From the NCBI GenBank assembly GCA_003516025.1, contig CP023991.1, positions 180,001 through 212,000 of the forward strand: a stretch of DNA of 32,000 nucleotides, read 5' to 3'. The notes below the pieces were generated by a model. The model ran no database searches and was not told where the DNA came from. It saw nothing but the letters and a program-made list of their open reading frames with translations. Positions within the stretch are counted from its first letter, which is position 1. Every line of letters starts with the position of its first letter. Position numbers and translations under genes: made by a program. The DNA is from Candidatus Saccharimonadota bacterium. Its GTDB lineage: Bacteria; Patescibacteriota; Saccharimonadia; Saccharimonadales; UBA4665. Positions 1 to 32,000 of this stretch are shown here, piece after piece.

Positions 1-241
1 GTACGCCAGCGCTGATCATAGTCGATAACTGCCGGGTAAATATCACCAGGTCGGCTAGTTTTACTTTTTTACTGCCACCGGACAGGGAGAAGAGGCTGCC
101 GGACTTTACGGCGCCTTCCCTGATACTGAGCGGGTGAATACCCTGATGGACGAGGTTGGCCAGTACCGCTTCTTTAGAGCCGCCTTCGACCGTGCCTTTT
201 ATTTCTTTGCCATCTTTAACTGCTTTGTATGAATATTGCAT
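1..241 (-). CDS. pilC: Type IV pilus / T2SS platform protein, PilC/GspF family; N-terminal fragment, gene runs off the window
   Basis: Reverse translation from the ATG at 241 gives MQYSYKAVKDGKEIKGTVEGGSKEAVLANLVHQGIHPLSIREG...KLADLVIFTRQLSTMISAGV. This is a typical GspF/PilC N-terminus and first F-domain motif. It starts 5 nt after the pilB stop. It is not in the ORF track because it is truncated by the window edge. Confidence 0.7.
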   Translation of the reverse strand, partial: MQYSYKAVKDGKEIKGTVEGGSKEAVLANLVHQGIHPLSIREGAVKSGSLFSLSGGSKKVKLADLVIFTRQLSTMISAGV

Positions 242-245
242 TAGT

Positions 246-2042
246 TTATTCTTCGCTGGTCACGCGCAGGACTTCTTCGATAGTCGTCTGGCCGCGCAAC
301 GCTTTTACCAGCCCGTCGACCTGCATGGTAACCATGCCATCTTTTATAGCGTGGTTCTGAATGTTTTCGCTGGTGTCGTTGGTGACAATCATTTTTTGGA
401 TGCCTGAGGTATTGTCGAGTACTTCGTAAATACCGATACGGCCGCGGTAACCCGTGTGATTGCAGCGGTCGCAACCATCATTATGGGCCCGCCATAATTT
501 TATAATGCCACTTGGTGTGCTACCAAGTTCAGCTTCGCCTTTATCGGGAGCGCCAATGCCGCCGGCGATCGCTTCTTTTTCCAGCTCATGCAACTTTTTC
601 ATAGTTTCAGTTTCGTCAAGATGGAAGCTCTTCTCCAAGTGCTCCAGCTCTTCCTGGGCGGGCTGATATGTCTCGCGGCAATCAACGCACAGCCGGCGAA
701 CCAGGCGTTGGCCCACAACGACACGCACTGTGCTGGCGATAAGGAATGGTTCGATCTGCATATCAAGCAGGCGGGGCAGACAGGTGGCGGCATTGTTGGT
801 ATGGAGTGTACTGAATACCAAGTGTCCGGTGAGGGCGGCCTGGACTGCCAGCTGGGCAGTTTCGCCATCGCGGATTTCTCCGATCATAATGACGTTTGGA
901 TCCTGGCGCAGCAGGGCGCGCAGCCCATTAGTGAATGTCATGCCGGCAACCGGATTGACTTGAGTTTGGTTGGCACCGAAAATGCGATACTCGACAGGAT
1001 CTTCGACCGTCGAAATATTAACCGATGGGTTATTAAGGATACTGAGTACACTAAATAAAGTCGTCGACTTGCCGGAGCCGGTCGGTCCGGTAACCAGAAT
1101 CATGCCGTGCGGCTGTACCATAGCTTTTTGGATATTTCTCAGCGCGATGCCCCAAAAACCCAGTTCTTCCAACGTGGCTGGTTTGCTGGTTTCATTAAGG
1201 ATACGCATGACAACTTTTTCACCGTCAACAATTGGCAGAGTGGAAACGCGCAAGGCATAGACCATACCGCCGACGTCTACTTTGAACCGGCCGTCTTGCG
1301 GCGCGCGGTGTTCGTCGATTTTTAAATTGCTCAGAATTTTTATGCGGCTGACCAGAGCGCCGAGGACTTTACGGGGCAGCTTATTAGCTTCGCGCAGTAC
1401 GCCGTCGATTCGATAGCGGATTACCACATGGTCTTCGCGCGGTTCGATGTGGATGTCGCTGGCACTGGCTTTAACGCCGTATTCAATAATAAGGTTCACT
1501 GTTTGGGCGATAGGCGAGTCTTCCGCGACCTCGTCTTCGCTGATCTCCTCGTCGACCTCTTCACTACCGGTTTCAATTGAGATAACTTTGGTCAGTTCGC
1601 TGGAAATGTTGCCCCGGTACTGGTCGAGGGCGCCTTGGATAAGAGAAGTGGTGGTTATGTGAAATGTAATGCTTGAACCCAATTGTTTGCGCAGGAAATT
1701 GATAGCCTGCACGTCGTCAGGGTCTTCAAGCGCGATCCGCTGGCTGCCGTCATCGTCTACGGCAAAAACAACCGCTTTATACTGGCGGGCGATCCGCTCG
1801 GGTATAAGCTTTAAGACATCACGGCTTAGCTCGCGTGGATTGAACTCCGCAAAGGGAACATCAATTTCTTTAGCGTACAGTTTTGTCAGCTCTTTTTCGC
1901 TGATAGCACCGGCTTTGATAACAATGTCCTGCAGCGGCTTTTTCTCAGCCTCTTCCTGTTCACGGAACGTCTTAATCTGGTCGTCACTAAACGAGTTAGT
2001 GGACCGTAACAATTTCTCGACTAAAACATCAGCTATGCGCAT
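246..2042 (-). CDS. pilB: Type IV pilus assembly / T2SS ATPase, GspE/PilB family
   Basis: It has a GspE-type N-terminal domain (DVPFAEF..LIPERIARQY), a Walker A GPTGSGKST, and the tetracysteine motif CVDC...CDRC followed by GYRGRIGIYE. The ATG at 2042 (MRIADV...) is preferred over the track start at 2069. Confidence 0.9.
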   Translation of the reverse strand: MRIADVLVEKLLRSTNSFSDDQIKTFREQEEAEKKPLQDIVIKAGAISEKELTKLYAKEIDVPFAEFNPRELSRDVLKLIPERIARQYKAVVFAVDDDGSQRIALEDPDDVQAINFLRKQLGSSITFHITTTSLIQGALDQYRGNISSELTKVISIETGSEEVDEEISEDEVAEDSPIAQTVNLIIEYGVKASASDIHIEPREDHVVIRYRIDGVLREANKLPRKVLGALVSRIKILSNLKIDEHRAPQDGRFKVDVGGMVYALRVSTLPIVDGEKVVMRILNETSKPATLEELGFWGIALRNIQKAMVQPHGMILVTGPTGSGKSTTLFSVLSILNNPSVNISTVEDPVEYRIFGANQTQVNPVAGMTFTNGLRALLRQDPNVIMIGEIRDGETAQLAVQAALTGHLVFSTLHTNNAATCLPRLLDMQIEPFLIASTVRVVVGQRLVRRLCVDCRETYQPAQEELEHLEKSFHLDETETMKKLHELEKEAIAGGIGAPDKGEAELGSTPSGIIKLWRAHNDGCDRCNHTGYRGRIGIYEVLDNTSGIQKMIVTNDTSENIQNHAIKDGMVTMQVDGLVKALRGQTTIEEVLRVTSEE

Positions 2043-2283
2043 GTACTTTCCCTTGTTGTGTGGGTGCACCCATCCTGCAAGTTATTTTAGCAGGATACGT
2101 CACAAACATAAACGCTTTACTTAAGAGGTTCGGTATTAACTATTTATTTCAGAATTTCTGATAGTTTTGGCGTAGGCCCAATGGGTCTGCTATATCTTTG
2201 TTACGCCAATACGAGGAGAAGCATTCGATTATGTAGCAGTACTAATATATATTTAACCTAAAGGTTAAGTTACTAATTTTGTG

Positions 2284-2312
2284 ATGACAAAATTAAGCAA
2301 AGGCAGTATAAT
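2284..2312 (+). promoter_or_regulatory. Candidate sigma70-type promoter for recA
   Basis: ATGACA (2284-2289), a 17-nt spacer, then TATAAT (2307-2312), about 60 nt upstream of the recA ATG. This is a pattern match only. Confidence 0.4.
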
Positions 2313-2372
2313 AAATATAACGACCGGAAGAATCGGGGAAGGTATATAACTACTACAATGGAGGGTACTATT

Positions 2373-3428
2373 ATGGCGGACGACGCTAAAACTACTAAAG
2401 CTGAAGCTAAAGCAGCGGCAGCGGCATCGGCCGTGAGCGAAGGCAAAAATAAAGCGCTTGGCCTGGCGCTTGAGACAATTGAAAAGCAATTCGGCAAGGG
2501 CTCCATTATGAAGCTCGGCGAATCAACGCATGTCAATGTTGAAACGACTCCAACAGGCTCCCTGTCTCTTGATTTAGCATTGGGCGGAGGCATCCCCAAG
2601 GGCCGTATAGTTGAGATTTATGGCCCTGAATCGAGCGGTAAGACTACGTTGACGCTGCACGCCATCGCTGAAATACAGAAACAAGGTGGTACGGCGGCAT
2701 TTATCGACGCCGAGCATGCCTTGGATCCAAGCTATGCGAAACGCATTGGTGTTGATGTTGAGAACCTGTTGCTCAGCCAGCCGGATAACGGTGAGCAGGC
2801 ATTGGAAATTACCGAAACGCTGGTACGCTCCAATGCGGTCGATCTTATTGTGGTGGACTCTGTCGCCGCCTTAGTACCCCGGGCTGAAATCGAGGGTGAG
2901 ATGGGTGACGCCCACATGGGGCTGCAGGCACGCTTGATGAGCCAGGCTCTCCGTAAGCTGACTGGTGTTATCTCACGATCACACACTACAGTTATTTTCA
3001 TTAACCAGATCCGTATGAAGATCGGCGTGATGTTTGGTAACCCTGAAACTACCACTGGTGGTAACGCCCTGAAATTCTACGCTTCAGTCCGTATGGATAT
3101 CCGCCGGATCTCGCAAATTAAGCAGGGTGACGCGGTTATTGGTAACCGCACCCGCGTAAAAGTGGTTAAGAACAAGATCGCGCCGCCGTTCCGCGAAGCT
3201 GAGTTTGACATCATGTATAACCAGGGTATCTCCAAGGCCGGTGATATCCTGGATCTAGCGGCTAACCGTAATATTGTTGAGAAGGCAGGTGCCTGGTATA
3301 GCTATAACGGCAGTAAGATTGGCCAGGGCCGTGAAGCTACCAAGAACTACTTGGTCGAAAACCCAACGGTTATGGAAGAAATTTCCGCTAAAGTCCGTGA
3401 AAGTGCCGCGCAGGAGTCAACACTCTAG
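2373..3428 (+). CDS. recA: Recombinase RecA
   Basis: Full-length RecA pattern: [23 protein letters not shown], Walker [53 protein letters not shown]. The ATG at 2373 follows the SD GGAGGG (2360-2365); the track start at 2358 contains that SD. Confidence 0.97.
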
Positions 3429-3452
3429 TCGGCTGGTTTAAACCAGCCGGAC
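3428..3452 (+). other. GC-rich hairpin between recA and recX, without a T-tract
   Basis: CGGCTGG (3430-3436) pairs with CCAGCCG (3443-3449) around TTTAAA. No U-run follows, so this looks more like an attenuating or processing hairpin than a full terminator. Confidence 0.35.
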
Positions 3453-3462
3453 TCTATCGGTC

Positions 3463-4071
3463 ATGAAAATCACCGCTATCAAGCAGCAGGTTAAACGTGC
3501 TGGCAGGTTCTCTATATTTGTTGATGACAAGTACGCGTTTTCACTGAGCGAAAGCGCGTTGCTGGAGCAGCAAATACGCATTGGGCTAGAAGTTACCGCC
3601 GACGAGCTGCGGGGCTATAAAGACGCGTCGCAGTTCGACAAAGCCTACAATCTCGTTCTGGCATATGTTGCGCGCCGGCAGCGTAGTGAATGGGAATTGC
3701 GGGACTATTTTCGCCGCAAGGAAATAGACGAGGATGCCGCGGAAGTTATCCTAGGCCGCTTGAAGCGGTTTAATTATGTGAATGATCTGGCATTTGCCAC
3801 AAGCTGGGTTGAAAACCGGCGGCTATTAAAGCCAGTCAGCCGGCGGCGACTGAAGCTTGAACTCAAACAAAAGCATGTATCGGACAGTATAATAGCGCAA
3901 GTCTTAGAGGACGACACTACAACCGACCGCGACACCTTGCGGCAACTCGTTGACCGTAAGCGCCGCCAGAGCCGATACCAGGATGATACCAAGCTCATGC
4001 AGTACTTAGTACGCCAAGGTTATAATTATGACGATGTAAAATCGGTCCTAAATAATACGGCTGAATATTAG
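3463..4071 (+). CDS. recX: RecA regulator RecX
   Basis: 202 aa located directly downstream of recA. It shows a RecX-like repeated three-helix pattern (RRQRSEWELRDYFRRKEI..., LKLELKQKHVSD..., LMQYLVRQGYNYDDV). Confidence 0.9.
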   Translation: MKITAIKQQVKRAGRFSIFVDDKYAFSLSESALLEQQIRIGLEVTADELRGYKDASQFDKAYNLVLAYVARRQRSEWELRDYFRRKEIDEDAAEVILGRLKRFNYVNDLAFATSWVENRRLLKPVSRRRLKLELKQKHVSDSIIAQVLEDDTTTDRDTLRQLVDRKRRQSRYQDDTKLMQYLVRQGYNYDDVKSVLNNTAEY

Positions 4072-4583
4072 GCTGTTGCCGCGGCGCCGGCGGGAACAGT
4101 TTCAAGCAGTTCGTTAATTATAATTTTTTTAGGTGTGATCTCGTGAATCTGCGTTCGGTCAATGCTTAAATTTCCACCCGTGAAGCTTTTGAGTATGGAC
4201 TGTGAAACATACAGTTTTTGGATAAACATCGTCGTGGCTTCAAGCGCGTAGTCGTTAACCTTGCCCACTTTTTCCTGATTAACCGTTTCAACTGGCTTGC
4301 CGATAAGTTCGAATTTAAGCTCTATCACGTCACGCAAACGGATTAACTCTTCTGCGGAAACAAGCACGTCATGGTCGTCAATAACGAGACCTTGCGGCAA
4401 CACGTCTCGTATGTCCTGGTACAGTAAGATCAATTGTTGCTTATCCACGTTATCCTGGCAGTAGAACCCTTCAATTTTTAAATTATCCGGATTAATGATC
4501 GGTCCGGTAATTTCCGCTACAGGCGTACCGGTACGAAGTGACAGTACTGATTTATCAAGAATGGTTTCGGCCAGTTGGAGCAT
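4068..4583 (-). CDS. PRC-barrel domain protein (two PRC-like repeats)
   Basis: Two repeats of the pattern hydrophobic-x-G-x-VGxV-D-hydrophobic...I (SLRTGTPVAEITGPIINPDNLKIEGF and IGKPVETVNQEKVGKVNDYALEATT). The track start at 4631 is TTG, so the ATG at 4583 (MLQLAET) is preferred. Confidence 0.5.
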   Translation of the reverse strand: MLQLAETILDKSVLSLRTGTPVAEITGPIINPDNLKIEGFYCQDNVDKQQLILLYQDIRDVLPQGLVIDDHDVLVSAEELIRLRDVIELKFELIGKPVETVNQEKVGKVNDYALEATTMFIQKLYVSQSILKSFTGGNLSIDRTQIHEITPKKIIINELLETVPAGAAATA

Positions 4584-4711
4584 ACCCACAGTATATACCG
4601 CGCCCGGCGGCTCCAAAAGAATCTGCCTCAACTATTAACAGCTGCTGTCATAGAATCCGATTGATTATGCTGTAGCTTGCAACCACAAATCTCCATTCCT
4701 AGAATGGCAAT

Positions 4712-6145
4712 ATGTATCGAGGGAATCATTTATTTCGGACGGTGGCAAGCGTACTACTGGCGCTCCTCGTAGTCTTGTCGTCGAGGGCGGTCTACGCTAC
4801 CGCAGAACCCAGTATCGAGGCGCCCAGTGGTCTGACGCTGACACAAATCAAGATGACTGGGGATGAATTTCTGGTCGTACGAAACAACACCATGTCTACT
4901 ATCGCCAATTTAAGTAGCTACTGGCTGTACTACTATAACAACGTAAATCCTTTGGCCAGCGGCGTAAGCAACTCGTCACAGCAATTACCTGCGGGCTCGC
5001 TCGGCAGTGGCCAAAGCCTCTTATTGAGCGCTAACGGTATGGCAACTTGCGGCGCGGCAATCGCAGGCAAGTTAAATCTCGGCCTCGGTGATAGCGGTGG
5101 TTTTATACAGCTGGCCCAAACGAGTATGCAGAATGGGGCAGTAAGACAGGAAGTGCTTGATACTGTCTCGTGGAGTTCAACGGCGAGTGGCGGCATCAGC
5201 AATGTTCCTACGTCTACTAAGGCTCCGAACGCTGTCTGGTACCGCTACTCCACTCAGGACTCCGCAGGCGGATACGGATGGCAGCAGGCCGAGCTGGTTG
5301 CTACGGAAGCTTGCGTCTATAGTGTGGGGGCAGGAAGTGAAAACGTGCAACGCATTGATACTGAGCAGTTTGCCGAGGCAAGTAGCGTGCCGCCCGTGCA
5401 GATTATATCTATGGATGATGGTTCTGCATCAGGTGTAACAGGCGCCTTTATCCCGGATCGTGACCGTGGCTTGCAGGCACCGCTTATCAACGAACTTCTG
5501 CCCAATCCTGCCAGCCCCGCGAGTGATGACGCGGATGAATTTATTGAACTCTACAACCCTAATGACGCGATATTCGATCTCTCAGGATTTATGCTGCAAG
5601 TCGCCTCCACGACATCAGCCTCAGCCAAAACCTATAGTTTCCCAACTGGTACTCTGCTTGCCGCCCGCGGGTTTACTGCCTTTCGATCGTCGAATACGCA
5701 TATTAGTATGAGCAATAGTGGTGGCCAGGTGTGGCTACTAGACCCCTTCGCGAATGTCATTGGGCAGTCTACCCCGTACGGTACTGCCAAGGATGGCCAG
5801 GTGTGGGCATTAGCTAACGGCAAGTGGGCGTGGACCACCGAAGCTACCCCCGATAAATCTAATATTATTAAAGTACCACCGACGACCACTAAAAAATCAA
5901 CTAAAACTACGGTTTCTACAAAGACTGCGGGCTCAACGGCGGGTGCTTCAAAAACCACACAGACGGCCCAGTCTCCCAGCGCTCATTTCGAAGAAGATGC
6001 GGCAACTTCCAAAATTCATATTTACGTACTTGCTGCCGTAGCTATTCTCGCGGTACTATACGGTGCGTATGAGTACCGACATGACATTCTCAATCGAATC
6101 CACAAGTTTAGAAGAAACCGAGCAGTTCGCCAGCTCGCTCGGTAA
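4712..6145 (+). CDS. Secreted, membrane-anchored lamin-tail-domain (LTD) protein
   Basis: It has an N-terminal signal peptide (LLALLVVLSSRAVYA) and the LTD signature INELLPNPASPASDDADEFIELYNPNDAIFDLSGFML, plus a weaker N-terminal LTD-like copy. A Thr/Ser/Lys-rich linker and a C-terminal TM helix (IYVLAAVAILAVLYGAY) complete the protein. Confidence 0.75.
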   Translation: MYRGNHLFRTVASVLLALLVVLSSRAVYATAEPSIEAPSGLTLTQIKMTGDEFLVVRNNTMSTIANLSSYWLYYYNNVNPLASGVSNSSQQLPAGSLGSGQSLLLSANGMATCGAAIAGKLNLGLGDSGGFIQLAQTSMQNGAVRQEVLDTVSWSSTASGGISNVPTSTKAPNAVWYRYSTQDSAGGYGWQQAELVATEACVYSVGAGSENVQRIDTEQFAEASSVPPVQIISMDDGSASGVTGAFIPDRDRGLQAPLINELLPNPASPASDDADEFIELYNPNDAIFDLSGFMLQVASTTSASAKTYSFPTGTLLAARGFTAFRSSNTHISMSNSGGQVWLLDPFANVIGQSTPYGTAKDGQVWALANGKWAWTTEATPDKSNIIKVPPTTTKKSTKTTVSTKTAGSTAGASKTTQTAQSPSAHFEEDAATSKIHIYVLAAVAILAVLYGAYEYRHDILNRIHKFRRNRAVRQLAR

Positions 6146-6539
6146 TAAGTTGCGCGGCGGCGAGGTAATCGTGCTAAGCAGCGATCTCGGCGGTGGCAAA
6201 ACTGCTTTTGTGCGTGGACTGGCCCGCGGCATGGGCAGTACGGACCATGTCAGCAGCCCAACGTTTACTGTCAGCCGGGAATACAGGGCAGGAAACTTGG
6301 TACTCTATCACTTTGACTTTTACCGTCTGCAGGAACCCGGCGTTATCGCGGCCGAGCTGGAAGAGTTTCTTCATGACACGGCAGCGGTGGTAGCTATAGA
6401 GTGGGGCGTTATAGTTGAAGGTATCCTGCCAGACGATAAAGTTATTATTACTATTATGCGGACCGGCGAAAATGAGCGTCGCCTTACTTTCAGTTATCCC
6501 GAAACATTGCGTTACTTATTCCCGGAGCAAGCCGCATGA
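6081..6539 (+). CDS. tsaE: tRNA t6A37 biosynthesis ATPase TsaE (YjeE)
   Basis: GGEVIVLSSDLGGGKTAFVRGLARGMG...VSSPTFTVSREY...LYHFDFYRL matches the TsaE P-loop and SPTF motifs. The track start at 6063 is GTG; ATGs occur at 6069 and 6081. Any of these starts overlaps the 3' end of the LTD gene. Confidence 0.85.
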   Translation: MTFSIESTSLEETEQFASSLGNKLRGGEVIVLSSDLGGGKTAFVRGLARGMGSTDHVSSPTFTVSREYRAGNLVLYHFDFYRLQEPGVIAAELEEFLHDTAAVVAIEWGVIVEGILPDDKVIITIMRTGENERRLTFSYPETLRYLFPEQAA

Positions 6540-6928
6540 TCATACTCACTATCCGTACCGATAAACCTGAAGCCGAAGTTGGACTGTATGAAGATGCGAC
6601 TAAAACAGCTTACGAGACTTGGCACGCGCACCGGGCCCTGGCTGAAACTCTGCACCAAAAGATTACCAGCTTGCTAACCGGCAATGGAAAGAGCCTTAAA
6701 GACATAGACGGCATCGTCTGCTATAAGGGGCCGGGAAGCTTCACGGGGCTGAGAATCGGGCTTAGCATCGCTAATGCCTTGGCGTATAGTCTGCGGAGGC
6801 CAATCGTCGGGGAAACGGGTGAGCAGTGGATTGAAACCGGCTGCGCGCGGCTCACGAAAGGTGAAACTGAAACAGTCGCTATGCCCGAGTATGGCGCCGA
6901 CGTCCATATCACTGTACCGAAGCATTGA
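6536..6928 (+). CDS. tsaB: Short TsaB-like protein (N-terminal ASKHA half only)
   Basis: MIILTIRTDKPEAEVGLYED...IDGIVCYKGPGSFTGLRIGLSIANALAYSL is the TsaB N-terminal signature. It has an ATGA start/stop overlap with tsaE. It is only 130 aa, whereas classical TsaB is about 230 aa. Confidence 0.7.
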   Translation: MIILTIRTDKPEAEVGLYEDATKTAYETWHAHRALAETLHQKITSLLTGNGKSLKDIDGIVCYKGPGSFTGLRIGLSIANALAYSLRRPIVGETGEQWIETGCARLTKGETETVAMPEYGADVHITVPKH

Positions 6929-7108
6929 CGGCCTTGACTGGCCCGGCGTATAGTTCATGGTAGGACTTGCAAAATACTGACGCATTTCCGATGATGTTTA
7001 ATCACCCTTAATACCAAATTGATTTTCAGATCACCGTTTTATCCTGGCTAGTGAAGTGATAGCGATTGCCAATAGGCGGTTTTCAGAGTACGACAGAAAG
7101 GAACGACA

Positions 7109-8626
7109 ATGGAGATAATTCCCATTGTTCTGACCCTGCTAGTAGGCCTTGGCGCTGGATTCGGTGGAGCCACCGTTATTACCAAGCGCCGGATTGGTTC
7201 CGCGCAGGATCAGGCGGAAAAAGAACGCCAAGAGGCTAAAAAAGAAGCTGATAAACTGCTCGATGAAGCCCGTGAGGAAGCGACGCGCGTGGCGGAAACT
7301 GCCCGTAAGGAAGAACAGTCGCGGCGTAAAGAGCTGAAAGACCTGGAGCAGCGCCTCATTAACCGGGAGGAGACTCTCGACAGAAAACTCGACGACCTCG
7401 ACAAACGTAGCGAAAGCCTGCGCCGCGGTGAAGATGAAGTTGAAAAGCTAAAGAACGAAATTAGGGAAATCCGCAGCCGGCAGCAGGAAAAACTGGAAAA
7501 AGTCGCCAAGCTTTCCAAACAGGAAGCGGCTGAAAAGCTGATGCAGATGACCGAGCGTGACATACGCGGCGATCTGCTCGGGCTGGTATCCAAACTGCAG
7601 AGTGAAGCCCGCGACCAGGCGGAAGAACAGGCTGCCCTTATTCTTACGACCGCTATGGAACGCATGAGCAGCGAAGTGACTGCTGAGCGGACTGTTACCA
7701 GCGTCAAGCTGGAAGATGAAGATATGAAGGGCCGTATTATCGGCAAGGAAGGCCGCAACATCCAAAGTTTGCAGCGTGCCACCGGCGTCGACATTATGGT
7801 CGACGACACTCCTGGTTACATTGTCCTGAGCAGTTTTGACCCGATTCGGCGTGAAGTTGCCCGCATGGCGCTGGAAATGCTCATGAAAGATGGCCGAATC
7901 CACCCTGGCCGCATCGAAGAGGTGGTGGAGAAGGCTCAAAAGAATGTTGAAAAAGATGTCATTCGGGCCGGTGAAGATGCCGCCCGTGAGGTTGGTATCA
8001 TCGGCATTCCAAAAGAAATTCTGCATTTGCTTGGTGAACTCAAATACCGTACCAGCTATGGACAGAATGTTCTCAAGCACAGCACGGAAATGGCTCACAT
8101 CGCAGGCATTATCGCCGAAGAGGTTGGCGCTAATGTTAAGACCGCTAAATACGCGGCCCTGGTCCACGATTTAGGTAAGGCGCTGACGCACAAGATGGAA
8201 GGCAAACATCATCACATTAGCGGTGAAATGCTGCGTAAGTACGGCGCCCCGGAAGAAGTGGCTCTGGCTGCCGAGCAGCATCATGATGACGTCGAGGCAA
8301 CCACTGTTGAAGCTTTGATTGTCCGCACTGTGGACGCCATCAGCGCTTCGCGGCCGGGTGCCCGTAACATCTCAGCCGAAAACTTCGGCGAACGTATGCG
8401 CGAACTGGAAAATGTCGCTAACGGCTTCGAAGGCATCGAAAAGTCATACGCTATCAGCGCCGGCCGCGAAATCCGTGTCTTCGTCCGTCCGGGCCAAATT
8501 GACGACCTGAGTGCCATCAAACTAGCCCGCGACATCGCCACTAAAATTGAGTCGAGTATGCAGTATCCGGGAACCATCAAAGTTAACGTTATCCGTGAAA
8601 CGCGGGCTGTCGAGTTCGCGAAGTAA
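7109..8626 (+). CDS. rny: Ribonuclease Y
   Basis: N-terminal TM helix, a long charged coiled coil, a KH domain (GRIIGKEGRNIQSLQRATGVDIMVDDTPG) and an HD domain (HSTEMAHIAGIIAEEVG...ALVHDLGK). Confidence 0.95.
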   Translation: MEIIPIVLTLLVGLGAGFGGATVITKRRIGSAQDQAEKERQEAKKEADKLLDEAREEATRVAETARKEEQSRRKELKDLEQRLINREETLDRKLDDLDKRSESLRRGEDEVEKLKNEIREIRSRQQEKLEKVAKLSKQEAAEKLMQMTERDIRGDLLGLVSKLQSEARDQAEEQAALILTTAMERMSSEVTAERTVTSVKLEDEDMKGRIIGKEGRNIQSLQRATGVDIMVDDTPGYIVLSSFDPIRREVARMALEMLMKDGRIHPGRIEEVVEKAQKNVEKDVIRAGEDAAREVGIIGIPKEILHLLGELKYRTSYGQNVLKHSTEMAHIAGIIAEEVGANVKTAKYAALVHDLGKALTHKMEGKHHHISGEMLRKYGAPEEVALAAEQHHDDVEATTVEALIVRTVDAISASRPGARNISAENFGERMRELENVANGFEGIEKSYAISAGREIRVFVRPGQIDDLSAIKLARDIATKIESSMQYPGTIKVNVIRETRAVEFAK

Positions 8627-9129
8627 TGCCTGGCTACGAAGTACATACCGATACTAGGTCCGTTATTCATCCGGTAGAGCTACCGCCGTTGTTGCCAGCC
8701 GTAGCAGACCAGATCGCGGCCGATGCTTTCACGATGAAAGACGAACATCATGTCACGGTCATCCCGGCGTCGGTGGGTGATCAACTTGCCGATGAACAAT
8801 TAGGCCAGTTACAGGGCTATTTCGCGTCACTACCCGAACCCGAGCTAACCTTCCGCCCCAGTTTCCTGTACCGCGTCGCGAAGGAAAAGCAAGTAGACCA
8901 AACCGTCTATCCGCGCGAAGCATTAGTAGCTAGAGTCCAATCATATGACATCACGAGGGCCACTATCGGCGCTTACGCCATGCTTCATATCCCGATGCAT
9001 AAAGCATTCCTGCATGTTACGGTTGCAACCCGCCCTGATAACCCTTACGCCAGTCGTGGTATTGGTATCGATTCACCGCGTGAGTGGCAGGACCTTATGC
9101 CATGGGTCTATGCCCCGGAATGGCAATAA
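8626..9129 (+). CDS. 2H phosphoesterase superfamily protein (LigT/ThpR-like cyclic phosphodiesterase), putative
   Basis: Two H-x-T-x tetrads 88 residues apart (H42-V-T-V in EHHVTVIP, H130-V-T-V in FLHVTVAT), which is the defining 2H-fold arrangement. Its ATG overlaps the rny TAA by one nt (TAATG). Confidence 0.5.
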   Translation: MPGYEVHTDTRSVIHPVELPPLLPAVADQIAADAFTMKDEHHVTVIPASVGDQLADEQLGQLQGYFASLPEPELTFRPSFLYRVAKEKQVDQTVYPREALVARVQSYDITRATIGAYAMLHIPMHKAFLHVTVATRPDNPYASRGIGIDSPREWQDLMPWVYAPEWQ

Positions 9130-9133
9130 GACT

Positions 9134-9937
9134 ATGAACATTCTGTATCTTGGTGATATCATGGGCGAACCTGGCCTTAGGTTGATTGAACGCGAGTTAC
9201 CGAAACTGCGTACCGAACTGCAGGTATCTATCGTTATTGCACAGGCCGAAAATGCTACAGACGGAAAGGGTATTTCGATAGCAGACTTCGCCCGCCTCAA
9301 AAAAGCTGGCGTCGATTTCTGTACCGGCGGAAACTGGAGTCTGCACCTGGACGAGATAGTGCAGGCTATGAATGACCCGATGCAGCCGATTATCCGTCCG
9401 GCAAATTATCCCGAAGGTACGCCAGGTGTAGCGTATAAGTATTTACGACACGCTACAGGTAGCGTACTGATTGTCAGTTTGTTAGGTCAGATCGTTGGGC
9501 GTGACGCCGCCAAGCCGGTCGATAGCCCTTTGCAGGTTATCGACGCTATTCTTGAAAAGGAGAAAGACACGCCAAAAATTGCCACTGTCGTCAACTTTCA
9601 CGGTGACTTTAGCAGCGAAAAGTTCGTTATCGGCCGCTATCTTGACGGCCGGGCCAGCCTCGTAGTCGGTGACCACTGGCATGTACCAACTGCCGACGCG
9701 ATGGTGTTGCCTGAGGGCACGGCGCATATATCGGATGTCGGTATGTGCGGTACACTTGATTCTTGTTTAGGCGTGAAGTTTGACGTTATCATAGATCGTT
9801 GGAAAAACAGCCGCCCCAGCCGCAACGTATTGGAAAGCGGCGGCCGTATGCAGCTCAATGGCGTACTGGCGGAAGTTGATTCGGAAACCGGTTTGGCTAC
9901 GACCGTTCGGCAAATCAGGCAAATTTACCCCAACTAA
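9134..9937 (+). CDS. ymdB: YmdB-family metallophosphoesterase (2',3'-cyclic-nucleotide phosphodiesterase)
   Basis: MNILYLGDIMGEPG...IAQAENATDGKGIS...TGGNWSLH...VNFHGDFSSEK...GDHWHVPTAD...DVGMCG is the YmdB/TIGR00282-type motif series. The ATG at 9134 is used; the track ORF from 8945 is an upstream in-frame extension overlapping the previous gene. Confidence 0.85.
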   Translation: MNILYLGDIMGEPGLRLIERELPKLRTELQVSIVIAQAENATDGKGISIADFARLKKAGVDFCTGGNWSLHLDEIVQAMNDPMQPIIRPANYPEGTPGVAYKYLRHATGSVLIVSLLGQIVGRDAAKPVDSPLQVIDAILEKEKDTPKIATVVNFHGDFSSEKFVIGRYLDGRASLVVGDHWHVPTADAMVLPEGTAHISDVGMCGTLDSCLGVKFDVIIDRWKNSRPSRNVLESGGRMQLNGVLAEVDSETGLATTVRQIRQIYPN

Positions 9938-9960
9938 CCCTGGTATTATCTAAAGTTTGC

Positions 9961-9969
9961 TGCTATAAT
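9961..9969 (+). promoter_or_regulatory. Candidate extended -10 element upstream of tRNA-Pro(UGG)
   Basis: TGCTATAAT (TGn plus TATAAT) lies 44 nt upstream of the tRNA 5' end. There is no convincing -35. Confidence 0.3.
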
Positions 9970-10003
9970 TTGTCCCTGTTAACTGGTACGAATTGTTAAA
10001 CCA

Positions 10004-11656
<1,653 letters not shown>

Positions 11657-11906
11657 CTTAATAATTGTACTGCAAGTTCAAAGAGGAGCTACAGTTCTAT
11701 GCGCCCACCGTTATTGTCGCGTATCGTTGTTTCGTTCAGCTTCGCAAGAGGTGCAGTAATATCTATGTGTTTAAGAATATCAATAAAAGTCAATAGGTTG
11801 TCATCTATTCGTGGTATGTCGGTTTGTGATAATAGCCTATTACTCATGCAAGAGAGTATGAGCATTTCGACGCGTTAAATCGTCTAGGCCAAAGGGGGTA
11901 TTAAGC

Positions 11907-12497
11907 CTATAATTTCTTTTTGTTTAGTATCTGGTAAACGCGCGGTATGGATATATCAAACTCGGTAGATATGGCAGTGGCGCTCAAACCCTTTTTGTCG
12001 GCCTCCAATACTTTACGCTTTAATTCCTTCGCGTCCTTGTAAGTAATGCGCTGGAGGCCTCCTAAATCGTTCTGAAGGGGTTTTATAAGCGTGGAATAAT
12101 ACTTCTCTACGAACATCAATATTTCATTCTTTGTAGCGTCAGGGGCAATGCTGAGCGTAATACCGCCATGCCCAAGGGATGCATAGGCCCGATATAATTC
12201 TTCTGGCTCATCGCTCGGCTCAACTGTCTTATGATAGTGAGATACAACCTCCACTGGGCTGCTTATTAAGTGCTCGTTAATCTCGCCTGTTTTGATAAGG
12301 TGATGAATTACCCCTGAGAATGTAATCGGTAGGCCATAGTCCCGTAGGATAAACAATACCTCTCCTGAAAGTAGGAAAGTCTTTCTTCCTTCGTATTCGC
12401 GTAATCGCTCTATCTCATTCTTGAATTTTTCAGTTTCAAGTAATTGCCGGAGTTTTGTGAGGCTCGCCTCGTTACGTGATTTACTCTCTTGCGCCAT
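11907..12497 (-). CDS. Hypothetical protein with a C-terminal helix-turn-helix
   Basis: 196 aa. The C-terminus, KGLSATAISTEFDISIPRVYQILNKKK, resembles a resolvase or sigma70-region-4 type HTH. It is divergent from the next gene across a 48-bp spacer. Confidence 0.45.
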   Translation of the reverse strand: MAQESKSRNEASLTKLRQLLETEKFKNEIERLREYEGRKTFLLSGEVLFILRDYGLPITFSGVIHHLIKTGEINEHLISSPVEVVSHYHKTVEPSDEPEELYRAYASLGHGGITLSIAPDATKNEILMFVEKYYSTLIKPLQNDLGGLQRITYKDAKELKRKVLEADKKGLSATAISTEFDISIPRVYQILNKKKL

Positions 12498-12545
12498 AAC
12501 ATAAGTATAACTTCGAGCGAACTGATACGGGAGTAAAATAGAAGT

Positions 12546-12923
12546 ATGCCAAGGAAAACACTACCTACCACTGAAAATGAAGTCATATCGCTCATACTAG
12601 CCCGGGAGAAGTATGCAGATATCGCGGTAAAGACAGGCGTGCCCGCTTCGACGATAAAGAAAATAAAGCGTAGAAACTATGAGCAGTTCGAAACCCTTGA
12701 ATCCGAAGCGACCATTGAGCGGTTAGAGAGCATCAACACCTTAGTTAAGAGAGCAAACTTACAGATAAGCAAGGTATTCGATAAGGCGGAGCGAGGAGAG
12801 GTAGAGCTTACTGTCCATGAGTTAGTGATCGTTTCAAAAGAGATGTACAAACAGAGCACCATTAACTCATCACCTCTCAGCCCCGCCCGCCGGCTACAAG
12901 AACTAGCTAGAAAGTACCTATAG
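12546..12923 (+). CDS. Hypothetical protein with an N-terminal helix-turn-helix
   Basis: 125 aa. The HTH-like segment is YADIAVKTGVPASTIKKIKRRN, and the remainder is helical. Confidence 0.45.
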   Translation: MPRKTLPTTENEVISLILAREKYADIAVKTGVPASTIKKIKRRNYEQFETLESEATIERLESINTLVKRANLQISKVFDKAERGEVELTVHELVIVSKEMYKQSTINSSPLSPARRLQELARKYL

Positions 12924-13028
12924 GTACCTAATAAAAAATTTTTATGCACGCGTGGGGCAGCAGCCATTAACTATATATACGATTGACTGAGTTGGCATTT
13001 CCGGGTGGGGTGGGGGTGCCCCTTAGGT

Positions 13029-13232
13029 TATAATGTCGGCATGTGGTTTTACCACTAGACCTAGAGCCACGCGCAAGCGAAGGTATGGTCAAAAATCCAT
13101 CGAGAAGTTTAAGCTCGTCGTCAGAGCCTTCTTCTCGATGGTTGCAACTGGAAACGGTTGTAGGTGCTTCGGCATCGCTGGCGGCGAGCTTTTTTGTTTG
13201 CCTCCATTTAATAACTCAAAAAGGAGGCATGC
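13029..13232 (+). promoter_or_regulatory. Candidate promoter plus structured 5' leader with an SD-sequestering hairpin
   Basis: TATAAT at 13029-13034. A perfect 11-bp stem pairs 13097-13107 with 13131-13141. A UUCG-tetraloop hairpin sits at 13163-13176 and a T-run at 13190-13195. The anti-SD TGCCTCC (13199-13205) is complementary to GGAGGCA (13223-13229), which contains the SD of the downstream ORF. Confidence 0.35.
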
Positions 13233-13478
13233 ATGCTTTGGTTAGGAATAGCACTCGGTTTATTAGGGGCATATGTATGTGGCTTGGGTTGGGGTGGTAA
13301 TGGATCCAAGAAAGAGCAATTATTCTTTTTCGGGTTTGTGTTACTGGTAATCCCTGGCGGTTATCTTACTTTTCGTGAGGGCGGCCTTATTGTAGGTGTG
13401 CTTTATCTATTAATAGTTTCTGGCTTAATGAAGAGTTTTGCCGAGTCATTCGCTCGAAAATATGGCGGCAGACTGTAA
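13233..13478 (+). CDS. Small hydrophobic membrane protein (81 aa, about 3 TM segments)
   Basis: A strong SD, AAGGAGG, lies 5 nt upstream. Hydrophobic segments are LWLGIALGLLGAYVCGLGW, LFFFGFVLLVIPGGYL and LIVGVLYLLIVSGLM. Confidence 0.5.
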   Translation: MLWLGIALGLLGAYVCGLGWGGNGSKKEQLFFFGFVLLVIPGGYLTFREGGLIVGVLYLLIVSGLMKSFAESFARKYGGRL

Positions 13479-13596
13479 AAAACTCAATATGTTATAATAT
13501 ACTTTTTAACAGGGGTGGAGGAGTTATGCGAGTTTACTTGACAGGTAAGGTTACGCTTAAAATATGACACTGGCCCCTGTTAGGGGTATGCGTACA

Positions 13597-13621
13597 ACAT
13601 AGATTGTGCGACATAGATTGT
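13597..13621 (+). repeat. Tandem direct repeat ACATAGATTGT x2 (period 14 bp), candidate operator
   Basis: Exact 11-mers at 13597-13607 and 13611-13621, located about 115 nt upstream of the first cassette gene. Confidence 0.5.
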
Positions 13622-13735
13622 ACACTCCAGCTACAGAAGTTGTTATTGTTAAAAACGCTTATGTTATAGACAATAAGAACTTGCCATTATACACTTAGGT
13701 CAAATTAAAAAATAAAAAAGCCTATAATATAAGAT

Positions 13736-14287
13736 ATGAACGAACAAAGGGCCGACATACTAATAATGTTGTTGTACGCTAGGGGATCCAGCGGAAAGCT
13801 TGGCGAGCCTATTACTGGCGTTACTCGTTTAAACAAACTATTATTCCTGTTAGAAAAAGAAGCAGGCGATAACTATAAAGGATTCGAGTTTACGCCTTAC
13901 AAAATGGGTCCATATTCATCTCAGATAAATCCTGTTCTTGAGTTCCTGACTACTTTTCCAGACCCCAAAAATCCCTTAGTTGAGCTTAAAGAAGGACACG
14001 TACAATCCGGCACAAATGTAGAACAGAGCCAATATATTGAAGACCTTGCCAGCTCTGAGGACAAATCTGTTGAACTGAATAAATACAATACGGCAACGTT
14101 TAACCTTACCGAGCAAGGCAAAAGGTTGGCTGAGGAAATCTGGAGAGCAGCGCCAGCAGATGTTAAACAGAGTGTAGAAAAAGTAAAGCAAAAGTATACT
14201 CCACTAACGCTGAAGGATCTTTTGCGGTATGTATATAGTGCTTATCCAGAGATGACAGTTAAATCTATAATTAAAGACACCCTTTAA
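13736..14287 (+). CDS. Winged-helix protein resembling Panacea/SocA (DUF4065)-type antitoxin N-domains
   Basis: The segment ILIMLLYARG...ITGVTRLNKLLFLLEKEAG...FEFTPYKMGPYSSQINPVLEFL follows the T-x-L-x-K-L-L...F...GP-x-S pattern of that family. The assignment is by eye only. Confidence 0.4.
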   Translation: MNEQRADILIMLLYARGSSGKLGEPITGVTRLNKLLFLLEKEAGDNYKGFEFTPYKMGPYSSQINPVLEFLTTFPDPKNPLVELKEGHVQSGTNVEQSQYIEDLASSEDKSVELNKYNTATFNLTEQGKRLAEEIWRAAPADVKQSVEKVKQKYTPLTLKDLLRYVYSAYPEMTVKSIIKDTL

Positions 14288-14295
14288 ATATTTAT

Positions 14296-14919
14296 ATGTT
14301 CGTAGAAGAACTTATCAAAGATATAAATCAGGTAAACCCCCTAATTTGGTTCGGAGTGCCATTGGCCTTATTTGGCGCCTCAGCGAGGCTACTACTCAAA
14401 TTTAACAAAACGCACCATACCGATAAGGTTAACATTATCGATAAATACGATGCAGAAAACTTTAACAACGTAATAAAACCCTTATACGCTACTATTAATA
14501 ATCTACTTTTAGAAAAAACCTTATCTTTAGGCCAAGGGCCGACCACAAAGTCACCGACGCACGTAAAAGAATACGAAGAGAGGAAAAAGACTCTGCTCAA
14601 GGATGAGGACTTCAGCTTGCTAGAAGAGTCGATTGAATTCACCGAGCTTCAAGATCAAATTATCACTTCACGGAGAAACAAGTACGATTATAATGGGACT
14701 TATAAGCATACAAGACGATTGTTGATTTACGGCATGGTAGCTGGTTTTGTACATGCTGTTATTGCCGCACTATTCTTTATTTATCAACAGGTACAATACT
14801 CAGATTTTTGGAGTAAGTTTTTTGTTGCAGCTTGGGCCGTGGTATTCCTAGTAGATATAGTGCTTGTGGTACTCTATGTTAAGAACGAGAGCAAAATGGA
14901 TGGGTACATAGATGCTTAG
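14296..14919 (+). CDS. Membrane protein (1 N-terminal and 2 C-terminal TM helices)
   Basis: TM segments are LIWFGVPLALFGASARLLL, LLIYGMVAGFVHAVIAALFFIY and FFVAAWAVVFLVDIVLVVLYV, with a charged soluble middle region. It starts 9 nt after the previous gene and overlaps the next by 8 nt. Confidence 0.65.
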   Translation: MFVEELIKDINQVNPLIWFGVPLALFGASARLLLKFNKTHHTDKVNIIDKYDAENFNNVIKPLYATINNLLLEKTLSLGQGPTTKSPTHVKEYEERKKTLLKDEDFSLLEESIEFTELQDQIITSRRNKYDYNGTYKHTRRLLIYGMVAGFVHAVIAALFFIYQQVQYSDFWSKFFVAAWAVVFLVDIVLVVLYVKNESKMDGYIDA

Positions 14920-15328
14920 CGAAAAGCAGATAGAAGATATCCTCACGAAAGGTCTGATAGATAGCCGGCGCTACAATCTTGCCCTAAATCAAGTGTATGT
15001 CGCTGGAAAAAGAATAGATATTGTTCTTAAAACCAATGATAATGAACTCATAGCCATCGAAGTAAAGATTAAGGATTGGAAGACCGCTCTTAGGCAAGCC
15101 AATTTAAACCAATTTGCAGTTGATAAATCTTACGTTGCTTTGTGTTCGCGTTATGCTATGCCCGCCATAAACAATATATCTAGGTTTGCGAGTAATGGTG
15201 TGGGACTAATGATAATAAGCCCAGATAACACTTTCAAAATCGTTTTGCCTCCTAAGGTCACAAACGACTCAATATCGAATACATACAAAAATAACCTTTT
15301 ATCATCTTTATCGCTTTCAATGGCTTAG
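14912..15328 (+). CDS. PD-(D/E)xK (restriction-endonuclease fold) nuclease-like protein
   Basis: GKRIDIVLKTNDNELIAIEVKIKDWKTALRQA gives D36 ... E50-V-K52 followed by a conserved Q, as in NucS/Hjc/Mrr-type catalytic cores (nt 15017-15067). Confidence 0.6.
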   Translation: MLSEKQIEDILTKGLIDSRRYNLALNQVYVAGKRIDIVLKTNDNELIAIEVKIKDWKTALRQANLNQFAVDKSYVALCSRYAMPAINNISRFASNGVGLMIISPDNTFKIVLPPKVTNDSISNTYKNNLLSSLSLSMA

Positions 15329-15338
15329 AATATAACTT

Positions 15339-16631
15339 ATGAGTAAAGACTCACTCTTCATCAGATTTGGCCTTCATAAGGACAGGGATACCCTCAAACT
15401 TACTAAAGAGCTATATTGCGGTATCGTCGTGCCTGCTCATATTCTTTCGTATTCCCCTGATGCGACTATCGCGGCTATTAATCATATAGATCACGATTAT
15501 TTCATAGATCCGATGACTTATATATTTACAGCAGAAACCATACGCTACTATCTTACGGAAGTACCAGACAAAGAGAAAAAGAATAAGAGTCTCGGCTTTA
15601 AGCCTTCAATTAAAAAAATGGCCGTCAATTACGGTATCCTTGATTATTTTGACTCAAAAGGATTTGCTGCCTTGACCGCGGCAGAAGCTAAGGCCCTAGT
15701 TCCTGATTTGGCACAAAAAAGTGTCCAGCTTCAAATGACAAAAGTCGATTCTGGATTTGCGGCTGCCTTGAAAAAGTACTCTGAAATTTTGAAATTGCCT
15801 CAAAAAAATCAGACTCCTATATTTATTACTTCGCCCTATTTCTTTTTTGATGATGACAAGTCAAAAGAATGGTTACAAGTTAATATTGATTTCGCCAATG
15901 AGACAAAAAAAATTGTAGAAAAAATGGATCCCGCCCTAGCCGTAGTTCCTATATTACTCGCACCATCTAAAATGTTTACCGAAAAGTTACTTACAGACTT
16001 TCAAGGACATAAGAAGCTAATCGTATGGCCGAGTGATATCGATGAATGTAGTCCAGTCGTTGGGGGAGGAGAAGCTAAACTAAAGGCCTTACGCTCTTTT
16101 GTAGTGACAGCAAAAAGCAAAGGTGTAAGTGTTTTAAGTTTATATGGTTCTTATTTTTCCGTATCAATGCATAAGCTTGGTGTGGATGAGGTAGCTAATG
16201 GTATCTTCTACGGTGAGCATAAAAATTACAAAGCTAAGGTAGGAGGTGGTGGCCCTGTATCACGTTATTATATCAACCATCTACACAAGTTCTTCACCAT
16301 TCCAGTGGCAATACGTTTATTTCAAAAGCATCCTAGCTTGATGCAGTTTGAACCGCAGGCGACCTTAGACTTGATTAAGAATAATCCTGCAAATATAGCG
16401 GAATTCGATACTAAACCTGAGCTTGCTCAAGAGCACTTTCTCGAATCACGACGTATGGAATATGATTATGTGAAAAGCCATTCCTTACAGGAGATAGTCG
16501 AAGAACTCAAGGATGCATACAAAGCATACTCTCCACTGCCAGATACTATTATCGATGAAGATTTAGGTTATTTAAAAGTTTGGGCAAATGTCCTACAAGG
16601 TGAGGACGATAAGTCACCCGAAGATAAATGA
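15339..16631 (+). CDS. Hypothetical protein, 430 aa, no recognisable motif
   Basis: A long uninterrupted ORF in the cassette frame context. Its TGA overlaps the ATG of the next gene (ATGA). It has Gly-rich patches (VVGGGEAKL, KVGGGGPVSRYY) but no Walker A. Confidence 0.75.
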   Translation: MSKDSLFIRFGLHKDRDTLKLTKELYCGIVVPAHILSYSPDATIAAINHIDHDYFIDPMTYIFTAETIRYYLTEVPDKEKKNKSLGFKPSIKKMAVNYGILDYFDSKGFAALTAAEAKALVPDLAQKSVQLQMTKVDSGFAAALKKYSEILKLPQKNQTPIFITSPYFFFDDDKSKEWLQVNIDFANETKKIVEKMDPALAVVPILLAPSKMFTEKLLTDFQGHKKLIVWPSDIDECSPVVGGGEAKLKALRSFVVTAKSKGVSVLSLYGSYFSVSMHKLGVDEVANGIFYGEHKNYKAKVGGGGPVSRYYINHLHKFFTIPVAIRLFQKHPSLMQFEPQATLDLIKNNPANIAEFDTKPELAQEHFLESRRMEYDYVKSHSLQEIVEELKDAYKAYSPLPDTIIDEDLGYLKVWANVLQGEDDKSPEDK

Positions 16632-17764
16632 TTCACAAATATCTCCAGGATCCTGAATATTACGAAGACTCATATGACCGGATCACAGTAGATGCAGGAC
16701 GACGACATCAGGTGTCGTTCGAAAAGATTTATAACGATCTCTTTGAAAAATTTAATGATGAAGATCCTAAAAGTCCCCGGAGTGTATTGCATTTCAATAT
16801 TCTTTATATGGCAATCGTAGGTAGCGAGCTGCTTGACCGTTACGACCAACGAGAAGAGCGTATACGTGAGATGATGGCCGAAGACGAAGCTAAGGACGCG
16901 AGATTACGAAACGCCCGCCTACAGACAGAGCCTTTGTGTCAACATTGCGGCAACAAGGGTCTTCGAATAATTTATAAGAGTTTTATGCATCGTGGCAGTA
17001 GTCGAAAATATACAGATAGGGAAGAAGTGCTGTTTATGCTCGAATGTATCCACTGCGAAAAGAGAAGTGCATATTGGGAAGACGGTAGCACGTGGGAGCA
17101 TCTTGCGGTGTCTTGTCCTAAGTGCAGCGCTGATATGGTGGAGAAGGGCAGCCATGGCGAGAAAGTGGTTACAACTACTTATACATGCCCGGATTGCGGC
17201 CACAGCTACAAGGATAAGCTCGACCTTAGGCCTAAAAAGCAAAAGAGTGATCCTGAGTATGAAAGTGACCAGATACTTTTTTGTCTGCAAGATGAAAAAA
17301 TAAGAACTGAAATGAGAGACTCTCGTCGCCGCTTTGAAGAAATGGCGCGACTTGGTAAAGAAATGAAAGAGAGGGAAGAGAACAAACATGTTTATGATGC
17401 CATAGCTTCTATTAAGAAGCCGAAAATTGCTGAGCTTGTCACTATACTGGCTCCAGTTTTTAAAAAGGCTGGTTATATTGAGCTGAGTCTGGATAAACCA
17501 GAGCTAGGTCGTGATGTAGTCGTTGGTTTTAACTGCCTCGATAGTAAACCGAGTCGAGATGATTACGAAAGCAGAAAGACCCTTAGAACGACGGTTGATA
17601 AGGTACTACAAAACACAAATTGGCGACTTATGAGCGACGGTATATCTTATCGGTTAGGTTATTTAAGTGGTAGGCTAAAGGCATACGAGGGAGAGAATGC
17701 TTTAAAGTCGCTCGTCACGAAAGGAGACAAGCAATATAATAAAATTGTTAAGGAGGCGGAATGA
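16628..17764 (+). CDS. Hypothetical protein with two tandem CxxC...CxxC zinc ribbons
   Basis: C104QHC...C140IHC and C163PKC...C187PDC (nt 16937-17197). The flanking regions are charged and helical. It has ATGA overlaps on both sides. Confidence 0.75.
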   Translation: MIHKYLQDPEYYEDSYDRITVDAGRRHQVSFEKIYNDLFEKFNDEDPKSPRSVLHFNILYMAIVGSELLDRYDQREERIREMMAEDEAKDARLRNARLQTEPLCQHCGNKGLRIIYKSFMHRGSSRKYTDREEVLFMLECIHCEKRSAYWEDGSTWEHLAVSCPKCSADMVEKGSHGEKVVTTTYTCPDCGHSYKDKLDLRPKKQKSDPEYESDQILFCLQDEKIRTEMRDSRRRFEEMARLGKEMKEREENKHVYDAIASIKKPKIAELVTILAPVFKKAGYIELSLDKPELGRDVVVGFNCLDSKPSRDDYESRKTLRTTVDKVLQNTNWRLMSDGISYRLGYLSGRLKAYEGENALKSLVTKGDKQYNKIVKEAE

Positions 17765-18045
17765 AAAAATACGATGAAGTTTTGATAGGACAGCGTAGAT
17801 GTATAATCGCTAGTGTTATTGATGAAACCCATTTCAAAGTGGTCTATAAGAGCGACAAGGGTGAGCCATTAATGGACGACGCGCAACTGGTGGAAGGCAA
17901 GTTACAATTTAGCAATCCGTCACCTTTCAGCAGTGACAGAGTGCCGGGTGGAGCACTGTACGAACATGCAGTATCTTTGTTGATGCGGCCTGAAATCTGG
18001 GCCAACATAGAACACAAAAAAAGATTGAACGAAAAAGACACTTAA
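17761..18045 (+). CDS. Small hypothetical protein (94 aa)
   Basis: A strong SD, AAGGAGG, lies just upstream, and it has an ATGA overlap with the preceding gene. No motif was recognised. Confidence 0.6.
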   Translation: MKKYDEVLIGQRRCIIASVIDETHFKVVYKSDKGEPLMDDAQLVEGKLQFSNPSPFSSDRVPGGALYEHAVSLLMRPEIWANIEHKKRLNEKDT

Positions 18046-18060
18046 CTACGCCTTAATGTT

Positions 18061-18948
18061 ATGCCTGTACTATCCCTGAAACCGAAGTGGCATCCAGAGA
18101 CGATCATTGTCCAAGCTTCAAGCGATGATATTGAGCGTCTAAGAAAAGGCTTTCCTCCTCTTGGGGAAGGTGATCGAATAACTAAGCTATCTGAAAAGTT
18201 CTATCACTTGTCACCGCCAGCTACAAAGACTATGGTGCCACGTCTATATGAAGTTATTTTATTGCGCGATTTGGACTTAACTAGAGAATCTGTGCGGACA
18301 GAGGAGATTGATGACTTCGAGCAAAGCGCCACATTTTATGAGTTTGTTGCTAAAAGCAAAATTAAGATAGTTGAAGATAACTATTCGTTTATTAAAAATC
18401 AATTGCTGTACAAAGCGTTTTACATGATTGAATCGAAGCTACGTATTACAGCTATGTCTCAAGATGAGATTATGCAATATGTACCAATCAGCCCTCGAAC
18501 TAAAGGCTTTGATCATAAGGTCGCAACTTTTACTTTTAGTGAGTTATACGAACAATTACTTTTGTCGCCAGCATCGGATAAATATATTATCGCAAAATGG
18601 AATAGTTATAATAGTGACCCAGCTGAGCTTCTTAAATTAAAGTCGTCCACAACTAAGATTGAAGAGCTTAATTTCCCTCTTAAAATTGACGAACTAAACA
18701 AGTTAAGAAAAATCAGAAACAATTGCATGCATTTTAGGGTAACCACGTTAGGGGACTATGGTGACGCTATTACTATGATAAATCGGTATTTGATAGATAA
18801 GGACAGAAAAATGCTAGCTAGTGGCTTAGGACAAGCTCTAAAGCCATATCAAAATGCTCTCAAAGCCTCACAAGATAAATTCAATGAATTACTTGAGGAG
18901 CAAAAAAGGATATTTAGTATGTTACGTGGTGACGCGACCGATACTTAG
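18061..18948 (+). CDS. HEPN-domain protein (Abi_2/Swt1-like RNxxxH motif), putative RNase
   Basis: The C-terminal helical domain contains LNKLRKIRNNCMHF, giving R219-N-N-C-M-H224 (nt 18715-18732). This is the R-x4-H HEPN catalytic signature in its (I/L)RNxxxH form. Confidence 0.65.
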   Translation: MPVLSLKPKWHPETIIVQASSDDIERLRKGFPPLGEGDRITKLSEKFYHLSPPATKTMVPRLYEVILLRDLDLTRESVRTEEIDDFEQSATFYEFVAKSKIKIVEDNYSFIKNQLLYKAFYMIESKLRITAMSQDEIMQYVPISPRTKGFDHKVATFTFSELYEQLLLSPASDKYIIAKWNSYNSDPAELLKLKSSTTKIEELNFPLKIDELNKLRKIRNNCMHFRVTTLGDYGDAITMINRYLIDKDRKMLASGLGQALKPYQNALKASQDKFNELLEEQKRIFSMLRGDATDT

Positions 18949-18971
18949 GTGTAAACACTGTCGAGTCATCC

Positions 18972-19583
18972 ATGTATAATCCGAATATGAGTCTAATAAT
19001 TGTTGAGGTAGTAGAGGAAGGGATTCTATTCTCTGCAGATAAACGTATTACTTGTGTGGACAATAATACTTACGAGGACAACTGCACAAAGGCATTCCCT
19101 TTGAAGGGGCGGATTGTCGGTGGTGTGGTAGGTAGAAATGTTGATAACCCTGATGTATATCGTAATGAGTTAGATGGGCAGCCGGATAATTTGGCTGATA
19201 AGACGGTATATGATTGTGCTAAATAGGCAGCTGAAACCATTGCGGCCCTTAGTGACCCTGACGATAATCCGCCTCAGATGAGGTTAATTGTATCCGGATA
19301 CGACAGTGACACACCTATGATATACGAGGTTAACATTACAGCTACGGTAGATATAATCGTAAATCGTAGCCCATACTTCTCAACAAATGACCCTATATCT
19401 TATGAGATTACTAATGAGGGTTTGAATGTGGTGCGAAAACATCCCTATAACAAGACAACTTGTGACGAAGCGCTAAAAAATCATAAAAGCCGCATTAAAG
19501 AAGCGGCGGCTGAAAACGTAACCATAAGCGAAGAGTTTAATAGCTATCTCATTAAGCCAGATGGTATAACTGTACTTCGCTAA
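18972..19583 (+). pseudogene. Proteasome/HslV-like Ntn-hydrolase homologue interrupted by an in-frame TAG
   Basis: ORFs 18972-19226 and 19278-19583 share one frame, and the only stop between them is TAG at 19224-19226. M-SLIIVEVVEEGILFSADKRIT...TKAF gives Ser1/Asp17/Lys34, equivalent to the proteasome Thr1/Asp17/Lys33. The second half, LIVSGYDSDTPMIYEVN, resembles the beta-subunit core. Confidence 0.6.
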
Positions 19584-19699
19584 AATGACCTCTTATATCC
19601 CTTCTTCTTATTGCATAGTAATAGTAAATAACTGTTTCTTGAGGCGCAAATTTATTATTTCAACCTGGTAGATTGTCCGGCATTAATAATGCTGGCTCT

Positions 19700-21301
19700 C
19701 TAATTAAGCCCAAGCTTTTTACTGCGAGTATCAGAGTTATAGGCCAGAAGATCATACCGTTCATTAAATAGCTTCTTTAAAACTCTGATAGTAATCTGTA
19801 GCGACTGATTGTAGAACTCTGCAACTTCCTTCCAATTGTAGTGGCGTGAGCCATGAACGATGTCGCTCCTACGTGTATATAGGTCGCTCACCTGATTAAA
19901 AATAAGTTGCTTTTCGGCTTCGTTATCACCTAAGAGTTTACTGATAGATAATGCAATTCTGAATTTTACCTCTCCGTTGTTAGTGCCAAAAAGATTTTCC
20001 CAAATTATGACAAAATCAATGAAGCTGTCGGTGATATCGGTTCGTCTTACAGCGCTCGCTAAGCGACGGAACGATATAATTACTCTTTTATACTGATGAC
20101 TTGCTACAACGCGGGCAAGTTGCTCAATGGAAGTTATTTCCTCATCCGTAAGCGAATCATTAATCATGTATTGATTAGCCAACGGGTACGACATGGATTC
20201 ACCGTTCTGAAATGGTGGGATTAATTTCGATGCTAGAGGAAAAATTCTTAAAGTTTTATTAAGGGCCAATTGTGGCAATGCAGAAATAATAGCAAGCTTC
20301 TCCTCAGTTTCTACATCACTTTGATTACCTGCTTGTGTGAATGGTATAGAAGACAAGTCGCTACTAACGGTCATCTTCATTCCGAACTTACTCTCAAATA
20401 CAACGTCTACTTCGTAGCTTTCATTTCTAAATGGAGGTTTCAACCATATCTTTTCAACATCGCGAGCCTTGCGCAGTGTACCCCAAACTGTCGTTATGCT
20501 TTGCTCATCAGTTAGGTGGAGTCCGCTAACCACAGTAATAAGCGGAACGTCCCTCTGTTCGCCATTTATCAGCTTTTTTAATAGCTCTACATTTTTCAAG
20601 CATTCGTTAACGAACTCTTGGCATGTGAATTGTCCCTTTGTTACTGACAGCATAGCAAAAGTCTGTTTTATTACCCCGTATGCAAACATACTTGCTTGGG
20701 CTACGCTACCATTCCCAGAGTTAAATCCATGTATTACGTAAGCTCTAGTATTCTCTGTAGTATCACCCTGTGCTGGGAATAAACGCGAGAGAGTTACATC
20801 TATAGGTAGTAGCTCAATAAGTTCGGCGTTAACTGGATGGTTATGACTAAATGCACGCTCATAATATGAAAGATGTGACATGGGTATAGATTGGTCACTC
20901 CTAGTTTCATTAGGTTGGGCGGGTAATAAATAAAACGGATAGGCATCACGCGCCAAAGTTGCAAGTCTTTTTGCAATAGGATCGCGACGCCTAGTTTCAT
21001 AAAATGTACCGCCAGCTATTTCTCTAATTTGATTAAGTGTAATTGTGTCTGTAAATCTGTGCTCGTAATCTGTTAAAAATCCCACCAGACCGAATCGAAT
21101 ATCTTCTAGCGAGCTATCTGCATTATAAATTCTAGAAGCACAGGCGATAAGCACCCTAAGTGCTGCTTCTTTTTCGGACGCCAACGGTCTAGTTTCTTCA
21201 ATCCTATCTTGGAGTTCTTGCGTGCTTAAGTTGCAAGCATATTCAGTAAAGGGCCTACCTGTTATTGTCAGCAATGTTCCTAACGTTATTTGCTCGTACA
21301 T
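19700..21301 (-). CDS. Large HEPN-domain protein (C-terminal RSxxxHG motif), N-terminal region unknown
   Basis: 533 aa. The C-terminal ~130 aa are helical and contain LYTRRSDIVHGS, giving R478-S-D-I-V-H483 (nt 19853-19870), as in Apea/MAE-type HEPN domains. It is convergent with the cassette. Confidence 0.7.
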   Translation of the reverse strand: MYEQITLGTLLTITGRPFTEYACNLSTQELQDRIEETRPLASEKEAALRVLIACASRIYNADSSLEDIRFGLVGFLTDYEHRFTDTITLNQIREIAGGTFYETRRRDPIAKRLATLARDAYPFYLLPAQPNETRSDQSIPMSHLSYYERAFSHNHPVNAELIELLPIDVTLSRLFPAQGDTTENTRAYVIHGFNSGNGSVAQASMFAYGVIKQTFAMLSVTKGQFTCQEFVNECLKNVELLKKLINGEQRDVPLITVVSGLHLTDEQSITTVWGTLRKARDVEKIWLKPPFRNESYEVDVVFESKFGMKMTVSSDLSSIPFTQAGNQSDVETEEKLAIISALPQLALNKTLRIFPLASKLIPPFQNGESMSYPLANQYMINDSLTDEEITSIEQLARVVASHQYKRVIISFRRLASAVRRTDITDSFIDFVIIWENLFGTNNGEVKFRIALSISKLLGDNEAEKQLIFNQVSDLYTRRSDIVHGSRHYNWKEVAEFYNQSLQITIRVLKKLFNERYDLLAYNSDTRSKKLGLN

Positions 21302-21509
21302 ACTTAGATTATAGAGCAGGTTTAAATGTGGGCTGGTTATTTAGTACTAATATGTATATATTCGCCCTTCTTGTTGGTTAACAGTAGTCATTTCCCCTGT
21401 GGCTTTAGAAATTGAAGCGGCAATATGCTCGTGAGATGCAGTGTCCCATGATTCATTCAGTACGAGTAATATACTTTTCAGGAGTGGTTCAAAGTTATTC
21501 GCCTTTGGA

Positions 21510-21517
21510 CGACCAAT
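21510..21517 (+). repeat. Right copy of the 8-bp direct repeat CGACCAAT (candidate att core, attR)
   Basis: It is identical to 10083-10090 and lies at the GC transition, immediately abutting and partly within the bidirectional terminator stem. Confidence 0.4.
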
Positions 21518-21552
21518 CAAAAAGTCCGTCGTATGACGGACTTTTTGATTGG
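21513..21552. terminator. Bidirectional rho-independent terminator
   Basis: A perfect palindrome, CCAATCAAAAAGTCCGTC / GACGGACTTTTTGATTGG, around the loop GTAT. The core GTCCGTC/GACGGAC stem is flanked by A5 and T5. It lies 15 nt after the stop of the minus-strand 95-aa gene. Confidence 0.75.
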
Positions 21553-21567
21553 TTTGCTACGTATTTG

Positions 21568-21855
21568 CTACCGGCTGTTTTCAGCTCCAGGCACCGTACT
21601 CGTGCCTGTCGGGCTCGGTGTCGCGTCGTCAGCCGAATTAGCACCTTGATTGACCGAACCATTATCGGTTGGCGGCACATTGCCGGCCGCGTTCGGGTCA
21701 GCCTGCTCGGTTGATTGATCGGGCGCTTGCGCTGTCTGGGTATGTGTCCGAATATACCAGGCAGCGCTAACCAACGCGATAAAGAGCAGAATGGCTATAA
21801 CGATCCGAGGCAGGCTCATACGAAAATGATGTTCAGTGGTTGCGGATTGAGCCAT
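21568..21855 (-). CDS. Small membrane-anchored protein with a low-complexity Pro/Thr/Ala/Asn tail
   Basis: It has a TM helix (IVIAILLFIALVSAAWYI), host-like GC and its own terminator. The true start may be the internal Met (MSLPRI). Confidence 0.5.
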   Translation of the reverse strand: MAQSATTEHHFRMSLPRIVIAILLFIALVSAAWYIRTHTQTAQAPDQSTEQADPNAAGNVPPTDNGSVNQGANSADDATPSPTGTSTVPGAENSR

Positions 21856-21960
21856 GTTTTTGTCTCCTTAGGTATAAGACTATTACACGCTACCGGCGCA
21901 TCGACGGCTATAAAATATATAACGGCAAAAATATTTGCTACAATATGACTGTTTCAATTC

Positions 21961-22036
21961 CAGGGTGTAGCGCAGTTGGTAGCGCGCAGCGTTCGGGACG
22001 CTGAGGTCGGAGGTTCAAGTCCTCTCACCCTGACCA
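21961..22036 (+). tRNA. tRNA-Pro (anticodon CGG), CCA encoded
   Basis: Hand-folded, 76 nt. Acceptor CAGGGTG/CACCCTG, D arm GCGC-AGTTGGTA-GCGC, anticodon arm CAGCG-TTCGGGA-CGCTG, T arm GGAGG-TTCAAGT-CCTCT, discriminator A, then CCA. Confidence 0.9.
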
Positions 22037-22047
22037 TACTTCGGCTA

Positions 22048-22770
22048 TTAGCGGGGGCGTTTCCGGGCGACGAGACGGGCCTGATCGGCCAAACTATCGT
22101 CGACTTCCAAACTTGTAAACTCACTGAATTTGCGTAGGGCCGCTTGCCGCAATAACTCATCAGCGAAAACCGGATTCTTCGGCAACAATGAACCGTGCAG
22201 ATAAGTTCCGTATACGTTGTTATAAACAGCGCCTTCGAAGTTATCCTTTTGGTTGTTGCCGGCGCCTTTTAATACTTTTCCGAATGGCTTCACGGACGCG
22301 TCGAGGAACGTTTGGCCGCTGTGGTTTTCATAGCCGATTACCTCGCCGAACGGTGTATCGAGTGTAATATTGCCAATCAGGCGTGTTGGGCCGGCATGGG
22401 TTTCGGCACCAAAAATACCGATGCCTGGAATAGTTTTACCGTCGGCCGTTTTAAAGAACCGGCCGAATAACTGGTATAGCCCGCAGACCATCACCATAGG
22501 TACGTTACCATCCGCGAGACTATGTAACTGGTCACCGATTTTGAGCAAATCATCCTCGACTTTTTCCTGGCCGGAGTCCTGGCCGCCACCACCGACAATC
22601 ATGTCAATATCTTTGGGAAACGGCTTGCCGGGATGATGATAAACCACTTCGGGCGTATAGCCATGCCATTCAGCGCGGCGCATAAGTGTCAGGACATTGC
22701 CGCGGTCACCGTAAATATTCATCTCATTCGGATATAGCTGCAGAATGCGAAGTGTTTTGGCAGTACTCAT
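22048..22770 (-). CDS. gatD: Lipid II isoglutaminyl synthase glutaminase subunit GatD (CobQ-like GATase)
   Basis: LRILQLYPNEMNIYGDRGNV, a catalytic Cys context (MVCGLYQLFG) and a His context (YGTYLHGSLLPKNP). It has an ATGA overlap with the upstream murT. Confidence 0.85.
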   Translation of the reverse strand: MSTAKTLRILQLYPNEMNIYGDRGNVLTLMRRAEWHGYTPEVVYHHPGKPFPKDIDMIVGGGGQDSGQEKVEDDLLKIGDQLHSLADGNVPMVMVCGLYQLFGRFFKTADGKTIPGIGIFGAETHAGPTRLIGNITLDTPFGEVIGYENHSGQTFLDASVKPFGKVLKGAGNNQKDNFEGAVYNNVYGTYLHGSLLPKNPVFADELLRQAALRKFSEFTSLEVDDSLADQARLVARKRPR

Positions 22771-24065
22771 CCCATTATCTCCAGTTTGGTATAGGCGCGC
22801 AGTAAGCGGCGCAGTTTGAGCATGGCCGTGTAGGTGCAGAAAATGCGCCGGGTTGATGCCGTAGTGTCGGCCGACAGGAAGGTGGCAAGAGATGCGCGAA
22901 GATCGGTATCAATCTGCCCGGCCGCCACATTGTCGTAACGCAGGCGAAGGGCCATGTCGTACGCCCGAATGCCGCTGACCATGGCTACGCCGTGTTCCTG
23001 CAGGCTGGTAAAATCAACGTCCCACAACCAGGACATATCGCGGCCATCGGCGTATTGGTCGTTGATGGCGATCATCACGGAGGCGTCAGCCGGATCGAAT
23101 GAAGCCAGCGACAACCGGAAGCCGGCCGGATTTTTTACCAGTACCAGCTCCAGGGGCTTGCCGTTGACCTGTAGCGTTTCGCCGCGGCCAAAAGCCGGCT
23201 CGACCTTTTCGAGGGCTGCTACGAGCCGCGCGTCGTTGCCCTTGGAACCCAGTATAGTTTTGCAAAGTGCCAAGGCACCGGCAGCGTTCAAAAAGTTGTA
23301 AACTCCACTGAGCTTCATAGTAGCGTCATAGGTTTTGTTGCCAATCCGGAATGAGGCCTGGTGTTCATTAAAAGCCGCCAGCTCCACGTCCGCAGGCTCT
23401 AAATGCCTGGGCGGTAGCGGTTGCTCGGTCTCAACCTGATATAGCTTGTCATCATTAACGAACACGTGGTGCAGGCTGCTGTCGGCGCCAAAATAGCGCA
23501 CCGGTACGGTAGGATCATGCAGGTTTACCAGCTTGGCAATGGCGCTGACCCGCGGATCGTCACGGTTTAAAACGACGCTGCCTGTAGCTTTGACGGCAAC
23601 TTTTTGCAGCAGCTTGGCCGTGTAGTCAATCTCTCCAAAGCGGTCAAGCTGGTCGCGCATGACATTGAGTAATAATACGTGGTCGACGGGAGCCCGCTGA
23701 ATAAAATGCACCGCGTGGGCTTCGTCCAGCTCCAGGACGGCGATGTCGTGAGGCATACGGCCTTTGCTGTCGACGACATCCAGGATAGCCGCTGCGATTC
23801 CACGTACGAAATTACTGCCGGTCTTGTTGGTAAAGACAGTTAAGCCACTGGCCGCTAAAAGCTCGCTGACAATCTTGGTGGTGGTCGTCTTGCCGTTGGT
23901 ACCGGTGATGACCACGACGCCGTAGGGGAGGTCGGCAAGCATATGTCCGACGAAGTTTTTATCGAGTTTCTCCACGACTAAACCGGGCAGGGCAGTACCG
24001 CCGCCACGCAGTCGGGCTGCCCGCTTCACGGTTTTACCAATTAATATGGTGTGTCTTTTACGCAT
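22767..24065 (-). CDS. murT: Lipid II isoglutaminyl synthase ligase subunit MurT (Mur ligase family)
   Basis: Mur-ligase P-loop ITGTNGKTTTT and the C-terminal MurT-specific segment AINDQYADGRDMSWLWDVDF. It is paired with gatD. Confidence 0.85.
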   Translation of the reverse strand: MRKRHTILIGKTVKRAARLRGGGTALPGLVVEKLDKNFVGHMLADLPYGVVVITGTNGKTTTTKIVSELLAASGLTVFTNKTGSNFVRGIAAAILDVVDSKGRMPHDIAVLELDEAHAVHFIQRAPVDHVLLLNVMRDQLDRFGEIDYTAKLLQKVAVKATGSVVLNRDDPRVSAIAKLVNLHDPTVPVRYFGADSSLHHVFVNDDKLYQVETEQPLPPRHLEPADVELAAFNEHQASFRIGNKTYDATMKLSGVYNFLNAAGALALCKTILGSKGNDARLVAALEKVEPAFGRGETLQVNGKPLELVLVKNPAGFRLSLASFDPADASVMIAINDQYADGRDMSWLWDVDFTSLQEHGVAMVSGIRAYDMALRLRYDNVAAGQIDTDLRASLATFLSADTTASTRRIFCTYTAMLKLRRLLRAYTKLEIMG

Positions 24066-24137
24066 TAGCTAGTCTCTAGTATAAATCGAAGGCCGTTAGT
24101 TTCATACACCACGTACAATGTGGCGTACAATACCAGT

Positions 24138-24767
24138 ATGACGCTTATTCTTACTGTTCTGACGGTATTCCTTATATTAGTCGCTTCAGAGTGGTGGTGG
24201 CGACGCCGAAAGACACACGGTGAAGTCAGCCGTAAATTCATCCACATTACCGTCGGCAGTTTCGCCGCTTTCTGGCCATTATTCCTGGACTGGTGGCAAA
24301 TACTACTGTTGAGCGCCGCTTTTATTGTCGTCGTCCTCGTATCACGTTATTTTGGAATATTCCGGACCATTCACACTGTTGAGCGTCCAACGTGGGGCGA
24401 AGTCTACTTTGCTTTAGCCGTCGGAGGATTGGCGCTGCTGACGCACAATAACGCCATTTACGCCGCCGCCTTACTGCATATGGGCCTGGCTGACGGCTTA
24501 GCGGCTATCATAGGTGTTCGTTACGGCGCCCATAACAGTTATAAAGTACTCGGCCATACGAAGAGCATCGCGGGAACACTGACGTTTCTGTTCTGCTCCA
24601 TGATAATCTTGATCGTCTATGCCACAGTCACGCCCCACCTGATTGCGCCGGTTATACTGGTAGCTTTGGCCATCGTAGCGACCGCGTTGGAAAACGTATC
24701 AGTCCGCGGACTGGATAATATCGTAGTGCCGGCCGTTGTGGCGATAGCCCTGCACCTGGTGAGTTAG
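24138..24767 (+). CDS. Polytopic membrane protein, CTP-dependent polyprenol/phytol/dolichol-kinase-like family
   Basis: SRKFIHITVGSFAAFWP and LADGLAAIIGVRYG...KSIAGTLTF resemble the dolichol-kinase/VTE5/CdsA-superfamily motifs. The track start at 24120 is GTG; the first ATG is at 24138. Confidence 0.55.
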   Translation: MTLILTVLTVFLILVASEWWWRRRKTHGEVSRKFIHITVGSFAAFWPLFLDWWQILLLSAAFIVVVLVSRYFGIFRTIHTVERPTWGEVYFALAVGGLALLTHNNAIYAAALLHMGLADGLAAIIGVRYGAHNSYKVLGHTKSIAGTLTFLFCSMIILIVYATVTPHLIAPVILVALAIVATALENVSVRGLDNIVVPAVVAIALHLVS

Positions 24768-26629
24768 GCTTTTGTACGTCCTGCCGAATGGGCGCGCAGG
24801 GCGTTGAAAATGACGACAACGTCAACCAGCTCCTGAATAGCGGCGCCATAAATTGGCTTGAATTTTCCGGTAGCAAAAATGAGCATCAATACGACGCTGA
24901 GCCCTATGCCTACGAGAATACTTTGGCGGGCGATCATGAAGGTTCGGCGGGCAATGCCGACGCCTGTGGCAACCCGGCCAATATCGTCAACCATGATAAT
25001 CAAATCGGCTGATTGGCTGGCCACGGTTGAGCCTCGGGTGTTGTCCGCCGCGATGGCGATGCCGACGTCGGAAGCGGTCAGAACCGGAGCGTCATTAACG
25101 CCGTCGCCGACAAATGCCACGGGACGGTGGGTGAGTGCTGCCACGGCCTTCAGTTTGTCGGCTGGCAAAGTTTCCGCGCGGACGTCTTCTATGCCGAGTT
25201 TTTTAGCGACGGCGTTTGCTGTCGCGGCATTGTCTCCGGTAACCATCAGGAAATTATGAACGCCCAGCTTACGCAGATTCTGCAACATGCCGCTTGCTTC
25301 AGGACGGATCTCGTCATGAAAGGTAATGGCGCCAGCCAGTTCTTCGCCTACGGCTACATAGGTAGCGGTAAGTCTAATCCGATTGCTGGCGAAACCTTTT
25401 GGTTCGGCGATGTCGTGATTTTTGAGCATACTTAACCGGCCTACCAGGACTTTTTTGCCGTTAATAACTGCCGAGAGGCCGTGCCCCGCGGTTTCGCGTA
25501 CATGGTGCGCTTTCGCTACCTTGATGCCACCCTGGAGAGCGGCTTCGTTTATGGCACTGGCCAGGACGTGCGTCGAGGAACTTTCAAGGGCGCTGGCGAA
25601 ACCAAGTATCTGTTCTTTGGTATAGGTACCATATGGTATAACCTCTGCCACGACGGGTTTACCTTTGGTGAGCGTGCCGGTTTTATCAAAAGCAATCGTC
25701 TTTACTTCGGCTAAACGCTCCAGGGCGGAACCGGTGCGCACGATAATACCCTGCTTAGCCATGCGGCTCATGCCGCTGATTATAGCGATAGGTGCCGCTA
25801 ATAACAGCGGGCAGGGCGTTGCTACTACGATCACCTCAAGAAAACGTATAGCGTCGCCGCTGATGGACCAGACGGTACCGGCGATGGCGAAGGCGACGAC
25901 AGTGAATGGAATGCTGTAGCGGTCAGCCAGCCTGACGAACGGTGCCTGGCTGTTGGCTGCCGACCGGACCAGTTTAACGATTTGTTGGTATTGGCTGCCC
26001 TCGGCTGTCTGTGTCGCCCGGGCGGTCAGGGCGGCATCAAGCGCGACTGAACCGCTCAGTAAACGGCCGCCGGCATCTTTTGTCTCCGGGAGGCTTTCAC
26101 CGGTCAAACTTGATTCGTCGACGCTTCCCGAGCCTTCGATAACCACGGCGTCGACCGGTACGATTTCACCAGGTTTAATAATAATTTTGTCACCGATTCT
26201 TATCTGGGAAACGGGTACGTCGAAAACTTTTTTGCCACGTAAAACATGGGCGGTGCGGGGAGCGCGAGCCAGCAGGGCGTCAAGTTCAGTCTTCGAGCGG
26301 TGTTCAGCGTAATCTTCGAGGGCTTCGCCGCCAGTCAACATGAGGACGATAACTATAGCGGCCCAGTACTCCTTTAAGAGTACTGAAGTGACGATTGCTG
26401 TCAGTGCCAGGATATCGATTCCGTAGGACCCTGAACGCACGTCTTCGTACATTCCTTTCATGAGGGGCAGGGCAAGTAACAAGGCGGTTATGCCCAGTAT
26501 CCAGTGGGCCGCGCCGGAACGGTCGCTGATTTGTAAAATAAGGCTGGCGATTGAGGCAATAAGCGCCAGGCTGAATAGTTTGTAGCGCCGCGCGAACGCT
26601 AACGGCTTAAGTGTCGCAGTATGTTTCAT
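24764..26629 (-). CDS. Heavy-metal-translocating P-type ATPase (P1B), with no N-terminal metal-binding domain
   Basis: Phosphorylation site DKTGTLT, the TGES actuator motif (SLTGESLP), the hinge GDGVNDAP, and a TM metal motif ATPCPLLLAAP in place of the usual CPC. Confidence 0.9.
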   Translation of the reverse strand: MKHTATLKPLAFARRYKLFSLALIASIASLILQISDRSGAAHWILGITALLLALPLMKGMYEDVRSGSYGIDILALTAIVTSVLLKEYWAAIVIVLMLTGGEALEDYAEHRSKTELDALLARAPRTAHVLRGKKVFDVPVSQIRIGDKIIIKPGEIVPVDAVVIEGSGSVDESSLTGESLPETKDAGGRLLSGSVALDAALTARATQTAEGSQYQQIVKLVRSAANSQAPFVRLADRYSIPFTVVAFAIAGTVWSISGDAIRFLEVIVVATPCPLLLAAPIAIISGMSRMAKQGIIVRTGSALERLAEVKTIAFDKTGTLTKGKPVVAEVIPYGTYTKEQILGFASALESSSTHVLASAINEAALQGGIKVAKAHHVRETAGHGLSAVINGKKVLVGRLSMLKNHDIAEPKGFASNRIRLTATYVAVGEELAGAITFHDEIRPEASGMLQNLRKLGVHNFLMVTGDNAATANAVAKKLGIEDVRAETLPADKLKAVAALTHRPVAFVGDGVNDAPVLTASDVGIAIAADNTRGSTVASQSADLIIMVDDIGRVATGVGIARRTFMIARQSILVGIGLSVVLMLIFATGKFKPIYGAAIQELVDVVVIFNALRAHSAGRTKA

Positions 26630-26655
26630 ATTAGACCTAATTATAGCGTAGACCC

Positions 26656-26699
26656 CTGTTATTTAACAGCTTGACAATAATTACTTTAGTGGCTAAAAT
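26656..26699 (+). promoter_or_regulatory. Candidate marR-MFS promoter with an adjacent palindromic operator
   Basis: TTGACA (26671-26676), a 17-nt spacer, then TAAAAT (26694-26699). The inverted repeat CTGTTA-TT-TAACAG at 26656-26669 abuts the -35. Confidence 0.45.
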
Positions 26700-26727
26700 A
26701 TATAGTATCTCAACTAAATGAGTAGCT

Positions 26728-27219
26728 ATGCCAGAACAAATACACCGCCAACAATTAGAGGAGTATATTCTCAGTTCCACTGAAGCCGTACAGCGGCTCT
26801 GGAAGTCGTTTATTATGGCTTCAATTGAGAAAAAGAGCCTGACTCCGGCCCAGTTTTTCGCCATGCACGAAATTGCCCGCCACCAGGGCACTACCGCGAT
26901 TACCAGTGGTAAACTGTGTGAATTGATGCACGTGACGCCGGGCGCGGTTACTCAAATTATTGACGTTTTAGTTGATGAGGGTTTCGCCGTGAGAGCGCCG
27001 CATCCCAGCGATCGCCGGGCGCATCAGATTTTGCTGACCGAGACGGGCAGGCAGGAGCTGGAACGGGTAAACCGGCACCGCAAAAAGTTGTTCGTGACAA
27101 TGTTCGGAGCCCTATCAGACCAGGAACTGCAACAACTGCATGACTTGCAAAGCAAAATGCTTGAGCACCTCGAAGAACTGCATACCGAAAAGAATAAAGA
27201 AAATGAGAAAGGAAAATAA
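26728..27219 (+). CDS. MarR-family transcriptional regulator
   Basis: Winged-HTH pattern LTPAQFFAMHEIARHQG...SGKLCELMHVTPGAVTQIIDVLVDEGFAVRAPHPSDRRAHQILLTETG. Confidence 0.85.
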   Translation: MPEQIHRQQLEEYILSSTEAVQRLWKSFIMASIEKKSLTPAQFFAMHEIARHQGTTAITSGKLCELMHVTPGAVTQIIDVLVDEGFAVRAPHPSDRRAHQILLTETGRQELERVNRHRKKLFVTMFGALSDQELQQLHDLQSKMLEHLEELHTEKNKENEKGK

Positions 27220-27222
27220 TAT

Positions 27223-28785
27223 ATGTTTAGTATTTTTAAAAGAAAGCCTGCCACGGCGGTAACCGCGCCGAAAGCAGCGAGCGAAGAACGTTCGCACGGC
27301 GAAATAATGGTTATTATTGGCGCGCTGATGCTTGCCATGCTGCTTTCGGCGCTGGATCAGACCATCGTATCAACCGCGTTGCCACAAATCGCCATTGACC
27401 TGCATGGACTCGACAAGATTTCATGGGTAGCAACTTCATACTTGTTGGCCAGCGCGGTAGTAACGCCTATATATGGAAAGCTTGGTGATCTCTACGGCCG
27501 TAAAAAGATCTTTTTGGTCAGTATCGTTATTTTTCTGATTGGTTCGGCGCTGTGTGGACTCAGCCAGACGATGACCCAGCTGGTATTTTTCCGTGCTTTG
27601 CAGGGTATTGGAGGGGGTGGTCTGATGGCCCTCGTTTTCGCGATTATCGGTGATGTCATCCCACCGCGCCAACGTGGTAAATATATGGGTTACTTCGGTG
27701 CCGTCTTCGGTATCTCCAGTGTGGCCGGCCCGCTGCTCGGTGGGTTGTTTACTGATCACCTGGATTGGCGTTGGATTTTCTACATTAACATACCGCTCGG
27801 CCTGCTTGCCTTGGCCGCCGTATCAGCCCGTTTGCACCTGCCGGTAATGAAGCGTGAGCATAAGATTGACTACGCTGGTGTCGGACTGCTGTCGTTGTCG
27901 TCCGTTTCGTTGCTGTTAGTTTCGGTCTGGGGTGGTGGTGACTACTCATGGGGATCTTCGGAGATTGTCGGCTTATTGACACTTGGTGTTGTGGGCGCTA
28001 TCTTCTTCGTCGTCCGTGAAAAGTTCGCTGCCGAACCGCTTATTCCCCTTGGTTTGTTTAAGAGCCGCATTTTCCTGGCCTCGATTGGTTTGTCGATCCT
28101 GTCGGGTATCGCCATGTTTGCCAGTATCCTTAACATTCCGCAGTATCAGCAGGTGGTGCGCGGTAATTCACCGACTGAATCAGGCTTGCTGATGCTGCCG
28201 CTGGTATTTGGCCTGTTAATTGCATCAACCACATCCGGCCGCCTGATCAGTAAAACTGGTAAGTATAAGATATTCCCAATTGTCGGAACGCTGCTGTTGG
28301 CTCTGGGTCTCTGGTTATTCAGCCACGTGACTCTCACGACCAGCCACCTATGGTTGTCGGTTTGGATGCTAACTATTGGCGCGGGCCTCGGCTTGTTCAT
28401 GCAGGTGCCCAACCTGGCAGTTCAAAACTCAGCCAAACCATCCGAAATGGGTACGGCAACTTCAACAGTCATCTTCTTCCGCAGTATCGGTAGCAGCTTT
28501 GGCGGTGCTATATTCGGTAATATCCTCATCAACCGCTTCGCGCATCATTTACAGGAGGCAATACCACAGGCTGGAAGTGTCGCGTCAACCGCCTTGTCAT
28601 CTGGTGTCGCGAATATTCCCGCAGCCATTAAGCCGCAAGTTTTAGGCGCGTACGTACAGTCTTTCCACGACATGTTCCTGCTAGCTATTCCATTCGCGTT
28701 GGCCGCGTTTGTCGTCGCCCTGTTCCTCAAAGAAGCGCCGCTGCGGGGTTCGACAAAAGACTATGCCAGCAAAATCGCTGACTAA
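27223..28785 (+). CDS. MFS transporter, DHA2 (EmrB/QacA-like, about 14 TM) drug:H+ antiporter family
   Basis: [14 protein letters not shown] and MFS motif A ([11 protein letters not shown]). It is 520 aa with many TM segments and starts 4 nt after marR. Confidence 0.85.
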
Positions 28786-29333
28786 TCGTTCGCGAGTAAA
28801 CCGGCCAGCTTAACCGACGTATTGTAGTTACGAACTGTCATGCGTTTGTAGGCCGGTTTGGCTGCGAGCTTACCGCCCGTTGTTCTGCTAAAAGCCGCCC
28901 AGGACAAAGACTGATATAAAACACCGTCACCACTGTTCATGGTTTCGATGCCCGACTTTAACTCACCGATTTCGGCAACAATCTGCTTGAGTTCATAAGG
29001 TGGTAGAAGTACGAGCACATTATGCTTCCAGCTAGTATTTTTGCCCCAATCTTTGGGCGCGTCCGCTACGACCTGCCGCCAGCGCGCCGCTGAAAAGACT
29101 ACTGCTGCCACTTCCAGTTTAAAGGTTTGGCGAATATGGTCGCTTATGTGCCGGCCCAGTTGCAGACAATCGGACTGACCAGAGGCTTCAAATATGACGT
29201 TACCGCTATTGATGTAGGTCCGTACATTGGTAAAACCTGCGGCGCTAAGGCTGGTTTTTAGTTCGGCCATGCTCAGCATGGTTTTGCCGCCGACATTGAC
29301 TCCGCGCAGCAGGGCCAGATAGGTAGTGTTCAT
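28782..29333 (-). CDS. DUF1697-family protein
   Basis: [48 protein letters not shown] is the DUF1697 N-terminal signature. The ATG at 29333 is preferred over the 29-codon track extension. Confidence 0.8.
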
Positions 29334-29620
29334 GGTGTAAGTGTAACAAAATACCTTCTTTCGAGCACGCCGACAGGAACGGTAGTCGCGGCCGACGCTA
29401 TGGTTATGGAAGACATGCACGCGATAGGCTTCGGATTCCTGAAACGCGCCGTCCAGGGCATCGGCCGTTAGGTAATCGGCGTCCCTGGCCGTATACTAAG
29501 AGGTAGCATATCCACACAAAATGAAGCGCTGCGCCCATGATTACGATGCGACCAGCTGCTCCCAAAATGCGCATTTGCCTAAATATATGAAGCAAAACCA
29601 TCAGACAATGAGGGAGTAGT

Positions 29621-29920
29621 ATGATTATCAATTCCGCAGACATTACCGTAGAGGCACCACAGCTTGAACTTGGTGGCAAACGGCTCACCGCGCAGCAGCA
29701 ATTATTTTTATCATCAGAAGACGGCCAGCAGGCCAGGCAGTTGCTTGAAATGATGCTTGCCGACCCTTTGTTCAATACCCAGGATAGCTTTTCTATAAAA
29801 GACCCGCTTGACCACAATTTTGTCAGCAAACACCTGCTGTATCTTTGCGAACACCCAAAATTACAGGTTAGCCACTACTTGTCTAACTTACGTTTGAAAA
29901 CACGCATAGCCGCCCGCTAG
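29621..29920 (+). CDS. Hypothetical protein (99 aa)
   Basis: The ATG is preceded by GAGGGAG. No motif was recognised, and an antisense ORF overlaps it. Confidence 0.4.
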   Translation: MIINSADITVEAPQLELGGKRLTAQQQLFLSSEDGQQARQLLEMMLADPLFNTQDSFSIKDPLDHNFVSKHLLYLCEHPKLQVSHYLSNLRLKTRIAAR

Positions 29921-30008
29921 AGTAAAAAATTTGCCTGCAGTTATTCTGCATCGGCCTATCCTAAAGGTTAGTTACCAACAATAGCAGACACCTGGAAGGA
30001 AAGACCGT

Positions 30009-31202
30009 ATGAAAGCAGTTACCTGGCAAGCCAAACGAACAGTAAGCGTTGAGGAAGTGCCTGACCCGCAGCTTCTGGAGTCCACTGACGCTATTATTAA
30101 GATTACCTCGACGGCAATTTGCGGCTCGGATCTCCATCTGTACGAAGTTATGACGCCGTTTATGGAAAAAGGCGACATTATGGGCCACGAACCGATGGGC
30201 ATCGTACAGGAAGTGGGCAGTGCTGTTACGAATGTAAAACCGGGTGACCGGGTGGTCATTCCATTCAACATCGCCTGCGGCGAATGCGCTATGTGCCTCA
30301 GGGGTTTGACGACACAATGCGAAACGACCCAGGTCCGCGAGCATGATCGTGGCGCCGCGCTTTTTGGTTATACCAAGCTCTACGGGCACGTTCCCGGCGG
30401 CCAGGCGGAATACCTGCGGGTACCGCACGCTAACTTTATGGCAAAAAAGGTTCCTGATGGTCCTTCGGATGACCGTTTCCTCTACCTGTCCGATGTATTG
30501 CCTACAGCATGGCAAGCTGTGAAATACGCCAACATTCCCGAAAATGGAACTGTGGTAGTGATCGGCCTCGGCCCAATTGGTGAAATGGCTACCCGCATTG
30601 CCCAGCAGCAGGGCGCTGAAACGGTTATCGGTATTGATCTGGTGCCGGAACGTTTGGCGCGAACAGCCGCCCATGGTGTCATTCCGGTTGATATTCGCGA
30701 GTTTGAAGGCGACCAGCAAAAACTGGCCCAGTTTATTCGTGAAAAACTTGGTGGTAACGGGCCTGCAGCGGTCATTGAAGCCGTCGGCATGGAAGCGCAT
30801 GGTTCCCCGAACGTTAAGCTGGTACAACAGCTAACGGGAATGTTGCCTGATGCGGCAGCTCAAAAAGTATTCACTACAGCCGGTATGGACCGCCTCTTCG
30901 CGCTGCATAGCGCCATCGAACTGGTTGGCCGTGGCGGAACGCTGTCAATTTCCGGCGTCTATGCCGGGCAGGCTGATCCGATTTCTCTGGACGCTTTGTT
31001 CGACAAGCAAGTCACTGTACGCATGGGCCAGGCTAACGCGCCGTTTTGGACTCAGGAAATCCTGCCGTTACTAACTGACGACAACTTGTTCGACGTGGAT
31101 AACTTTGCTACCCACCACCTGTCTCTCGATGAGGCGCCTCATGCTTATGAGATCTTCCAGAAGAAAGAAGACAACGCCTTCAAGATTATATTAAAGCCGT
31201 AA
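30009..31202 (+). CDS. Zinc-dependent alcohol / formaldehyde dehydrogenase (MDR superfamily)
   Basis: Catalytic Zn ligand context AICGSDLH and GHEPMGIVQEVG, structural Zn cysteines CGECAMC...C, and a Rossmann GLGPIG. Its length of 397 aa is typical of glutathione-independent formaldehyde-dehydrogenase-like members. Confidence 0.9.
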   Translation: MKAVTWQAKRTVSVEEVPDPQLLESTDAIIKITSTAICGSDLHLYEVMTPFMEKGDIMGHEPMGIVQEVGSAVTNVKPGDRVVIPFNIACGECAMCLRGLTTQCETTQVREHDRGAALFGYTKLYGHVPGGQAEYLRVPHANFMAKKVPDGPSDDRFLYLSDVLPTAWQAVKYANIPENGTVVVIGLGPIGEMATRIAQQQGAETVIGIDLVPERLARTAAHGVIPVDIREFEGDQQKLAQFIREKLGGNGPAAVIEAVGMEAHGSPNVKLVQQLTGMLPDAAAQKVFTTAGMDRLFALHSAIELVGRGGTLSISGVYAGQADPISLDALFDKQVTVRMGQANAPFWTQEILPLLTDDNLFDVDNFATHHLSLDEAPHAYEIFQKKEDNAFKIILKP

Positions 31203-31212
31203 ATCTGATTGA

Positions 31213-31578
31213 TTAGGGCTTAAGCATACGTCCGGAGCGGCTTCCCAGCCAAAGGGAGCCGGCTCCAACGGCAAAATGGTAAACAATATCATAGTTGGTG
31301 AGTCCTGAAGGTAGCAGGCCGCCAACTTTTTTATCTACCAGTCCCGCTGAACCCATGGCGACATAAAATATGCCAACGCCCGTCAGTATTTTGCGGGTTG
31401 TTTTGAGGTCGGCTTGTGTCCCGGCGTATAAAAGCGCGGCGGTTAACGGCATGCGTAAAACGCTATGGTTAGTATCGACATTCAATAACTTGAGGAGATG
31501 TTTATTACGCGCTGTAAATCCCGCAAAAGTTAAAACAGATAAAAATCCACCCAGAAATACTGACGTTTGTTTTTCCAT
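31213..31578 (-). CDS. Small membrane protein (possibly DUF4383-like)
   Basis: 121 aa with 3-4 hydrophobic segments. The family assignment is tentative. Confidence 0.45.
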   Translation of the reverse strand: MEKQTSVFLGGFLSVLTFAGFTARNKHLLKLLNVDTNHSVLRMPLTAALLYAGTQADLKTTRKILTGVGIFYVAMGSAGLVDKKVGGLLPSGLTNYDIVYHFAVGAGSLWLGSRSGRMLKP

Positions 31579-31658
31579 GAAGTGCTCCTTGTTACTGTCA
31601 CTAGCTTACGGATTGTCTCATATATATTCAGTAAGATAATGCGCACGCCTAAAATAAC

Positions 31659-31683
31659 AAAAGACACCGCAAGGGTGTCTTTT
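31659..31683. terminator. Bidirectional terminator downstream of tRNA-His
   Basis: AAAA-GACACC-GCAAG-GGTGTC-TTTT. On the minus strand it directly follows the tRNA-His 3' end. Confidence 0.6.
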
Positions 31684-31696
31684 ACGTAAACGTTAC

Positions 31697-31774
31697 TGGG
31701 GCGAATAATGGGACTTGAACCCACGGCCTCCTGTGCCACAAACAGGCGCTCTAACCAACTGAGCTATATCCGCC
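31697..31774 (-). tRNA. tRNA-His (anticodon GUG) with encoded G-1 and CCA
   Basis: The reverse complement folds as G(-1), acceptor GCGGATA/TATTCGC, D arm GCTC-AGTTGGTTA-GAGC, anticodon arm CCTGT-TTGTGGC-ACAGG, T arm GTGGG-TTCAAGT-CCCAT, discriminator C73, then CCA. Confidence 0.9.
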
Positions 31775-31905
31775 ATACTGATTTGGAATCAATAAAACAG
31801 AGGTGATTATAGCGGAAAAACCGGCCATTTACAAGGCGGGACGAACTGTCTCATGACATCACGCGGGTTGTGGCGTATTATAGGCTTACATTCGAGGAGG
31901 AACCT

Positions 31906-32000
31906 ATGGCAGCAAGTGATAAATTTCCGATACCACTGAGAACGGCATTGCAGCGGCGCACTACATCCCACAAAGAGTATGATGTCATGCCTTCGCCCCT
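31906..32000 (+). CDS. 5' fragment of an unidentified CDS (runs off the window)
   Basis: The ATG is preceded by the SD GAGGAGG (31894-31900) and the frame stays open to the window end (MAASDKFPIPLRTALQRRTTSHKEYDVMPSP...). Confidence 0.4.
   Translation, partial: MAASDKFPIPLRTALQRRTTSHKEYDVMPSP

Follow-up and report, generated by a model that had tools for sequence, protein, structure and literature searches.

The question raised by this locus is whether eight closely packed genes encoding proteins of defense type form one system or an assembly of separable parts. The genes (g1–g8, Table 1) lie in a 32,000-nucleotide stretch of DNA from a Candidatus Saccharimonadota bacterium (the window), and a preliminary description of this stretch had taken them for a single cassette on a low-GC mobile island. 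The eight ORFs were all recovered where that description had placed them, co-directional on the plus strand and tightly spaced (successive gaps of +8, −8, +10, −4, −4, +15, and +23 nt), and the island was likewise borne out. It lies between two tRNA-Pro genes that are 79% identical to each other and has a GC content of 0.37–0.45, as against ∼0.52 in its surroundings and ∼0.53 again past tRNA-Pro(CGG). It should be noted that the 3′ end of the ORF for the large serine recombinase overlaps tRNA-Pro(UGG), an arrangement that is shared with a sister island (L003) in a related Saccharibacterium. The Walker A motif, GxxxxGK[ST], is absent from every island protein, as had been noted by eye for the cargo, and the 14-nt tandem repeat upstream of g1 is a possible operator. 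Only g1–g4 travel together, however, and the eight genes are therefore not one system.

Table 1. Features of the island, with positions counted from the first nucleotide of the window
Feature	Position	Strand	Assignment or evidence
Large serine recombinase	10004..11656	-	Pfam Resolvase (4.7e-26) with Recombinase and Zn_ribbon_recom
tRNA-Pro(UGG)	10013..10088	+	ARAGORN; left island boundary
Tandem 14-nt repeat, GTACAACATAGATT / GTGCGACATAGATT	13592..13619	.	Repeat search; ∼120 nt upstream of g1
g1	13736..14287	+	SocA/Panacea (DUF4065)-type, antitoxin-like; first gene of the module
g2	14296..14919	+	3-TM membrane protein; variable effector slot of the module
g3	14912..15328	+	Small PD-(D/E)xK nuclease, predicted
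g4	15339..16631	+	Divergent protein of TGT fold (TIM barrel); module signature gene
g5	16628..17764	+	Double zinc-ribbon protein; outside the g1–g4 module
g6	17761..18045	+	94-aa ORF; 4-nt overlap with g5 stop
g7	18061..18948	+	295-aa protein with HEPN-type RNxxxH motif; rare, solitary cargo
g8	18972..19583	+	Proteasome/Ntn-hydrolase-like, in-frame TAG at 19224-19226; probable pseudogene
533-aa convergent gene	19700..21301	-	Weak HEPN (RiboL-PSP-like) signal at the C terminus; separate cargo
tRNA-Pro(CGG)	21961..22036	+	ARAGORN; right island boundary

Loci with homologs were assembled from protein-context look-ups, from plasmids pSI-1 and pNG400, from 34 contigs chosen at one genome per species across many bacterial and archaeal phyla, and from two loci with gene fusions, and their co-occurrence table was built with jackhmmer. 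In the ∼40 nonredundant loci with a g4 homolog, g1, g3, and g4 almost always occur together and in one order, mostly with a membrane protein of the g2 type, and the order g1-(slot)-g3-g4 is kept in all informative loci. The hosts include Patescibacteria, Planctomycetota, Campylobacterales, and several archaeal phyla, together with two plasmids. None of these ∼40 loci contains a homolog of g5, g6, g7, g8, or the 533-aa HEPN gene, and no neighbor family other than g1–g4 recurs across them. The single eight-gene cassette of the preliminary description is thereby contradicted.

The sister island occupies the same tRNA-Pro(UGG) site and retains g1–g4 at 75–82% identity, but its recombinase is only 32% identical to that of the window and its downstream cargo is wholly different. 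Elsewhere the module often adjoins integrases or recombinases and also occurs on plasmids, with conjugation genes nearby in L003 and in L009; some loci are chromosomal and have no mobile-element genes close by, one of them (L135) beside the his operon. Defense genes are scattered among its nearest neighbors, and it is absent from the phage collections searched. No model of PADLOC-DB v2 or NCBIfam r20 places g1–g4, or their homologs in other phyla, in a named or candidate system, in agreement with the earlier impression that the set matches none. The only PADLOC match among the eight genes, apart from weak, sub-threshold ones for g3 and g5 (E 0.003 or worse), is that of PDC-M19A to the N-terminal part of g1, with none for g2, g4, g6, g7, or g8. 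The four genes look like an unnamed, self-contained module of defense type, carried on islands and plasmids. The interpretation favored here, which we regard as probable rather than secure, is a composite one, in which g1–g4 (13736-16631) would be a discrete, horizontally mobile conflict module and g5–g8 and the convergent HEPN gene would be independent cargo accreted on the tRNA-Pro island. The defense-type character first proposed for the whole locus survives for g1–g4, with their antitoxin-type g1 and swapping effector, but not for g5–g8, which are unrelated cargo.

The product of g1, at first described as a wHTH protein, can be assigned more closely: by the profile matches of its family it is a SocA/Panacea-type, antitoxin-like protein and more than a plain wHTH. 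Pfam SocA_Panacea (PF13274) is matched by 14 of 36 family members (best E 1.6e-5), and the g1 of the window, taken alone, is below every SocA_Panacea threshold; it does match PADLOC PDC-M19A (4e-12, in its N-terminal part only) and the C-terminal region of DarG (1e-5). A g1 homolog lies upstream of the g4 homolog in 37 loci, and the Haloarcula homolog is annotated as a SocA-domain antitoxin.

The gene that follows g1 encodes, as expected, a 3-TM protein, with hydrophobic segments at residues 16–34, 141–159, and 171–189 in the hydropathy profile, equivalent to one N-terminal and two C-terminal helices. Although their sequences are hardly similar, the slot genes of ∼30 loci share this topology. 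In the archaeal locus L037, the slot contains a PIN domain (1.5e-11), and in six loci it is empty, five of which have a SIR2 gene after g4. These SIR2 proteins match Pfam PF13289 and PADLOC SIR2 models (1e-12 to 6e-16) as well as the PADLOC Aga_SIR2 model. The predicted effector position would therefore swap between a 3-TM protein (most loci), a PIN protein (one), and a SIR2 protein (five).

In g3, the residues on which the initial PD-(D/E)xK-like assignment was based, Asp36, Glu50, and Lys52, are invariant in 39 homologs, as are Glu4 and Gln62, and this conserved D...(D/E)-x-K motif identifies g3 as a predicted PD-(D/E)xK nuclease. Its profile matches are all sub-threshold (MTES_1575, HSDR_N, Mrr_cat_2, PDDEXK_4/9, NERD, and Cas4), with a weak match to NucS. 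Natural fusions of g3 with g4 are found in P0223 (E 9e-36) and P0279 (3e-32).

The 430-aa product of g4 had been listed as an unknown, and with respect to family models it is still one: none of 110 members of its family matches Pfam, and NCBIfam and PADLOC likewise give no match, although a profile search extends the family to 1103 cluster representatives. Its fold could nevertheless be assigned. The model of one member, P0016 (pLDDT 95.6), has tRNA-guanine transglycosylases (TGTs) as all of its top 50 PDB matches in Foldseek (E 6e-7 to 1e-5, TM 0.44–0.57), and on the basis of this model the g4 family is a TGT-fold (TIM barrel) family distantly related to the tRNA-guanine transglycosylases. 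Like the bacterial and eukaryotic TGT and QTRT proteins, the family combines the barrel with a C-terminal zinc subdomain; 138 of 167 members have CxCxxC and 148 of 149 the His that comes after it, the motif being colinear with Cys302, Cys304, Cys307, and His333 of E. coli Tgt. The catalytic aspartates of TGT are Asp102 and Asp280 of the Z. mobilis enzyme, and here the families may differ, the g4 family having no recognizable DSGG-type motif and, apparently in place of the nucleophilic Asp, a mostly conserved Glu. This residue, Glu293 (Glu or Asp in 122 of 149 members), meets the nucleophile only in hhalign alignments of low probability (1.4–5%, at ∼11–12% identity), in which the near-invariant Asp57 (146 of 149), at most a possible counterpart of Z. 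mobilis Asp102, is unaligned with the Asp of the DSGG motif of Tgt. The g4 of the window is more divergent. Its own model (pLDDT 88) gives only generic TIM-barrel matches, with TGT annotations on two of the ten best viral matches, and the three zinc cysteines are replaced by Phe337, Pro339, and Thr342, leaving only His366. Because the loss of the three cysteines is a trait of the clade to which it belongs, the g4 of the window could be functionally decayed or changed.

The remaining genes have separate histories. The two zinc ribbons ascribed to g5 are present as four invariant CxxC pairs, and g5 lies outside the module: it has at least 807 homologs at 53–64% identity, forming a highly conserved Saccharibacteria/Patescibacteria family, and the neighbors of 384 metagenome relatives are hypervariable on both sides and never include g6–g8. 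No relatives of g5 were found in IMG/VR or GenBank phages. For g6, there is no family match in Pfam, NCBIfam, PHROG, or PADLOC; it is found only in assemblies of the same organism and is not kept downstream of g5 elsewhere. The HEPN-type motif noted in g7, Arg219-Asn-Asn-Cys-Met-His224, is retained as RN[NS]CMH in its four homologs, but no HEPN profile from Pfam, NCBIfam, PHROG, or PADLOC matches; among the homologs, that of L131 has GmrSD_N and HEPN_RiboL-PSP genes as neighbors and that of L132 stands alone, and none occurs with g8. The in-frame TAG of g8 was confirmed and is identical in two other independent assemblies (L001 and L002), whereas the suggested Ntn-hydrolase identity is reflected in a Pfam Proteasome match (E 1.6e-4) of 21.8 bits, under the 22.4 cut-off. 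No plasmid homolog of g8 was found, and it is probably a broken Ntn-like gene, a pseudogene. The 533-aa convergent gene, with an RRSDIVH motif and matches to Pfam HEPN_RiboL-PSP (E 0.018) and phrog_28161 (5.5e-5), is absent from all related loci.

If g1–g4 are a conflict module, g3 and g4 may work jointly on nucleic acid; their fusion as a single polypeptide in certain genomes indicates a physical link between them. Binding or flipping of a guanine-type base would fall to the TGT-fold part of g4 and cleavage to the g3 nuclease, with the pair functioning either in sensing or in first-line restriction. The g1 protein would restrain the neighboring toxic effector in the manner of PanA, and infection or loss of the element would free that effector, which in the window would be g2, causing membrane damage that leads to growth arrest or death. 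The outcome would be abortive defense of the toxin-antitoxin type or addiction. The link between the g3/g4 pair and the g1/effector pair is an assumed step of this model.

That all eight genes are instead one novel multigene defense system is hardly credible. Its attraction is in the tight co-directional packing, with 4-nt overlaps of g4/g5 and g5/g6 and no terminator signal above chance between the eight genes, but g5–g8 accompany g1–g4 in none of the ∼40 loci, are missing from the sister island, and include g5 and g7, whose homologs have unrelated neighbors, and the stop-interrupted g8. It is also very improbable that g1–g4 have a housekeeping role in the mobile element, such as control of replication, transfer, or integration, since the chromosomal settings without mobile-element genes, the lack of the module in phage collections, and the SIR2, PIN, and membrane toxins, which are not element-maintenance enzymes, outweigh its frequent position directly beside integrase or recombinase genes and its proximity to conjugation genes in L009 and L003. 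A closer relationship is to the PanAT systems, in which PanA antitoxins neutralize neighboring membrane and RNase toxins (Kurata et al. 2022, PMC8832971). As in those systems, a Panacea-family g1 lies directly beside a variable toxin-like gene, the membrane and PIN types corresponding to both validated PanT classes. The difference is that the module has not two or three genes but four conserved ones, of which the two constant extras, the PD-(D/E)xK nuclease and the TGT-fold protein, are steadier than the toxin slot. The SIR2 variants, with the effector after g4 and not adjacent to g1, are a poorer fit to simple PanA-toxin pairing. The module might then be a PanA-PanT pair with two accessory genes, having an addiction function only and no anti-phage role, and its presence on plasmids and integrative islands is consistent with this, as is the observation of accessory nucleases or modification enzymes by some PanAT pairs; but in that survey, which left out operons of more than three genes, such accessories were found in a small fraction of genomes (PMC8832971), whereas in the present module the toxin varies and the steadiest components are g3 and g4. 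Several loci, such as L135, are chromosomal without mobile-element genes, and the defense-type SIR2 effectors favor an immune role, so that addiction alone is, in our judgment, unlikely. The addiction and immune roles of g1–g4 are compatible with each other.

A different function for the TGT fold is suggested by the Dpd DNA-modification/restriction system, which uses the DpdA transglycosylase (PMC10164549). By analogy, g4 would replace guanine in host DNA with a modified base, DNA lacking that base would be cut by g3, and transcription would be controlled by g1, in an arrangement resembling restriction-modification. The existence of DpdA-based modification systems, the TGT/DpdA fold of the g4 family, and its pairing and occasional fusion with a PD-(D/E)xK nuclease all favor this proposal, and with Dpd and phage DpdA the module shares a TGT-superfamily protein that is associated with a nuclease, in a conflict context, outside tRNA modification. 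However, the g4 sequence matches no TGT, DpdA, or other Pfam or PADLOC model, and the module lacks DpdB, DpdC, dpdD-K, and linked preQ0 synthesis genes: a tblastn search of 43 module loci, 568 kb in all, with the E. coli proteins as queries gave no match to QueC, QueD, QueE, QueA, or Tgt at E ≤ 0.01, and no conserved DpdB- or DpdC-like partner was found among the neighbors. The exchange of membrane, PIN, and SIR2 effectors and an antitoxin-type g1 are foreign to restriction-modification systems, the nuclease-modifier fusion lacks a separate specificity or ATPase subunit, and this alternative is distinctly unlikely.

The composite interpretation, with g1–g4 as a conflict module, can be compared with Thoeris, CBASS, and short pAgo systems, which similarly combine a constant core with alternative membrane or SIR2 effectors; the core of the module is, however, unrelated to TIR, CD-NTase, and Argonaute sensors, and it has no signaling-nucleotide synthase or NTPase. 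A nearer parallel for g4 is Cap10, a TGT-family protein in type IV CBASS immunity (Wassarman et al. 2025, bioRxiv 10.1101/2025.04.06.647259), in which a remodeled TGT fold is essential, in a non-tRNA role, to anti-phage defense that includes a toxic effector. The module differs in having no CD-NTase, QueC-like Cap9, or cyclic-nucleotide effector, and PADLOC CBASS models give no match. Cap10 nevertheless provides a precedent for the binding of a protein or ligand, instead of tRNA, by a TGT fold, and the present comparisons, in which function is predicted from sequence, point to g1–g4 as an undescribed toxin-antitoxin or abortive-defense module organized around a TGT-fold/nuclease pair.

Co-occurrence across loci divides the cassette after g4. 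A search with g4 as the query returned 21 relatives, and a profile search returned 1103 cluster representatives; genomic contexts were taken from exact-protein look-ups, two plasmids that bear g1 to g4 (Arthrobacter pSI-1 and Haloarcula pNG400), 34 loci with one genome per species, and two loci in which g3 and g4 are fused. The 34-locus set includes, among others, Planctomycetota, Bdellovibrionales, Campylobacterales, Wolfe- and Woesebacteria, Gemmatimonadales, and Acidobacteriaceae, together with Methanoperedens, Thor- and Bathyarchaeota, and Thermoplasmata. In essentially all loci of sufficient length, tblastn and jackhmmer identify homologues of g1, g3, and g4 in one order, whereas the same searches found no homologue of g5, g6, g7, g8, or the convergent 533-aa HEPN gene in any collected g4 locus, and clustering of all ORFs neighboring g1 to g4 yielded no other recurrent family. 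The most informative comparison is with the sister island L003 of a related Saccharibacterium, which occupies the same tRNA-Pro(UGG) site and has the TsaD/RNase Y/YmdB flank found in the window. Its g1 to g4 are 75–82% identical to those of the window, whereas the recombinase is just 32% identical and all genes 3′ of g4 differ; either the module or the recombinase was thus swapped between islands at the same tRNA-Pro site.

The preliminary description reported eight plus-strand ORFs, which exist exactly as described in ORF calls on the window (successive junctions from g1 to g8 of +8, −8, +10, −4, −4, +15, and +23 nt), and took them for one defense system. The latter view is contradicted by the absence of g5 to g8 from g4 loci, the retention of g1 to g4 alone in the sister island L003, and the presence of g5 and g7 relatives in other contexts. 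Conserved co-occurrence holds for g1, g3, and g4, with a variable effector position (the slot) held by g2 in the window, but does not extend to g5 to g8. Thus, half of the eight-gene cassette is unrelated cargo, and g1 to g4 form an unnamed module of four genes that is well supported and centers on a new TGT (tRNA-guanine transglycosylase)-fold family. Tight gene packing on an island is no proof of a single system.

Coordinates of island features in the window and of recombinase/tRNA overlaps in two comparison islands
Feature	Position	Strand	Remark
tRNA-Pro(UGG)	10013-10088	+	left bound of low-GC stretch
Large serine recombinase	10004-11656	-	left island end; ORF 3′ end overlaps tRNA-Pro(UGG)
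Divergent small gene pair	11907-12497 and 12546-12923	- and +	between recombinase and module
Tandem 14-nt repeat	13592-13619		GTACAACATAGATT, GTGCGACATAGATT
g1	13736-14287	+	
g2	14296-14919	+	
g3	14912-15328	+	
g4	15339-16631	+	
g5	16628-17764	+	
g6	17761-18045	+	
g7	18061-18948	+	
g8	18972-19583	+	in-frame TAG at 19224-19226
Convergent 533-aa gene	19700-21301	-	C-terminal RRSDIVH; weak HEPN_RiboL-PSP and phrog_28161 matches
Third, similar copy of the 14-nt repeat	20186-20199		within 533-aa gene
tRNA-Pro(CGG)	21961-22036	+	right bound of low-GC stretch
L003 tRNA-Pro / recombinase overlap	4448-4524 and 4467-6167		
L017 recombinase / tRNA-Lys overlap	11471-13198 and 13134-13209		

The island is AT-rich, as had been claimed, with a GC content of 0.37–0.45 on the gene stretch versus about 0.52 in the flanks, and MurT/GatD, RNase Y, and YmdB are its flank genes; together with the names of homologues, these indicate a Saccharibacteria/Patescibacteria genome of about 1 Mb. 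Besides the likeness of the two tRNA-Pro genes to each other, no att-type direct repeats were found at its ends. In three islands, the serine recombinase ORF enters an adjacent tRNA gene of opposite strand (tRNA-Pro in the window and in L003, tRNA-Lys in L017), which suggests that such elements integrate into the 3′ end of the tRNA and carry the recombinase gene as their outermost gene. The divergent small gene pair, which is not conserved in L003, probably encodes island regulators or an excisionase; its 196-aa protein has a C-terminal HTH with weak Cbp1-like and PHROG HTH matches. The tandem 14-nt repeat lies about 120 nt upstream of g1 and may be an operator of the module. A scan for promoters and terminators within the eight-gene cassette gave nothing above chance, and the cassette proteins have weak or partial matches only in Pfam, NCBIfam (version of June 2026), PHROGs, and PADLOC; no island protein contains a Walker A motif, in agreement with the earlier reading by eye.

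The g4 family is large (at least 1100 clusters at 50% identity) and has no Pfam, NCBIfam, or PADLOC model: none of 110 members matches Pfam even at E ≤ 10, there is no match to NCBIfam or PADLOC in six lineages, and profiles of 21 and 149 sequences found nothing among PDB sequences. The AlphaFold model of the window g4 (pLDDT 88) is TIM-barrel-like, and Foldseek searches with it returned generic TIM barrels only from the PDB and a mixed list of viral structures. Most of the wider family has a C-x-C-x2-C motif, with a His 16–40 residues further on in 148 of 149 aligned members; CxCxxC...H is the zinc signature of TGTs. A second model was made from a 110-sequence alignment for P0016, a Cys-bearing family member (pLDDT 95.6), and produced 79 PDB matches with E ≤ 1e-3, the top 50 being all TGTs, from Z. 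mobilis, mouse, and T. maritima (E 6e-7 to 1e-5, TM 0.44–0.57). The hhalign probability for the family is 1.4% against E. coli Tgt and 5% against a six-sequence Tgt alignment; in the colinear alignment at 5% probability, the CxCxxC and His of the family fall on C302/C304/C307/H333 of E. coli Tgt, LYGGYFS falls on the Tgt YLMGVG strand, and Glu293 (E or D in 122 of 149) on the Tgt nucleophile Asp. The P0016 model, the zinc motif, and the colinear alignment together place the g4 family in the TGT/DpdA superfamily at the level of fold only; of the two models, only that of this zinc-motif-bearing homologue, and not that of the window g4, led to TGTs. In g4 of the CPR clade of the window, the three zinc cysteines are replaced by F337, P339, and T342, and D57, S90, Q132, P166-Y167-F168, W230, E236, E293, R309, Y311, H366, E374, and W415 are retained.

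Pfam SocA_Panacea is matched by 14 of 36 members of the g1 family, the homologue from Haloarcula carries the annotation of SocA-domain antitoxin, and the window g1 matches the C-terminal region of DarG and the N-terminal part of PADLOC PDC-M19A. In g3, E4, D36, E50, K52, and Q62 are invariant in 39 homologues, and there are scattered sub-threshold matches to PD-(D/E)xK families and NucS. Two natural g3::g4 fusions were found among the g4-family representatives, P0223 (560 aa) and P0279 (557 aa), whose nuclease parts are recognized with E values of 9e-36 and 3e-32 and whose loci retain g1 and a membrane protein upstream. An Elusimicrobia locus, L046 (6172–8308 and 8729–10339), showed no separate g3 between a longer g1-like gene (270 aa) and g4. 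The slot lies between g1 and g3 and, in about 30 loci, encodes a protein of ∼200 aa that has a single hydrophobic helix in its N-terminal part and two in its C-terminal part, although sequence similarity is almost gone; in a Thermoplasmata locus (L037) it holds a PIN domain (1.5e-11). It is empty in six loci, in five of which (L028, L035, L036, L040, and L043) another gene comes after g4. Four of these five genes match Pfam SIR2_2, three above threshold and that of L036 just under the cut-off, and the same four match the PADLOC SIR2 and Aga_SIR2 models (1e-12 to 6e-16); the L028 copy, which is cut by a contig end, has no Pfam match.

Abortive-infection and toxin-antitoxin systems typically combine a constant core with effectors of membrane, RNase, or NADase type that replace one another, and g1 to g4 most likely represent a toxin-antitoxin or abortive-defense module with swappable effectors. 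In such a module, g3 and g4 would act as a nucleic-acid-directed pair and g1 would hold the adjacent effector inactive, to be released on infection or loss of the element. PanA antitoxins neutralize neighboring membrane and RNase toxins (PMC8832971), and the exclusion of operons of more than three genes from the PanAT survey (PMC8832971) would explain why the module is missing from it. A restriction-modification-like arrangement, with g4 as modifier and g3 as restriction enzyme, is less probable, given that effectors swap between loci, g1 is of the antitoxin type, and precursor genes are missing. The module may have a pure addiction role, and sequence alone cannot tell addiction from defense; its nearest neighbors are heterogeneous (integrases in 5 of 133; scattered RM, DISARM/BREX-like, and PDC matches; housekeeping genes), so that the defense-island argument is only qualitative. 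In L009 (10067–17281), a distant locus carried by a conjugative element, there is direct contact between the module and a cluster of SNF2 helicase, DUF4391, N6/N4 methyltransferase, and ResIII/RE endonuclease genes, a defense-island-like context.

A more specific proposal, which we consider rather doubtful, is that g1 to g4 are an undescribed, widespread anti-phage system of bacteria and archaea (at least 1100 sequence clusters) in which guanine-type bases of invading nucleic acid, perhaps modified, as in 7-deazaguanine phage DNA, are read by a TGT-fold protein that cooperates with a PD-(D/E)xK nuclease or is fused with it; detection would lead to cutting or engage a Panacea-guarded membrane, PIN, or SIR2 effector, and this would be the third independent recruitment of the TGT fold into immunity after DpdA and Cap10. 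DpdA is a TGT-family protein with an immune role in the Dpd system (PMC10164549), and in Cap10 of type IV CBASS the TGT fold is remodeled to bind a deazaguanylated protein N terminus (bioRxiv 10.1101/2025.04.06.647259). Unlike both systems, the module is without linked QueC, QueD, QueE, QueA, or Tgt genes, none being found within 568 kb around 43 loci, and it has neither a DpdB/C-like partner, in contrast to Dpd, nor a CD-NTase partner, in contrast to type IV CBASS. Searches of the literature yielded nothing relevant on PDC-M19, SocA combined with TGT, or TGT-like defense systems.

Among the cargo genes, g6 has no homologue outside the organism of the window and is not conserved by g5 elsewhere, which leaves its candidacy as a conserved partner of g5 unsupported. 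The four relatives of g7, the only ones found, all keep RN[NS]CMH, the motif by which alone the protein had been called HEPN and remains a putative member; their surroundings differ from those of g7, with GmrSD_N and HEPN_RiboL-PSP genes adjacent in one case, and do not support g8 as a partner of g7. The proteasome-like Ntn hydrolase proposed for g8 has a borderline proteasome-type match in an ORF broken by a stop codon, the TAG noted earlier, which recurs in L001 and L002, both independent assemblies of this organism. The convergent 533-aa gene has no homologue in any related locus.

The two zinc ribbons described for g5 correspond to four invariant CxxC pairs; the protein is very conserved (mean column identity of 69%), its C-terminal half highly so, and there are at least 807 homologues at 53–64% identity. 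In 80 metagenome loci (L051–L130), the neighbors of g5 on both sides differ almost every time, with loose recurrences of a ∼454-aa family (14 loci; probably the ParB-N6/N4 methyltransferase of L011/L013), a ∼539-aa family (10 loci; probably DUF6119), and serine recombinases. A DUF6119 gene follows g4 in L046, and the same family follows g5 in L011, g5 and the module being otherwise unlinked. Phage origin of g4 or g5 was rejected, as g4 has no match in GenBank phages and g5 has no relative in IMG/VR or GenBank phages. The g5 gene is independent and tied to hotspots or mobile elements. It may be a marker of a cargo hotspot with hypervariable content, or else belong to the core of a Saccharibacteria integrative-element family.

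If g1 to g4 are an immune or addiction system, they would constitute a new family whose architecture is clear and open to testing, and would add to recent evidence that folds of the queuosine pathway (TGT, QueC) have been repurposed in immunity. The pairing of a TGT-fold protein with a nuclease suggests a possible restriction or sensor enzyme that reads bases. For its part, g5 is a marker of hypervariable regions of Saccharibacteria genomes, and the mining of these poorly known genomes for mobile cargo could be anchored on it.
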